Shown: positions 1-64,000 of the stretch, in pieces
How the letters are laid out: every line of letters begins with the position of its first letter
Position numbering within the stretch: the first letter of the stretch is position 1
Assembly: GCF_001194135.2 (NCBI RefSeq)
Contig: NC_068996.1
Coordinates: 22,510,850 to 22,574,849, forward strand
DNA length: 64,000 nt
Source: Octopus bimaculoides
Taxonomy: Eukaryota
Reading direction: 5' to 3'
Notes under the pieces: model-generated
Databases searched by the model: none
Seen by the model: only the letters and a program-made list of their open reading frames with translations
Told to the model about the DNA's origin: nothing
Translations under genes and position numbers: made by a program

Positions 1-1399
1 CTCTCTCTAACCCATAGATTATCAATTTTAGTGTATCACATGCTTCACTTATGCTATCCACACACTCTTCTCTTCATGCACAACCTTATTGTCATTAGTT
101 CTAATCTCTTAGACTTATATATGCAGATAATACCATCAGTCATTCCTCTTTAATCTTTCCTTACAATTATAATCAACATGCAATTCATCATAGATGTGAA
201 CATGAAGGAAGATATTCTGGAAATTAAAAATTGTAAATAGTTTTTCTTACTTATTTCTAAGCAGGTTGGATGTTTGTTTTGATGGTATTACATAAACCAT
301 CCTTAGGGATAATAAGGCTTTCTTGAGGTAAAATGTGAAAAGGAATTTGTAATTTGGGATTTTGTTTCATTTCATTTTTCATGTCATAGCATTTTTGCAC
401 TTTCAGCATATACCCTATAAAACTTGATTGGTTAAAAGAATTCATTACAATTCAGTTAAACAATTGAAGTTATTTATTTAAAGGATCATTAATGAAACAC
501 TTGTGAGTTCTAAGGGAACAATAATTTATAATGGAATCTTAAGTAAGATAAATAAAGGATAATAGTTTATAATTTAGTTTGGTGGCAACAGTAGCTTTGA
601 CAGAAATTTTAGTAGAGTGTAAAAGTTAGCTTTGAGATATTGTGGCCAGATGAGCATTGAAAATTAAGTTGAAACTGATGGTGGTAGCAGTCAACATTCT
701 TCAGGCATACAGTCTAATGGCAAATAATTATAGTAATTCTTGGGCTCTCTATTGTAACCTACTCCTGCTGCTGTGAATTAGATATGTGGAAAGAAAGTCT
801 GAACTCCAAAACATATGTAACACAATCACACATGGCGGCATACGTTTTAGACATAATTGAATGGTACTGTCAGGTAGAGAAAAAAAGTTAGGGTGGTGAA
901 GATGACTTCTTAAATTGATAAACAAACAAAAGATATTACAAGATGATTTTTGTTATTGTTGTTGCATAGGTTCTTCAGGTCTAATTAGTTAAATTTATAT
1001 TATAAAATATGCGAAGAGAATATTTTGTGGTGATCTACTATGATAAACTATAGATTCACACTCCATTATTGATACATAAGCTAATATACAGAAGACTTAA
1101 AACTAAGCAATATTGATAAGCTTTAGGTGAAGGGATATAAACTACCATGACAAGCATTTCAGAAGCTAGTATCATCTACTACAGCCCCAGGCTGACTTTT
1201 GCCTTATGAGTGGATTTGCTAGATTGAAATTGTCATAAATGTGTGTGTGCATGCATGTGCTTCCATGCTTGTGTTTGCATGACTATTGATATTCCATTTC
1301 TTTGCTTGACTCTACTTGAGTGAATTGGTTCAAAACTTTTATAAATTTGTTAGAAAGTAAAGAATCTCAAAATTATTTACTGTACAAGTAATGATTCAT

Positions 1400-1830
1400 T
1401 TAGTGCAGCTGTGGTTGAGAAGTTTGTTCCCAACCACATGGTTTCAGATTCAGTCCCATGTGTGGCACATTGGGCAAGTATCTTCTATAGCCGTGGGCCA
1501 ACTGAAGCCTAAAGAGTGAATCTTCTAGAAAGAAACTGAAACAAGACCACCGTGTGCATGTGTGTGTAAATGTCTGTGTGTATGTATGTGTCTCTTTGCT
1601 TTGATATCACATGATAGTTGTAAATGAGTGACACTATTGTGCAAACAATGTTATTCATTTCCAATATTCTGTGAAAATATGTCTGACCATGGGGAAATAT
1701 CACCTTGCTTAGAAACAGGTAAGAGTTGGCAAAGGAAGGCCAACAAACTGCAGAAAATCTGCCTCAATAAACTTTGTCGGATCCATGCTAGCATGGAAAA
1801 GTGGACATTAAAACAATGATGCACACATAC
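1400..1830 (+). mobile_element. Old tRNA-derived SINE (family-A head, (TG)n spacer, RTE-like 3' tail)
   Basis: Head ..cccaaccacatggtttcagattcagtccc..ttgggcaagt; tail ccatgctagcatggaaaagtggacattaaaacaatgatg, shared with RTE fragments. Confidence 0.75.
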
Positions 1831-1835
1831 TGTAT

Positions 1836-2205
1836 AGGCACAGGCATGGCTATGTGATAAGAAGTTTCCTTCCCAACCACATAGTTCTGAGTTTTGTCCC
1901 ATTGCATGGCGCCTTGTTCAAGTGTCTTCCACTTAAGCCTCAGGCCAACCAAAACCTTGTGAGCGGGTTTGATAGACGGAAACTGAAAGAAGCTTATTTT
2001 TGTGTGTGTGTCTTTGTGTTTGTCCCCCATCCACTGTTTGACAACTGGTGTTGGTGTGTTTAAATTCCTGTAACTTTGCAGTTTGACAAAAGAGAGTGAT
2101 AGAATAAGCACTAGTACTGGGGGGGTTGATTCATTAGACTAAAATTCTTTGAGGCGGGCCCCAGCATGGCCTGAGTCTAATGACTGAAACAAGTAAAAGA
2201 AAAGA
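1836..2205 (+). mobile_element. tRNA-derived SINE, family A (diverged copy)
   Basis: Collinear with the young copies at 7669 and 30167; ends tgactgaaacaagtaaaag. Confidence 0.85.
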
Positions 2206-2647
2206 AGAAAAATTTTCCTAATAAGTATCATTTCGGGATTGTCCAAAATATTTTTCTCATCATCTCGATATCAACATATGCTTCTTATATTTTATTTCCT
2301 AACCTGTTCATACCAATGAACACCATCACTTCTTGAAACAATTTCTGTTTAGCATGTATTTATATAAATATTAATCTTGTGTAAAATAAAATTTTCATCT
2401 AAATTGGATTTTTAAATAATTCACAATCATCTGAAAATTATATTTTAAATATTTTCCTCTAACTTTTAATATTTTGTAGTTTTTATACTTCTTTTGGTCA
2501 CTTTTCCTATTTGTTGAACTTGATGAGAACCATCTTCATTTTTATTACTTCTGATGCTATTATTTCAACTGTTTTTATTAGCATATGTGATAAAGGCCTA
2601 AGACCTAATTTGTATTTTGACTCTACTCTAGTTTCAATTAGTTTATA

Positions 2648-3045
2648 TCATCATTTTAATGTCCACTGTTTCATGCTTCCATGGATCAGATGGGATTCAA
2701 TGAGTCAGATTTTTTCACAACCAGATGCCCTTCACTTGTTTCCAAGCAAGGAAATATTTTCCCATGATTAGACATGTATATATTCATAGAAAATTGGAAA
2801 TGAATGATACTGCTTGTATAACAGTGACACCCATTTACACCGATCACATGATGTCAAGTCAGAGAGACACACACACACACATACATGTGTATACATACAT
2901 GTGTATACATACATGCACATGACAGGTTTCTTTCAGTTTCCAAAACCAAATCCATTCACAAGGCTCAGGACTATAGAACACACCTTTCACAAGGTATCAT
3001 GTTGTGGGACCTGAAACCATGTGGTTGGGAAGCAAGAGCTTAACT
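2648..3045 (-). mobile_element. SINE (family-A head with RTE-like tail), antisense copy
   Basis: Reverse-complement homolog of 1400-1830: tail catcattttaatgtccac.., head ..gaaaccatgtggttgggaagc. Confidence 0.75.
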
Positions 3046-6000
3046 TATGCTCATTAATTGTGGATATCATTCTTATATACCATTTTAAAATTGATTGCAT
3101 AATTTTGCTTTTTTTGTCATTTCTGCCATAATCTGTTAAAAATTTCATTAGTATTTCCTTCAAATTCTGAAGTGCTTTTTGCCTAACAAAATTTATATTA
3201 TTCGATGCTAAAGGATAATCAAATTATTGAATAGAAACTCATCTTCTTTTTACAATACTTTTTTAATTTTTTTTTTTTTTTTTTCATTGAGAATGTGTCA
3301 TGATAGAAAAATATGCTGGTCAAGATTTAAAAAGATGTGAAATGCTCATGCAACATGTAAAAGAATTTTGAAGCAATATAGACATATGGTTAGGATTGCT
3401 GTTTGGCAGTAATTGGAGTAAAGCAAGGTTACAAAGATTATTGGGATTGATCTAACACCTGCCTACCACCCAAAATATTTTAGATTTGATACATCAGAGA
3501 ATATGATTTAAGCCCATTAAACTATCCTACCAGAGTTAAGTATAAAAATGTTAATGATGATGATGTTAAAGTGACATTGATTTAAACAAAAATCTTTTTT
3601 TATAGAATTACCTGACAAATTACCTAAATTTAATAGAAAATCAGAGGAATGTGTGTTGTTTTTGCTGGGATATTTTCTTTATTTCAGTTATTAATAAAGC
3701 TGCAAACCTCTCAAATAAATAACTATACCACATAACATAAGATCTGCAGCATTGACATTTTGCTAGTATATCAAATTCTTTTATTGATTATTTGTATTAG
3801 CTTAGCACATGCCATAGCTTTTTGTCTAGTGCTGTTGTGCGGCATGTGATTGCTAAGGCTTCTAGCTTTATTTGCCAACTTGTTTGATTCAAATAAACAA
3901 GGCCAAATGTATAAATCCTTTTTACTAGTAACCTCCGACAGTCAAGATTTCTTTCTATTTATTACAATGATATGATAATTTGTTACTATAAAGCAACTTA
4001 GTAGCTACTTTAGCATAGTTAACTTGTGAACATTCTTGAATCATCGTGCTTATTCAGAGTGTACTGGTATATCTATATACCAAAATATTTTCTGATTCAC
4101 TTCCAAACTTTGCACACTTTTTATTAGTAAAATGTATATATAGAAATTATCTGTTTAAAATCATATATTTCTGACTGTCCTGTTGTATCCCATAGTTGCT
4201 TTTCATATACATTAACTTACTTGATAAATGTTGGGTTGTGAGACTGTTACCATGTAACTGCTGCCTGTATAATATTTACAGCTGTCTGTTATATTTCACT
4301 TTATTCCCGAGTTAAGGAAGATTTAAAGTGGAATAGAATGTTCGTAGCATATATTCCTTTTTATTTTCTATCTTGGACATGTGGATTCCTAAAATCTCTC
4401 TCTCTATTATCTCTGTACATGTGTGTGTTTATATATATATATATATATATATATGATGATATATATATTATATATATAGTTCATTGTCCTGTGTAATAGG
4501 ATTGTCTATAACATTCTTATATCCTATGACTTTATACTATTAGCTAGAAATAGGTTATTATTGTCGTAGCTTAATAGTAATAAAATGTTGTTGTTTTTTT
4601 TATGCATCAACTTTTGAGTATGTTTATTCCTTAACTTTTAAATACATGATATTTTAAGCAAGACTAATAATTTTCATTTATTTTAAAAACACTGTTTATT
4701 AATTTAAGACATTTTCAACAGCTCATAAGTATGTTCTCTATGTAATATACCAAAGCAGATTATTTTTTTTTTAATTGACCTAATTTTGTTTTTAATGGGC
4801 AGGACATTCCGTAACCTTTTCAATGTTCCATGACAGTTAGCTTTAAGTTGGATTAAAAATTAAAAAGTAGTTGTCGCAGTACGAAACAAAACAACAACAA
4901 AAAAAATTAATAAAGCTTAGCATTATATGTTGCTATATATAGCCAGTTTATTTGGGTTTGTTTTTTTCTTTCTTTTTTTTTTTTATTTCAAGATAACATT
5001 TCAATGTGAAGTCTGTTAAAATGATTAAATGGTTGAAATATAAACTAAAAATAAAACACAAGAAGAAAAATTCTGATGTTCCCTCTGTAAATGCTAAGGA
5101 ATAAAGAGTTTTTTTGTTTTCATATTAGGTAATATTAATGTGACTCAAACCTGCTTAACTTAATATAAATAGCTGAATATAGGATTGAGAAAATGTAGAA
5201 TATTATGAAAAGTAGTTAAAAGAAATGTTTGCTTTTGCCTCCCTCCTATATTAATAATATAGGAGGGAGGTATTCATTGATTATTTTAGGCAGAACTAAT
5301 TGAAGATTAACACATATTATAAGATTCATGTAATGGCTCTATTTCTTTTGCAATTTCCATTTTTTATTAGTCTGTAACATAGTAGTTTGTCCTTGGGGAT
5401 GTCATTAAGACCACTTTTGCTACTTAAAAGCTGTCAGGGTTAGATGTACACACATGGCTTTCGATATTTCTATGGTAACAGCAGACTTGTGATAGTAGGT
5501 ACTTCAGGAGGCCGGTTAAATTTACTTTGTTATTCTAATTATATAGCAGCATTTATCAAATCTTATTTCATAAATCTTAATAAAAATTATGTATATTTAA
5601 TGTATACATGATATGATTTTCTAAAGTGTGGCCATGCTATTTTCTGCATTTTACAACAATTTTATACAGTATTGATTGGACAGTTCTGCAAATTTGGATA
5701 ATTATTTAAATTGCTGCAGATGGTATATAAAGAGTACTTTGATAATGTTATTTATTCATGTAAGTGAACTGTTATGTTAGTCATGCCAGACAAAATGAAC
5801 ATATAGTTATCTACATTCTCAGTTCAAATCCAGTTAATGTTGCCTTTGCTTTACATTATTCAAGGATACATTAAATTGACTTTATCTCTTCCCTAAAATA
5901 TTTGTGACATTGTATCATTATATTTAATAATAATAATTACAGCCACAATATTCATAGAAATCATTATGACAATAGAATGAAAGAAATGTTAAAACAATGA

Positions 6001-7079
6001 ACAAAATGCATTACAGCCTGATGACAGCCAGTAATCCAAAACTTCAAAGTCAGTGTCACTCTTTGAAAATCAATAAATATGTACTCTAAAAGTACTGAGT
6101 GACCCTTCGATTTAATGTTAAATTCTTTTTATCTATAACTTTGCATAAAAACACACACTTACACACACACAAAGCAGGTCTTGTGCAATGTAAGTAACAA
6201 ATGCTTGATTGTGTATAAATGTTCGTTGTTCCTGAGCTGTAGACGCATTGATGTAAGAGCAAACTTTTGTGTTTGGAGTCGCAGTCCCACTGGCATACAA
6301 GCATTTAAAGTGGAAGCCACATAAATTTAAACCTGTAATATTTATTTTATATATTCAAATATACATAAGAGAATTCAGTCCTGCCATATTTCAGTCTGTT
6401 CACATTGCTCAGAAGCATTCTTTCTCTATTCATAATCAGCTCTGCTGCCAGGAAAATTCTCAATACATTCTGGTGGATTTGAACATGAATATGTTGATTG
6501 CTGTTGTAGTTTGTCATTGGAGAACTTTTTGAGTGTTCATAACACACACAATTCATTGGTGTAAGAGAGCTTTGAGACACAACAGTGTTTCAATCTTATT
6601 GAGGATCTCTTCACTCAAAGCTACCCCTGGACCAGTACGTCTAACAAGAGTATTGACTCTTGTTTATAGAAATCAACAAACAAATTATTTGCTCATATAT
6701 GCTAGATTGGTAATACTTCATGAAGTGCAATGCTAAACATCAGAAATCCAAACAATAATGTATTTATTCACTCTAACATGTTCAGACAAATTCAAAAGTG
6801 AATATGCTGATTGCTATTGTATTGCATCATTTGTGGACATCTTCCGTTAGATGATGTATGTCCTTAACATGCAGTTTCATTTAAGTAAGGGGCTTTGAAA
6901 CATTGCAATGTCTTGATAAGATACAGGAGCATTCTAGTCCTTTTTAACATGACTGCATGATTAAAAAGATTATTATTATATACACTTGACCATTGTAACT
7001 TCTGAGAAAAACATTAATTTTTTTCATATTTTCAAAATTCCTAAAGAATTATATATATATATATACATATATATATATG

Positions 7080-7280
7080 ATGCCAGTGCCACCTGACTGG
7101 CACCTGCTCCAGTGGCACGTAAAAAGCACCCACTACACTCTCGGAGTGGTTGGCATTAGGAAAAACATTTGGCTGTAGAAACCTTGCCCAATCAGATTGG
7201 AGCGGAGTGCAGCCTCCCAGTTTGCCAGTCTTCATCAAATTGTCCAACCCATGCCAGCATGGAAAGTGGATGTTAAACAA

Positions 7281-7283
<3 letters not shown>
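7080..7283 (+). mobile_element. 3'-end fragment of an RTE-type LINE (or derived SINE) inside a (TA)n tract
   Basis: aaagcacccactacactctcggagtggttggcattagg..ccaacccatgccagcatggaaagtggatgttaaac; same 3' end as the RTE copy at 55150-56525; (TA)n on both sides. Confidence 0.8.
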
Positions 7284-7328
<45 letters not shown>

Positions 7329-7380
7329 TTGTTTTGCAAGATTCCTGATGTGAAATCTTGTGTTGAAACAGATATTGTTT

Positions 7381-7664
7381 TATTTGGGGATGGTCATATT
7401 TTTGGTAATTAACCACACGCACTATATACATGTTCTTTACTTCAGCTTTATTTTTATTTTAGTGTCCTTTGTCTGAAATCTTTCATCACACATTTTGTGG
7501 CACATCCTAACACCTTCATCGACTTTCCACCCAACGTGGGATGGAGAGTCACTGAAGAGGTCACAGGACGTGTAATGGAAGATTTCAGGTAAAGAACACT
7601 AAAATAAAAATAATAATAATAAAGCTGAAGTGTTAATTGGTAAAAGTAAGACCATCCCCAAATA
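7381..7664. mobile_element. MITE-like element with 15-bp terminal inverted repeats
   Basis: TATTTGGGGATGGTC (7381-7395) and its reverse complement GACCATCCCCAAATA (7650-7664); the internal gtcactgaagaggtca motif recurs near 54848. Confidence 0.5.
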
Positions 7665-7668
7665 TAAT

Positions 7669-8023
7669 TGGCTGTGTGGTAAGTAGCTTGCTTACCAACC
7701 ACATGGTTCCGGGTTCATTCCCACTGCGTGGCACCTTGGGCAAGTGTCTTCTACTATAGCCTCGGGCCGACCAAAGCCTTGTGAGTGGATTTGGTAGACG
7801 GAAACTGAAAGAAGCCTGTCGTATATATGTATATATATATGTGTATGTGTGTCTGTGTTTGTCTCCCCAACATCGCTTGACAACCGATAGTGGTGTGTTT
7901 ACGTCCCTGTAACTTAGCGGTTCGGCAAAAAGAGACCGATAGACCAAGTACTAGGCATCCAAAGAATAAGTCCTGGGGTCGATTTACTTGACTAAAGGCG
8001 GTGCTCCAGCATGGCCACAGTCA
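7669..8023 (+). mobile_element. Young tRNA-derived SINE, family A (runs into a gap)
   Basis: A-box-like TGGCTGTGTGG, B-box-like GGTTCATTCCC, CORE-like accttgggcaagtgtctt, central (TA)/(TG) tract; CpG-rich and near-identical to 30167-30512. Confidence 0.9.
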
Positions 8024-8303
8024 NNNNNNNNNNNNNNNNNNNNNNNNNNNNNNNNNNNNNNNNNNNNNNNNNNNNNNNNNNNNNNNNNNNNNNNNNNNNN
8101 NNNNNNNNNNNNNNNNNNNNNNNNNNNNNNNNNNNNNNNNNNNNNNNNNNNNNNNNNNNNNNNNNNNNNNNNNNNNNNNNNNNNNNNNNNNNNNNTATAT
8201 ATATAAAATATTCATTTTGTCTAAAAATTTGTTTCTTTGCATTTAGCCAGCAATAATATCCCAATTTAATTAAGTTGCTGCAGTAAGAATTTGTTATATA
8301 GAA

Positions 8304-8449
8304 CAGTGGTTCCCAACCTGTGGTCTGCAAAGTAGTACTGGGGGTTTGTGAACATGTTAAGCTGACAAACCTTTCAATATCTTGAAGCCCATCGGAAAAC
8401 TCATTTAAATAAAAGGGGTCCTTGGTAGTGAAAAGGTTGGGAACCACTG
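8304..8449. mobile_element. hAT-superfamily (Charlie-like) MITE, 146 bp
   Basis: Perfect 16-bp TIRs CAGTGGTTCCCAACCT (8304-8319) / AGGTTGGGAACCACTG (8434-8449) and a perfect 8-bp target-site duplication ATATAGAA (8296-8303, 8450-8457). Confidence 0.92.
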
Positions 8450-9408
8450 ATATAGAATTTAGCCAGAAGATATGTGAAGTGATTTAGTCAGATTTAAGTA
8501 TGTTGGCCCTTGCAGATGAGTTAACACAGAGTGGTAGAATCCTGTTGAAACAATCAGCATAAAATTATGATGGTGATAGTGCTTCCTCTTCTATAAATTT
8601 GTTTTTATATTTGTTCAAAACAAATCATTTATGACAGTGTTTCAGAAAATTTTTTTGTCTGACCTCAAACAAGGAGTTTTAAAAGAAAAAAATATAGTCT
8701 ATTTGTTTGAATATTCATGTTTTGACTTCTGTCTTAGTGTATATGTAAGCAGTCCTGCTGTACAGATATTGCATGTGTACAAAATAGGGATTAAAAAAAA
8801 AAAAATAATTAGAACATAATTAGAATTTTCAATTATCTATCTCTGGCCCACATAACTTTGGAATAGGCGGTGGTAGTAGGGTGCTAAATTTTTGTTGCAT
8901 TACTATCACAAGATAAGATCTTAATTTTATTTTGTATATACCTGTAACCTTGTCCTAAAGAAGAAATAGTACATAAATAATATAGTCAAATAGTTTTAAG
9001 TACAATGACCTTACTCTGTAAGTAAAGACAAATGTAATTAGAAGCTTGTACTGAATTAATGTAAATGTACTTAAAGAGGTGATTAACAATAGTTGTCGAT
9101 AATGCTAACTATAGTTATAGTAAGATTGCAATGAAAGTTGCATGTCAATAGTTCAGAAGGTACCAATTGGTTGGGAAGAGTTTTTTTTTTTGTATATTTC
9201 TATGAAAAGATAATATTACTCGCATTGGCTATTCTTTTTCTATTTTTAGTTGCATGTAATTAATTTATAGTTTTTGAGTTTGTTATAAATTCTTATGACT
9301 TAAAATGAATGTAATTATATCCATACTTGAATTTTAAAAGAAAAATGGTTTTTTAATGGTACTGATTTTCCTAATGCATCCTTTTATAATGGAGATGTGT
9401 GTAATTTA

Positions 9409-9469
9409 ATTAATAATACTAGCTGAATATTTCTATTCAGTTAGTATTATTAATAATACTAACTGAATA
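9409..9469 (+). repeat. Direct-inverted-direct 19-bp triplet including a perfect 36-bp palindrome and the probable branch point
   Basis: TAATAATACTAGCTGAATA (9411-9429), its reverse complement (9434-9452) and TAATAATACTAACTGAATA (9451-9469); 9434-9469 is a perfect palindrome; TACTAAC at 9457-9463. Confidence 0.9.
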
Positions 9470-9490
9470 TTTTTTACTTTTCCTTGACAG

Positions 9491-9648
9491 CTCATGAAGA
9501 TGAGTTTCGGGATGATGACTTCAGAGCTCCACTGTACAAAAATGTCGAAATTAAAGGTATTACTATGCGAATGAAATGGTGTACCACATGTCAGTTTTAC
9601 AGGCCACCCAGGTGCTCTCATTGTAGTGTTTGTAATAATTGTATAGAG
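9491..9648 (+). CDS. ZDHHC8: Internal coding exon of a ZDHHC5/8-type palmitoyltransferase; N-terminal half of the DHHC cysteine-rich domain
   Basis: Acceptor ttccttgacAG|, donor GAG|gtaagt. Encodes (A)[52 protein letters not shown], matching the ZDHHC5/8 signature [32 protein letters not shown]. Starts phase 1, ends phase 0. Confidence 0.97.
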
Positions 9649-12159
9649 GTAAGTGCCTTGTATTAAAATTAGTAAATATCAAGCTTCTTTTTTAATAAAT
9701 TTTTACAATTTAAAATCTAACAAAAACAGTAATCAGCTTTCTTCCATATTATAAACTAGTTGCTTTGCAATACTAATTACTTTATATTAAGAACTATTTC
9801 CTAATTAGAATATCTTAGCTGACCATCAAAAGGAATAAATTAAATTAATGACAGATGATGAAAGTGGTAGTTGTATTATGGCTACAGTTTATTTGATGTG
9901 TTTATAGGATATAGACATGGGAATTCTTTAGAACTTTCAGGTTTGTAGGTTTTGTCCATCAAGAATTCTGACCTGTTTTTTAGTAAACCTGCATGTTCCT
10001 ATGAGAATATAATATATTCAGAGATATAGGCTGCTTTCTTTCAACCTAAAAGTTCATTCAAAATGATGTGACCTGACGTAGCTTGTCAAAACACTCAGCT
10101 TCAATCACCTGCATCTTGTTAGTCATAACAGGATTATCAATTGTAAAACATTGACTTCATGTTTTGTTTCAGCTAAGGATTCTCACATGAACTAAAAGGC
10201 ATTCAATTGAACTGACTTTGTGAAGTTACAGGGTTTAAACTAAATTCATTTTTTCATTGTGCAATAGATATGACCCTGTCTTTGTTTCTTGATGGTAAAT
10301 GAAGATTAATATTTTTATATTTCTCTTCTCTGATGGTAATCAATTACATAACTATTTTCTTAATATACGATTGAGAAAATTGATATGTACAGTAGCTTAA
10401 ATATTAAATAAACAATAATTCTGTAGTTTTGGACTAACCATAGTTCTTCCCAGTTATTATTATTAAACTATGATTATTCAAAGAATATATCTTGATGTAC
10501 TGAATGCATTCAAAAGAATATTAACTTAAAGAGCTTGCCTTATTTTCTGTGCATACCCATCATTCAATGCCAATACTTACAATCGAGACATAAATGTATA
10601 AGCTCTTTACATATTTAAATAAAAATATATTTTAAGGCTTGATATTTAATTCACATTTCATGATTTGTATAAATTGTGTAACCAATCCTATACACACACA
10701 CGCACATATTAGAGAGAGGGAGAAAGATGGATATATGCTTTTTTTTTTTGCCCTTTTGCTTTCTACCCATTTTCATTGAAATTTTCTTATGTATATTCTG
10801 TAAACGCTTGCATGTACGTACTTCCATGAGATTGTGCTGAGAAAGGATTGTAATCAACTCCATGGTTGATTTCAATAAGTAGGGAGGATACCTGGTTGTA
10901 AAACAATTCCTTTTACAAAATGCAAACACTTTTATTTGTAAAAACTATTCCATGCAAACCAGCTTGTTAAATGGAGTGGGGGAACCAATAATGAGATTGT
11001 GGATCATTCTAATATGAAAAACTGATGCTATGTGAATTGAAGCAAAGTCATAATATAATGCTTTTAGTGAAATTTTAATCTATAAAGTAAATCTTTTGTG
11101 TCTGGCACGTTAACCCATTGTTAAATATCTACATACATAATAAAAATGCTATAGTATGTCTACAAGATAAATATAGTCTCACTCTAAGCAGTTTGTTGCC
11201 ATTATACCTAACAAATATAGGGTATATAATTTGAGTGAGAAAGAGAAAGAGGCTAGGTTAATTGTTGCTCAAGTTTAATTCACTGTAAATAACAAAACTA
11301 TATGTTGCCTGGTAACAGCAAATCTTTGTTGGTATGGTTCTCTTATATTCCATTTTCAACTGGAAATATTTCTATTGCAATAGAAGAAAGAAATTTATTT
11401 TGAGATTAACTCTGACAGAAACATGAGTAAAAGAATAGATATAAAGGAAACTACATCCTGTGTATTGAAGACTAATGTCTTTATACTTTGTTAAAGATAT
11501 GTATATGAGTGATATAAGCTACCCTAGATATATCATGATTTTACTAATTAAGTGTATGTGAAATGAATTATGTGTGGAAAATATTTCTAAATAATCTTAT
11601 TATTACTATACATATGTCAGATATATAATTACAGTAACATATTGTGATATACCTACACAATTTCTTATAGTGCACTGGTCAGTAAATGTTTTCTGTTTTT
11701 AATGAATGATTTAATGACCTATTGTTGAGAAAGGCTATTGTGAAGGCTACTTGTAGCCTTCACAATTCCAGCCACTCCTCATTCTGTCTTTGGCTTTCTC
11801 TCTAGATGTCACTAGTTATTTTCAAGACATGCAATGTAAGAAGAATCAAAGTAAGCTATTATAATGCATTTCAAGCAAAGCATTAATTGAATTAGCTTTA
11901 CAATTGTTGGCTGTAGCAGGATTTCATTTCCCTCAAATATGTTGAAAAGCACAATGTAGTCTTTAGTCATTTTCTTTCATACACCCATACACTTCTAGTA
12001 TTTTGTAGAGATTTCTTACTTACATCATACATAAGCATTTTACAGCTTCTTATATATCATTATTCCAAATATGGAGAATGTTCATATTCTGAATTTTTCA
12101 GTCAAATATCATAGATTCAGACACTCAGATATTTTGTCTCTTATATACATCAGTGTGCA

Positions 12160-12580
12160 TTTTTTATCATCCACTTTTCCATGCTTGCATGGATCAGATG
12201 GAACTGAGGCGGATTTTTTTTACAGCCGGATGTCCTGTTGACAACACTTGCCTATTCAACAAGCAAGGTAATATTTCCTCATAGCTAGACATGTTTTCAT
12301 GGTAGATTGGAATGAAATAAAACTACTTGTGATGCTGAGGCTCCTTTGTAACTATTGCATAATGTCACGACCAGGAGACACATTCACATACACAAACACA
12401 TACATGCACACATTTATACTTTCTTTTGTTGTTGTTTTTTTCTGTTTCTATTTCTGTCAAGCAATTACAAGGCATTAGTCAGCCTGAAGCTACAGTAGAA
12501 GACACTTGTCCAAAGTGCCACATAGAACGATTAAACACAAAACCATGTGGTTGGAAAGCAAACTTCTCAACCACACAGTT
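12160..12580 (-). mobile_element. Old SINE (family-A head with RTE-like tail)
   Basis: Tail atccacttttccatgcttgcatgg; head gaagacacttgtccaaagtgccac..aaccatgtggttggaaagc. Confidence 0.7.
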
Positions 12581-12599
12581 GTAATTGTGCTACTATATA

Positions 12600-13460
12600 C
12601 AGGGTTTCTGGGCTAAAATTGGCAATTTGCATAAAAGGAAAACAAAATGTAATATCCCATCTGAAAATTAAAATATTTTTTAAAAGTTGTAAAGCTATCA
12701 ACTGGGAGATAACTGTTTACTAGAATTAATTATCCCAGTTTACTAAAATTAATTATCCCCAGCTTCCACCATGGTCTCAAAATAGCTCTGGAACCTGGTG
12801 CATGCATTCTTCACTGTGTGCCTGGGAAGATCTTCAAACACTTCCTTGATCTTGGCTACCAGCTCAGCTTTGGCATTACAGGCAGGGCAGTTCATGTCTT
12901 TCTCAACCACACCACGCACAGTAATCTATGGGATTACAATCAGGGAAATTGGAAGGCTAGAAATTGGGGCTGGTGAAGTCATAGAAATTCAATGGCAACA
13001 ACTTCTGACTCTTTCCAGAGGTATGGCAAAGAGCTGAATCCTGCTATCACATATATGGCCTTCCAGCAGCAACCCTCTCTAGCCAGAGACTGAGCACAGT
13101 CTCCAGCAACTTTACATAGCTATCTGAATTGAGCCTAAAGCCCTCTTCAAATATATGGGGATGAATTTCAGCATGCAGATGCAGTCAGAATGCCTGCCTT
13201 ATCCATTCCTGCTGGCCATGGCTTCTTAGTCTCCATTGCAGTTGTCCATGTTATGTCTTATATACTTCACAAAGCATTGAGCCATAGTCATGATGTTGGC
13301 ATTTTAATACCCAGTACAAATCATCATGATATAGGTAACTCTTTTCCAATATTGGGTTGTTCCCAATATTCCAGTCATCCATGTCAGTTAACATTTTCTC
13401 AACTACAACTTGAATTTTCATGCATTCCAACACCATTGACTGCTCACTAGTAGTTCTTGA
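12600..13460 (-). mobile_element. Degenerate Tc1/mariner transposase remnant, DD37D (maT/mori-like)
   Basis: Minus strand reads, with stops and frameshifts, RPYM*QQDSALCHTSGKSQK..NF..PSNFPDCNPIDY..VEKDMNCPACNAKAELVAKIKEVF; TA-CAGGGT end at 12598. Confidence 0.7.
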
Positions 13461-15654
13461 AAAAAGGAGGCGTAAAAACTTGTCAGATTTAGCTCATAAA
13501 AACTTGTCGGATTTAGCACCATCATTATTTAATATCTATTTTTTTATGCTGACATGAATTGGATGGATACACACACACATACTCTCTCATTCATTCACAC
13601 ACACACACACACTCATTCATTCTTTACATGATTATTCAATCAATTGAATTCTTACCTGCGAAACAGTTATTTGTGAAATGTGTGCAGGGCCATACAAGTC
13701 ATTGAGGTGATGAATGAGTGTTACTGTTGTGAAACCACTTTATAAAGGATGGCCTCTTAGTTTCTATCAGAACATCTGTCACAGTGATGGGGGTAGATAA
13801 AGCTCCTTAGGTATTGTGTGAGTGGCCTGTCTGTGCTACCCTGTTGTCTTCAGAATGAATCCAGGAAGATGTGAACTAGGAGAGTACATTCTAAAAGAAA
13901 AACAAGCTGTGGATGTTAGCTTTAAGGTGGTTTTGAACAGACTGAATTTCTGCTAGCTTCTTGCAACTGCCAAGAGAAGTTAAGTCTTCTTGGATCTCCT
14001 TCACATCAAAGTTAGTAGTGGTAGGAAATATTTCATTTCTGGTACTATTGTAAAGCTTCATTGTGTAGGTGTCAGGGATCATGAATCTTGGATCACAGAG
14101 ATTTTCATTGTGGTTGTTTGGATATCATATACATCTGCAACAATGAAATACTGCCACTTATGTTAGTTCTTCATTCATGTAGGCATACAGTAGGTGTAAC
14201 ATTGGTAGTAGCAATCATGATTCTTCTGTTAGTTGTGTATTGCTACTGATCTTTAAGTAGCACAGACATTTAAAGATCAGAATTGAAAGAGAAAATGGGC
14301 AACATCAAGTTCTATGGACCCCCATAAGCAAGTAAGTAAGTGTATAGTGTGTGCGTGCCTGTAGTTTAAACTAAATTCTATTTCCTTGCAATTCAATATT
14401 TGGTTGCTACTCACTACAATCTTCAGGCAAGAACTATCTTGTGTGAGTATCTGGGCTAGTGTTATATGTTTTGGAGTAGGTTCATGCTTTTGTCTGTGGC
14501 TGTTGTTTTCATTTGTTGATTTCTAATATTGCTTCATTAAAATGATGTCTCTGGTTGATATTGCTTTTATATGTTAATTCTTTGGTTGTATTTTTTCATT
14601 AGCCAACTTTGTTGTCGTGTGACTCTGTGATTTTTGGGATTGTTCACCAATCCTACTTTTTCTGGGGTTGTTTATTTATGTATCATTTCCAGTTGCCCAA
14701 TTCAGTCTATTGCATAACCAACCACAACCATCCTGTTTTTCTAAACTTTGTCATGTTTAGCTGGTTATTTATCACTTGTCCCTTTGTTGGTTCAGTAGTT
14801 GTTCTGTATCTGCCTGTTGGTTATATGATGCATATCCTGTTTTGCTGAACTTATGTCTTTTGATAAATTTTTATTTCTGATTGAAGTCACCAGATCTAAA
14901 CACAGGAAAATATTATCCTTACAAAAATCTGAACTATCACTATCTACATACAAATGTTAGAACCATTTGCTTTCAAAATAAAGAGCATTAATAAATGTTT
15001 GAGAATATAATGTCATCTGACAAAATATTATTCAACAAATCAGCACCATTCTATAATGAAAACCTACATACCTGAAGCCTTACAAATAAACCAAACAAAA
15101 CTAGAAAAAGGAATGTATCATTTAGTTCAACTTACCAATCAGCTTAAACATAGCAACATTGGCAATTAGAGTTAGAATGTTTTTGTTTTCTTCTACAAAG
15201 CACTTCACAGCAGCCATTGAAAGCAAGGACTTGTGTGCTGGAGCATTGCTTTGATGAAACAAAACCCCTTTTGTCAGTTTTCCTGGATGTTTGGTCTTGA
15301 TAAATACCTTTCATAAATGCCTTAGTAAATACTCTCCATTGATGGTGTGGTCCTTTTGAAGATAACCAATAAACACAATTCCTTTTGCATCCCAAAAGCT
15401 GAGGCCATCAACTTCCCTCCAGATAAAATGAGCATTTGATCTCCGGAAGAAGTACTGGCGCATTACTGTTTAGAGACCTGGTTACTGGAAATTGAATGCA
15501 TCCTTACTGGCATGCAAAGACTACAGAGACTGGATTAGGGAACTTGTTAAGTGGCAGTTCACAGAAGCGATTGTCAACAGCTAGTGGTAGGTCACCCTGA
15601 AAAGAGCAATTAAAGTAAAATTGATAGCATTTAGCAAAGAGCTAGTAATAGAAA

Positions 15655-15890
15655 TGAAGGTGCATGGCTCAATGGTTAGAGCGTCGAGCTTACGATCATC
15701 AGGTTGTGAGTTTGAATCCTGGACTGGGTTGCGTGTTGTGTTCTTGAGCAAGACACTTTATTTCACGTTACTCCAGTTCACTCAGCTGTAAAAGTGAGTT
15801 GCAACGTCACAGGTGCCAAGCTGTATCAGACCCTTTGCCTTTCCCTTGGATAACACTGGTGGCATGGAGAGGGGAGGCCGGTATGTATGG
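15655..15890 (+). mobile_element. tRNA-derived SINE, family B
   Basis: Head ggtgcatggctcaatggttagagcgtcg..gagtttgaatcctgg (A/B-box-like), then gtgttgtgttcttgagcaagacacttt..ccagttcactcagctgtaaa central domain. Confidence 0.75.
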
Positions 15891-15905
15891 GTGACTATAT
15901 ATATA

Positions 15906-15938
<33 letters not shown>

Positions 15939-17560
15939 ATGTGTATGTATATGTATGTATGCATGTATATGTATATTTGTATGTATGTATGTATATGTAT
16001 GTATGTATATATGTATGTATGTATATGTATGTATGTATGTTTGTATGTATGTATGTATGTATGTTTGTATGTATGTATGTATGTTTGTATGTATATATGT
16101 ATGTTTGTATGTATATATATATGTTTGTATGTATATATATATATGTATGTATNNNNNNNNNNNNNNNNNNNNNNNNNNNNNNNNNNNNNNNNNNNNNNNN
16201 NNNNNNNNNNNNNNNNNNNNNNNNNNNNNNNNNNNNNNNNNNNNNNNNNNNNNNNNNNNNNNNNNNNNNNNNNNNNNNNNNNNNNNNNNNNNNNNNNNNN
16301 NNNNNNNNNNNNNNNNNNNNNNNNNNNNNNNNNNNNNNNNNNNNNNNNNNNNNNNNNNNNNNNNNNNNNNNNNNNNNNNNNNNNNNNNNNNNNNNNNNNN
16401 NNNNNNNNNNNNNNNNNNNNNNNNNNNNNNNNNNNNNNNNNNNNNNNNNNNNNNNNNNNNNNNNNNNNNNNNNNNNNNNNNNNNNNNNNNNNNNNNNNNN
16501 NNNNNNNNNNNNNNNNNNNNNNNNNNNNNNNNNNNNNNNNNNNNNNNNNNNNNNNNNNNNNNNNNNNNNNNNNNNNNNNNNNNNNNNNNNNNNNNNNNNN
16601 NNNNNNNNNNNNNNNNNNNNNNNNNNNNNNNNNNNNNNNNNNNNNNNNNNNNNNNNNNNNNNNNNNNNNNNNNNNNNNNNNNNNNNNNNNNNNNNNNNNN
16701 NNNNNNNNNNNNNNNNNNNNNNNNNNNNNNNNNNNNNNNNNNNNNNNNNNNNNNNNNNNNNNNNNNNNNNNNNNNNNNNNNNNNNNNNNNNNNNNNNNNN
16801 NNNNNNNNNNNNNNNNNNNNNNNNNNNNNNNNNNNNNNNNNNNNNNNNNNNNNNNNNNNNNNNNNNNNNNNNNNNNNNNNNNNNNNNNNNNNNNNNNNNN
16901 NNNNNNNNNNNNNNNNNNNNNNNNNNNNNNNNNNNNNNNNNNNNNNNNNNNNNNNNNNNNNNNNNNNNNNNNNNNNNNNNNNNNNNNNNNNNNNNNNNNN
17001 NNNNNNNNNNNNNNNNNNNNNNNNNNNNNNNNNNNNNNNNNNNNNNNCATGCGTGCACGTGTATTTATACATGCGTGCACGTGTATTTATACATGCGTGC
17101 ACGTGTATTTATACATGCGTGCACGTGTATTTATACATGCGTGCACGTGTATTTATACATGCGTGCACGTGTATTTATACATCCGTGCACGTGTATTTAT
17201 ACATCCGTGCACGTGTATTTATACATATGTGTGTATGTGTATTTATACATATGTGTATTTATGCATATGTGTGTATGTGTATTTATGCATATGTGTGTAT
17301 GTGTATTTATGCATATGTGTGTATGTGTATTTATGCATATGTGTGTNNNNNNNNNNTATGCATATGTGTGTATGTGTATTTATGCATATGTGTGTATGTG
17401 TATTTATGCATATGTGTGTATGTGTATTTATGCATATGTGTGTATGTGTATTTATGCATATGTGTGTATGTGTATTTATACATCTGTGTGTATGTGTATT
17501 TATGCATATGTGTGTATGTGTATTTATACATATCTGTGTATGTTTATCCATACATATGTG
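15891..17560. repeat. Compound micro/minisatellite spanning a gap: (TATG)n, 22-bp unit x8, 24-bp unit x about 10
   Basis: Units CATGCGTGCACGTGTATTTATA (17048-17223) and ATGCATATGTGTGTATGTGTATTT; source of the spurious long ORFs in the track. Confidence 0.95.
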
Positions 17561-17566
17561 TGCACA

Positions 17567-18403
17567 TATGATGTTTGATCAATAAGTATCCGGCCTGTTG
17601 CCATAGTAATGAAGCTAAAGTACAAACAGTGAAGCTGCTTGGCAAAGATTGAACATGCATACTGCTGTGTATGCGCACTAAGTTTTAACATTCTAGTTCA
17701 CTTCTACTGTTTATAGCAGTACTTGGAAGGAAGATGTGTAATGTGTGATTGTGACATCGACTGTGTCAGAGAAGGTTGTTTTGGCGATACCTGCTCAGAA
17801 GCCAACGCAAAGTTGCAGAAAGTGTATTGAGAGGAGTATATGGGCTGCACACAATTGTACGAGTGGTTCAGCCGTTTCCATGGTGGCTGAAAAATCTCAG
17901 TATTGGAAGACGTGCAACCAGCAGAATTGAGAAAAGCATTAATGTGCATGTAGCTGTAAGGGGAAACCCTTGAATCACCATCTGTGAATTATTAGAGGGT
18001 ATGCAGATCAGTTACGGTTCAGTTCAGTCTATTATCACTGAAGATTTGGGTATGAGACAGTTGTCTGCCAAGTTTGTGCCAAAACTGCTTTCAGCTGGCC
18101 AAAAAGACACTCATGGTTTACTTGCACAAGATCTCCTTAATTGTGCTGAGAATGACGAAAACTTTTTGAAAACTTTGCATAGGCCTCTGAGTATGCATCA
18201 CCAAGCTTTAGACAAATTTGATGCAGATTCTCTGCTCAACTTCCTCTGTCATTGTAAGCAGCAGAAGTGAGCTAGAATGCTAAAATGTAGTGCGCATGCA
18301 CAGCAGAGTTCAAGGTCAATATGTACCAGGCTGCTTCGCTCTGTGTGCTTTAGCTTTGTTACTATGGCAACAGTCCGGAAGCGTATTGATCAGACCACGT
18401 CTA
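17567..18403 (+). mobile_element. Internally deleted mariner element with about 75-bp TIRs
   Basis: Left TGATGTTTGATCAATAAGTATCCGGCCTGTTGCCATAGTAATGAAGCTAAAG; right end is its reverse complement; interior encodes ISYGSVQSIITEDLGMRQLSAKFVPKLLS (mariner HTH / WVPxxL-equivalent) and YEWFSRF. Confidence 0.88.
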
Positions 18404-18524
18404 TATATATGTATGCATGTGTAGACATATACATGTATGCATGTGTATACATATATGTATGTATATGCATACATGTATGCATGTGTATGTGTGTATAGAT
18501 ATGTACACACACACATATATATCA

Positions 18525-18850
18525 TCATCATCACATCCACTTTTCCATGCTTACACACACCAGATGGAATTACTTGATGTAGCTTTTCTAAGAGTGGATA
18601 CCATTCATGTCATTGACCCTCACCTGTTTCTGAACATGGTAATATTTCTTCCTGACTAGAAATTGTATGTATGACAGTGACGTCAGTTTTCAGTTATTGC
18701 ATGACGCCAAAACTAATGAGATATACACATGAACACACCTCTATGCACACCCCACTCACATACTCATATATGATGAGCTTCTTTCAGTTTCTATCTATAA
18801 ATCCTCTCACAAGGCTTTTGATGGTCCTGGGTCTTAGAAGACACTTGCAT
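18525..18850 (-). mobile_element. Old SINE (family-A head with RTE-like tail)
   Basis: catcatcacatccacttttccatgc tail; ctttcagtttctatc..ctcacaaggctttt..agaagacacttgc head. Confidence 0.7.
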
Positions 18851-18875
18851 ATGCTTGGCACAGCGTATTGGCTTG

Positions 18876-19013
18876 CCAGTCCTCAGTCAAATCGTCCAAC
18901 CCATGCCAGCATGGAAAACAGACGTTAAACGATGATGATTATAATGATCATCATCATCGTTTAACGTCCGCTTTCCATGCTAGCATGGGTTGGACGATTT
19001 GACTGAAGACTGG
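18876..19013. repeat. 64-bp inverted repeat formed by two tail-to-tail RTE 3' ends
   Basis: Left arm 18876-18939, loop 18940-18949, right arm 18950-19013; 60 of 64 positions complementary. Confidence 0.92.
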
Positions 19014-19213
19014 TGAAACCAGAAGGCTACACTAGGCTCCAATCTGATTTGGCAGAGTTTCTACAGCTGGATGCCCTTCCTAACGCCAACCACTCCGAGA
19101 GTGTAGTGGGTGCTTTTACGTTACACCGGCACAAAGGCCAGTCAGGCGGTACTGGCAACGACCACTCTCAAAAATGGTGTATTTTATGCGCCTCCCGCAC
19201 AAGAACCAGTCCA
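18950..19213 (-). mobile_element. Young RTE-LINE 3'-end fragment
   Basis: catcatcgtttaacgtccgctttccatgctagcatgggttggacg..; near-identical to 37090-37342 and 61012-61200. Confidence 0.85.
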
Positions 19214-19242
19214 GGGGGGGGCTATATCTATACATCTATGTA

Positions 19243-19274
<32 letters not shown>

Positions 19275-19711
19275 CATACGTGTGTGTGTATATGCATGTG
19301 TATGTATGTATACAAGTGCATGCGTATATGTATACCTGTGTATGTGTACATGTATACCTGTGTGTGAATGTGTACACGTATACGTGTGTGTATGTGCATA
19401 CATGTGTTTATGTATGTGTGTACATGTGTGTGTGTGTATGTATATGTATACACAAGGTTTCATGTCCATATTCTCTTTGTGGTCAATTTTCATCTGTTTT
19501 GTAAATTGTTTTCTCAACAGTTAGGCTATATTTCATATGCAATGAAATATTAAAAGAATAGTATGAGCTAAGGGAAATAATTTGGCTAGACTTCTGGTCT
19601 TTCTAGCACTCAAACATATGGCTATCATATGCACACCAACATATGCTCATAAACTGGGGAGCAGACATGTTTAGAAATACACTGAATCAAGGGAAATAAT
19701 TTAATGCACCT

Positions 19712-20085
19712 TTTATCTTCTTTCAGTCATTAGACTGTGGCCATGCTGGGATACTACCTTGAGAAATTTTAGATGAATGAATTGATCCCAGTACTTTTTT
19801 TAAACCTGGTACCTCTTTTGCTGAACCACTAAATTACAAGGATGTAAACACACCAACAACAGTTGTCAAGCAGTGGTTGAGGACAAACAGTCACAAAAGC
19901 ACATACACACACATACACACATACACACACACACCCACACACACCCATATGATTGGCTTCTTTCAGTTTCCATCTATCAGATCCTACTCACAAGGCTTTG
20001 GCCAGCCTGAGGCTATAAAAGAAGACACTTGCCTAAGGTGCCATGCAGTAGGATTGAACCCAGAAGCATGTAGTTGAGGAACAAT
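19712..20085 (-). mobile_element. tRNA-derived SINE, family A, antisense
   Basis: Reverse complement of the family A tail (tttcagtcattagactgtggccatgctgg) and head (agaagacacttgcctaaggtgccatgcagtaggattgaaccc). Confidence 0.8.
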
Positions 20086-20389
20086 ATATGCACATGTGAG
20101 GTAAACTCATGCATATATGACTGCACTAAAAGGTATTCCTTTTAGTGCAGTCTTCTCTTGAAGGCATTTAATTCTGATCTCCAGTTTGAGGATATTATCC
20201 TGCTGTTCTTCCTATCTTTTAGACTTTATAAAAGGATAATTTCTACTGCTTCCATCTTAACCAGAAGATAAATGAGTGTGAGTGTGTATGTGTATGTGTG
20301 TGTGTGTGTGCTTGCAAGTGTCTGTATAGTATGTGATTGTATGTATTTGTGTGTGTGCCTCCCTCTTTCTTAAGTTCTCTTAATTTGGA

Positions 20390-21085
20390 ATGTAGCAATC
20401 ATCTTACATGTGTGTTATTCCATGCCAGTGCAGCCTACCACCTTGTGCATACCTGATTCCTCTTACGCCCAGTTTCCTCTCAGTTTATTTGTACTCTGTT
20501 AATGTTCATACATACTAACATTACACAGCCTTGGACATGCTTGTCTCATTTCTTTCTAAACTTCTCAACTCTTTTGCATTCAAAGCCTATGCCTTACTAC
20601 CATGCAGCATAACAATTCTAATGCAAGCATAGTACAATATAATCTTCACTCTGAGAGAAAAGAGCTTTATTGCCAACAGAGGTAATAATTCCATTGTGAC
20701 TTCCTTCATAAGATACCACTTCAGATTTCTCTTCAACACTTTGTTCCAAGTCTTCCTCGGTTTCCCCTCTTCTACATGTTCAATTTTTCTTTGAATGTGC
20801 AACATTTTTTTATATAGTTATCTTTCATATGCATCACATGCCCATACTAAAGTAGTCTTTTCACCTACACACTACACATGAATTCTTATATTCAGTTTTT
20901 CTCTGAGCCCAGTTGTGCCTCAATGTTCATACACACTAATGTTACAAATCCTGTAGGCATGCTCACTTTATTTCTCACTTTGTAAGGCCCATATTTCACT
21001 ACCGTTCAACATTGCACTTCATACACAAGCATCATGTAATCTGGCATTCACTCTGAGGAAAATACCACTTTTGTGCCAACAGTGC
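20390..21085 (-). mobile_element. Degenerate RTE-type LINE ORF C-terminal fragments
   Basis: Minus strand GKPRKTWNKVLKRNL and ELLPLLAIKLFSLRVKIILYYACIRIVMLHGS, homologous to the RTE copies at 55150 and 59315. Confidence 0.7.
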
Positions 21086-21219
21086 TTTCTACTATGTTTT
21101 CTGAACAACTAACTCCATTTTACTCTTTTCTTTTTTCAAAATAAAACACATCTTGATGTTACAGGCCACCACCAGTCTCCCTTGATTCTCTTTTATAGAT
21201 ATGTGTGTGTGTGTGTGAG

Positions 21220-21415
21220 ATAATCATTAGCACACTGATTTGGCAACATTTCTACTGGCTTTACATTCTGAGTTCAAATTCCACCAAGTTTGGCTTTGCC
21301 TTTTAACCTTTGAATATAGGTACCTCAAAATAAGTAACAGTTTAGCACTGGAGTTGATGTAATTGACCTCCCCCTCTCCACAAAATTATAAACCTTTTAC
21401 CTATTGTAGAAAGAA
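21220..21415 (+). mobile_element. Old SINE-like repeat, family C
   Basis: ttctgagttcaaattcc..ctttgccttt..aaaataagta..gatgtaattgac..cccctc; homologs at 47425, 47690, 48270 and, degraded, near 5810. Confidence 0.6.
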
Positions 21416-21458
21416 TAAATATGTGCGTGTGTGTAGATGTGTATGTACATGTATGTAT

Positions 21459-21830
21459 ATATTGGGTTGGCCAAAACGTTCAGTTGCTTATTTCCTTTCT
21501 GCATGCAAACTTGTTAGATACCTGACACAATGCAAACTTGTTAGATACCTGACACAATGCAAACTTGCAATGAGACGAGTTGTATTATGTGCTTGGGATC
21601 ACCCTGAAAATGAAGAACCAAAATGAACACTATTGACACCTCATGCTTTATTTTTAAAAAGGCAAGAATGCAATGCAAACCTGCAGCAAGATATTTTCTG
21701 TGTATAGGGAGAATGCTGTTGCTGCTTTGGAATACATGTGCTAGAAGTGGTTTACAGGATTTCAATTGGGAAATTTTTCTGTTCAAGATGCACCTCACTC
21801 TGGCCAGCCAACAGAAATGAACAAAATGGA
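21459..21830 (+). mobile_element. 5' fragment of a mariner element
   Basis: TA-TTGGGTTGGCC TIR start; FSVQDAPHSGQP resembles the mariner FSLED.PRSGRP motif; internal 27-bp tandem duplication 21504-21557. Confidence 0.7.
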
Positions 21831-21879
21831 GTTAGTTGAGACCGACCTCAGTTATACAAGGATGATTGCATATATTCTC

Positions 21880-24045
21880 CAAATATCTTGAGTGTATTCC
21901 TGGTAGGTGACATCAACTTCCCCAACATCAGGTGGCCTGAGGGCAACATAAACTCAGGAATGACACACAACGAAATAAGCAGAATCTTTACTTGATCTTA
22001 CGAAAATACTATTCATGGAGCAGATCATACTCTCTCCAACTAGGCATAAAAATATCCTACACTTCTGTTTTACAAACAATGTGGAAATTATCCATGTTGT
22101 GAATATATCACTGACAATATTCTCAGACCATAACATGATGGAACTGACAATGTATGGCCTGGAATTAACTAAAGATAAACTCCGCACAGGTGACGCTCAA
22201 ACACTATCCAGCCTAAATTTCTGTGAGGCTGACTGGAAAAACTGATACTCCAGCAGGGCTGGCCTCTCTTTGCAAGACATAGATACAAAACTCAACAAAT
22301 TCATGTCAATAATGCGAACCATATGCATTCAATATGTCCCAAAGAAGAGAGCCATTACACACAAAACATCATTCCCTGAGACAGAAGAATACTTATGAAG
22401 TTGAGAATAAAAATCTCGTTGAAATAAACACCTCAATGAGTGTGAAATCCCACTTGAAAGAGGAACTCTTTGAGATTGGAAATAAATTCACTCTCCCATG
22501 AAAAAGAAAGGGAAGAAAGAGAAACCTGGGCAGTTGAAAATATAAAACAAACTCCTAAAGCTTTCTACATGTTGGCAAAGGAATCTGCCTCAGTATGCTC
22601 TAAGATAGGGCCACCATTTGGTAAAAACGGCTTACTAACTGCAGACCCAGGGAATATAAGTGAAGCACTAAAACAATTCCAAAGTGTTTTCACTTCTCCA
22701 CTGGAAAATATGCAAATAAACAAGGATTTCTTCAATGTAATGAATCTATTTGAAAAAGAGGCAACCATCGATTACATCAACATAACAGAAGAGGATGTAT
22801 TATTGGCTATTGATGAGATGAGATCAAACTCAGCAACAGGCTGTTCTCTTAAAGACATGTATGTAAAAAGGCTTTTGCAAAACCACTGCAGATACTTTTT
22901 CAGAGTTTCCTTGCATGTGGTAAACTTCCCAACATGCTAAAAGAGGGTATAATATGCACTGTCCTTAAAGGCGAGAGTAGAGCAGATGCTAAAAACTACA
23001 GGCCCATCTCTCTGACCTCACATGTTAGCAAGATAATGGAATGCATTGTCAGAAAAAGGCTGATCATGTTCCTAGAAGAAAACAACCTTCTCACAAACAC
23101 GCAACATGGCTTCCGTCCAGGGAGGATACTGAAACAACAGCTAAACCAGTCAGATGTAGACGTGATATATCTTGACCTTGCCAAGGGCTTTGACAGAGTT
23201 GATCATGGAATGATATGTCACAAGCTACGAAACTGGGAGAGTGGCTGCATAACTTCCTAAAGGGCAGGAATCAGACAGTTGTAGGCAATGGTGCTCACTC
23301 TGAAGAGACACCAATTCTCAGAGTCCCACAGGGAACTGTACTGGTGCCACTACTATTTCTGGTGGCCTCTCAGACATGCCTTCCATATACAGTCAGCCAA
23401 TCTGACCAGCTATGCTGACAACACAAAAGTATTGCAGACAGTTAGGAACTCAGAGGACATCATAAAATTGCAGAAAGACCTGACTGATATATACAAATGG
23501 ACTAACAAAAATAACATGCAGTTCAATGTTATGAAATTTCAGGCACTTCACTATTGGCCCAACACCAGGCTAAAATCAGAATACACTGGTCCAGAAGGTA
23601 ATACAATCCCAGAGTCAGAGTTGGTGCATGACCTGGGGGTTAATATGAACAATGATGCAACATTCCATGTGCATATTACCAAGATGGCAACACTGTGCAG
23701 GTGAGTGGCTGGATGGATTCTGAGGGCATATAGAACCAGCAAAAGGGAGCCCCTGCTACACCTATGGGGGATTATCGTTCTCAGCCACTTAGACTGGGGA
23801 ATTCTAAGTAATCCAGCACCACACAAAGAAGATTGACTCGATGCAAAAGATGGGCTACTGGGAGGGACTAAAGGAGTTTAGCCTCTATTCCCTGAAGAAA
23901 AACAAGAGAGATATGCAGTGATATATATTTGGAAGATCTTGGAGGATTTAGCACCTAATTTTGGATTTGACTGCTATACCAATCCTCGAGCTGGACAGCA
24001 CTTTATCATACCAAACATCCCATCTTCCCAATTTAAAATAAGGAC
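21880..24045 (+). pseudogene. CR1-group non-LTR retrotransposon ORF2 (APE plus reverse transcriptase), frameshifted
   Basis: GDINFPNIRW, LHFCFTN and SDHN (endonuclease end); NYRPISLTSHVSKIMECIV, QHGFRPGR, DVIYLDLAKGFDRVDHG, VPQGTVLVPLLF, YADNTKV, LQKDL..IYKW..KNNMQFN (RT). Confidence 0.92.
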
Positions 24046-24214
24046 ACAGTACATATATCAATGGGTATATTTGTATAGGCAGATATATATATGTGTGTAT
24101 AAATATATGAATGTATATATATATATGAATGTATATATATATGAATATGTATATATGAATGTATATATGAATGTATATATATATGTATATATGAATGTAT
24201 GTATATATGAATGT

Positions 24215-24245
<31 letters not shown>

Positions 24246-24381
24246 AACGTGTGTGTGTGTGTGTATATATGTGTGCGTATCTGTACATGTATGTGTATAT
24301 GTATATGTCTATATATATGTGTATGCGTCTGATCTATGCCAGCATGGAAAGTGGACTTAAAACGATGATGATATATGTATA

Positions 24382-24424
<43 letters not shown>

Positions 24425-24610
24425 GCGTGTGTGTATATGTATGTATGTGTGTATATGTATGTTTGTATATATATATGAGGAGAATTCACAAAAAAACAAC
24501 AGATGAAGACAGGTGGTGTAGAAAACAAATAGATGCATTAGTTTAACGCTTGGGAAGTGAAAAAGTCTTTAACGTTTCAAGCTTACGCTCTTCCACAGAA
24601 AGGAACACGT

Positions 24611-24644
<34 letters not shown>

Positions 24645-24670
24645 GCATATATATATATANNNNNNNNNNT

Positions 24671-24704
<34 letters not shown>

Positions 24705-24706
24705 GC

Positions 24707-24744
<38 letters not shown>

Positions 24745-24860
24745 ATATATATGTATGTGTGTATGTATGTATGTATATGTATGTGTGTATATATATATAT
24801 GTATGTATAATTATGTATGTATGTGTATATATATGTGTATGAATGTATATATATGTATAT
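24046..24860. repeat. (TA)n/(TATG)n/(TG)n compound microsatellite with a short RTE tail and a 10-N gap
   Basis: Direct inspection; tgccagcatggaaagtggacttaaaacgatgatg near 24337. Confidence 0.9.
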
Positions 24861-25590
24861 ATGAGGTCATCCCATAAGTTCTGTCCGATTTTAACTTTTT
24901 TAAAATTGAATGAAATTTAATAGTATTTTAGAATGTCTAATGGGATTAAGGATTATTTTTATGCATTTGTGTACATTTAAACTAATTAAATATTATTTTA
25001 CAGAATAATAGAATTAGAATTTCTTTNNNNNNNNNNGTCCAGTTGAGTTTGATGATAAGCTCCTTGAGGCATTACTTGAAGAAAATCCTGCATTATCAGT
25101 TGAAGAATTGGCAATAAAGCTTAGTCCAAACCATACAACTGTTCATCGTCATCTTCAACAACTTGGAAAGGTTCCTAAACTTGGAAAATGGGTACCACAT
25201 GAATTGTCCGAAAGCAACTCATTTCACCCGTTTTGGATAGACTGGTGATGAAAAATGGATCTTCTATCGAAATGTTAAACGTCGTAAACAATGGCTTGGT
25301 AAAAGGGAAAAAGCTCAACCGCAACTGAGAAGGGAACTTTATGGGAAAAGGTTCTCTCTATCTGGTGGGATTGCAAAGGAGTAATTCACTTTGAATTGTT
25401 ACCACCTAATGCAACAATCAATGCTCAAGTCTACTGTCAGTAATTAGAGCGTTTGAACCAAGCTTTGAAGAAAAAAAACCAGCTTTAGTGAATCGAAAAG
25501 GAGTGATGTTTCATCAGGACAATGCACGACCCCACACTGCAAAGATCACATCACAGAAGATCGAAGAGCTTTGTTGGAAAAAAATTCCTC
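24860..25590 (+). mobile_element. Mariner (DD34D) transposase remnant
   Basis: TA-TGAGGTCATCCCATAAG TIR; LLEENPALSVEELA..TVHRHLQQLGKVPKLGKWVPHEL, TGDEKWIFY, VIHFELLPPNATINAQVYC, FHQDNARPHTA. Confidence 0.92.
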
Positions 25591-26049
25591 ATAATAGCCA
25601 CTCACTCATTCAGTTGATTAACAAAATTTTCTCTCATTAAAAGGATTCAGTGTTACTATCATTGCAGTGTTTTCACTTGACATATACTTTGTTTACTACT
25701 ATAAATTCCACTTCTCTAAACTTTCGATTGTATTCTTCCCATATCTGTAACTGAACATAGCACTCACTTTTCATTTCCCATACCTAAAACCCACAAGTAT
25801 TGCGGGTTTTTTTTTCTGGGCATTACTAACTAGCTTCCTATCAAACTCTAACCTTTAACTTTTGAACCTCAGTAAACCTTTTCATTTTCCATTTTTCTAA
25901 TCTGAAAGGCCTTTATGGGAGTGAAAGAACAAAACCGGTCTCTAGAGACAATAAACTCTATAAAATAGACTAACAATGATAATGTATTTGATAGATAAAC
26001 TCAATATTTCTCACCTACATTCTAACAAATATTTTCTTTTCTTTTCCAG

Positions 26050-26222
26050 ACATTTGATCATCATTGTCCTTGGGTGAATAACTGTATTGGCAGAAGAAAT
26101 TACAGATATTTCTTTCTTTTTTTGATTTCATTGACAATTCATAAAATAAGTATATTTTCTTTATGTTTATTATATGTATTAGATCATAAAAAAGAGTTAG
26201 CCCAAGCTGGAAGTATTGTTGC
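26050..26222 (+). CDS. ZDHHC8: ZDHHC5/8 exon containing the catalytic DHHC motif and TM3 (missing from the ORF track)
   Basis: Acceptor ttttcttttccAG|. Translates [57 protein letters not shown](A). Phase 0 start fits the previous exon; ends phase 2 at GC|GTATCCTTT. Confidence 0.97.
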
Positions 26223-26881
26223 GTATCCTTTTCTGGAAAAAATATTGCATTAATGAAAATTGTGCTTTTAATGTAACATAATGTATGTCTTTTGAATTTT
26301 GATATCTTGATTTTTAAAATAATTGCGCCACTAAAAGAGCTGATTTTAGGAGGAACTTGTGGATGTGAAAGACTGTTTCAAAAGAGTCCTGTTCAACCCA
26401 TGCCAGCATGGAAAAGCAATAGATGATAGCAACATTCTTAGCAGAAATAGAGCAAGCATTATTATCATAATCATTACTTTCTTCTTTGGTTTAACATAAA
26501 CTTTTTTTTCTTTGTATTGCTTAGGTAAGGCAGAGATATGCATGAAATTTTGTGATTTCATGCACAATGCACTGTCAAACCATACACCTACTATTTTTGT
26601 CATAAGAAAAAAGTATTATCAATAGTATATGCAAAAATTACCTGTTTCAGTGAATGTTTAATGTCGAGGTAGATGCACACTGAGAATTTCTGACAAATTT
26701 TGGAGGGTTTGTAGAAGCCATAAGCATTGTTCCTTCAAACTCAATAAATCTATAAATAAACCATATATACTTTCTCTCCAGTCCCTTTTTTAAAATTCAC
26801 AAATTTTACTCTTATATCAGCTGGTGTCTAATGTCCAGGCATTCTCTCAGTCCACCTCTTCTCCACTTTCTACATAACTTC

Positions 26882-26921
<40 letters not shown>

Positions 26922-27624
26922 NNNNNNNNNNNNNNNNNNNNNNNNNNNNNNNNNNNNNNNNNNNNNNNNNNNNNNNNNNNNNNNNNNNNNNNNNNNNNNN
27001 NNNNNNNNNNNNNNNNNNNNNNNNNNNNNNNNNNNNNNNNNNNNNNNNNNNNNNNNNNNNNNNNNNNNNNNNNNNNNNNNNNNNNNNNNNNNNNNNNNNN
27101 NNNNNNNNNNNNNNNNNNNNNNNNNNNNNNNNNNNNNNNNNNNNNNNNNNNNNNNNNNNNNNNNNNNNNNNNNNNNNNNNNNNNNNNNNNNNNNNNNNNN
27201 NNNNNNNNNNNNNNNNNNNNNNNNNNNNNNNNNNNNNNNNNNNNNNNNNNNNNNNNNNNNNNNNNNNNNNNNNNNNNNNNNNNNNNNNNNNNNNNNNNNN
27301 NNNNNNNNNNNNNNNNNNNNNNNNNNNNNNNNNNNNNNNNNNNNNNNNNNNNNNNNNNNNNNNNNNNNNNNNNNNNNNNNNNNNNNNNNNNNNNNNNNNN
27401 NNNNNNNNNNNNNNNNNNNNNNNNNNNNNNNNNNNNNNNNNNNNNNNNNNNNNNNNNNNNNNNNNNNNNNNNNNNNNNNNNNNNNNNNNNNNNNNNNNNN
27501 NNNNNNNNNNNNNNNNNNNNNNNNNNNNNNNNNNNNNNNNNNNNNNNNNNNNNNNNNNNNNNNNNNNNNNNNNNNNNNNNNNNNNNNNNNNNNNNNNNNN
27601 NNNNNNNNNNNNNNNNNNNNNNNN

Positions 27625-27655
<31 letters not shown>

Positions 27656-27949
27656 GAAGTTATGTAGAAAGTGGAAAAGAGGTGCACACACATACACAAG
27701 TGAGTGAATAAATGAAAGAAGGGCACTCAACACATTTATTGGGAGTTACATATATGGATCAAAACAGTTTGATTCAAATTCATTGGTACTTAAAGTTTCA
27801 AAGCATGATGCTTATCCTTAGTCACTGGAAATTTGAATTTTCCCAATGGCTGAGGATAAACATCACACTTTGAAACTTTGAGTACCAAGGAATTTTAATC
27901 AAACTGTTTTGATTCATTTATATATCTATATCTATATATATAATGTATA

Positions 27950-28125
27950 TATCATCATTTAATGTCCGTTTTCCATGGTGGCATGGTTTGAATGGTTTAA
28001 TAGGGTCTGGCTGCATGAAGCTCCAATATCAGCTTTGGCGTTTCTATTGCTGGATGCCCTTTCTAATGCCAACTACTTGCTTTTTCCATACCACTGGCAC
28101 TAGTGAGGTTGCCAAATAATTAGTA
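27950..28125 (-). mobile_element. Old element with RTE-like 3' tail
   Basis: atcatcatttaatgtccgttttccatgg..ggatgccctttctaatgccaac. Confidence 0.6.
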
Positions 28126-28363
28126 AGATGTGTGTATATATACACACACACTCACACACCTCTTGTCTCTTCATCCTCCACAGATTTTCCACACTCAGCA
28201 TACCATGTCTCATTACCATGTTGCATCACAATTCTTTAACTTAGTTCATAGGACATTTTATACACAAAAAAAAAGAGAAATTCTGTTACAAACTTCTACC
28301 TTTTCTTTACTCTAGCTACTATATAATAGTAACCGTTCATTAAAATTGTCTCATAGTAAACAG

Positions 28364-28377
28364 GTTACCATGGTAAC
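28364..28377. promoter_or_regulatory. Perfect palindromic RFX X-box motif (GTTACCATGGTAAC) inside the U12 intron
   Basis: Exact match to the GTNRCC-N(0-3)-RGYAAC consensus; function untested. Confidence 0.4.
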
Positions 28378-29475
28378 AGATTATGACCTCCCTTAATTAA
28401 GTGGGTGTCTATACTGCTAACTACATCTATTTACATTTGTTTCCTCGCCCAGCAAGAGATCCTACTCTAGCTTTTAGTGTACCTTTTGCTCATAAGGATA
28501 AGTTATAGTGAGTCTTTCTTTTATCCCATTTATAAATATCTATGAGGACCACTTCACAGTTAGTGAAATTTAATGTTTTCACTTTGTCTCTAGCAAACAT
28601 TTCTAGCTTTGGAAAATTTTCTGTAGATCCTTGGTAAATTACATTGAGAACCAGTTCATTGGTATATAAATAAGTGTTCAAAGACAGCATGTTCTTAACT
28701 CCTGTATTATTGCCCCATTCTCATTGTTTGTAGCCCATAATAGCTATGTTCATTCATAAAATCTCTAGAAAATACTGTAAACTAAATTCATGTCACTGAA
28801 ATTAATATTCGTTTTAGTTATAACCTGTAATCAGATTATAGTCAAAACAAACAATGAAATAGATTCTTAGATAACATTGTTATTTGTAAAAATATTTACA
28901 TTGATTCTTATATAACGTTTTTATTAGTAAAACTGTTTACACTGATGTTTGTTTGGCTGCTTATAGTGTGTCATTTCCTCATAACTGTTAACATTATCCA
29001 CAAAAAAAAAAAATGAAAATGAGTGTTCCAGAAGTTTTGAGCTTGACTGTAAAATAAAAATGAAATGTATTCTTTTGTTGCTGTTATGTGTTTTAAATTT
29101 GTTGTCAGGTTCAAAACTGTTGGAACATCTGTGTGTGTGTATTCAAAGCTAAGCTAAACAAAGATTTCATTTTAGTACCTAGCCTAATCCTAGATTAAAA
29201 TAATTCACCTGAAGACAAGTGAATTTAGCGTATCAAAATCTGTTTGCATTGATTGTAAAGAAAATATTTAACAATTAATTAAACATCAGTATTAACATTT
29301 CATATTAAAAACAATCATGAGTTATTATTTTCTTAAAATATTTCATGGATACTGTATAAAGTATGCTTTTAAGCTTACTTTTTTCCTTCCAAAAAATGCA
29401 CCTTGTGTACATATATGTGTGTGTGAATGTATATATACATATGTATGAAATTGATTTTTCCTTAACCACATTCAG

Positions 29476-29578
29476 TTTTATTGTAATGGTTATTATTGGT
29501 ATATTAATTATTCCGGTTGCTGGTCTTACTGGTTTCCATACAGTTCTGGTTGCTAGGGGAAGAACAACTAATGAGCAA
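29476..29578 (+). CDS. ZDHHC8: ZDHHC5/8 exon: TM4 and TTxE motif
   Basis: (A)[34 protein letters not shown], matching family [20 protein letters not shown]; donor CAA|gtaagt, phase 0. Confidence 0.97.
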
Positions 29579-29689
29579 GTAAGTGTTTTTTTTTTTGTAT
29601 TTTATTTGTTTTGACCTTTGTAATTTTTAAATTGGATGTTAACATTATTTTGCTCAGTGCTACACTCATCATTATCATTTAACATCCAT

Positions 29690-29900
29690 TTTCCATGCTG
29701 ACATGGATTGGATAGTTTAGCAGGAACAGGAAAGTCAAAAGATTACAAGCAACTCTGGTGTTCATTTTGGCATGGCTTCTATGGCTAGATGCCCTTCCTA
29801 ATGCTAACCACTGGGTGCTTTTTACATGACAGTAGCAGCAGTGAAGTCACCAAATAATTTGCAGGAAGTGCTCCTAAGGGCAACCTGTTTTAACTTGCTC
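29690..29900 (-). mobile_element. Old element with RTE-like 3' tail
   Basis: catttaacatccattttccatgctgacatgg..gatgcccttcctaatgctaaccac. Confidence 0.65.
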
Positions 29901-30166
29901 AGTTATGGCCTAGAGAACTATGATAAATGAGAGGGATCTGAGAACCAATGCTTGGTGAACTCCTACCTGCACATTAAATTAGTCTCTGTGCTAAATACTG
30001 ACTTTAACATTATTAACAGCATTCCTGTACATTGCTTGGACAGCTCTCACCAACCACTCGTCTACCCACTAGCTTCTGCATGGACCACCAGAGTGAGGGA
30101 CTCTGTCAAGGTTTTCTCTATGTCAACAGTAGTTTATTGTTTGCTAAGTAGTTTATTGTTTGCTAT

Positions 30167-30512
30167 AGGCGTAGGAGTGGCTGTGTGGTAAGTAGCTTGC
30201 TTACCAACCACATGGTTCCGGGTTCAGTCCCACTACGTGGCACCTTGGGCAAGTGTCTTCTACTATAGCCTCGGGCCGACCAAAGCCTTGTGAGTGGATT
30301 TGGTAGACGGAAACTGAAAGAAGTCCGTCGTATATATGTGTATATATGTATGTGTGTGTATATGTTTGCGTGTCTGTGTTTGTCCCCCCAACATCGCTTG
30401 ACAACCGATTCTGGTGTGTTTACGTCCCCGTAACTTAGCGGTTCGGCAAAAGAGACGATAGAATAAGTACTAGGCTTACAAAGAATAAGTCCTGGGGTCG
30501 ATTTGCTCGACT
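30167..30512 (+). mobile_element. Young full-head tRNA-derived SINE, family A (runs into a gap)
   Basis: aggcgtaggagtggctgtgtggtaag..ggttccgggttcagtccc..; near-identical to 7669-8023. Confidence 0.92.
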
Positions 30513-31270
30513 NNNNNNNNNNNNNNNNNNNNNNNNNNNNNNNNNNNNNNNNNNNNNNNNNNNNNNNNNNNNNNNNNNNNNNNNNNNNNNNNNNNNNNNN
30601 NNNNNNNNNNNNNNNNNNNNNNNNNNNNNNNNNNNNNNNNNNNNNNNNNNNNNNNNNNNNNNNNNNNNNNNNNNNNNNNNNNNNNNNNNNNNNNNNNNNN
30701 NNNNNNNNNNNNNNNNNNNNNNNNNNNNNNNNNNNNNNNNNNNNNNNNNNNNNNNNNNNNNNNNNNNNNNNNNNNNNNNNNNNNNNNNNNNNNNNNNNNN
30801 NNNNNNNNNNNNNNNNNNNNNNNNNNNNNNNNNNNNNNNNNNNNNNNNNNNNNNNNNNNNNNNNNNNNNNNNNNNNNNNNNNNNNNNNNNNNNNNNNNNN
30901 NNNNNNNNNNNNNNNNNNNNNNNNNNNNNNNNNNNNNNNNNNNNNNNNNNNNNNNNNNNNNNNNNNNNNNNNNNNNNNNNNNNNNNNNNNNNNNNNNNNN
31001 NNNNNNNNNNNNNNNNNNNNNNNNNNNNNNNNNNNNNNNNNNNNNNNNNNNNNNNNNNNNNNNNNNNNNNNNNNNNNNNNNNNNNNNNNNNNNNNNNNNN
31101 NNNNNNNNNNNNNNNNNNNNNNNNNNNNNNNNNNNNNNNNNNNNNNNNNNNNNNNNNNNNNNNNNNNNNNNNNNNNNNNNNNNNNNNNNNNNNNNNNNNN
31201 NNNNNNNNNNNNNNNNNNNNNNNNNNNNNNNNNNNNNNNNNNNNNNNNNNNNNNNNNNNNNNNNNNNNNN

Positions 31271-31304
<34 letters not shown>

Positions 31305-31622
31305 GACAAATGTACAATATCTTCCTGAAGAGAATAAAGAAGGATCGGCCAGACTAGTTTCAATCCTGCACTGGTAATTTATCAGTATAAATTACTGAGT
31401 TACTTAAGCACTTAATAATAGTGGGTTTATAAGCAATGTTTACATGGATAGTTAAAATAGTTACTCAGTTGCTAATGAAGTCCTAATTCAAAATAGAAAC
31501 AAATCTGGTTGATCTCTCTTTTTTTTTTTTTTTGAGATCTATCTATTACATAGTGTGTTGGCTGAAATGTATAGATATATTCTTTCGTATAATACAGTTT
31601 TATAATCTTTAATGATTTAAAT

Positions 31623-31700
31623 AATTATTTTTATATGATTTTTTTAAAAATTATTTTTATATGATTTTAAAAAAATTATTTTTATATGATTTTTAAAAAT
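31623..31700. repeat. Approximately 28-bp AT-rich tandem repeat x3
   Basis: aattatttttatatgattttt(t)aaa repeated three times. Confidence 0.8.
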
Positions 31701-33289
31701 CATTTTTAATTTATAAAAAAAATTATACAATAAAATTCTTTCACATACAACAAAGTTCACGCTCACACTGATAAAAGTGATAAAAACTTAACTCCTGCCA
31801 TGTTGCACATCATTATGCTACTAAGTTAGAATATTACACTACTTGACTCAAGGCCATTTTATCTGCAAGTCAGCCTGTAATATTTTAGGAAATTAATCTA
31901 GATATTTGAAGCATTTAGTCTAATTCAAGCCTAACAACAAATAATAGAGACTGTAATTGAAAAACAATATAAAAAGATTTTAAAAGAAAATATAGCATAT
32001 TAAAATAAACTAAAAATGTGAAATAAACAATGCCTCTATTATGAAAGATAGTGTATATGCATGTTTGTTTCTGTATTCTGGATATGCTTTGTTTTTAATT
32101 GTCTTATAAAACCTGGCATGAAGCTAATGTTTGAAACTATGATGAGTTAATATGAATTAATATTGTATCATGAGGGACAGAATTACTTCTTTTTCTTTCT
32201 TCCTCTCTCTAACATTGTTTGTAACTAGTTTTAATAGCTTCTTTAGCAATAATGTTTTAAAAATAAATATGCTACCTGTCCTATAATGTTTGTAGAGAAT
32301 ATCAAAAAAGATGTAATTCAGAAGGTAATTGAAAGAGAAGATTGTGGCTTGAAGTACTTATAATGACAGTAATATGAAATGAGGAAATATTGTGAACTGG
32401 TAGGAGGAATTGGACATTATGAGGGTGTTGGTGAATAAGAGATTAACAAAAGATATGAATTGCTTTAGTTCTTTGGATATGTGACACACTGAGAATCTTG
32501 TACTGTACATATTGATGCATTGAATGAAGACAAAGTAAACTTTAAAACTTAGTATTGGTAGGATATAATTTGATCCCCAAATTGGTTAACTCAATGAAAA
32601 CAAATGTTTGAAATCAATTCTCATGATATTAAGTAAATAGAACAGAGATGAATTTGATTTGATTTCTATAATTTACCATCCTGCCAAAATAGATTTTAAA
32701 ATTGAAGAAGTCATTTGGCCATTTAAAATAGTATTTTTGTTGTTTTTTTGTTTTTTTTCATAATTTAAAAACAAAATTTCAAAGATATTTGTGTCTCCTG
32801 CAGTGATTCTCAATTCTTTTGACTTTATGATTCACTGGAAATGAAATTTTTAAAAAATGAAAATTTCATCCCTGTTTTGAAGTTGAAAATATAGAAAGCT
32901 GTTGAATATGTCATTCATTACAAACTAATAAAGAACAAGTTTTGCAAATCACTCATGCATGAAAATGAATTGTTCTTGACACGAATTTCATTTAAAAAAA
33001 TCTTCAACATACCTACATCTAAATATTCTTGGTGGAGCACCAGTTACCATTTTGATACCCACTCATTATAAAGTATTTCACCATACTTTTGCTTCTTTGT
33101 ATTTGATAAAATCACTTAGCGAAAAGATTTTGAAGTCTTGTAAAGAATGATATATATAAAATATTGATTGCATTTACAAAATTCTTTGAAATTTTAAATG
33201 TTCTGAAAGATATTAATGTATTTCATTTTTTTTCATGAATTTATCCAGAAATAAGCATTATTGTATCATAATACATTTATTTTTAACAG

Positions 33290-33381
33290 GTGACTGGAAA
33301 ATTTAGGGGTAGCCAAAATCCATTTACACGTGGTTGCTGTAAAAATTGCAAATATGCTCTTTGTGGTCCACAATGGCCAAG
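33290..33381 (+). CDS. ZDHHC8: ZDHHC5/8 exon: PaCCT-type region with C-terminal cysteines (missing from the ORF track)
   Basis: Acceptor tttttaacAG|. [30 protein letters not shown](R) matches family VTGKFRGG.NPFT.GCC.N....LC; donor AG|gtaata, phase 2. Confidence 0.96.
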
Positions 33382-33489
33382 GTAATAAAAAAACATGTCT
33401 TCTTAGATCTACTTTTGTTTTGCTGTATTCCAATGTTTTCCCTCTCCCCCCTCTCTCTCTCACTCACTCACATGCATGCACACTTACCA

Positions 33490-34460
33490 TTACCATCATC
33501 ATTTAACATCTAACTTTCATGCTGACATGAAATGGATAGTTCTCCAAGACCCAACAAGTCAGAGAACTGTCCTATCCCATTGTCTGCTTTGGCATGGTTT
33601 CTGTGGCTGAATGCTCTTCTTAAACTCAACCACTTTACAGAGAGCAATGAAGACTTTTTTGTGACACTACCACCAGTGAACCTATCTTGTAACTTACAAA
33701 ACTAAATATAACCCTTGACTAAATGGGGGTTCAGTAAAGAAAGGAGCAACTTTGTGCTGGTATTGAGTGGTTAAAACATGAAACAAGAGATAAAAACAGG
33801 TTTGTTACAGTAGAGGAAATACATGGCTACCTCACATTTTATAAAGGAGGGTGGGAGCAGTTGGAGTGAAACTCAAAAGGGAGAGATAATTATGATAGGT
33901 GTTAGAGTGAACCCTCAAAGTTCAAGGAAGTGAATAGAAAAGAGAGAGGGGACAGATCACTGGGTAGGATGGGTGAGTAGATGTTGCGTGAGTGTATGAA
34001 AATGAAAGTCAGGTGTAGGGTGACTGTTGTGAACAAGGAACAAGGGTAGTGGGGTGGTTGATGATAAATATGAGTTGAAATTAAGTTAGGGAAGAGGAGG
34101 TGATAACTTGTTCAGAAAGGGTGCAAAGCTGCAGAATGGTAATACAGGAAAAGATGAGAAAGGGAAATGATGGTTTGGTTGCAAGAATGTGGGGAGAATG
34201 AGAGACATAAAAGTGGAGAGGAAGGTGGTCAGGGATACATAGGGGCCAGTAAACTGGTAGTGGTTGAGGGGGAAGGTGAGATAACTTGATAGCACAAACA
34301 CACACATGCAGGTAGGAAGCACAACTATACATACATGCAGGTTGGGCTGATTAATTGTAATAGCCAAGGGAACATATTGTGTAGTCTTTAGAGATGGTGG
34401 TTGGTGCAAGTGGAAAAGATAACAGGTGTGGAAAGATACAGAATAAACACTGTTATCTCC
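33490..34460 (-). mobile_element. Old retroelement: RTE-like tail plus body and purine-rich tract on the + strand
   Basis: Tail catcatcatttaacatctaactttcatgctg; body motif tagagga(a/g)atacatgg shared with 57745-58560; GA-rich continuation. Confidence 0.5.
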
Positions 34461-37087
34461 CATAAAATTACAGGGAGCATACTAATTTCAGACAGTATGA
34501 CTTTTAGAAGTGAAACAATACAAAATTATCAACTGAATTTACAAAAATGTTGAAAAAGTCATTTCAGCAAGCAAAATTGTTTGAGAGATTTCAGTTTTCA
34601 AAACAGCTCCTCTTGAAATAGTTTAATTGGTTACTCTCTAAATCTTCCCCTTTTATTTATTTATTTATTGTAATATTTCAGAATCTTGAAGATTAAAAAG
34701 CAAAATAGCAATAGTAGTGAATAGTTGTCCAGTTATAATTACTATATCAAAATCTAAGATCTCTCTTTGGAGTAGGTAGATTTGATAAATTTCAGCTATC
34801 ATCAGTTTTTATTGGGTAGTCAATGAATGCTTGTTTCCATTAAAATATTTTTCAAGCAACAAATTATGAACCATTTGAAGGAATAACAATTTACCAATGA
34901 TCCTCCAATGATAATATGTCATTTTTATATAAAATTCCTTTGGTTTAGTGGTTACAAATTCAATGGAAGAATTATTTATGCCTTTCTCAAACTTCATTAT
35001 TGATATCCATATTTCTAGACCTAAACCTGCTAAGCCAACACTCAATAAACCAAACTGTTACAGAGTCCTCTCCAAATTTTATTGACGATGCAGTAGTATT
35101 AAGGGCTAATTTAAATTCAGACTTGAAAAGTTCATGAGAAGGCATTGTTACTGTTTGGAGCTCTAAAATTTCCAGTATTAATAATTGCTGCTTCAGTTAA
35201 ATTGAATCTGAAGAAAAGAAAAATTACCATCACATTAGTAATCTTTGATAATTAGTATTATTTGTCACAGTAAAAGAGAAAAATGAAAAAGAAAAACACA
35301 TGCCTAACAATCTGATGTTAGAGCTTTCAGGGTAGACTTGAAGCCATCTAATTACCATCTAATCTTGTGTAATGCAGAAAACTATATAGACTAGAAAAAT
35401 ATATTCAAATGTAAAGACATAAAAGCATTGTTTTTCTTTAAAAAAATAAGCCATTCAGAGTGGAAAACCATCCCTTTTCTACCCTATTTCACAGTAATGT
35501 AATTTTAGCATTAGTTGGTTGCTAATCTGTGATAATTTATTAGTTTCTGCTATTGACTACTTCCATCACTATCTTGAGAACAATTTTTTTAATAATTTAT
35601 CTCTGTAAAATCTGAAGATTCTTAGTAAATAGATTTTATCTATCATAACTGTTTATCAATCATTGTTTTTGGTGTTTGACATTTGTATTTATTGATTAGC
35701 TAAAGATATATCAGATAATGATAAATTGTGTTTGTGTTGTAATGTTTTTAAAGAATAGTGTAATTTTAATTTTTCCTTTTTTTTCTTTCAGAATTAAGTC
35801 TATGTATATTTAGAAGTTTAAAAATAAATTGTTCATCATTAGCTAATTAGATTTGGCTATATTTATAGCTCTTTTCACTTTATTGGTCCTTGTATGACTG
35901 CATTTTTTAATTGAATGACTTAATGCTTCACTTTATATTGTATATTGTTTTGTAAAGCAATACTATTACAGCTATCAATAAATCCCATTTAGTTTATTAA
36001 ATTTTCAAAGGGATCAACATGCTATGACTGATTGTTTAATAAAATAACTTTCTTCAAAACTTCTATTATGTAGCAATAACTAATATTATTGTGAGAATAA
36101 AACTGATTACTTGAATTTTCATCTTTCACAAATTCAAATTATTTTTAATAGTAACTAATCAGCAAAGTATATCAAAATTATTTTGTAAATTGTATTTGCT
36201 TAATATTTTATTCAATTAAATAGAATTCAAATAAAGTTTCAATATATCATTCATGAAAATTAATCTAGATATGAGTTTCTTTCCATATACATAATGTAAT
36301 GCTGTATCTTTTTCATAGAATTAAGTTATATAAATTTTTGTACTACAACTAAGTTGTGTACATTTTTGTAAGCTAAACTTTCAATAGTAGTAGTAGTAAT
36401 ATCCATGTTCATGGATATTGTCAGTTATTTACTAAATTTTTTCATCCATTCATTAAAAAATGTATTGCTTTTTTTCATTATCTAATATTTGTAGCATTTA
36501 TATAGTTCTTTAGGATGATGAAACTGACAGTGATAGTAGTGTAGCTAATTTTTTGCTTTACTGATTTTAATGCATTTTTTTAAGGGAGCAGTAACTATTT
36601 TGTAATGTCAAAAACCTCTAAATTTATGTAATAAATCAATGTATTATAAAAATCAATTGCAATGCAGAGATCAAATGTTAGATATCAAACATAACAATAA
36701 CAAATTATTGAAATGTTACCTTAGAATATTTAATTAGTCCTAATATTTCATGTTAAAATGCTCCTTTTTCAGAGCTATAAAGAATGAGAGATAAATTACA
36801 TGCCCATTTTCTATGTGTATGGGTACATTGAATTGAAAACCACCCAAACTATATTCTAATTTTCCTTTCATTATATTCAAGTCTATATCTAAATTTAATT
36901 ATCATTATTCAGAGGATGTTAATATAGTTTTGTTATGTGCTGTGTAACCTGACTGAAAATAGTTGTATGGGAATAATGAAATTTTATTTACATTTCTAAA
37001 TGGGTAAAATTATCTTTACAGACAATCAGCTGTGGAAGTGATGTCTGGTCCTAACAATTAGTCAATTTTAAATTTACAAGAACTTAA

Positions 37088-37342
37088 TATCATCATCATC
37101 ATCGTTTAATGTCCGCTTTCCATGCTAGCATGGGTTGGACGATTTGACTGAGGACTGGTGAAACCAGATGGCTACACCAGGCTCCAATCTCATTTGGCAG
37201 AGTTTCTACAGCTGGATGCCCTTCCTAATGCCAACCACTGCGAGAGTGTAGTGGGTGCTTTTACGTGTCACCCGCACGAAGGCCAGTCAGGCGGTACTGG
37301 CAACGGCCACGCTCAAAATGGTGTATTTTATGTGCCACCCGC
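37088..37342 (-). mobile_element. Young RTE-LINE 3'-end fragment
   Basis: catcatcatcgtttaatgtccgctttccatgctagcatgggttggacg..; near-identical to 18950-19213. Confidence 0.85.
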
Positions 37343-37937
37343 ATTTTGCTGTGCAATTAAGAAGTGTTTAATAACAGTGTAAATGCTTACAAAAGAACAC
37401 TTTTATCATGTTTGTTGCATCTGCACAGATGTCATGATTGAGATAGAATAATTTTCTTCCACTTCATAAGTTGGTTTTAGATAAATTTAAAAGTGCTTGT
37501 TATGCCAGTTTTTTTTTTTCTTTTAATTTTTTTTTTTACTTAAAGACAAATTTACTTAGTGTTCTCATCTCAGTTTGTATACAGATAAAAATTCATAACA
37601 TCTTGTATATTTTATAGTACCTTTATAACTTCTAAAGTTTATGGAAAGTATTATTCTCTGATTACATTTAAATATTTAAGGTAACCTTATCAAATATTTA
37701 TGATTTAAAGATTATTCTGAATAAATATTTGATGATATTAGAAGATATAAGTTTTAAGAATATGTCAGAAGAAACTCTCACTTATACACACACACTGAGG
37801 AAAATCTATTTTAATACTGCATCTCCTGCAACTAGTCTATCATTTATGAATGCATGCAATAAAAGTGTCATCTTCGATATTTTTGAATGTTTTAGGAGTT
37901 CTTATATTTATCTATGTTATATTTGTCTATTTTTCAG

Positions 37938-38076
37938 GCTTGTTTCATATAAACCAAGAACAAAAACTGTCCAATTTGAATCCTCAAGAGTAACTTATGT
38001 TGCTGCTGATAAAGATGTTAAAATATTCATGGACAACAGTAATGGAATAAAACATGACAATACATCTAATCACAGG
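37938..38076 (+). CDS. ZDHHC8: ZDHHC5/8 exon: start of the cytoplasmic tail
   Basis: Acceptor ctatttttcAG|; one base completes AG+G = Arg; LVSYKPRTKTVQFESSRVTYVAADKDVKIFMDNSNGIKHDNTSNHR; donor AGG|gtaaaa, phase 0, matching the next exon. Confidence 0.85.
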
Positions 38077-38120
38077 GTAAAATTCATTTGAGATTTATCA
38101 ATTTATGTTTTGAATATATA

Positions 38121-38822
38121 CAGGGGTTGGACAAAATAATGGAAACACCTTAAAATTTCAAACAAATTTATTTTAATATGGGGTAGGACTGCCTTTGACA
38201 GTAATTACAGCTTGAATTCTATGAGGTATGGACTTGTACAAAGTTTGAATTGTTTCCAAAGGAATTTTTGTCCATTCTTCAGCTAAAACAGTCTCCAGTT
38301 CTAGCAGTGATGATGGTGGAGGATATCGACTCCTAACTTGTTTTTCTAAAATGCAGCATAAATGTTCAATAATATTGAGATCTGGGCACTGTGGTGGCCA
38401 GATGAGATGTTCAACTAGAATGTTCTTCGTGCCATTCAGTAACAACTTTAGCTGTGTGAATTGGTGCATTATCATCCTAAAAGATTGCATTTCCCTCTGG
38501 AAACAGTTCTGTAACCACAGGATGAATTTGATTAGATAAAATGCTTAAATAGTCTTGACTATTAATTCTGCCATGAAGGGAATCCATTGGGCCGGCAGAT
38601 TTCCAAGACATAGCCCACCAGATCATCACAGATCCTCCTCCATGTTTAACAGTTGGAAGAAGGCAGTCTGGTTCAAATGCCTCTTTGGCTGTCTCCACAC
38701 GTATACTCAGCTGGTGGTCGAAAATAAGGTAAAGGATGACTCGTCCGAGAAAATAACATTCTTCCACTGTTCTAGGGACCAGTTCTGTAGGTTTTTACTC
38801 CACTCTAAACACTTTGCAACAT
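38121..38822 (-). mobile_element. Tc1-like (DD34E) transposon, 3' part; remainder in gap 38823-39580
   Basis: TA-CAGGGGTTGGACAAAATAATGGAAACACC TIR; minus strand WKNVIFSDES, TVKHGGGSVMIW, QDDNAPIHTA, WPPQCPDLNIIEHL. Confidence 0.93.
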
Positions 38823-40780
38823 NNNNNNNNNNNNNNNNNNNNNNNNNNNNNNNNNNNNNNNNNNNNNNNNNNNNNNNNNNNNNNNNNNNNNNNNNNNNNN
38901 NNNNNNNNNNNNNNNNNNNNNNNNNNNNNNNNNNNNNNNNNNNNNNNNNNNNNNNNNNNNNNNNNNNNNNNNNNNNNNNNNNNNNNNNNNNNNNNNNNNN
39001 NNNNNNNNNNNNNNNNNNNNNNNNNNNNNNNNNNNNNNNNNNNNNNNNNNNNNNNNNNNNNNNNNNNNNNNNNNNNNNNNNNNNNNNNNNNNNNNNNNNN
39101 NNNNNNNNNNNNNNNNNNNNNNNNNNNNNNNNNNNNNNNNNNNNNNNNNNNNNNNNNNNNNNNNNNNNNNNNNNNNNNNNNNNNNNNNNNNNNNNNNNNN
39201 NNNNNNNNNNNNNNNNNNNNNNNNNNNNNNNNNNNNNNNNNNNNNNNNNNNNNNNNNNNNNNNNNNNNNNNNNNNNNNNNNNNNNNNNNNNNNNNNNNNN
39301 NNNNNNNNNNNNNNNNNNNNNNNNNNNNNNNNNNNNNNNNNNNNNNNNNNNNNNNNNNNNNNNNNNNNNNNNNNNNNNNNNNNNNNNNNNNNNNNNNNNN
39401 NNNNNNNNNNNNNNNNNNNNNNNNNNNNNNNNNNNNNNNNNNNNNNNNNNNNNNNNNNNNNNNNNNNNNNNNNNNNNNNNNNNNNNNNNNNNNNNNNNNN
39501 NNNNNNNNNNNNNNNNNNNNNNNNNNNNNNNNNNNNNNNNNNNNNNNNNNNNNNNNNNNNNNNNNNNNNNNNNNNNNNNNTTTTTTTGAAATTTTAAATT
39601 CATCATTTCTATTGCTGTATAGATGCTAGGTTTCTTTCAAGTGACTTTGAATGAGGACATGTATGCAGTATCCTCCAAAACTGTGCAGAATAATATTTGC
39701 TGCTTTCTTATATATATTTAATAAAAATATCTGTATTTTCATTGAGGTATAAAACTGAAACTGAAATATCCTATCACTACCAGATAAACTATCAAACAAG
39801 TGTCTGTTACCTCTATTTTGAATAGGTAATGATTAGCATAAATGTTTCAATAGTATATTTTCCACTAATGTCCCTACAATGGTGACCTTGAACAATAGAG
39901 TAGATAAATTTAGTAAAATTTATGCTATTGATTTACTGAGGATTTATAATTGATAGAATTTATTATTTGGAAAGGGAACAGTAAACTGTTGTCTGCTGGT
40001 TCTTCGAACAGGGATAAAAATGAGATTGAATGAATTGAAATAGTATGAAACAACAATATGTTTCAAGTTATGCTGAAATTTTAGCAAATCAGGTTCTAAG
40101 TTGTAGTAACCATCATTGTAATTCTCTAGAAAATATTTAACAATGAACTAAAACATAGAGGATAAAAGAAAGTTGGATAATCATTATGGTGGGTTTCTTT
40201 GGGAAAGGTGAAGAAAAGAGCCTAAGGCAAAGTTCATAATTCTTGTAAGGCAGCTTCTTGCACTGTTGATTCTGATTCTATTGAAATTGCTAATGTTATT
40301 CACTTAAAATTCTTTTGGAAAGTTTATATTAAAGAATTATTATTATTATATTTTGATAGTAATATTCAAATGTCTTAAATAATTCTTACTGCTTATTTAT
40401 TGCAATTCTTGGAAGTTTTATATTAGATTTTGTTTAAGGATTTTAAGATAGCTAATGTTTCTTCTTTTTTCTTTAATTGCGTAAGTTATATTTTGTCCAG
40501 TTCAAAATTACTTAAAGGTATTTCTGATTTGTTTTTATGCTGAGAGAAATCTCGTACATAAAACATTGATTTGTAAATATACATAAGATCACCAGCAAAA
40601 GATGTTTTTGTAAACTGAACTTATTGTAAATCTCAATTCTGCATAATTGCAGTCTTTTCTATGAGCATCAATAATTTTTAATTTGTATGACCTTTTCAAT
40701 GATAAACTACTCCACATTTACTCTCCCCATCTCTCTCCTGAATACATATAAAATATTATCTCTTTACTTTCTTCTTCTAG

Positions 40781-40948
40781 CTCAATCTCTCCACAATGCA
40801 ACAAATTTATTTACAGCCAACTAGCACCTCAAGCTATTACTGTGAAACAATTTATAGTCCTGAGTTGGTTCCAATCATCACTAAACCTGGCAACCTCTCC
40901 TTACCCTCTTTATTGCAAATGGTACCCCAAAATGTAAAAGCATGCTAA
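40781..40948 (+). CDS. Candidate alternative (cassette or terminal) exon of the ZDHHC gene
   Basis: Strong acceptor tctctttactttcttcttctAG| in phase 0, followed by 55 open codons (LNLSTMQQIYLQPTSTSSYYCETIYSPELVPIITKPGNLSLPSLLQMVPQNVKAC*). Phase-0 GT donors are possible at 40922 and 40934. No homology support. Confidence 0.35.
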   Translation, partial: LNLSTMQQIYLQPTSTSSYYCETIYSPELVPIITKPGNLSLPSLLQMVPQNVKAC

Positions 40949-41096
40949 ACTAATTTACAATCTTTTGCAAATTTTGCATATTTTCCCAATTCTTTTGTAA
41001 AAGAGAAAATAATACTTTTCTCCTTTACTCACTCAGAAACTGTAGATAAAATGCTTATAAATGGTTTTAACTGTTTAAATTTTGCTCTTGTTTCAG

Positions 41097-41909
41097 CAAG
41101 CCAGTCTATCTTTAGATGAAGAAACTGAAAGGCAAAGTCAGTCAATGGATTGTGAACCAAGTCCACCAAAGCAATCTGGGTCCTACAGCAATCTCTTTGA
41201 TCCTACTAATCCAACATCAGTAGGGGCAGCTATGCAAGCTAATCAAGGAAATCATATTGGTAGAATATCACCCAGGATACCACCACGTAATTTGTATACA
41301 CAGTCCCCTCAAAGAACACGTTCAGCTGACAAAAAAGCTCCAGTTGCCACACCTGAAGTGGTTTCCCCCATCAGTTCTCCTACAGTAAAATCACAATCTA
41401 GTTCTCCAAGTCCTACTAAATACAACTATGCTAAACCTCCTATAGGTTATCACACACCTCGCTCAAATGGATTCACATCCCTTACACCTGGGCCACAAAT
41501 GACAATGCCATCAACAGGATCTTCACATCCCCCATACATGGGGTCAAGTGTAAATAGAGGTTTTAGTAGGACAGGAAGTCCAGTTATATATACACTGGAT
41601 AAAAGTAAACCTCAGCATTGCCAATATTCTACAGGAGTTGGACAACCACCATATGAACATGGTAACAATGTTAATTATTCTTCTCCATCTCACAGATATA
41701 TGCCTGTGGAATATTCTTCAGTGACATATGACCCTGATAAGGTAAGAGTGCCTCGTCGACCTATGTCATTTGTACGAGCTTTGGAAGTGAGTGAGGCTGT
41801 AGAACAGAAAGAAAAGCAGCATGCTACTCCATCCAAAAGATCAGAGGCTTATCAAGAGGAAGAAAAACCACGTAACATGTATGATTCAACTTATGAAATT
41901 TCAGTTTGA
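41097..41909 (+). CDS. ZDHHC8: Terminal coding exon of ZDHHC5/8: Ser/Pro-rich disordered tail ending in PDZ ligand YEISV*
   Basis: Acceptor ttgctcttgtttcAG|CAA in phase 0; 270 open codons ending NMYDSTYEISV-TGA, the TYEISV end characteristic of ZDHHC5 and ZDHHC8. Confidence 0.96.
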   Translation, partial: QASLSLDEETERQSQSMDCEPSPPKQSGSYSNLFDPTNPTSVGAAMQANQGNHIGRISPRIPPRNLYTQSPQRTRSADKKAPVATPEVVSPISSPTVKSQSSSPSPTKYNYAKPPIGYHTPRSNGFTSLTPGPQMTMPSTGSSHPPYMGSSVNRGFSRTGSPVIYTLDKSKPQHCQYSTGVGQPPYEHGNNVNYSSPSHRYMPVEYSSVTYDPDKVRVPRRPMSFVRALEVSEAVEQKEKQHATPSKRSEAYQEEEKPRNMYDSTYEISV

Positions 41910-44900
41910 TAATTTCTTGCAGCTTTGATTATTATCATTTTTTTTTTTTTTAACTGGAAAAAAACAAAACAAAAAACAACATGATTTGTGTACACATTTG
42001 GTGGCTAATGTGTTGTAATATGGATTATAGAATGTTTGAATTTGCAGCTGAAAGTAATTGTGTAAAAAAACTGAAGAGAAGAAAAATCTCAAGCAGATCA
42101 GTGACTACTGTTTTCTGCAGCCATTCTTTTACTACTACTACTATAGAAATTATTATTATTAACTGGTATATGTATCTAATTCTATTATTTTGTAACTAAA
42201 GAAAGTGAGATATAAAATCTCCCATAAGATGTACTACAATGACATATTATTTTAGTGAAAGGGTTTTTTTAAATAAGAAACGCATTTTTTTAAATAAGAA
42301 ATATAGGGTAAATGAAACGATTGATATATTCACTTATAAGTATAATTCTAATGATGTTTAAGACTACTTTGAACAAATTGCATAAACTAAATTTGTACTG
42401 CCATTTTAGTGTCAGCAAATTTTTGCTATTTTTTTATCTCATTGTATAGTTTCTCTTTAAATAATAGCAGTAGGATGAATTAATATTTTTATTTATATTT
42501 TTAATTTCCTCCTTCTTCAAAGCACAAATAATATTAACTAAATTCAAAATTATTGCTTATTTATTAATTTAGGTTGATTGAATTATTACAATGAGATATT
42601 TAGACAACAAAAAATTTCAATTATTATACACAACTATTCATTGCAAACAGTTGCATTCTAACTTCCTTTTGTGTACTGCGCTGACGGGTAGTCTTCTAAA
42701 GCAATCCATACACAATAATTTAAGTAATGTTTAACATTACAATTTCTCATTAATGTCTTATGGTTATAATATGCATATATTACATTTCACTTGTTAGAAT
42801 TGTCTGATGTATGCTAAAGATATAAAGGGAGCTAATGCCTTGACTTATGCTTATAATTCAATACTTATCAATCATTTATAACATATTAAACTTTGTATCA
42901 ATCTTCTGAAATGTGATTACAGCAATAGAACATTGAATCTTACTAGTATATATACATGAAGCTTGCTTGTTTGGTTGATAAATTAGAAATTGAAGAATTG
43001 ATATATTTCAAATCATAGTGATGTTATTTAGCTTCACTTTTTGATTTTTTTTTTTTTCTAAGGATAATTGTGTGACTGATTTTATAAAGAAAACATGCAC
43101 ATTGATGTATCATCATATTCAGATATTCAAATTAATGCTTGTTGTTAAATTTAAGCATTTTGTGAAGTATATTTTGACGTATGGGTGTGATTGTATATAT
43201 GCTGTTTTGTCAATGGAATTCCATAACCACTATAAAAACAAATATAAGATTCTTTCCTATAATTGCTGTATTTCCCCTTTTAAAACACTTTCCTTGCAGT
43301 AAAACTGTTAACATTTCTGAAATCTATTTGAATCAGAGGATTCTTCAGTTTCTTTTTTACAGTTGGCATTATGGCTTAAATGTCAATGTAGCAATGGTCT
43401 TTCACAAGCTTAAAACTTGGTAGGGGGGAGCACAAAAGTGAACCCAGGGAATATGGCTGTTTTGATTTTTTTAAATTTTATTTTTATTTTTAGTATCAGT
43501 GTTTTGAACAGACCTTGCAGTATGTAGCCAAACATATGTCCATAAAGTTCCAAGACCGACTGTATTAAATACTTAACATTTGACTGTATATGAATATACT
43601 TTTGAAAACTTCCATGATAGGGCAAAATAAATTTGCCTTTTCTCATATAAGTGACATAAAACCTTTAGTATTTTTGGCTATATGACTGGAACTTTATAAC
43701 TGAAACTTGTACATATGGTAAATTGGTTGGTATTGCACAGGAGAGACAGATGTAAAAAATTCAGTTGTGGGTTATTATTTAACAAAACCAATTCATGTAT
43801 GCATTAACTCTGATGACAGTATGATGTTATTTGTATGTGAGAAATGTGTGTCCAATTATTTTTAGGTCACTTTTAACAGTGGATCTCCTAATTCCCCCTC
43901 CCCTTTTTTTTCTGAAGTATTTCATAAAATTTGCCAATTGTTTACATAAAATGATAATGTATAATCATACTGCCTCCTGCCTATACTAAATTTTCTTTAA
44001 ATTATGATGAAATATTCCTTTATTATTGTAATTTATTTTGTACGCATTTAGCAAATACCTAGATGATATTGAGCATTAATTTTCAAATAATTCTTAATCA
44101 AAACTATTGTTTTCAAATATTGAGATAATACTTTTTTTTTTTTTCATTTTTGAATTGGACATCATTTTCATATTATTTAACTGAATGTTAATTTTTTTTA
44201 AGCATTCAGTTTTAATAATTGTATCAAACTTCAAAACATTTAGATATAGCTATTCTGTTCTTTAAATGTATGCATTGATTTTTATATAAAAAGGGAGAGA
44301 CTAAAAACTGCTTGTTTTTANNNNNNNNNNNNNNNNNNNNNNNNNNNNNNNNNNNNNNNNNNNNNNNNNNNNNNNNNNNNNNNNNNNNNNNNNNNNNNNN
44401 NNNNNNNNNNNNNNNNTTTTTTTTTTTTTTTTTTTTTTTCTAAAAAAAAAAAAAGGAAATTCAACAACTTTCCATTCTATATTTTCTGAATTCCTAATGC
44501 TGTTGAATTTTTTTTTCATCTTTTTTTTTATACCTTTTAACAACCTGTTTTCTTATTGAAAATTAAAAGTTAAATTTGAAACCAATTTACTTTCTGTTTA
44601 AAATTTTGTTATTCTCCAAAATCATTTTCCAATTTTCATCTTTTTTTTTTTTTTTAAATATATTATATTTCAGTTACCTTATGTAAGTATTTGTTATTAA
44701 CTTGTCGGATTATCTTGTGGGTACACAAATCATTCATTTATTCAATGGCTAGTTAGCTTTAGGCTGTTGATGTATATTAAATATATCTACATACAAGACT
44801 CATTATTCTATGCTTTTGTTACTCTTCATCATCAAAGCTTACTGATCTCATATAATATGTATTTCCATCATATCACAGTATCTTGATTGGCAATTAACAC

Positions 44901-47400
44901 ATTTGGTAAACTTGGTTAATAAATTTACTTTGTTTCATTTAGTTTTTGTTAACTTACTTAACCTAGACAATTAGTAGTATTTTCTATATATAATATTCAT
45001 TCATATTCTTTTTCAACTGTAGGCATATTTGTTAAAGCAAAGTATTTTTTCTATCAAATTTTCATTCTGTAAAGCAAAAGTACTCAGCTATTTATTGGGC
45101 TTGTGATGATCATAAAATTCCATTCCATCTACAATTATTAAATGTTATTTAATTATTTTTTTAAGTTCCATATCAACTTTACACATTTATCTTATAAAAT
45201 GTTTAATTTACCATAAGTTTAAGCTTTCAAAAATAAAACAAATGACGAAAAAAAAAAAAAAATGAAATTTTTCTTAACATATTAAATCCAAAATGTGAAT
45301 TCTTGCCCTGTGAACACATTTTTGTTTGTGAATGAATGTCTTAACTGCTGTGTATAATCTGATGTCTACACTCTGTATGCATATACCAAAAATCCAACTG
45401 CCATTGACATTTAGATGATTCATGTAATGAAATAATTTAAATATCATTAAAAAAAAGTATATTCATTTAAAATATTTTGATTCATACTTTGGAAATTATT
45501 TTAAAGGCTCATCAATTATACAATGATCACCTGTTGAAAATAACTGATTCAAAATATTGAAATGAATAGGTAACAAATACATTTGCATTTGTTGGGAGAA
45601 AAATATTAGTAAACTCACTTTTCATTTGGCATATTTCTTTTTGCTTATGTAGCACTTTCAGAAGTTATTTTATTTCTCTTAACTTTATCAATTTAGCAAA
45701 TTATGCCAATGCCCAGTTTGTTAAATATGATTTATAATGAGTACATTCATTATGCACTCATTAATTTAATTTAAAAATACTCTTATTTCCTGTTCCCTAG
45801 TATTATGTAATATATTTTCTAAAAAATACTTTTCTGTTTCCTATCACAAGTATAAACTTATTTTTTAAGCTTCTAAATTTAATATTTTTATAAAAAATAT
45901 TCTGGCTAGATATCAATAATGTGAGTATGTATTGACTCTAATTTTTCAAAATTAATCTATAGAACTCTACAATATGTATAAACTTATTTATCTCCCCTTG
46001 GAATTTGGTATGCGAGTTAAATTTTCTTTAAAAATAATATTCATCATATGCTATTCATACTACTGATACTTTGCTCATTTAAAAATGCTTTCCTTAGATT
46101 TACATACTCCTCAGTTTCCTTTAATATAGAGCAACAAGCTTCAACTACTTTGTTTTTATGGCTCTATATTGAATATATTTAATAATTGTACTAGGTAATG
46201 GTTTTGTTGGACAGCCCTCACTCCCTCATTCAGAATTATTATTGTTATCATTGTTCTTTTTTTTATGTACTTTTTCTCCTTTAATCAAGGGGAAACTTTG
46301 AGCCCGAAAAATTTTGTCCCATAAATGAATGTGCATCATGTTTTCACTAAAGACTATTCTTGAAGTATTACAACTTCAAATAAAATTGGTAAAAAGTAGC
46401 CTTCCTCATTTATCTATAAAAAAGAAAATAAAATTGAAATTTGCTAGACATTATTGAAGAAAAATAAAAAAAATATATTTACATGATTTTCTTCTTCCTT
46501 TTTTTCTCTCTCTTTCTTTTATTGATTTTTAAGAATTGACACAAGTATTCGTGATTTCTATTTCGTTACTGTAGGCTTTATATCTGGGAATTGTTTATTC
46601 TATTATTAGATAATATTAGGTTATGGTGGAAAGAAAACTTAGGATATGCAAAAAATAAAATTATTAGTTTTCAGTAATGAATAAAATAGCTCAAATACAG
46701 ATCTAATTAAAATTAATAAATTTTGACAACTGTTTAACATGAAAAAAAAAATGTTGAATTTTTTCCCCTCAGAGTAATGATTCTAAGAAGTTTTTCATAA
46801 AATAACTATTATACATTCCAAAATACAAGTGATTTTGTGAAATTGTAAAAAATAATCCAATTCAAAAACAAAAATTACCATTCCAAGTTGCATAACAATG
46901 AACATACTTTTTTTTAATAAACAAATTCATAATGTCTTATAAAATGAAAAACATTCATTTTACCATGTCCAATTCTTAATACTTATCTACCAGATTGTAT
47001 GAAATGTTGGTAGATGGTATACATTGCATCCCTCCAGGTGGTTTTCTTTTTATTTGTTTGTTTTTATTATGCTTTTTTTTATAATGCTTGTGAGTTTTTT
47101 TTATATATACATTCTGTAAGAAAGAAGAATTCTATTCTTTGTGAACAATGGAGAAATATTTTGACACACCTTAAAAGCTAGATGTGGATCATGTATTTAA
47201 GTGACATGTAAAGTTTAATAGTCTGCATCAAATGGGCATAGAGAGTCTAAGAATAAAATAATTTCCAGTTAATCCTAAATAGGTTAGGACAGAAATGTTA
47301 AAAAATATTTGAAGAAAGAAATAATAGAAAGATTTTCAAAAGTGAACTACAAACAGTAGTATGTCTAACCATTTACTATTGGGTTGAAGTTAGATTTTTC
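41910..47400 (+). other. Probable long AT-rich 3' UTR / 3' flank of the ZDHHC gene (end undetermined)
   Basis: About 5.5 kb after the stop codon with no recognisable SINE/LINE/transposon; several AATAAA hexamers (e.g. near 43625, 45230, 46380, 46680, 46915). Confidence 0.4.
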
Positions 47401-47424
47401 TCTTTTAATGAATTTAGGAAAATT

Positions 47425-47905
47425 AAGTCCTAGCAAATTCGCAAAATTGTTTGAGCATTAAACAATATGCCTTGCAGTATTTCTTCCATCACTTTATATT
47501 CTGAATTCAAATCCTGCCAAAATCAGCTTTTCCTTTCATCCTTTCAGGGTTGATTAAAATAAAGTTGTAGTCCAAATACTGAGAGTGACATATTTGACTA
47601 ACATCCCTCCCCTCAAAATTATTGCCCTTGTGCCTAAATTAAAAATAATGATAATAATAATAATTATTATTATTGTAATAGAGAGGCTTGAACAAATAGA
47701 TGCCTTGCAGTATTTAGTCCTTTCACACTCTGAGTTCAAATCTTGCCAGGATGTGTGACACTTTCCTATTAGGTCAAACAATCTCCTGGTGAAAATATAT
47801 GGCAGTGGCAGGGCTGAAACAATGCAATTTCTTGTATTTAAGACATACTTAATTCAGATTCCATTTGAATTAACATTGCCTTTCATTCTTCTAACAGTGG
47901 GCTTG
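47425..47905 (+). mobile_element. Two adjacent old SINE-like family C copies
   Basis: ccttgcagtattt..ttctga(a/g)ttcaaatc repeated near 47470 and 47703, with gcctttcat.. and cccctcaaaattattgcccttgtgcctaa. Confidence 0.6.
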
Positions 47906-48269
47906 CTAAAACCAGTATATACTAAAGATGATTTAATGCACCTTTAGTATATACATTAATTTAAGACTATTTAATTTATTTTCCTCCAAAATTTGTGGTT
48001 TTGTGCTACAATTAGTTACTTTTTGTTTGAAGATTACACAGAAATAGTAGCATGTCAGACTAAATACCTCTTTGTATTTACTTTCATCATCATCTCCATT
48101 TTTTTTTCAAATCCCACTAGTTTTGACTTTGTCTTTCATTCCTACAGGGTCAATAACATTATTACATTATTTACTGGAATGAATTCCATCTGACTTTACT
48201 TTCTTCACTGCAAAAAATTGGCTCTGTGCATAGTCAAAAGAAATTATCATCAGCATGAATATTATTATT

Positions 48270-48465
48270 AGGGTAGTGAATTAGCAGAATTATTTGAGCA
48301 TCAGCTAAAATACCTTGTAGTATTTGTTCTGAGTTGAAATTCTACTGAAGTCAATTTTGCCTTTCATTCTTCTGGGGGTTGCTAAAGTACTAGGTTGATT
48401 TTTATCAACTAACACTTGCCCTCAAATTTGTGGTCTTGTGCCTAAGTTAAAAAGAATTATTGATA
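48270..48465 (+). mobile_element. Old SINE-like family C copy
   Basis: ggtagtgaattagcagaatt..gttctgagttgaaattc..ttttgcctttcattc..gcccctcaaatttgtggtcttgtgcctaag. Confidence 0.6.
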
Positions 48466-49429
48466 TTAATATCATATGGTAGTGCAGCAATAAATCTATG
48501 ATAAAATTTCAACTTCCAGCTTGAACATTTTTATTTTAATTGATAAGCATGAGGAATTTCCACTTTTCTTTAAACCTAAGGTATGATATTTATTAAAAAA
48601 GAATTTTTTTAATCATCACAACTAAAGGCTTTATATCTACATCATGCATTTCTTTCTTTCTTTTCATTTTTTTGTTTTTGTTTTTGTTTCCACCTGCCAT
48701 TTTTGGAATAGAAAGATAGATAACAAATGAGGATTGTATACAGTTGTCACAACAGTTGGAAGAATGCCTTCTACGTTATTCTATAGAGATTTAGGTTTAA
48801 GTCTTCTGATTGTCAGACATTGTAATGTGTGTTAATTAAACGCGTTCAGGCTTGACTGAAAATGTATATACAATGCTTTGCTTATTTTCTGACCCATGTT
48901 AGGCCAATGGAACTAAACTGCATTATTACTTCTATGGAGAAATATAAGTTCACACATACATAAAATACATGAATACATGCATGTATACACAGATACATGT
49001 ATCTGTTAGCTGCTACACTACAAATATTTAAAATTATCAACTGCACTAGTCTTGCCTAGTCATAACTGTTTTGCTCCATTTGACCTGTCATGAACTAGAG
49101 ACACTGCCCTTCTCTCTTCTAATTTACATACACACACATATACATGCACATGCACCCATGCAGAGACACACAAAGCAGCAAGTCATTATTTATTTGCAAT
49201 GTACTTACAATCTTCTTTGCTGTTGGCAGGAAAGTTAGTTGCACACACATCTGTAGACACGTACCCTTCTTGGCACCATGCACTGGTTTAATTAGAAATG
49301 TCAATTGAATTGTAATTTTCATTACATTAACCTTGACAACTCTTTCTGTTTACTGTGAAGAAGAGTAACTGGATGATTACCTTTTTTTTTTTTAAATATA
49401 TAAACAATAGAAATCTTAAAAATATGAAT

Positions 49430-50200
49430 ATATTATTTTTCAACATACTTGGTCAATTTTTGTGCAAGCTTCTTTATGCCAACTGAAAAAAATTGTTTTC
49501 AGCTGAATAGATGAACCACATAGGTCCTGCTTCCTCCACTTTTTGGTCCATAGCATATCAATAGCCTTCATACTGTCTTTGAGTGGAACAAATAGATGAT
49601 AGCTTATAGGAGCAAGTTCAGAAGGATGTTCCAAGACCTCCAATTTCAGCTTCTGTTGGCTTTCAACACTGAGCATCAATATGAGGATAGGCATTGTCGT
49701 GCAACAGCACAACACTTTTGACAGTTGTCTTTGGTGTTTGCTTCAAAAATACTGACTGTAACTTATCATGCAACAGCTTATACACTGCTTACTGTTAACT
49801 TCCCCCACCAAAAAAAGAAAAAAAAGTCTGCATCACTTGTTCTACTGTTGGTTGCATTCTAAACTGATGGGTGACTGTTAATGTTTCCATTCTATATTCC
49901 AGTATTTATTCTCCAACTTGCAGTAGTGTCATCCATTGACACTACTGACCAGTGACATTTTCCCAGGAAGGTTTCATTTTTGTTGCTACAGTGATCAAAA
50001 AGTTTTTGACAGATTTCAAAATAATTTTATGCCTGAAATTCTATTGCAGATGGTTGCATAGGAGAACCATAATTGGTATGCATACTATTTACCAATTTAT
50101 CAGTAGTGATATATCTGTTTAATAGAACCAAGCACAGACTTGTTTAATGTTATCATCAGCACAGAACCTAGGCGAGTATTTTGCTCTTTCTTGGTCTGGG
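49430..50200 (-). mobile_element. Highly degenerate mariner transposase remnant
   Basis: KLEVLEHPSELAPISYHLFVPLKDSM resembles mariner HPPYSPDLAPSDYHLFGPLK. Confidence 0.6.
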
Positions 50201-50629
50201 ACATGTGTGACCATTCTTAAAATTTGCAGTTCATCTGTGATGTGTCTATAGCAGCAGAAAATTACTCAGTGTTGTGCTGAGAACCTTGGACTGATTTTGA
50301 CTACCCCACCCGTTAAAAAAAAAAAATCAGCCACCATAATACAAATCAATGAATGCTGCTCTTCTTTAGAGCCAACAGAAAGCAGCCATGATTAAAAACA
50401 ATGACATCTTAATTCATATTTCAATTTCAGACTTGCACTGTAGTAACACGGGGAAAAAGTGCATCTAGTAATGTGCACATAACTCATCTTCCTGTCAATA
50501 AAGGAAATGTAAGTGCATTGCAAATGATTAATGATTCTTGTACATATATAAATAAACGTGTGTGTGTATGTGTATAAATATATATATATTTATGATGTAT
50601 ATATATAAATATATTTTATATATATGATG

Positions 50630-50664
<35 letters not shown>

Positions 50665-51419
50665 CATATGTTTATATATATATATATTATACATATGTTT
50701 ATATATATATGTATATATTTGATACATATTTATTATATATATGTATATATTTTATATATGTGTGGTGTGTGTATTTGATATGTATATTTGCATACATATT
50801 TATATAACAATAATTCTGCTTGTTTGTTCACACACATTATGCTTTAGTTTTTAGAGAGAGGAGGTAAATGAGGGAGAGGGAGTGAGATAGCAGATAGTCA
50901 CTTCCACTAACCATCATGCCATGGTTAGCGGAAGTGAGAGAAAGAGAGAAAAACAAGGAGGTTAAAAAGTTTGTTGAAGTAAGAGAGATAGGGAGAAATA
51001 TAAAGTGTTTAGCAAAGGGAAATTTTGAAATCTTATAATATATTATTGGGACTGGAAGTGAAATAACTTAGCAAAATAGTTGTGGATGTTATTTTTGATT
51101 TTCAATGGAATTGAAAACATTGTGTATATTCTCTATATTGTTTTGTGTACATTAATTGTATATAATGTAATTATATAATGCAAAATATTGTATAAGGAGT
51201 ATGCAATTATATACTGATCTTTCAGTTTCAATAGAATTAAATATTAATGAATGATACATGTATTAAGTATTGTATAGATTGTTATTGTATATTTTTGTAT
51301 CATTTATTGCACAGGCAACAATAAGAGTTATATGCAATAAAAATGCAAATCATCCTTTCTTTCTTAAATAGCTCCTCTTAATTCTTTTTGTTTCATGAAA
51401 TTTCCACAGGTCCCACTAG

Positions 51420-51457
<38 letters not shown>

Positions 51458-51464
51458 CATTCAA

Positions 51465-52100
51465 TATCTTTTCATGCTGGCATAGGTTAGTGCAACAGGA
51501 TCTGATAATTAAGAGGACAACATGCTCAAATGTTTTGGCTTGTTTTTTTGTTTTTTTTTTCTTGTATGTTCTTTCTAATGCCAACCATTTTACAGTGTGC
51601 CAGGTTCTTTTTTCATGGCACTGCTAGTAGAGAGGTCACCTTACAAGACAGAAAGACCTATAGGGGGCCTCTATAAATGAAAGGAATAAGAGTGATTATA
51701 ATGACTTTAGGAGAGGTAATGAGAGAGGGTGAAGTTTGTAAGAACAGATTTATAGTTGTGAGAGTATTGTAGTGAAGAAAGTAACAGTAGTCACTATTGA
51801 GGCAAAGAAAGGGATTAATGTCATGAGGAGTGGGGTGAGAAAGGGAAGGACAGTAGTGAAAGCCATAAAGTGGATTGTGTAGAGGTGGGGTATTCATCTC
51901 TCCATACATAAGGACAAGAATGGATGAAAGGTGTGGGAGAAGGGGACATGAGAAAAAATAAGTGAAGGTCCAGAGTCAAGTGGGAGAGTAAACCAGACAA
52001 ATGTATGTTAAAGATAGCTGAGGACAGTAGAAAAAGAGGGAAGAGAAATGATGGATGGCAGTGGATGAGTGAATTAATATAAGTAATATGACAAGATAGG
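51465..52100 (-). mobile_element. Old retroelement with RTE-like tail and purine-rich tract on the + strand
   Basis: ttttcatgctggcatagg, ttctaatgccaaccattttacagtgtg, then a GA-rich stretch; same layout as 33490 and 57745. Confidence 0.45.
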
Positions 52101-54116
52101 GTGATGATTTTATATATATATATATATAAATAAAATGTATGTATATATATACACTATGTACACACGCACACAGAAACAAGAAAGAGCAGGTGACAACTAA
52201 CAATAGAAAGAAATTTGTTTCTTACAATTGTATTACATTAAAAAAAATCATATATATATACTTTGTTTTGGTATTTTTGCTTCATCTTACACTGATATAT
52301 TACATAAATATAAATGTAGTATTTATGACAGACAGTTTGCTGCAGCAGTAAAATTGTCTGAGAAGTCTGTCTGCAATCTGGTTTCGACTCTCAATTGGAA
52401 CCACTTCATATCACTCGTCTTTATTATACTTGGTTAAAGGTGTGAAGATCGCAATTTCCTCTTACCTTCACCCAATTCCTAAGCAGTTGTGTGTCTTTAA
52501 AAAACCACTACCAATGAAAATTTTATCTTCAACTTGTATAAGTTCCCCATACTCTAAATTGGCAAGGTATGAGCAATTGGTTTCAAATTTGGGTTTGTTT
52601 GTTTGTTTTCTTAATAATAATTCTAACCTCATTAAAACTTGTTAAAAAGAATTTCATATATANNNNNNNNNNNNNNNNNNNNNNNNNNNNNNNNNNNNNN
52701 NNNNNNNNNNNNNNNNNNNNNNNNNNNNNNNNNNNNNNNNNNNNNNNNNNNNNNNNNNNNNNNNNNNNNNNNNNNNNNNNNNNNNNNNNNNNNNNNNNNN
52801 NNNNNNNNNNNNNNNNNNNNNNNNNNNNNNNNNNNNNNNNNNNNNNNNNNNNNNNNNNNNNNNNNNNNNNNNNNNNNNNNNNNNNNNNNNNNNNNNNNNN
52901 NNNNNNNNNNNNNNNNNNNNNNNNNNNNNNNNNNNNNNNNNNNNNNNNNNNNNNNNNNNNNNNNNNNNNNNNNNNNNNNNNNNNNNNNNNNNNNNNNNNN
53001 NNNNNNNNNNNNNNNNNNNNNNNNNNNNNNNNNNNNNNNNNNNNNNNNNNNNNNNNNNNNNNNNNNNNNNNNNNNNNNNNNNNNNNNNNNNNNNNNNNNN
53101 NNNNNNNNNNNNNNNNNNNNNNNNNNNNNNNNNNNNNNNNNNNNNNNNNNNNNNNNNNNNNNNNNNNNNNNNNNNNNNNNNNNNNNNNNNNNNNNNNNNN
53201 NNNNNNNNNNNNNNNNNNNNNNNNNNNNNNNNNNNNNNNNNNNNNNNNNNNNNNNNNNNNNNNNNNNNNNNNNNNNNNNNNNNNNNNNNNNNNNNNNNNN
53301 NNNNNNNNNNNNNNNNNNNNNNNNNNNNNNNNNNNNNNNNNNNNNNNNNNNNNNNNNNNNNNNNNNNNNNNNNNNNNNNNNNNNNATGGATTGATAATAA
53401 ATCTGATAGCCAATTTTGGATCATAAGAATATATTGAAAATAATTATCAACATATGAAGCTTTGTTTATATTTCTTACTTATTGCAATTATTTTTTCTTT
53501 TTCTTCCACTTGTTTATTTTGAAATACATTTTAAGGCGTGTAAATGTTGCGAAACGCTGGAAAAAGCATAAGAAACAAAAGAGAATAAGAAAAAGAAACA
53601 AGGATGAGAAAAGAATAATATATTTTAGAAGTAATTCCAATGTGGATGTAAGTGTATTTACGAGGACAGTTTTGTTGATGTTTATGTATTTTCTTCGTCT
53701 ACATCATTAATGTTCACTAACAAATTGATATAACTAACACACTTTTCTTAAAAAGTTTGAATCTGTCATTGAATTGGCTGAATACAAACAATACTTATAT
53801 TATTGTAGAAAATTAAGTACATTAAAAATGAATATTTCCTTGTGGAAAGGGAGCTATTTTTTTGTGGAATAGTTAACATTTCCTAAGAGTCACAATAATC
53901 AATAGAATTGACACTCACCTCTAGATTCCATAGCTTTAAGTAGATGAAAGATATTCTGTACAAGAATGCTTATTTGTCTGTATATATGTGTAATATATAT
54001 AAGTGAAGGAAGCAGAATGAATATCAAATGGCAATCTTTGTATCCTAGAACAACAAATACCATGAAATTTGGTCTTGAGTGAACCTCTCATACAGATGCA
54101 AAATACTGAGAACACA

Positions 54117-54147
<31 letters not shown>

Positions 54148-54387
54148 CATTTGCAGATGAGAACCATCTGGCATGAGTGCTAGAACTGTCGGATCATATT
54201 TCCATGTACTCTACTTCTTCAGTGACAGGTGCTTTATTGCCAAATATCACTGAGAATGATACATAGAATAATAGTGACTTTACAGGTGAGTGCACAGCAA
54301 CCTGCATATGTATGCGTGTGTGTATATATATATATTATATATATATATGTGCGATCTTCACACCTTTAACCAAGTATATATATATAT

Positions 54388-54746
54388 GTTGTTGTTGGCA
54401 CTCCGTCACTTACGACGCCGAGGGTTCCTGTTGATCCGATCAACGGAACAGCCTGCTCGTGAAATTAACGTGCAAGTGGCTGTGCACTCCACAGACACGT
54501 GTACCCTTAACGTAGTTCTCGGGGATATTCAGCGTGAATACAGGCACAACAGAAACAGGAAGTAAGAGTGAGAGAAAGTTGTGGTGAAAGAGTACAGCAG
54601 GGTTCGCCACCATCCCCTGCCGGAGCCTTGTGGAGCTTTAGGTGTTTTTGCTCAATAAACACTCACAATGCCCGGTCTGGGAATCAAAACCGTGATCCTA
54701 TGACCACGAGTCCGCTGCCCTAACCATTGGGCCATTGCACCTCCAC
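54388..54746 (-). mobile_element. Young tRNA-derived SINE (tRNA-Arg-like head), resembling octopus OR-type SINEs
   Basis: Minus strand gtggaggtgcaatggcccaatggttagggcagcggactcg..ggttttgattcccagacc (A/B boxes), ending gacggagtgccaacaacaac; head related to 15655. Confidence 0.8.
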
Positions 54747-55149
54747 ATATATATGTATATATCCGAGTTACATACGTTAATGAATTTGTGTTGCAAGATT
54801 CCTGATGTGAAATAAGTAGAGCAAGAGTACACATAGAGAAGGAAAGTGTCACTGAAGAGGTCATAGATGTGTGACGAAAGATTTCTAGACAATGGACATG
54901 AGTTAGAATATGAACAGTAATAAATTAGTGAAGAATGAATATAGTGCATATGTTTATTTGACAAAAAAAAAATTAATAAAGTGACCGTCCCGAAATACAA
55001 CAATGTATATATATGTTTTAGTGTATACTTATACATGTATATATATATATATATATACACACACAAATGTATGTACATACATATTTATATATACATATAG
55101 ATCTATATATGTATATTTATATCTGTGTGTGTATATATGTGTATGTATA

Positions 55150-56525
55150 CATTTATATATGCAAGAGCCTTAAAATCAATATTGCAAAAACCAAAGTCAT
55201 AGTAAGTAGGAAGGCGAACACTTCACAAACCCCATCAGGTAGATGGCCCTGCTTGATCTGTAGAAAAGGTATAGGTAGAAACTCCATAAGATGTACCCAG
55301 TGTAAGCTATCGACATATAAGGGGTGCAGCAACATCAAAGGAAGGTTAACCAGGAAGATAGCTTTTGTGCGTGGCAGATGCACAGAAAACTGATTCCATC
55401 ACATGCCAGAAGGAGAAACAAGGCCTGGGCAAAGTTCAGAAAGCTCCTACCTCTACTGGTGACAAGGAGCATTTCATTCAGAGTGAAAGGTAGATTGTAT
55501 GATGCATGTGTGCGAATTGCCATGAAACATGGGCCGTGACTGCTGAGGACATGCGTAGGCTTGAAAGAAATGAAGCTANNNNNNNNNNGCGAATTGCCAT
55601 GAAACATGGGCCGTGACTGCTGAGGACATGCGTAGGCTTGAAAGAAATGAAGCTAGTATGATCTGCTGGATGTATAATGTCAGTGTGCACACATGACAGA
55701 GTGTAAGCGTCCAGAGAGAAATGTTGGACATAAGAAGCATCAGATGTGGTGTTCAAGAGAGACGACTACACTGATATGCTCATGTGCTGCATATGGATGA
55801 GGAGAGCTGTGTGAAGAAGTGTCACTACCTAACAGTGGAAGAGGGAGACCCAGGAAGATATGGGATGAGGTCGTGAAGCGTTGGGCCTCACAGTGGCAAT
55901 GACAAAAGACCAAAACTTCTGGAGATATGCTGTGATTGAGCAGACCTGGCAAGTAAAGTGAGATCACAGTCATAGCCTACACCAGTGTTGCATAACCAAT
56001 CAATTTAAAAAGTACTTTCGAATCCTTGGGCAACATGCCATGCTTGAGGAAACCTAGTGAGTCAAGTAAATCAAAATCAAAATCAAATCAAATGGAAATT
56101 GTAGTTGTGGCCTATGCCAGGGCCGCCTGACTGGCTCCCATGTTGGTAGCATGCAATAAGCACCATTCATGCATAAGTTGTTGCCAGTGCCGCTTGACTG
56201 GCTCACTGTGCTGGTGGCATGTAAAAAGCACCATCTGCACATGGTCGATGCCAGCATCCCTGCCCTGACTGGCTTCTGTGTTGGTAGCTTGTAAAAAGCA
56301 CCATCCAAACATGGCCAATGCCAGTGCCGCCTGACTGGCTCCTGTGCTGGTGGCATGTAAAAAGTACCCACAACATTCTCAGAATGGTTGGCATTAGTAA
56401 GGGCATCCAGCTGTTGAAATATGATCAGATTGGAGCTTGTTGCGGCTGCCTGGCTTGCCAGTCCCCAGTCAAACCGTCCAACCCATACCAGCATGGAAAA
56501 CTAATGTTAAACGATGATGATGGTG
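55150..56525 (+). mobile_element. 5'-truncated RTE-type LINE: ORF C-terminus, repeat-bearing 3' UTR and (GAT)n tail
   Basis: KTKVIVSRK..WPCLICRKGIGRNSIRCTQCK (Cys-rich insert), WAKFRKLLPLLVTRSISFRVKGRLYDACVR; tail ccagcatggaaaactaatgttaaacgatgatgat. Confidence 0.85.
56116..56372 (+). repeat. Four tandem 65-70-bp units in the RTE 3' UTR, each with a GCCAG..CTGGC stem-loop
   Basis: gccagtgccgcctgactggctcctgtgctggtggcatgtaaaaagcaccat-like units near 56116, 56183, 56250 and 56320. Confidence 0.8.
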
Positions 56526-56547
56526 ATTATGATGCATGAATGTGTGT

Positions 56548-57120
56548 GTATACAGGGTGCAAACAGTACACATTTGCATGATGACTGTCTCAGGAATAAA
56601 TAGAGGTTTTTATTTTCTGAGATATATTCATCAAATTTAGGTCAGTTTGCCTTTATGATGTTCTGTCAATCTCACTCGAACACGCCATTGGCCTTGATGA
56701 CAGCCTCCAGGTGATCTTGGAACTAGCCATAGGCCTTCGTCACTATTTCCCATTTTAGGCCCTTGAAGGTCGTGGTAATCTCAGCTCATCCTTTGTGTTG
56801 CAGCTTGATTTTTTGGTCTCTCATTCCACTGTGCATGAAGAAGTCAAAGGGTTTGCAGTCAGATGAGTTGGGAGGCTAAATGTCAGGCACTGTGTGATCA
56901 AAGAAATTCTCCAACAGCCAGGCCTAGGTCTTTCGTTTGGTGTGACAGGGTGCAGAGTCTTGCTACCCAGTCAATCCCAAATCTTCCAGCTCCTTTCTGA
57001 CCTTTTCCACTATCCTTCTGCTGATGTTGAGGAAGTCTGAAATCTTTTTTGTCCTTCCAGCAGAGATTCCAAGGAGGACTCCATGCCTCTTTCACAAATT
57101 GTGGAGTTCAAAATGTTCCG
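56548..57120 (-). mobile_element. Degenerate DD37D (maT-like) transposase remnant
   Basis: Minus strand QDSAPCHTKRKT*AWLLENFFDH..PPNSSDCKPFDFF; TA-CAGGGTG end near 56549; same family as 12600-13460. Confidence 0.65.
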
Positions 57121-57713
57121 TAGTCAATTATTCTAGAAGTAAAAAAGCAAAAATTCATATTTGTTTTTTTAAGGAAAAAAAGACTGACAAAGAAAAAATA
57201 TGTGTAAAATTAGCAGTTGAAAATTCCAAATGAATACCATCTGCACTTTGTATATATTTGTATGTATGTGTATGTATATATGCATATATATATATATGAA
57301 TCAAGTAAAGGTAATAAACCTCATTATGGGATCATTTTCTCCTTATTCTTTATATATGTTCATATATGTGTGCATTTACATATGTGTCTTTGCATGTATG
57401 TGTGTATATATATATATATATATTCAGAGTGTTTTGGAAATTCCTTGATACAGTTATAATATTTGGAGAGAAGATTTTTTTCTCAAAGAGTTAAGATTGA
57501 GAAAAGAACCTTTTTAGAAAATAGAAAGGCACTAATCTTTGAGAAGAGATTTCATTACATATATGTAATAATACATGCTTGAAAACGTTAAGAACTGAAA
57601 GCACATCTATAAAAGCAAAAACCACACAAATTTTGTGAAATCTCTTCCCAAAGGTTAGTGTCTATCGACTTTCTAAAAAGGTTCTTTTCTCAATCTTAAC
57701 TCCTTGGAATCTC

Positions 57714-57744
<31 letters not shown>

Positions 57745-58560
57745 CATCATCATTTAACATCCATTTTCCATGCTGGCATAGGTTGGATGGTTTGACAGGA
57801 GCTGGTGAGCCAGAAGACTGCATCAGGCTTCACTGTCAGTTTTGGTATGGTTTTTATTGCTTGATACCTTTCCTAACACAAACCATCTGACATAGTCGAC
57901 AGTACTTTTTACATGCCATCAGCATCATCGATGTCTGTTTTGGCAGTTTTTACAGCTGGATGCTCTTCTTCCAAATGCTGACCATTTTGCAGTGTGGACT
58001 GGATGCTTTTACATGGTAAGAGCACTGGTGAGGGGTCACCAAGTAACTCATAAGACAAAGATCCTTTGAGAGAAAAGTGGTCTTGTGTCAGGTGATGTGG
58101 GGTTAAAGTTTGACTGAGGGACACAAATAGGTATCTTACTGTAGAGGAGATATATGGTTATCCAGTCAGAGGGATAGAGCAATAGAAAGAAATGGTGGTG
58201 AGTGCAAGGGTATACCCTCAAGGCACAGGGATCAGAATATATATGGGATGGTAGCATAGTTAGTAGGAACTTCGCTTGAATACAAAAAGTGGAGAGTGGA
58301 GGAATGCAGTGATGGGTGAAATATGGGTATATAGAGAAAGTAGAGGACAACAGGATAGTAATGGTACAGTGGGAAGGGTAGGATTGGAGAGTGAGAAATA
58401 AGAATAAGCGCAGGATTGGAGAGTGAGAAATAAGAATAAGCGCAGGATTGGGGAGTGAGAGAGCATAGTGCATGAAAAAGAAGAAATGTGAGGAAGAGGA
58501 GAGATGTAGCTTGGTTTGTTGGAGTAGGGTTTGTCAAAAATTTTATCACTACATGTGAGG
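57745..58560 (-). mobile_element. Old retroelement with RTE-like tail and purine-rich tract containing a 32-bp tandem repeat
   Basis: catcatcatttaacatccattttccatgctggcatagg tail; AGGATTGGAGAGTGAGAAATAAGAATAAGCGC x2 plus a partial copy (58380-58462). Confidence 0.6.
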
Positions 58561-58730
58561 GGAACACAGAGCTCAGTTTTTCTCAAATGGGCAGGTCTTT
58601 TCGAGAAACTCATATTGCCAGACATTTCACTCCATTGTCATCCATGAAGCCCAAACTCCTGAGATCAGTCCTCACTATTTCATCTGATGTCTTCCTAGTA
58701 TCTCTTTTGTCCACAGGTGCCATATATATA

Positions 58731-59305
58731 TGAGGGGAAGTCAAAAATTATCTTCACTTTTGCCATAGCATATCTTTATTATTGTCACACTGCCTTCTGC
58801 ACATCCGTGCTTATAGTTGGTAGCATTGTGGTCACGTGATTGAAGTTCGAGCCTGATCACGTCATTTTTCTTTCTGGCTTTACAGTGGCCACTCTCCTAG
58901 CAATGTGCAACAAAGATGAACAAAGAGCAGTGATTAGATTTCTCTGGTGTGTCAGATGCTGAAATTCATTGGAGGCATTTAGCACAATACGGGGACAGTG
59001 CACTATCACGTAGAAGCATGTATGAGTGGATTGAGAAGTTTAAAAGTGGCTGGACAAGCATGATGCACGAAAAGGGAGTGGGATGCCCATCAACCCCACC
59101 ATTAATGAAAAGATTCCGCAAGCTTGAGAGATGGTAGAGCGGCCATGCTTATGCTGTAAAGCCAGAAAGAAAAATGGTACAGTCAGGCTCAAACTTTGAT
59201 CACGTGACCACAATAGTACCAACTCTATGCACGATGCAGAAAGCAGTGTGACAATAATAAAGATATGTTATGGTGAAAGTGCAGGTAATTTTCGACTTCC
59301 CCTCA
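58731..59305 (+). mobile_element. Mariner-derived MITE with about 130-bp TIRs and an N-terminal transposase remnant
   Basis: TA-TGAGGGGAAGTCAAAAATTA.. / ..TAATTTTCGACTTCCCCTCA-TA; interior EQRAVIRFLW..AEIHWRHLAQYGDSALSRRSMYEWIEKFKSG. Confidence 0.9.
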
Positions 59306-59317
59306 TATATATATATA

Positions 59318-60410
59318 TATCATCATCATCATTTAACGTCCACTTTACATGCTAGCATGGGTTGGGCGATTTCTAACGTGCCACCAGCACAAGTGCTAGA
59401 AGGTTCAAATGGTGCTATTTATGGGCCACTAGCATGGAAGCCAGACAGCTGCTCTGGCAATGAACACACTCAACAGTGCTGTTAGTGCTCCACTGGTGTG
59501 GTGCCAGTCATCGAGTATGGTTCAATTACGATTTCACTTGCCCCAACAGGTCTTTGCAAGCAGAGTTTAGGGTCCAATGAAGGAGAGGTTGGCATGGGTG
59601 CCAGTCGTCGGATTCGGTTCAATTTTGAATTCAGATTTCAAATTTCAAATTCCAAATTCCGAATTCACTTGCCTCAACAGGTCTTCGCAAGCAGGGTTTT
59701 TAGTGTCCAATGAAGTAAAGATACGAATTAGTGAGCTGGCTACACTTNNNNNNNNNNNNNNNNNNNNNNNNNNNNNNNNNNNNNNNNNNNNNNNNNNNNN
59801 NNNNNNNNNNNNNNNNNNNNNNNNNNNNNNNNNNNNNNNNNNNNNNNNNNNNNNNNNNNNNNNNNNNAAAGGTCCCGGTCACTGGTCATTGCCTCGGTGA
59901 AGCCTAAAGTTCGAAGGTCGTGCTTCACCACCTCATCCCAGCTCTTCCTGGGCCTACCTCTTCCACAGGTTCCCTCAACTGCTAGGATGTGGTACTTTTC
60001 ACACAGCTATCCTCATCCATTCTTGCCACATGACCATACCAGTGCAATTGTCTCTTTTGCACACCACAACTGATGCTTCTTAGGTCTAACTTTTCTCTCA
60101 AGGTACTTACACTCTGTCTAGTATGCACACTGACATTACACATCCATTGGAGCATACTGGTTTCATTTCTTGCAAGCTTATGCATGTCCTCAACAGTCAC
60201 GGCCCGTGTTTCACTGCCATGTTGCATGGCTGTTCGAACACATGTGTCATACAGTCTGCCTTTTACTCTGAATGAGAGGCCCTTTGTCATCAGCAGAGGT
60301 AAGAGCTCTCTGAACTTTATCCAGGCTATTCTTATTCTAACAGTTACACTTTCAGTGCACCCATCCCCCGCTACAAACTTGGTCACCTCGGTAGTGGATG
60401 CTATCAACTA
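59318..60410 (-). mobile_element. 5'-truncated RTE-type LINE (ORF end, gap, 3' UTR, tail)
   Basis: AWIKFRELLPLLMTKGLSFRVKGRLYDTCVRTAMQHGSET..LHWYGHVARMDEDSCVK; tail catcatcatcatttaacgtcc. Confidence 0.88.
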
Positions 60411-60465
60411 CTTCTAGTTTTTCTCCCTGGAGTGTGGCAGATTCTACCTACGCCTTTTCTACAGA

Positions 60466-61526
60466 TGGGTCATCCCATAAATAATGCGGTTTTTTTATAC
60501 CTCTTTTATTTTTCAAAATTAAGATAAAGTTCTTTTTCTCCTTCATTTTCTGCAATGCTCTTCCATTTATCTGGTAGACTTGCAAAATTCACTTGGCCGT
60601 GAGTAAAAATACTCCAGTACTGTTCTGACCTCATCTACAGAATTCATATTTTTCTGTCCAAATGATTTTGAAGACTGTGGAATAAATGGTAAACAGATGG
60701 GGCAATATCCAGCGAATATGGTGTGTGGGGCATCGTTTTCCATTCAAACTCTCCAGTCTTTGGAATGTCATCCTCACTGTATGTGGCCGAGCATTATCAT
60801 GGTGGAAGAACACCTTTTGTCTTGAAACCAAAGATGGTTGTTTTTCTTCTAGCGCTGACTTGAATGACCAAATCCAAACTTCTCTACTAGTTCCTCAACA
60901 GTTACGATGGGGCTTTTGTTCCACGAGAGTTTGCAGGACATCTTTGTCAAGATCTATAGATCTACCAGGATGAGGCTTGTCTTCTAGGCTATAGTTTCCA
61001 TATATATATATGTCATCATCATCATCATCGTTTAACGTCTGCTTTCCATGCTAGCATGGGTTGGACGATTTGACTGAGGACTGGTGAAACCGGATGGCTA
61101 CACCAGGCTCCAATCTGATTTGGCAGAGTTTCTACAGCTGGATGTCCTTCCTAACGCCAACCACTCTGAGAGTGTAGTAGGTGCTTTTACGTGCCACCCG
61201 CATACATAGATATAGTTTCCAGCTTATGTGTATTGTCCGATTCCTATATACTGCATTAATATTCCTCGCATTTTCTGATGCATTGTTACCTTTATTGAAC
61301 TCATAAAGCAATATATGCGAAATATGCTCCTTTGTTACTTCCATTATAGCTTTGAAAAAATAACTGTTAAAATCTAAATGCACTCTTCAAAACTTGCACT
61401 AAAAATAAGGACAAGGTAAAATTACTACCTGCTTTTATAGCAAGTTGATGCAAGTAGTTTATGCTGTTCCCCTATAACTTTTAGTTCATGCAGTTGAAAA
61501 AACCGCATTATTTATGAGATGACCCA
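60466..61526 (-). mobile_element. Internally deleted mariner element with both TIRs, interrupted by an RTE-tail insertion
   Basis: TIRs TGGGTCATCCCATAAATAATGCGGTTTT (60466) / AAAACCGCATTATTTATGAGATGACCCA (ends 61526); minus strand MEVTKEHISHILLYEFNKGNNASENARNINAVY, YSLEDKPHPGRS, FHHDNARPHT. Confidence 0.9.
61001..61210 (-). mobile_element. Young RTE 3'-end insertion nested in the mariner, with an 11-bp TSD
   Basis: TATAGTTTCCA at 60990-61000 and 61211-61221 flanks catcatcatcgtttaacgtctgctttccatgctagc.. sequence. Confidence 0.88.
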
Positions 61527-61719
61527 GTGTATATATGTAGAGGCATTTATGTGGATAAACAAATTAGATATATTAAATATAATTGTTTGGATATGAAACA
61601 TATGTATACATGCAAAACGAGAGAAAGCAAAGGGTGGAGACTTTCAGATGATGAATATTTAAGTATGAATATATAGATATAGTAAAAGATTCAACTTCCA
61701 CAGAGTACAAATGACAGAA

Positions 61720-62550
61720 AATTAAAGGGTTAGAAGAATGGTGTTAGAAGTCCAACCACTTATTCTAGGGGCTCAAAGATCCATAATAATGTTGGTAGAT
61801 GTAGATCATCATAATATGCAGCCATGATGGATGCAATCAACATTGGATAAGATGAGCCTTTGTCATCAGTGTAGAGAAGAGCTTACATGCAGAGAAGTTC
61901 AAAGATGGAAGGATTAAATGTAGAAAGCTAGCAGCTGTTTTAGAGGGGTAAAATATGAAGGTTGGTGGGGCTATGGGAGGTGTTGAGACAGAGAATTATG
62001 AGAGGAGAAAAGAGAGCTAGTTCAGGAAGAGTGAGAGAGTTAATAATGAGTGTATTAAAGGAGTTAGTAATAGAGGTGGAGAATTAAGAGGTGAATAGGA
62101 GGGGTTGGATAGATGGTAATTGAAAGGTAGTCTATTGTGTTGGGTTTGTGTATAGGTGTCAAAATTTAGGGATAGTAGCTATAGAATTATTGGAAGTTGA
62201 GATAGTAAGAGAAGGAATGGCAATTATTTGAGGTAGGGAAAGTGTTTAATTCAGTGACGGAAGGTGATTACTAAGGTATGAGAGAAGATAGAGGGAGATT
62301 GAGAGCAGGGGGTAGAAGGGTAGCTTGGGGGTCAAGATAGCAGTGGTTAGTACAGTAATGAATGAGAGTTGGTATTGGAGGGGGAGTACTAAGGTATCAA
62401 GAAGAGTATGAAGCTGAAAAGAGGGAGGGAGAGAGTGATAGTTAGTATCTGAATGGAATAGTTTTATTTGCTTTTGGCTGAAGGGGTGAAATGAGAAAAT
62501 AGAGAAAGAATACAACTTGTAAGGCTAGGTAAGGCTATGAGGGAGATGGA
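61720..62550 (-). mobile_element. Ancient eroded LINE (L2/CR1-like) reverse transcriptase remnant
   Basis: The pyrimidine-rich minus strand shows ordered, correctly spaced decayed motifs YQLSF (about YRPISL), FDT (about AFDT), LLAFYI (about LLFLLYI) and LYTDD (about LYADD). Confidence 0.4.
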
Positions 62551-62576
62551 TAATCCCTTCCTATTTGTTTTATGTA

Positions 62577-62625
<49 letters not shown>

Positions 62626-62874
62626 NNNNNNNNNNNNNNNNNNNNNNNNNNNNNNNNNNNNNNNNNNNNNNNNNNNNNNNNNNNNNNNNNNNNNNNNNNN
62701 NNNNNNNNNNNNNNNNNNNNNNNNNNNNNNNNNNNNNNNNNNNNNNNNNNNNNNNNNNNNNNNNNNNNNNNNNNNNNNNNNNNNNNNNNNNNNNNNNNNN
62801 NNNNNNNNNNNNNNNNNNNNNNNNNNNNNNNNNNNNNNNNNNNNNNNNNNNNNGTATATATGTATGTATATGTA

Positions 62875-63088
62875 TGTGTGTGTCTGTGTTTGTCCCCCCA
62901 GCATCGCTTGACAACAGATGGTGGTGCGTTTACGTCCCCGTAACTTAGTGGTTCGGCAAAAGAGACAGATAGAATAAGTACTAGGCTTCCAAAGTATAAG
63001 TCCTGGGGTCGATTTGTTCAACTAAAGGCAGTGCTCCAGCATGACCGCAGTCAAATGACTGAAACAAGTAAAAGAGTAAAAGAGAATA
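62875..63088 (+). mobile_element. 3' half of a family A SINE (5' half in gap)
   Basis: tgtgtctgtgtttgtccccc..tcgcttgacaac..aaatgactgaaacaagtaaaagagtaaaagag. Confidence 0.88.
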
Positions 63089-63129
63089 TATATATATATA
63101 TATATATACTACATATGTGGGAAGTTCTA

Positions 63130-63960
63130 TCTGTGGGTGTGTTTGAGGAGTTATTAGCTAACTCCCCCTACATCATTTTATCAATTTTGATGAAACTTGA
63201 CACGTGAGTAGAATTCATGTCTGGAAATCTCATGGCATACTCCAGAATGTTGAAAAAAATCATAATAGGGCCCCTGGAAGGGACCCTTATATATATATCT
63301 AATATATTTCATTTTAACAGCTAAGGGAAATAACCCATTCATTTTCCTAAATCATTTGGTATAAATCAAATTGAGTATTCTTATTTCTTTGTATTTGAAC
63401 TGTTAGAGTTATTTTCGCAATTTATCCAGTACAATCCTTAAACTAGTTAAATAGTATTTTCCTAAACAATACTTACTTCGGTTAGTGACTTATTCACAAA
63501 TATACCAACACTAGTGTTGCTGAGGGTAATATTCTCTGGGAATGCACAAAAGCCCTTTTCAGAGTTATTTACTTTGAATTGTTATTATCTCATTTCTGAT
63601 TAAGCTCTTATTACATAACATGCTTCAGGATTTTACTGTACATAACTTATTAGTTCTATATACTCCTAAGTTCTATATACTCTGGGAATGCATTAAAGCC
63701 CTTTTCGGGGCTACTTTATTTGAATTCTTACTATCAGGTAACTAATTTCATGTTATTACATAACTGACATCACAATTTCGGTATCCATAACCTATTAGGA
63801 ATTCCGAAAAACAAGAGCCTGTATAAGGAAGTTAGGTATTCTCTGTAAATGCACAAAAACTGTTCTAAAGGTTACATACTTTGCATTGGATTAGCGAAAC
63901 AACTATGAGAATAGAACCAAGGGATAAGCCCCACATTTCCAGGAATTACTGGGAACGTCA
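63130..63960. repeat. Unclassified repeat with three diverged ~150-bp subunits
   Basis: ctctg(g/t)(g/a)aatgca..aaa subunits at 63534, 63680 and 63841; upstream tcaattttgatgaaacttg motif. Confidence 0.45.
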
Positions 63961-64000
63961 GTTAGTATATATATATCTGTATATATATATATATATATAT

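What the first reader, a model, noticed from the sequence alone, without database searches (positions are those of the whole stretch)
9409..9490. Two-state hairpin switch over the branch point of the catalytic-domain exon
Seen: three 19-nt units, A (9411-9429), B (9434-9452, reverse complement) and C (9451-9469, direct), sit just upstream of the acceptor at 9490. C contains a perfect TACTAAC (9457-9463; branch A at 9462, 28 nt from the splice junction). A carries TACTAGC, with G at the branch position. B can pair with A (about 21 bp, one G-U, UUUC loop), leaving the branch point free, or with C (perfect 36-nt palindrome), burying it. Established: TACTAAC is the optimal U2 branch sequence, and structure over a branch point represses splicing. 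Inference: a mutually exclusive RNA switch could tune inclusion of the exon that starts the DHHC domain; as a 158-nt exon, its skipping would frameshift. The neutral alternative is a replication template-switch micro-triplication.
Basis: partly seen in the sequence, partly recalled or inferred. Interest (0 to 1): 0.7.

Follow-up and report, generated by a model that had tools for sequence, protein, structure and literature searches.

The report
Inverted micro-triplication of an intron branch site
Just upstream of a catalytic-domain exon of an octopus palmitoyltransferase gene, the branch-site sequence has been copied forwards, backwards and forwards again; this most likely reflects a tolerated replication accident that folds into one dominant harmless hairpin, not a splicing switch.

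Summary
The sequence observation is correct in every coordinate. A (9411-9429), B (9434-9452, inverted) and C (9451-9469) are copies of one 19-nt unit. C carries TACTAAC 28 nt before the acceptor of a 158-nt exon, which opens the DHHC domain of the Octopus bimaculoides ZDHHC5/8 gene.

The "two-state switch" reading is not supported:
- **Energetics.** The A:B hairpin is 5.5 kcal/mol more stable than B:C (-22.7 vs -17.2). It takes at least 99.9% of the Boltzmann ensemble at 15-37 C, and it is transcribed first.
- **Conservation.** The orthologous O. vulgaris intron has the units, but three adjacent A:B pairs are broken without compensation. B:C has two mismatches there.
- **Position of the working branch site.** In O. 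vulgaris a 39-nt extra segment carries a fourth unit, so the proximal branch site lies outside the palindrome.
- **Substitution rate.** A/B differs at 5 of 52 sites, against 4.6% in the surrounding intron. The last 37 intron nucleotides and the exon are identical.

Best reading: a local template-switch (duplication-inversion-duplication) copy of the branch-site segment. It is tolerated because copy A neutralises inverted copy B. No outgroup sequence could be retrieved, so the order of events is unresolved.

The parts
9409..9429 (+). Arm A: upstream direct copy of the branch-site unit (5' arm of the dominant hairpin). It contains a degenerate branch motif TACTAGC at 9417-9423, with G at the branch position 9422.
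   Evidence: 1 mismatch to the unit; it pairs with 9434-9454 in the minimum-free-energy (MFE) structure. In O. vulgaris the same copy reads TACCAAC.
9430..9433 (+). UUUC loop of the A:B hairpin (TTTT in O. vulgaris).
9434..9454 (+). Arm B: inverted copy of the unit. It is the shared arm that can pair with A (21 bp) or with C (a 36-nt palindrome, 16 bp plus a 4-nt loop when folded). It contains CAG at 9438-9440 and TAG at 9442-9444.
9451..9469 (+). Unit C: the proximal direct copy. It carries the probable functional branch site TACTAAC at 9457-9463, with the branch A at 9462, 28 nt before the intron end.
   Evidence: The unit is identical in O. vulgaris from 9454 to the exon. CTAAC is also found 24 nt before the next acceptor of the same gene.
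9468..9485 (+). Polypyrimidine tract (TATTTTTTACTTTTCCTT).
   Evidence: Read directly from the sequence. Invariant between the two Octopus species.
9489..9490 (+). Acceptor AG.
9491..9648 (+). 158-nt exon of the ZDHHC5/8 orthologue. It encodes (A)[52 protein letters not shown], the N-terminal half of the DHHC cysteine-rich domain.
   Evidence: The exon is 100% identical at DNA level in O. vulgaris. The same exon borders appear in genomic exon ORFs of distant animals.
9649..9654 (+). Donor GTAAGT.

Best explanation
This is a local inverted micro-triplication (direct, inverted, direct) of the roughly 24-nt branch-site segment of this intron. It most likely arose by replication template switching (fold-back copying) in an ancestor of O. 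bimaculoides and O. vulgaris.

The working splicing signals are the proximal copy (TACTAAC 9457-9463), the pyrimidine tract and the AG. The exon is spliced constitutively.

In the pre-mRNA the two upstream copies, A and B, are transcribed first and form a 21-bp hairpin. That hairpin out-competes the B:C palindrome by about 5.5 kcal/mol. As a result the inverted copy B is neutralised and the real branch site sits single-stranded 3 nt beyond the hairpin foot.

The arrangement is therefore tolerated rather than regulatory. An inverted copy on its own would bury the branch site, and the extra upstream copy acts as its built-in antidote. Since then the A/B copies have drifted at the neutral rate and the region has suffered further indels.

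**Shown here:** the anatomy, the energetics, and the lack of conservation of the pairings. **Inferred:** the template-switch origin, constitutive splicing, and actual use of A9462 as the branch point.
For: **Anatomy**
- Three copies of one unit sit at this site only, in 64 kb of the window and 108 kb of the O. vulgaris locus.

**Energetics**
- The MFE structure and centroid are the A:B hairpin.
- As isolated hairpins, A:B is -22.7 and B:C is -17.2 kcal/mol.
- In 20,000-structure Boltzmann samples, A:B is at least 99.9% and B:C at most 0.07%, at 37, 20 and 15 C and in two sequence contexts.
- B:C appears only when A is forbidden to pair.

**Comparison with O. vulgaris**
- The window is O. bimaculoides by diagnostic residues.
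- A, B and C are present in O. vulgaris, so the event is ancestral and real.
- Pairs 9418:9445, 9419:9444 and 9420:9443 are broken there, with zero compensatory double changes. The helix energies drop to -13.3 and -10.3 kcal/mol.
- 5 substitutions fall in 52 nt of A/B, against a local intron rate of 252/5461 = 4.6%.
- There is a 39-nt indel carrying a fourth unit, so the proximal branch site of O. vulgaris lies outside the palindrome.
- The 37 nt from 9454 to the AG, and the whole exon, are identical.

**Reconstruction of the units**
- Comparing the copies with one another reconstructs every unit to the same sequence, with TACTAAC. That is what one copying event would produce.

**Literature**
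- Replication template switching makes reverse-complement repeats and perfect hairpin stems in one step (PMC8794818).

**Exon inclusion**
- All cephalopod ZDHHC5/8 proteins recovered (O. vulgaris, O. sinensis, O. bimaculoides, Argonauta hians, Acanthosepion pharaonis, and Logan transcript assemblies) include the exon.
Against: - Only two species could be compared. No outgroup was retrievable, so neither the pre-duplication state nor the polarity of the 39-nt indel is demonstrated.
- In the O. bimaculoides lineage, both inferred changes (A to G at 9422, giving a G-U pair, and T to C at 9433, in the loop) are compatible with the A:B helix. B and C are still a perfect palindrome. That could reflect constraint or homogenisation in this lineage.
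- Predicted energies ignore proteins, helicases and RNA editing.
- No RNA-seq, lariat or structure-probing data could be examined, so constitutive inclusion and the branch position are inferred.
Confidence: 0.72

Rival explanations
1. Static functional hairpin (decoy masking). The A:B hairpin is maintained by selection because it hides the duplicated upstream branch motif, and the CAG/TAG in arm B that could serve as cryptic acceptors. This keeps U2 on the proximal site.
For: - At birth, copy A would have been a perfect TACTAAC, followed 18 nt later by a U-rich stretch and CAG (9438-9440). That is a plausible cryptic 3' splice site whose use would add 50 nt and frameshift (sequence).
- Both lineages independently mutated the heptamer of copy A: TACTAGC in O. 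bimaculoides and TACCAAC in O. vulgaris.
- The two changes in the O. bimaculoides lineage spare the helix.
Against: - O. vulgaris has let the helix decay by about 9 kcal/mol through three adjacent mismatches.
- Two hits in a 7-nt motif within a roughly 24-nt unit is only weakly non-random (about 0.09).
- Once the decoy is mutated there is nothing left to mask.
Confidence: 0.13
2. Regulated two-state switch. B toggles between A and C, exposing or burying the branch point, and so tunes inclusion of the 158-nt exon, perhaps through a factor, temperature or editing that destabilises A:B.
For: - The shared-arm geometry exists, and B:C does bury TACTAAC when A is unavailable (-19.7 kcal/mol structure).
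- Burying a branch site in structure is known to inhibit splicing and can cause exon skipping (PMC2275289).
Against: - The free-energy gap is 5.5 kcal/mol, or 7 at 18 C, and B:C takes at most 0.07% of the ensemble.
- A:B is transcribed first.
- Neither helix is conserved, and there is no covariation in O. vulgaris.
- The proximal branch site in O. vulgaris is a fourth unit outside the palindrome.
- Skipping would frameshift the catalytic core, and no skipped product was seen among the recovered cephalopod proteins.
Confidence: 0.06
3. The A:B hairpin is a small-RNA precursor (a miRNA, mirtron-like or short-hairpin Dicer/Ago substrate) or an ADAR editing substrate, born from a template switch.
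For: - It is a 21-bp near-perfect stem.
- Template-switch palindromes are a documented source of new miRNA genes (PMC10710096).
- There are weak Rfam miRNA-hairpin matches at 9410-9453 (28.5 bits, E = 0.0015).
Against: - The Rfam score is far below the gathering threshold (28.5 against 86).
- A 46-nt hairpin is shorter than a canonical pre-miRNA.
- The arms are AU-rich and are not conserved in O. vulgaris.
- No small-RNA or editing data were available.
Confidence: 0.03
4. Partial assembly artefact. The exact O. bimaculoides configuration (a perfect palindrome, with the 39 nt missing) results from a collapse or fold-back chimera in a gap-rich short-read assembly.
For: - The window has 13 N runs totalling 4,493 bases.
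- The site differs from O. vulgaris by exactly one repeat-plus-spacer.
Against: - Units A, B and C occur in the same order at the orthologous site in an independent O. vulgaris assembly.
- The flanks are colinear at about 95% identity.
- A 25-nt repeat is short relative to the reads.
Confidence: 0.03

Closest known systems
Template-switch mutations (TSMs) that create reverse-complement repeats and perfect hairpins (Loytynoja & Goldman model; Monttinen & Loytynoja 2022, PMC8794818). At larger scale, DUP-TRP/INV-DUP rearrangements.
   Same: It is a local reverse-complement copy of adjacent sequence flanked by direct copies. The arms were perfect at birth, it is confined to a single locus, and there is a short palindromic microhomology (TA/TTAA) at the B/C junction.
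   Different: The copied segment here happens to be the branch site of a coding exon's acceptor. The pre-event ancestor was not observed, so the TSM origin is inferred rather than reconstructed.
Branch-site sequestration switches, for example the engineered theophylline aptamer around the branch-point sequence (PMC2275289), and competing-RNA-pairing systems such as the Drosophila Dscam docking/selector sites (from my own knowledge).
   Same: One arm (B) can pair with either of two partners, and one of those pairings would bury the branch site.
   Different: There is no balanced energetics and no ligand or factor is known. The pairings are not conserved, show no covariation, and no alternative isoform was observed.
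Canonical metazoan 3' splice-site region (branch site yUnAy, optimal UACUAAC; pyrimidine tract; AG).
   Same: TACTAAC lies 28 nt from the AG, is followed by a U-rich tract and has no intervening AG. The region is invariant between two Octopus species.
   Different: Nothing differs, except that the branch-site segment has extra upstream copies.

Membership tests
Mutually exclusive RNA-structure splicing switch | Two alternative pairings that share one arm, one of which occludes a splicing signal | tested here: met
   B pairs with A (21 bp) or with C (16-18 bp, covering TACTAAC).
Mutually exclusive RNA-structure splicing switch | Both states are populated (comparable free energies), or there is a known effector that shifts the balance | tested here: not met
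   -22.7 vs -17.2 kcal/mol. B:C takes at most 0.07% of Boltzmann samples at 15-37 C. No effector could be examined.
Mutually exclusive RNA-structure splicing switch | Pairings conserved across species, with compensatory changes | tested here: not met
   In O. vulgaris three adjacent A:B pairs are broken, B:C has two mismatches, and there are no compensatory double changes. Only one other species was available.
Mutually exclusive RNA-structure splicing switch | An alternative splicing outcome exists (exon skipped, or alternative acceptor used) | not testable with these tools
   No RNA-seq access. Every recovered cephalopod protein includes the exon, which is weak negative evidence.
Template-switch (fold-back) inverted duplication | A reverse-complement copy of immediately adjacent sequence, near-perfect at origin | tested here: met
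   B is the exact reverse complement of C. All units in both species reconstruct to one sequence.
Template-switch (fold-back) inverted duplication | A local single-locus event, not a dispersed repeat or transposon terminal repeat | tested here: met
   The unit is found only at this site in the 64-kb window and only at the orthologous site in 108 kb of O. vulgaris. A genome-wide search was not possible.
Template-switch (fold-back) inverted duplication | An ancestral or outgroup state lacking the inverted copy | not testable with these tools
   The Argonauta, O. sinensis and O. bimaculoides loci were withheld because the gene range exceeds 100 kb. Sepia was not on record. ORF look-ups and the metagenome scan returned nothing.
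Functional 3' splice-site region | A branch-site consensus 18-40 nt upstream of the AG, followed by a pyrimidine tract with no intervening AG, and an exon phase that matches the protein | tested here: met
   The branch A itself has not been mapped.
miRNA / mirtron precursor | A match to a curated family, or a conserved hairpin of at least about 55 nt | tested here: not met
   The best Rfam hit is 28.5 bits against a gathering score of 86. The hairpin is 46 nt and is degraded in O. vulgaris.

The most novel reading that the evidence does not exclude
In O. bimaculoides specifically, loss of the 39-nt spacer has fused the palindrome to the working branch site. The A:B/B:C competition would then have become a lineage-specific, conditionally tunable brake on production of the ZDHHC5/8 catalytic exon. 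Possible triggers are a protein binding arm A, cold-dependent kinetics, or ADAR editing of the duplex.
Probability: 0.05. Interest if true: 0.6.

Novelty: new member of a known kind. Interest (0 to 1): 0.2.

Why it matters
The main value is as a clean worked example of two things:
- A replication template switch can duplicate a splicing signal in both orientations.
- Such an event can survive next to an essential exon. The extra upstream copy pairs with the inverted copy and so protects the real branch site.

It also illustrates that a striking "switch-like" geometry is not evidence of regulation unless the two states are energetically balanced and conserved.

If the rare regulatory reading were true, it would be a natural branch-site occlusion switch in a cephalopod neuronal palmitoyltransferase. 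Nothing found here points that way.

Tried and rejected
**Attempts to obtain the orthologous intron from more cephalopods**
- O. sinensis, Argonauta hians and O. bimaculoides itself: no DNA was returned, because the gene ranges are 144, 101 and 141 kb.
- Acanthosepion pharaonis: not on record.
- Exact look-ups of the exon ORF, the antisense ORF and a neighbouring ORF: empty.
- The third homologue search, using the exon ORF with its intronic read-through: returned only non-cephalopod genomic exon ORFs.
- A degenerate-codon scan of JGI metagenome contigs for [13 protein letters not shown]: 0 hits.
- The representative-library search with the antisense ORF: found only antisense ORFs at 34-59% identity, none close enough to be a cephalopod copy.
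- P0003 looked like a possible second cephalopod locus, but it is an intronless retrocopy.

**Readings considered and rejected**
- Dispersed repeat or MITE: rejected, because there are no other copies.
- Known RNA family: rejected.
- Chance: rejected.

**Left unresolved**
- The polarity of the 39-nt indel. A deletion between direct copies in O. bimaculoides is the simpler event. The 36-nt tandem relation of C and D in O. vulgaris (83% identity) is not decisive in AT-rich sequence.

Full report
**1. Observation**

Reading 9200-9800, and checking by script, confirms every coordinate in the finding.
- A, 9411-9429, is TAATAATACTAGCTGAATA.
- B, 9434-9452, is TATTCAGTTAGTATTATTA, the exact reverse complement of C.
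- C, 9451-9469, is TAATAATACTAACTGAATA.
- 9434-9469 is a perfect 36-nt palindrome.
- TACTAAC lies at 9457-9463, with A9462 28 nt before the last intron base.
- AG lies at 9489-9490.
- The exon 9491-9648 is 158 nt and is followed by GTAAGT.

The repeat finder reports the same arms, plus a 31-nt direct repeat, 9402-9432 / 9442-9472. The unit occurs three times at up to 3 mismatches, against 0.10 expected, and nowhere else in the 64 kb. The region folds with z = -4.96 against shuffles.

**2. Context**

The exon encodes [52 protein letters not shown]. The next exon, from 26050, carries DHHCPW.

The gene is the ZDHHC5/8 orthologue. Diagnostic residues in the C-terminal exon, and in an alternative 3' exon, match O. 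bimaculoides XP_014771794.1 rather than O. sinensis or O. vulgaris. The window is therefore O. bimaculoides.

tblastn places aa 72-125 on 9490-9651. The Pfam DHHC domain starts at aa 96, within this exon. Genomic exon ORFs from distant animals share the same exon borders.

TACTAAC occurs only four times on the plus strand of the window. The next acceptor of the gene has CTAAC at 24 nt. C is therefore a credible branch site.

**3. Energetics**

The minimum-free-energy (MFE) and centroid structures of 9395-9500 are the A:B hairpin: 21 bp, 9409-9429 with 9434-9454, -26.4 kcal/mol for the segment. B:C appears only if A is forbidden to pair (-19.7 kcal/mol).

| Hairpin (isolated) | 37 C | 18 C |
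|---|---|---|
| A:B | -22.7 | -30.9 |
| B:C | -17.2 | -23.9 |

Values are in kcal/mol.

In 20,000-structure Boltzmann samples, A:B is present in at least 99.9% and B:C in at most 0.07%. This holds at 37, 20 and 15 C and in two sequence contexts. A and B are also transcribed before C.

So this is a system with one dominant state, not a bistable switch. In that state the branch motif starts 3 nt beyond the foot of the hairpin.

**4. Comparison with a relative**

The O. vulgaris locus (L001, OX597829.1) aligns to the window with a local substitution divergence of 252/5461 = 4.6%.

At the orthologous site, O. vulgaris has four units:
- A' (TACCAAC), followed by a TTTT loop.
- B' (its reverse complement reads TGTTAAC).
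- C' (TACTAAC), followed by a 39-nt segment that is absent from the window.
- D' (TACTAAC), with the same pyrimidine tract and AG.

Pair by pair:
- 9418:9445, 9419:9444 and 9420:9443 are broken in O. vulgaris.
- 9422:9441 is A-U there instead of G-U.
- There is no compensatory double change.

Helix energies fall to -13.3 kcal/mol (A':B') and -10.3 kcal/mol (B':C').

Five substitutions fall in the 52 nt of A/B, where 2.4 are expected at the local rate. In contrast, 9454-9490 and all 158 exon bases are identical. The branch site nearest the acceptor in O. vulgaris is D', which is outside the contiguous palindrome.

The triplet is therefore ancestral and real. Its pairings are unconstrained, and the juxtaposition of the palindrome with the working branch site is specific to one lineage.

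Comparing the copies with one another, all units reconstruct to one sequence containing TACTAAC. On that basis:
- The O. bimaculoides lineage changed A9422 to G and T9433 to C.
- The O. vulgaris lineage changed one base in A, two in B and one in C.

**5. Mechanism**

A direct, inverted, direct arrangement of one short unit, with perfect arms at origin, a palindromic microhomology at the B/C junction and no other copies, is what replication template switching produces (PMC8794818).

An inverted copy alone would bury the branch site, and occluding a branch site does inhibit splicing (PMC2275289). Here the upstream direct copy A pairs with B first and more stably, so the arrangement neutralises itself and could persist.

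A secondary possibility is that the hairpin, and the independent mutations of A's heptamer in both lineages, reflect selection against a decoy branch site with a nearby CAG. I rate this at about 0.13.

Complex perfect hairpins of this size are not unique. The window has another at 18921-18968, and L001 has one at 12613-12658.

**6. Limits**

No outgroup could be retrieved. The pre-event state and the polarity of the 39-nt indel therefore remain inferred. No transcript-level, lariat or probing data were available. Rfam gives only sub-threshold hairpin matches.

**7. Verdict**

The feature is real and the annotation is correct, but the switch is not supported. It is a new example of a known mutational class, sitting on a constitutive 3' splice site. 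Interest is low (0.2). The residual probability of a lineage-specific regulatory role is about 5%.

Noticed in passing
L002:7777-8520 (ENA ERZ21867824, contig ctg59795l): An intronless 247-aa ZDHHC5/8 copy, 76% identical to the octopus protein. Its N-terminus resembles the decapodiform sequence. It looks like a processed retrocopy in another cephalopod genome, with a reverse-transcriptase fragment nearby on the contig.
   Followed up: partly
window 41880-41906 and 53537-53656: The large C-terminal exon ends in YDSTYEISV followed by a stop. That ending is also seen in the O. vulgaris, Argonauta and Logan-transcript (P0122) proteins, and it resembles a PDZ-ligand-type tail. The annotated O. bimaculoides and O. 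sinensis proteins instead splice from ...PRNM to a lysine/arginine-rich exon at about 53.5 kb. This is either an alternative 3' end or an annotation artefact.
   Followed up: partly
window 41096-41110: O. vulgaris 'isoform X2' (P0001) uses an acceptor a few nt downstream of 41096. This shifts the frame to PVYL-stop and would give a 297-aa protein lacking the whole C-terminal tail.
   Followed up: no
window 18921-18968: This is the only other non-simple perfect hairpin in the window: a 19-bp stem (GACGTTAAACGATGATGAT) with a 10-nt loop. It lies in a region that looks like a repeated element.
   Followed up: no
window 9397/9398 vs L001 59370-59390: A 21-nt indel (TTTTAGTTTTGTAACATAATG is present only in O. 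vulgaris) lies just upstream of unit A. The whole 120 nt before the acceptor is therefore indel-prone.
   Followed up: no
window 22853-23257; 58934-59134; 25039-25245: Transposon debris lies inside the introns. There is a reverse-transcriptase fragment (Pfam RVT_1, E = 1.7e-11), a weak match to the HTH_48 domain of Mos1 transposase at 58934-59134 (E = 0.0013, below the Pfam cutoff), and only generic helix-turn-helix matches at 25039-25245.
   Followed up: partly
window 15800-17600 and 24050-24900: Long imperfect TG/TA-rich microsatellite-like tracts, which translate as ...YVCMYV..., flank several N gaps. They match a tract of about 12 kb (roughly L001 71.6-83.9 kb) in the O. vulgaris intron.
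   Followed up: no
window 9433-9621 (minus strand): A 62-aa ATG-initiated antisense ORF spans the exon and units C and B. Its only database relatives are antisense ORFs of the same exon in other animals (34-59% identity). It is a by-product of the conserved exon, not a gene.
   Followed up: yes

Follow-up and report, generated by a model that had tools for sequence, protein, structure and literature searches.

The window, by which we mean the whole 64 kb stretch of Octopus bimaculoides DNA that was analysed, carries on its + strand part of a gene encoding a DHHC palmitoyltransferase. The fourth coding intron of this gene, on the + strand at positions 26223-29475, separates the DHHC catalytic exon from the exon carrying the last hydrophobic segment of the protein, and very probably belongs to the U12-type, GT-AG class in a gene of the ZDHHC5/8 family, its removal by the minor spliceosome being what we infer from the signals and the orthology described below. 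The features of the locus are as follows:

9490-9648, + strand: preceding coding exon (...CSVCNNCIE), located by tblastn with orthologues and with the O. vulgaris protein model P0121; U2-type GTAAGT donor at 9649
26050-26222, + strand: DHHC catalytic exon (...AQAGSIV plus 2 nt of an Ala codon), 173 nt, ending in phase 2 with C at -1
26223-29475, + strand: whole predicted U12-type GT-AG intron, phase 2, 3,253 nt as assembled, including 703 N of estimated length
26223-26231, + strand: U12-type 5' splice site GTATCCTTT, an exact RTATCCTTT match and the sole copy in the window
26340-26480 (approximate extent), - strand: diverged SINE-like short dispersed repeat, core 26392-26414
26850-27687, no strand assigned: 33-nt arm and (TA)n, assembly gap 26922-27624, then (TA)n and the arm again in reverse orientation (inverted repeat I8, 63 nt, 97% complementary)
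27939-28115, + strand: second SINE-like copy, called a retroelement in the initial annotation, core 27970-27992
29458-29466, + strand: U12-type branch-point sequence TTCCTTAAC, with 29465 as presumed branch A, 10 nt from the intron's 3' terminus
29473-29475, + strand: 3' splice site CAG, read from the sequence
29476-29578, + strand: downstream exon, its first T completing the Ala codon (GC+T), with the fourth hydrophobic segment and the TTxE motif; U2-type GTAAGT donor at 29579
33290-33381, + strand: next coding exon, located by tblastn and by reading the sequence, followed by a U2-type GTAATA donor

The exon at 26050-26222 encodes TFDHHCPW...AQAGSIV, and since it ends with two nucleotides of a codon the intron that follows is in phase 2. 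Joining 26222 to 29476 yields the predicted product ...SIVA/FIVMV...GRTTNEQ, which is 100% identical over 175 aa to the NCBI entry 'probable palmitoyltransferase ZDHHC8 isoform X2 [Octopus vulgaris]' (P0121; the protein mapped is this 297-aa isoform). P0121 contains the junction SIVA/FIVMV, and it is a model from the sister species O. vulgaris. The spliced product matches the Pfam DHHC family PF01529 with E=1e-38 and 132.9 bits (cut-off 28.7). In P0121 the DHHC motif lies at residue 127, and Kyte-Doolittle analysis places hydrophobic segments at 10-37, 41-63, 144-168 and 172-209, the DHHC domain falling between segments two and three. The closest named relatives are ZDHHC8 of O. vulgaris (100%), ZDHHC5-like proteins of Limulus, Hypanus and Leptosomus, and a JGI protein named 'ZDHHC5/8'. 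By its DHHC domain, its four segments and these closest names, the predicted protein is a member of the ZDHHC5/8 subfamily of DHHC protein S-acyltransferases. Codon 182, which the intron interrupts, lies at the N-terminal border of the fourth hydrophobic segment, in agreement with the phase-2 position between TM3 and TM4 proposed in the initial annotation. Beyond the intron, gene order and strand remain consistent through the exon at 33290-33381. The exon upstream of the intron had been described as missing from the open reading frame track, and this is so because its reading frame of 59 aa falls just below a 60-aa cut-off.

The donor beginning at 26223 reads GTATCCTTTT and is preceded by C at position -1. 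Its RTATCCTTT core occurs once in 64 kb on both strands, against 1.97 copies expected, and that one copy coincides with the exon boundary defined by homology. At the other end, TTCCTTAAC is found three times in the window (0.62 expected), one copy lying 10 nt from the acceptor, where it forms part of a longer branch motif, TTTTTCCTTAAC, at 29455-29466; a TCCTTRAY branch point is thus present within the distance of roughly 8-20 nt from the 3' splice site. At any one position the donor motif would arise by chance with a probability of about 1.5e-5 and the branch site with one of about 6e-5, and because rare exact motifs sit on a homology-defined boundary and 10 nt from the acceptor, respectively, chance can be excluded as their source. 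Between the branch motif and the AG lie just 8 nt, CACATTCA, too few to accommodate a pyrimidine tract, whose absence had been pointed out from the raw sequence. Fit to U1 is very poor: of the 9-nt consensus CAG/GTAAGT only GTA matches, with C at -1. Both phase 2 and a base other than G at -1 are known biases of GT-AG U12 introns (PMC7367187). Reading through the donor leads to stop codons after 9 codons. A high intronIC score would be expected for the octopus intron, because both of the motifs that are scored equal the consensus. The donor, the branch, the CAG acceptor and the restored frame named in the initial annotation were all found where it had placed them, and its central claim of a U12-type intron directly after the DHHC exon is borne out by the splice signals, by orthology across phyla and by the literature.

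A U12-type donor pairs with U11 and later with U6atac. On this basis U11, then U6atac, would pair with the donor GTATCCTTT at 26223, while U12 would pair with TTCCTTAAC at 29458-29466, leaving the branch A bulged at a distance of 10 nt from the CAG acceptor. With 26222 joined to 29476, the Ala codon that lies between hydrophobic segments three and four would then be complete. Gap, TA microsatellites and SINE-like copies alike would be neutral intron content.

The same phase-2 site, with C/GTATCCT at the donor and a YYTTRAC branch 8-13 nt from the AG, was found at nine further loci, and the GTATCCT donor is conserved in 10/10 orthologous loci having an intron here. The ten loci comprise two from Octopus, one each from Lottia, Nematostella and Trichoplax, a mammal-like ZDHHC8 and a mammal-like ZDHHC5, a fish-like locus and two invertebrate contigs, the clades of Logan, JGI and ENA contigs being named by protein similarity only. 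An anchor-based count further identified 85 protein clusters of read-through open reading frames in which the donor is translated as x-Tyr-Pro. Judged from these sequences, the intron predates the split of placozoans, cnidarians and bilaterians and was kept in vertebrates by ZDHHC5 as well as by its paralogue ZDHHC8; the earlier suggestion of an ancient, conserved minor intron thus stands, with ten loci extending from Placozoa to vertebrates. Position was compared with ZDHHC5/8 as had been proposed: mammal-like contigs share the phase-2 codon site, and the fly was matched by intron number from the literature. Loss and conversion were also seen. In C. briggsae the intron is absent from the site and different introns lie nearby, and the insect-like contig L018 carries the donor C/GTAAGTAT (GTAAGT) at the same phase-2 position, that is, a U2-converted form.

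Intron 4 of 11 in CG32705/ZDHHC8 has been reported as a GT-AG U12 intron in both fly and human (Lin et al. 2010, PMC2831892), and CG34449/ZDHHC8 is among the fly genes with U12 introns (Pessa et al. 2010, PMC2952598); these two papers confirm the listing of ZDHHC8/CG34449 mentioned in the initial annotation. The octopus intron agrees with that of human ZDHHC8 and fly CG34449 in gene family, GT-AG subtype and U12 class, and like the fly intron it is the fourth (the fourth coding intron in octopus; the fly position is known to us from its number in the literature only). A mammalian ZDHHC8-like locus (L006) is interrupted at the very same codon, likewise in phase 2, its donor reading C/GTATCCTTGG and GGCCTTAAC lying 8 nt from the AG. 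The octopus intron is longer, about 3 kb compared with 216 nt in that locus and 78 nt in the insect-like contig L003. With GT-AG U12 introns in general it shares the consensus 5' splice site, the branch and the short branch-acceptor distance (PMC7367187, PMC10639083), together with the non-0 phase and the non-G base at -1, and no substantive difference was noted. Many minor introns have been reported in Octopus sinensis and in molluscs, the latter being relatively enriched (PMC10639083). The octopus intron is the orthologue of a U12 intron on record for ZDHHC8 of fly and human, and its identification is correct but ordinary. Literature searches for ZDHHC5 with U12-type or minor spliceosome found no link, and the U12 intron of ZDHHC5 and the pre-bilaterian age of the intron may perhaps not yet have been described.

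A real intron could nevertheless be removed by the major spliceosome through the same or nearby sites, with the U12-like motifs as relics. Conversion to the U2 type does occur at exactly this site, in L018 and in D. ananassae and Anopheles, for which U2 versions of the intron have been reported (Lin et al. 2010, PMC2831892), and a short pyrimidine tract might be provided by the T5CCTT run that lies upstream of the acceptor. However, the octopus donor resembles the U1 consensus at GTA only and is preceded by C. L018 shares the gene, site, phase 2 and the -1 C; in octopus the complete set of U12 signals is still there. Both of its U12 motifs are perfect and 100% conserved between the two octopus species, although the intron otherwise differs by 3-12% per 100-nt bin, and conservation across phyla indicates that they are being used. 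At 26213 (GAA/GTATTG) lies the closest other donor that would keep the frame; it was rejected, being weak and requiring the deletion of three residues found in every orthologue. We consider removal by the major spliceosome very unlikely. It is even harder to credit that the intron is an artefact of assembly, in which the gap at 26922-27624 joins unrelated pieces or hides an exon. The 703 N are flanked by (TA)n and by an inverted 33-nt arm, as is typical of a mis-resolved palindrome or microsatellite, and in O. vulgaris the site of the inverted arm shows a single arm followed by ATATA(CA)n. Against an artefact, the flanks of the gap are collinear in the gapless O. vulgaris chromosome: window positions 26889 and 27685 correspond to 78872 and 78875 of the O. 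vulgaris locus L013, 2 nt apart, with strand and order preserved. Exons 3 to 7 likewise follow in order on the + strand across five gaps, and no residue is missing at the junction relative to contiguous orthologues and P0121. The gap is wholly intronic, so the reading frame is not at issue, and the ZDHHC5/8 gene model is left undisturbed by it. Continuity across the gap is also apparent from the O. vulgaris intron, which measures 3,040 nt without gaps and matches its counterpart in the window exactly in the donor and in the last 42 nt, with DNA identity between the two species at about 91%. A U12-type intron, continuous across the gap, thus remains the preferred reading.

The initial annotation went further and proposed that the minor intron gates this palmitoyltransferase. 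On such a reading, slow minor splicing would be a regulated, rate-limiting step in the expression of ZDHHC5/8, in neurons for instance, as opposed to a neutral persistence of the intron. That the intron has stayed at a single site all the way from Placozoa to mammals, ZDHHC5 and ZDHHC8 of vertebrates included, would be compatible with such a role, and CG34449 probes were shifted in the fly U6atac mutant (PMC2952598). Yet the intron has been lost in C. briggsae, whose orthologue, unlike that of octopus, lacks an intron at the site, and it has been converted to the U2 type in L018, D. ananassae and Anopheles, in each case without obvious consequence. A pan-eukaryotic survey argues that much of the evolution of minor introns can be put down to neutral processes (PMC10639083), and the CG34449 mutant phenotype is listed as viable (PMC2952598). 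Any effect on splicing kinetics would be conjecture, and we regard a gating function, itself pure inference, as unlikely. Beyond correct annotation the octopus intron has little significance: the predicted exon junction 26222^29476 is now fixed for the gene model, and a minor intron proved recognisable from the raw sequence in the initial annotation. As a set of loci, the ZDHHC5/8 U12 intron with its invariant -1 C offers a clean marker for studies of minor-intron loss and conversion.

The expectation that gene predictors mis-model this intron holds for one species and fails for another. In octopus it does not apply, as the NCBI model of O. vulgaris uses the exact junction, whereas the JGI model of Trichoplax reads into the intron as YPFN and provides an example of gene predictors mis-calling minor introns.

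Ordinary U2-type donors (GTAAGT, GTAAGT and GTAATA) begin the gene's three remaining introns within the window. The motif TTCCTTGAC directly before the acceptor of the exon at 9490 raised the question of a second U12 intron. This was rejected: the motif ends 2 nt before the AG, a TACTAAC branch site lies about 30 nt upstream, and the corresponding donor in O. vulgaris, G/GTATGT, is of the U2 type.

Regarding the content of the intron, 2,550 of the 3,253 nt within 26223-29475 were actually read, the rest being N of estimated length. A search of the whole window against Rfam at gathering thresholds returned no match, neither a minor snRNA gene nor a recognised tRNA-like SINE head. BLAST of the intron against the window (E<=1e-6) recovered one SINE-like copy, and a search with the core motif, of which the window holds 11 copies against 0 expected, recovered both. 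The copy at 27939-28115 is 89.5% identical to its O. vulgaris counterpart, and the copy at 26340-26480 predates the split of the two species, since its region aligns to O. vulgaris. The retroelement insertion of the initial annotation consists of two old, diverged copies of a short dispersed repeat, both shared with O. vulgaris, for which SINE-like is an informal label. The growth to over 3 kb that it emphasised holds for the length as assembled, but is unremarkable: the other introns of the gene in the window measure 16.4, 3.7 and 4.6 kb, making this one the shortest of the four. The lengths of minor and major introns are known to scale together across species (PMC10639083). An extra 686 nt in the O. 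vulgaris intron was considered as a transposon with a target-site duplication, and turned out to be an expansion of (TA)n/(TATG)n microsatellites.

Spliced together, the exons flanking the intron at 26223-29475 (+) encode a DHHC palmitoyltransferase (Pfam PF01529, 133 bits), every named relative of which is a ZDHHC5 or ZDHHC8. Residues 72-297 of P0121, the 297-aa NCBI model 'probable palmitoyltransferase ZDHHC8 isoform X2' of O. vulgaris, mapped to exons that are collinear on the + strand of the window:

9490-9648, + strand, exon
26050-26222, + strand, exon (DHHC exon)
29476-29578, + strand, exon
33290-33381, + strand, exon
about 37936-38088, + strand, exon

The window holds only exons 3 to 7 of this isoform, exons 1 and 2 lying upstream of it; the O. 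vulgaris gene spans approximately 88 kb. The open reading frame of the DHHC exon (26074-26253, 59 aa) just misses a 60-aa cut-off, which explains why the exon is absent from the ORF track. P0121 has four hydrophobic segments (residues 10-37, 41-63, 144-168 and 172-209), with DHHC at residue 127, and the intron interrupts codon 182, on the N-terminal border of the fourth, in agreement with the proposed phase-2 position between TM3 and TM4.

Preceded by an acceptor ending in ...TTTTCCAG, the DHHC exon encodes 57 aa followed by GC, the first two bases of the next codon. Donor bases 26223-26232 read GTATCCTTTT, TTTTTCCTTAAC is located at 29455-29466 and CAG at 29473-29475, and the exon restarts at 29476, where GC+T gives Ala and the frame runs on for 34 aa to 29578, followed by a GTAAGT donor; translation past the unspliced donor meets stop codons after nine codons. 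Donor, branch, CAG acceptor and frame restoration were all found where the initial annotation had placed them, and that observation is confirmed as written. RTATCCTTT has a single copy on both strands of the 64 kb, with about 2 expected anywhere, and this copy sits exactly on the exon boundary; TTCCTTAAC has three copies in the window versus 0.6 expected, one of them 10 nt from the acceptor. The joint placement of donor and branch motifs is far beyond chance.

The 5' splice site matches the U12 consensus, has only GTA in common with the U1 consensus, and is preceded by C at position -1, while the branch site, also a consensus match, lies 10 nt before the AG and leaves no room for a pyrimidine tract. 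The intron's phase, 2, and its C at -1 fit the published tendency of GT-AG U12 introns to have a phase other than 0 and a base other than G at that position (PMC7367187). The other three introns of the gene within the window have U2 donors (GTAAGT, GTAAGT and GTAATA). As read from the DNA, the intron carries every sequence hallmark of the GT-AG U12 type, and we consider it very probably U12-type. A second U12 intron, considered upstream of the exon at 9490, was rejected because the branch-like TTTTCCTTGAC (within 9472-9489) ends 2 nt before the AG, which is too close; TTTTCCTTGAC is also kept near this acceptor in O. vulgaris. Given TACTAAC approximately 30 nt upstream and the O. vulgaris donor G/GTATGT, that intron is of U2 type.

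The literature and the orthologous loci likewise bear out a U12 intron directly after the DHHC exon. The listing of ZDHHC8 homologues, CG34449 included, among U12 genes, as given in the initial annotation, was verified: intron 4 of 11 of CG32705/ZDHHC8, a GT-AG intron, is U12-type in fly and human (Lin et al. 2010, PMC2831892), and CG34449, with ZDHHC8 as its human orthologue, is among the fly genes with U12 introns (Pessa et al. 2010, PMC2952598). A minor-intron survey that includes Octopus sinensis reports relative enrichment of minor introns in molluscs (Larue and Roy 2023, PMC10639083). The intron is the orthologue of a documented, conserved U12 intron and is thus already known rather than novel. 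No paper linking ZDHHC5 to U12 introns or the minor spliceosome was found in the literature searched.

Many of the database proteins retrieved are prokaryote-style ORF calls on animal genomic contigs that run through the exon boundary. Tyr-Pro follows the split codon in 85 clusters of these read-through ORFs, which corresponds to xxG/TAT CCx, and the codon of the next residue begins with T in most clusters (F, L, S, W or Y). DNA was read directly at representative loci, and all ten tabulated loci with an intron at the site have phase 2, C at -1, GTATCCT, and YYTTRAC with its A 8-13 nt from the AG.

Orthologous introns at the site: locus, intron length, branch motif.
Window, 3,253 nt (703 N), CCTTAAC
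O. vulgaris (L013), 3,040 nt, CCTTAAC
Lottia gigantea (L016), 206 nt, CCTTAAC
Nematostella vectensis (L014), 4,076 nt (1,173 N), CCTTAAC
Trichoplax adhaerens (L015), 89 nt, CTTTAAC
Mammal ZDHHC8-like contig (L006), 216 nt, CCTTAAC
Mammal ZDHHC5-like contig (L009), 139 nt, CCTTGAC
Fish-like contig (L005), 78 nt, CCTTAAC
Invertebrate contig (L003), 78 nt, TCTTAAC
Invertebrate contig (L012), 1,720 nt, CCTTAAC

Both vertebrate paralogues, ZDHHC5-like (L009, L011) and ZDHHC8-like (L006, L007), have kept the U12 signals (GTATCCTTTG...TCCTTGAC and GTATCCTTGG...GCCTTAAC). Bird ZDHHC5-like read-through ORFs have Y-P-P, equivalent to GTATCCxCC, which suggests a weakened donor. The Trichoplax intron (L015, 1429-1517) reads GTATCCTTTT...TTCTTTAAC...CAG, and the JGI model P0221 takes four of its codons as coding (YPFN; …IAFPYPFNT…), where the corrected junction would give …IAFP/IACLSIS…. 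The expectation that predictors mis-model this intron therefore holds for Trichoplax but not for O. vulgaris P0121, which has the junction.

Conservation of the intron is not universal. In C. briggsae it is absent from the site, and in an insect-like contig (L018) the position carries C/GTAAGTAT, a U2 conversion. Approximately ten more clusters end right at the boundary, as expected with GTAA or GTGA donors. One arthropod-like group (P0041, P0044, P0051, P0063, P0066, P0086 and P0014/P0016; CIEIFDHHC…LTEV/) is without an intron before the DHHC motif, and its exon homology breaks off some 6-8 residues sooner, at a codon for Val (GTx), suggesting that in this lineage a U2-type intron has shifted or a micro-exon (HQDY…CCLYQV) is used as an alternative. 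As to the proposed gating role of U12 splicing, the losses and conversions in several lineages and the neutralist conclusion of the survey argue for caution.

The 64 kb, with an A+T content of about 67%, is interrupted by thirteen runs of N, each of 10 to 895 nt. The one at 26922-27624 is wholly intronic and hence does not affect the reading frame; in a protein search the spliced exons were 100% identical to P0121 over 175 aa, including the junction SIVA/FIVMV. The O. vulgaris locus (L013, chromosome OX597829.1) has no N and about 91% DNA identity to the window, which therefore belongs to a different Octopus species. Its intron is contiguous and matches that of the window exactly over 63 nt at the start and 42 nt at the end. 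Window 25819-26889 aligns with L013 77814-78872 and window 27685-27952 with L013 78875-79127, so that the gap flanks lie 2 nt apart there, on the same strand and in the same order. The gap edges carry (TA)n on both sides and an inverted copy of the 33-nt arm CACCTCTTCTCCACTTTCTACATAACTTCACAA (region 26850-27687), forming an inverted repeat (I8) of 63 nt with 97% complementarity; O. vulgaris has one arm, then ATATA(CA)n. The gap is either a species-specific expansion of a TA-centred palindrome or a fold-back artefact of assembly, and the gene is unaffected in both cases.

The initial annotation had the intron growing to over 3 kb with a retroelement insertion. The size of 3.0-3.3 kb stands, but of the four introns that the gene has in the window this is the shortest, the other three measuring 16.4, 3.7 and 4.6 kb, and across species minor introns vary in length in step with major ones (Larue and Roy 2023, PMC10639083). 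A (TA)n/(TATG)n block of 686 nt (L013 79128-79813), matching window position ~27950, is present in O. vulgaris and absent from the window; where the two octopus species differ in intron length, TA-rich microsatellites are the source, not transposons. A dispersed repeat with core TTTCCATGCTGGCATGGGTTGGA is present in 11 copies in the window versus 0 expected (7243, 18895, 18972, 26392, 27970, 29690, 37117, 56477, 57765, 59344 and 61043), two in the U12 intron (26392-26414, - strand; 27970-27992, + strand) and one in the next intron. Copies found by BLAST are 69-72% alike, and Rfam found no tRNA-like head. The copies look like old SINEs; the supposed insertion corresponds to the two copies in the U12 intron, both common to O. 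vulgaris. The intron also contains a near-perfect hairpin-like inverted repeat (I7, 27744-27927), whose 88-nt arms are 84% complementary and enclose an 8-nt loop. O. vulgaris shares it, as the region aligns, and it could represent a MITE or another fold-back element.
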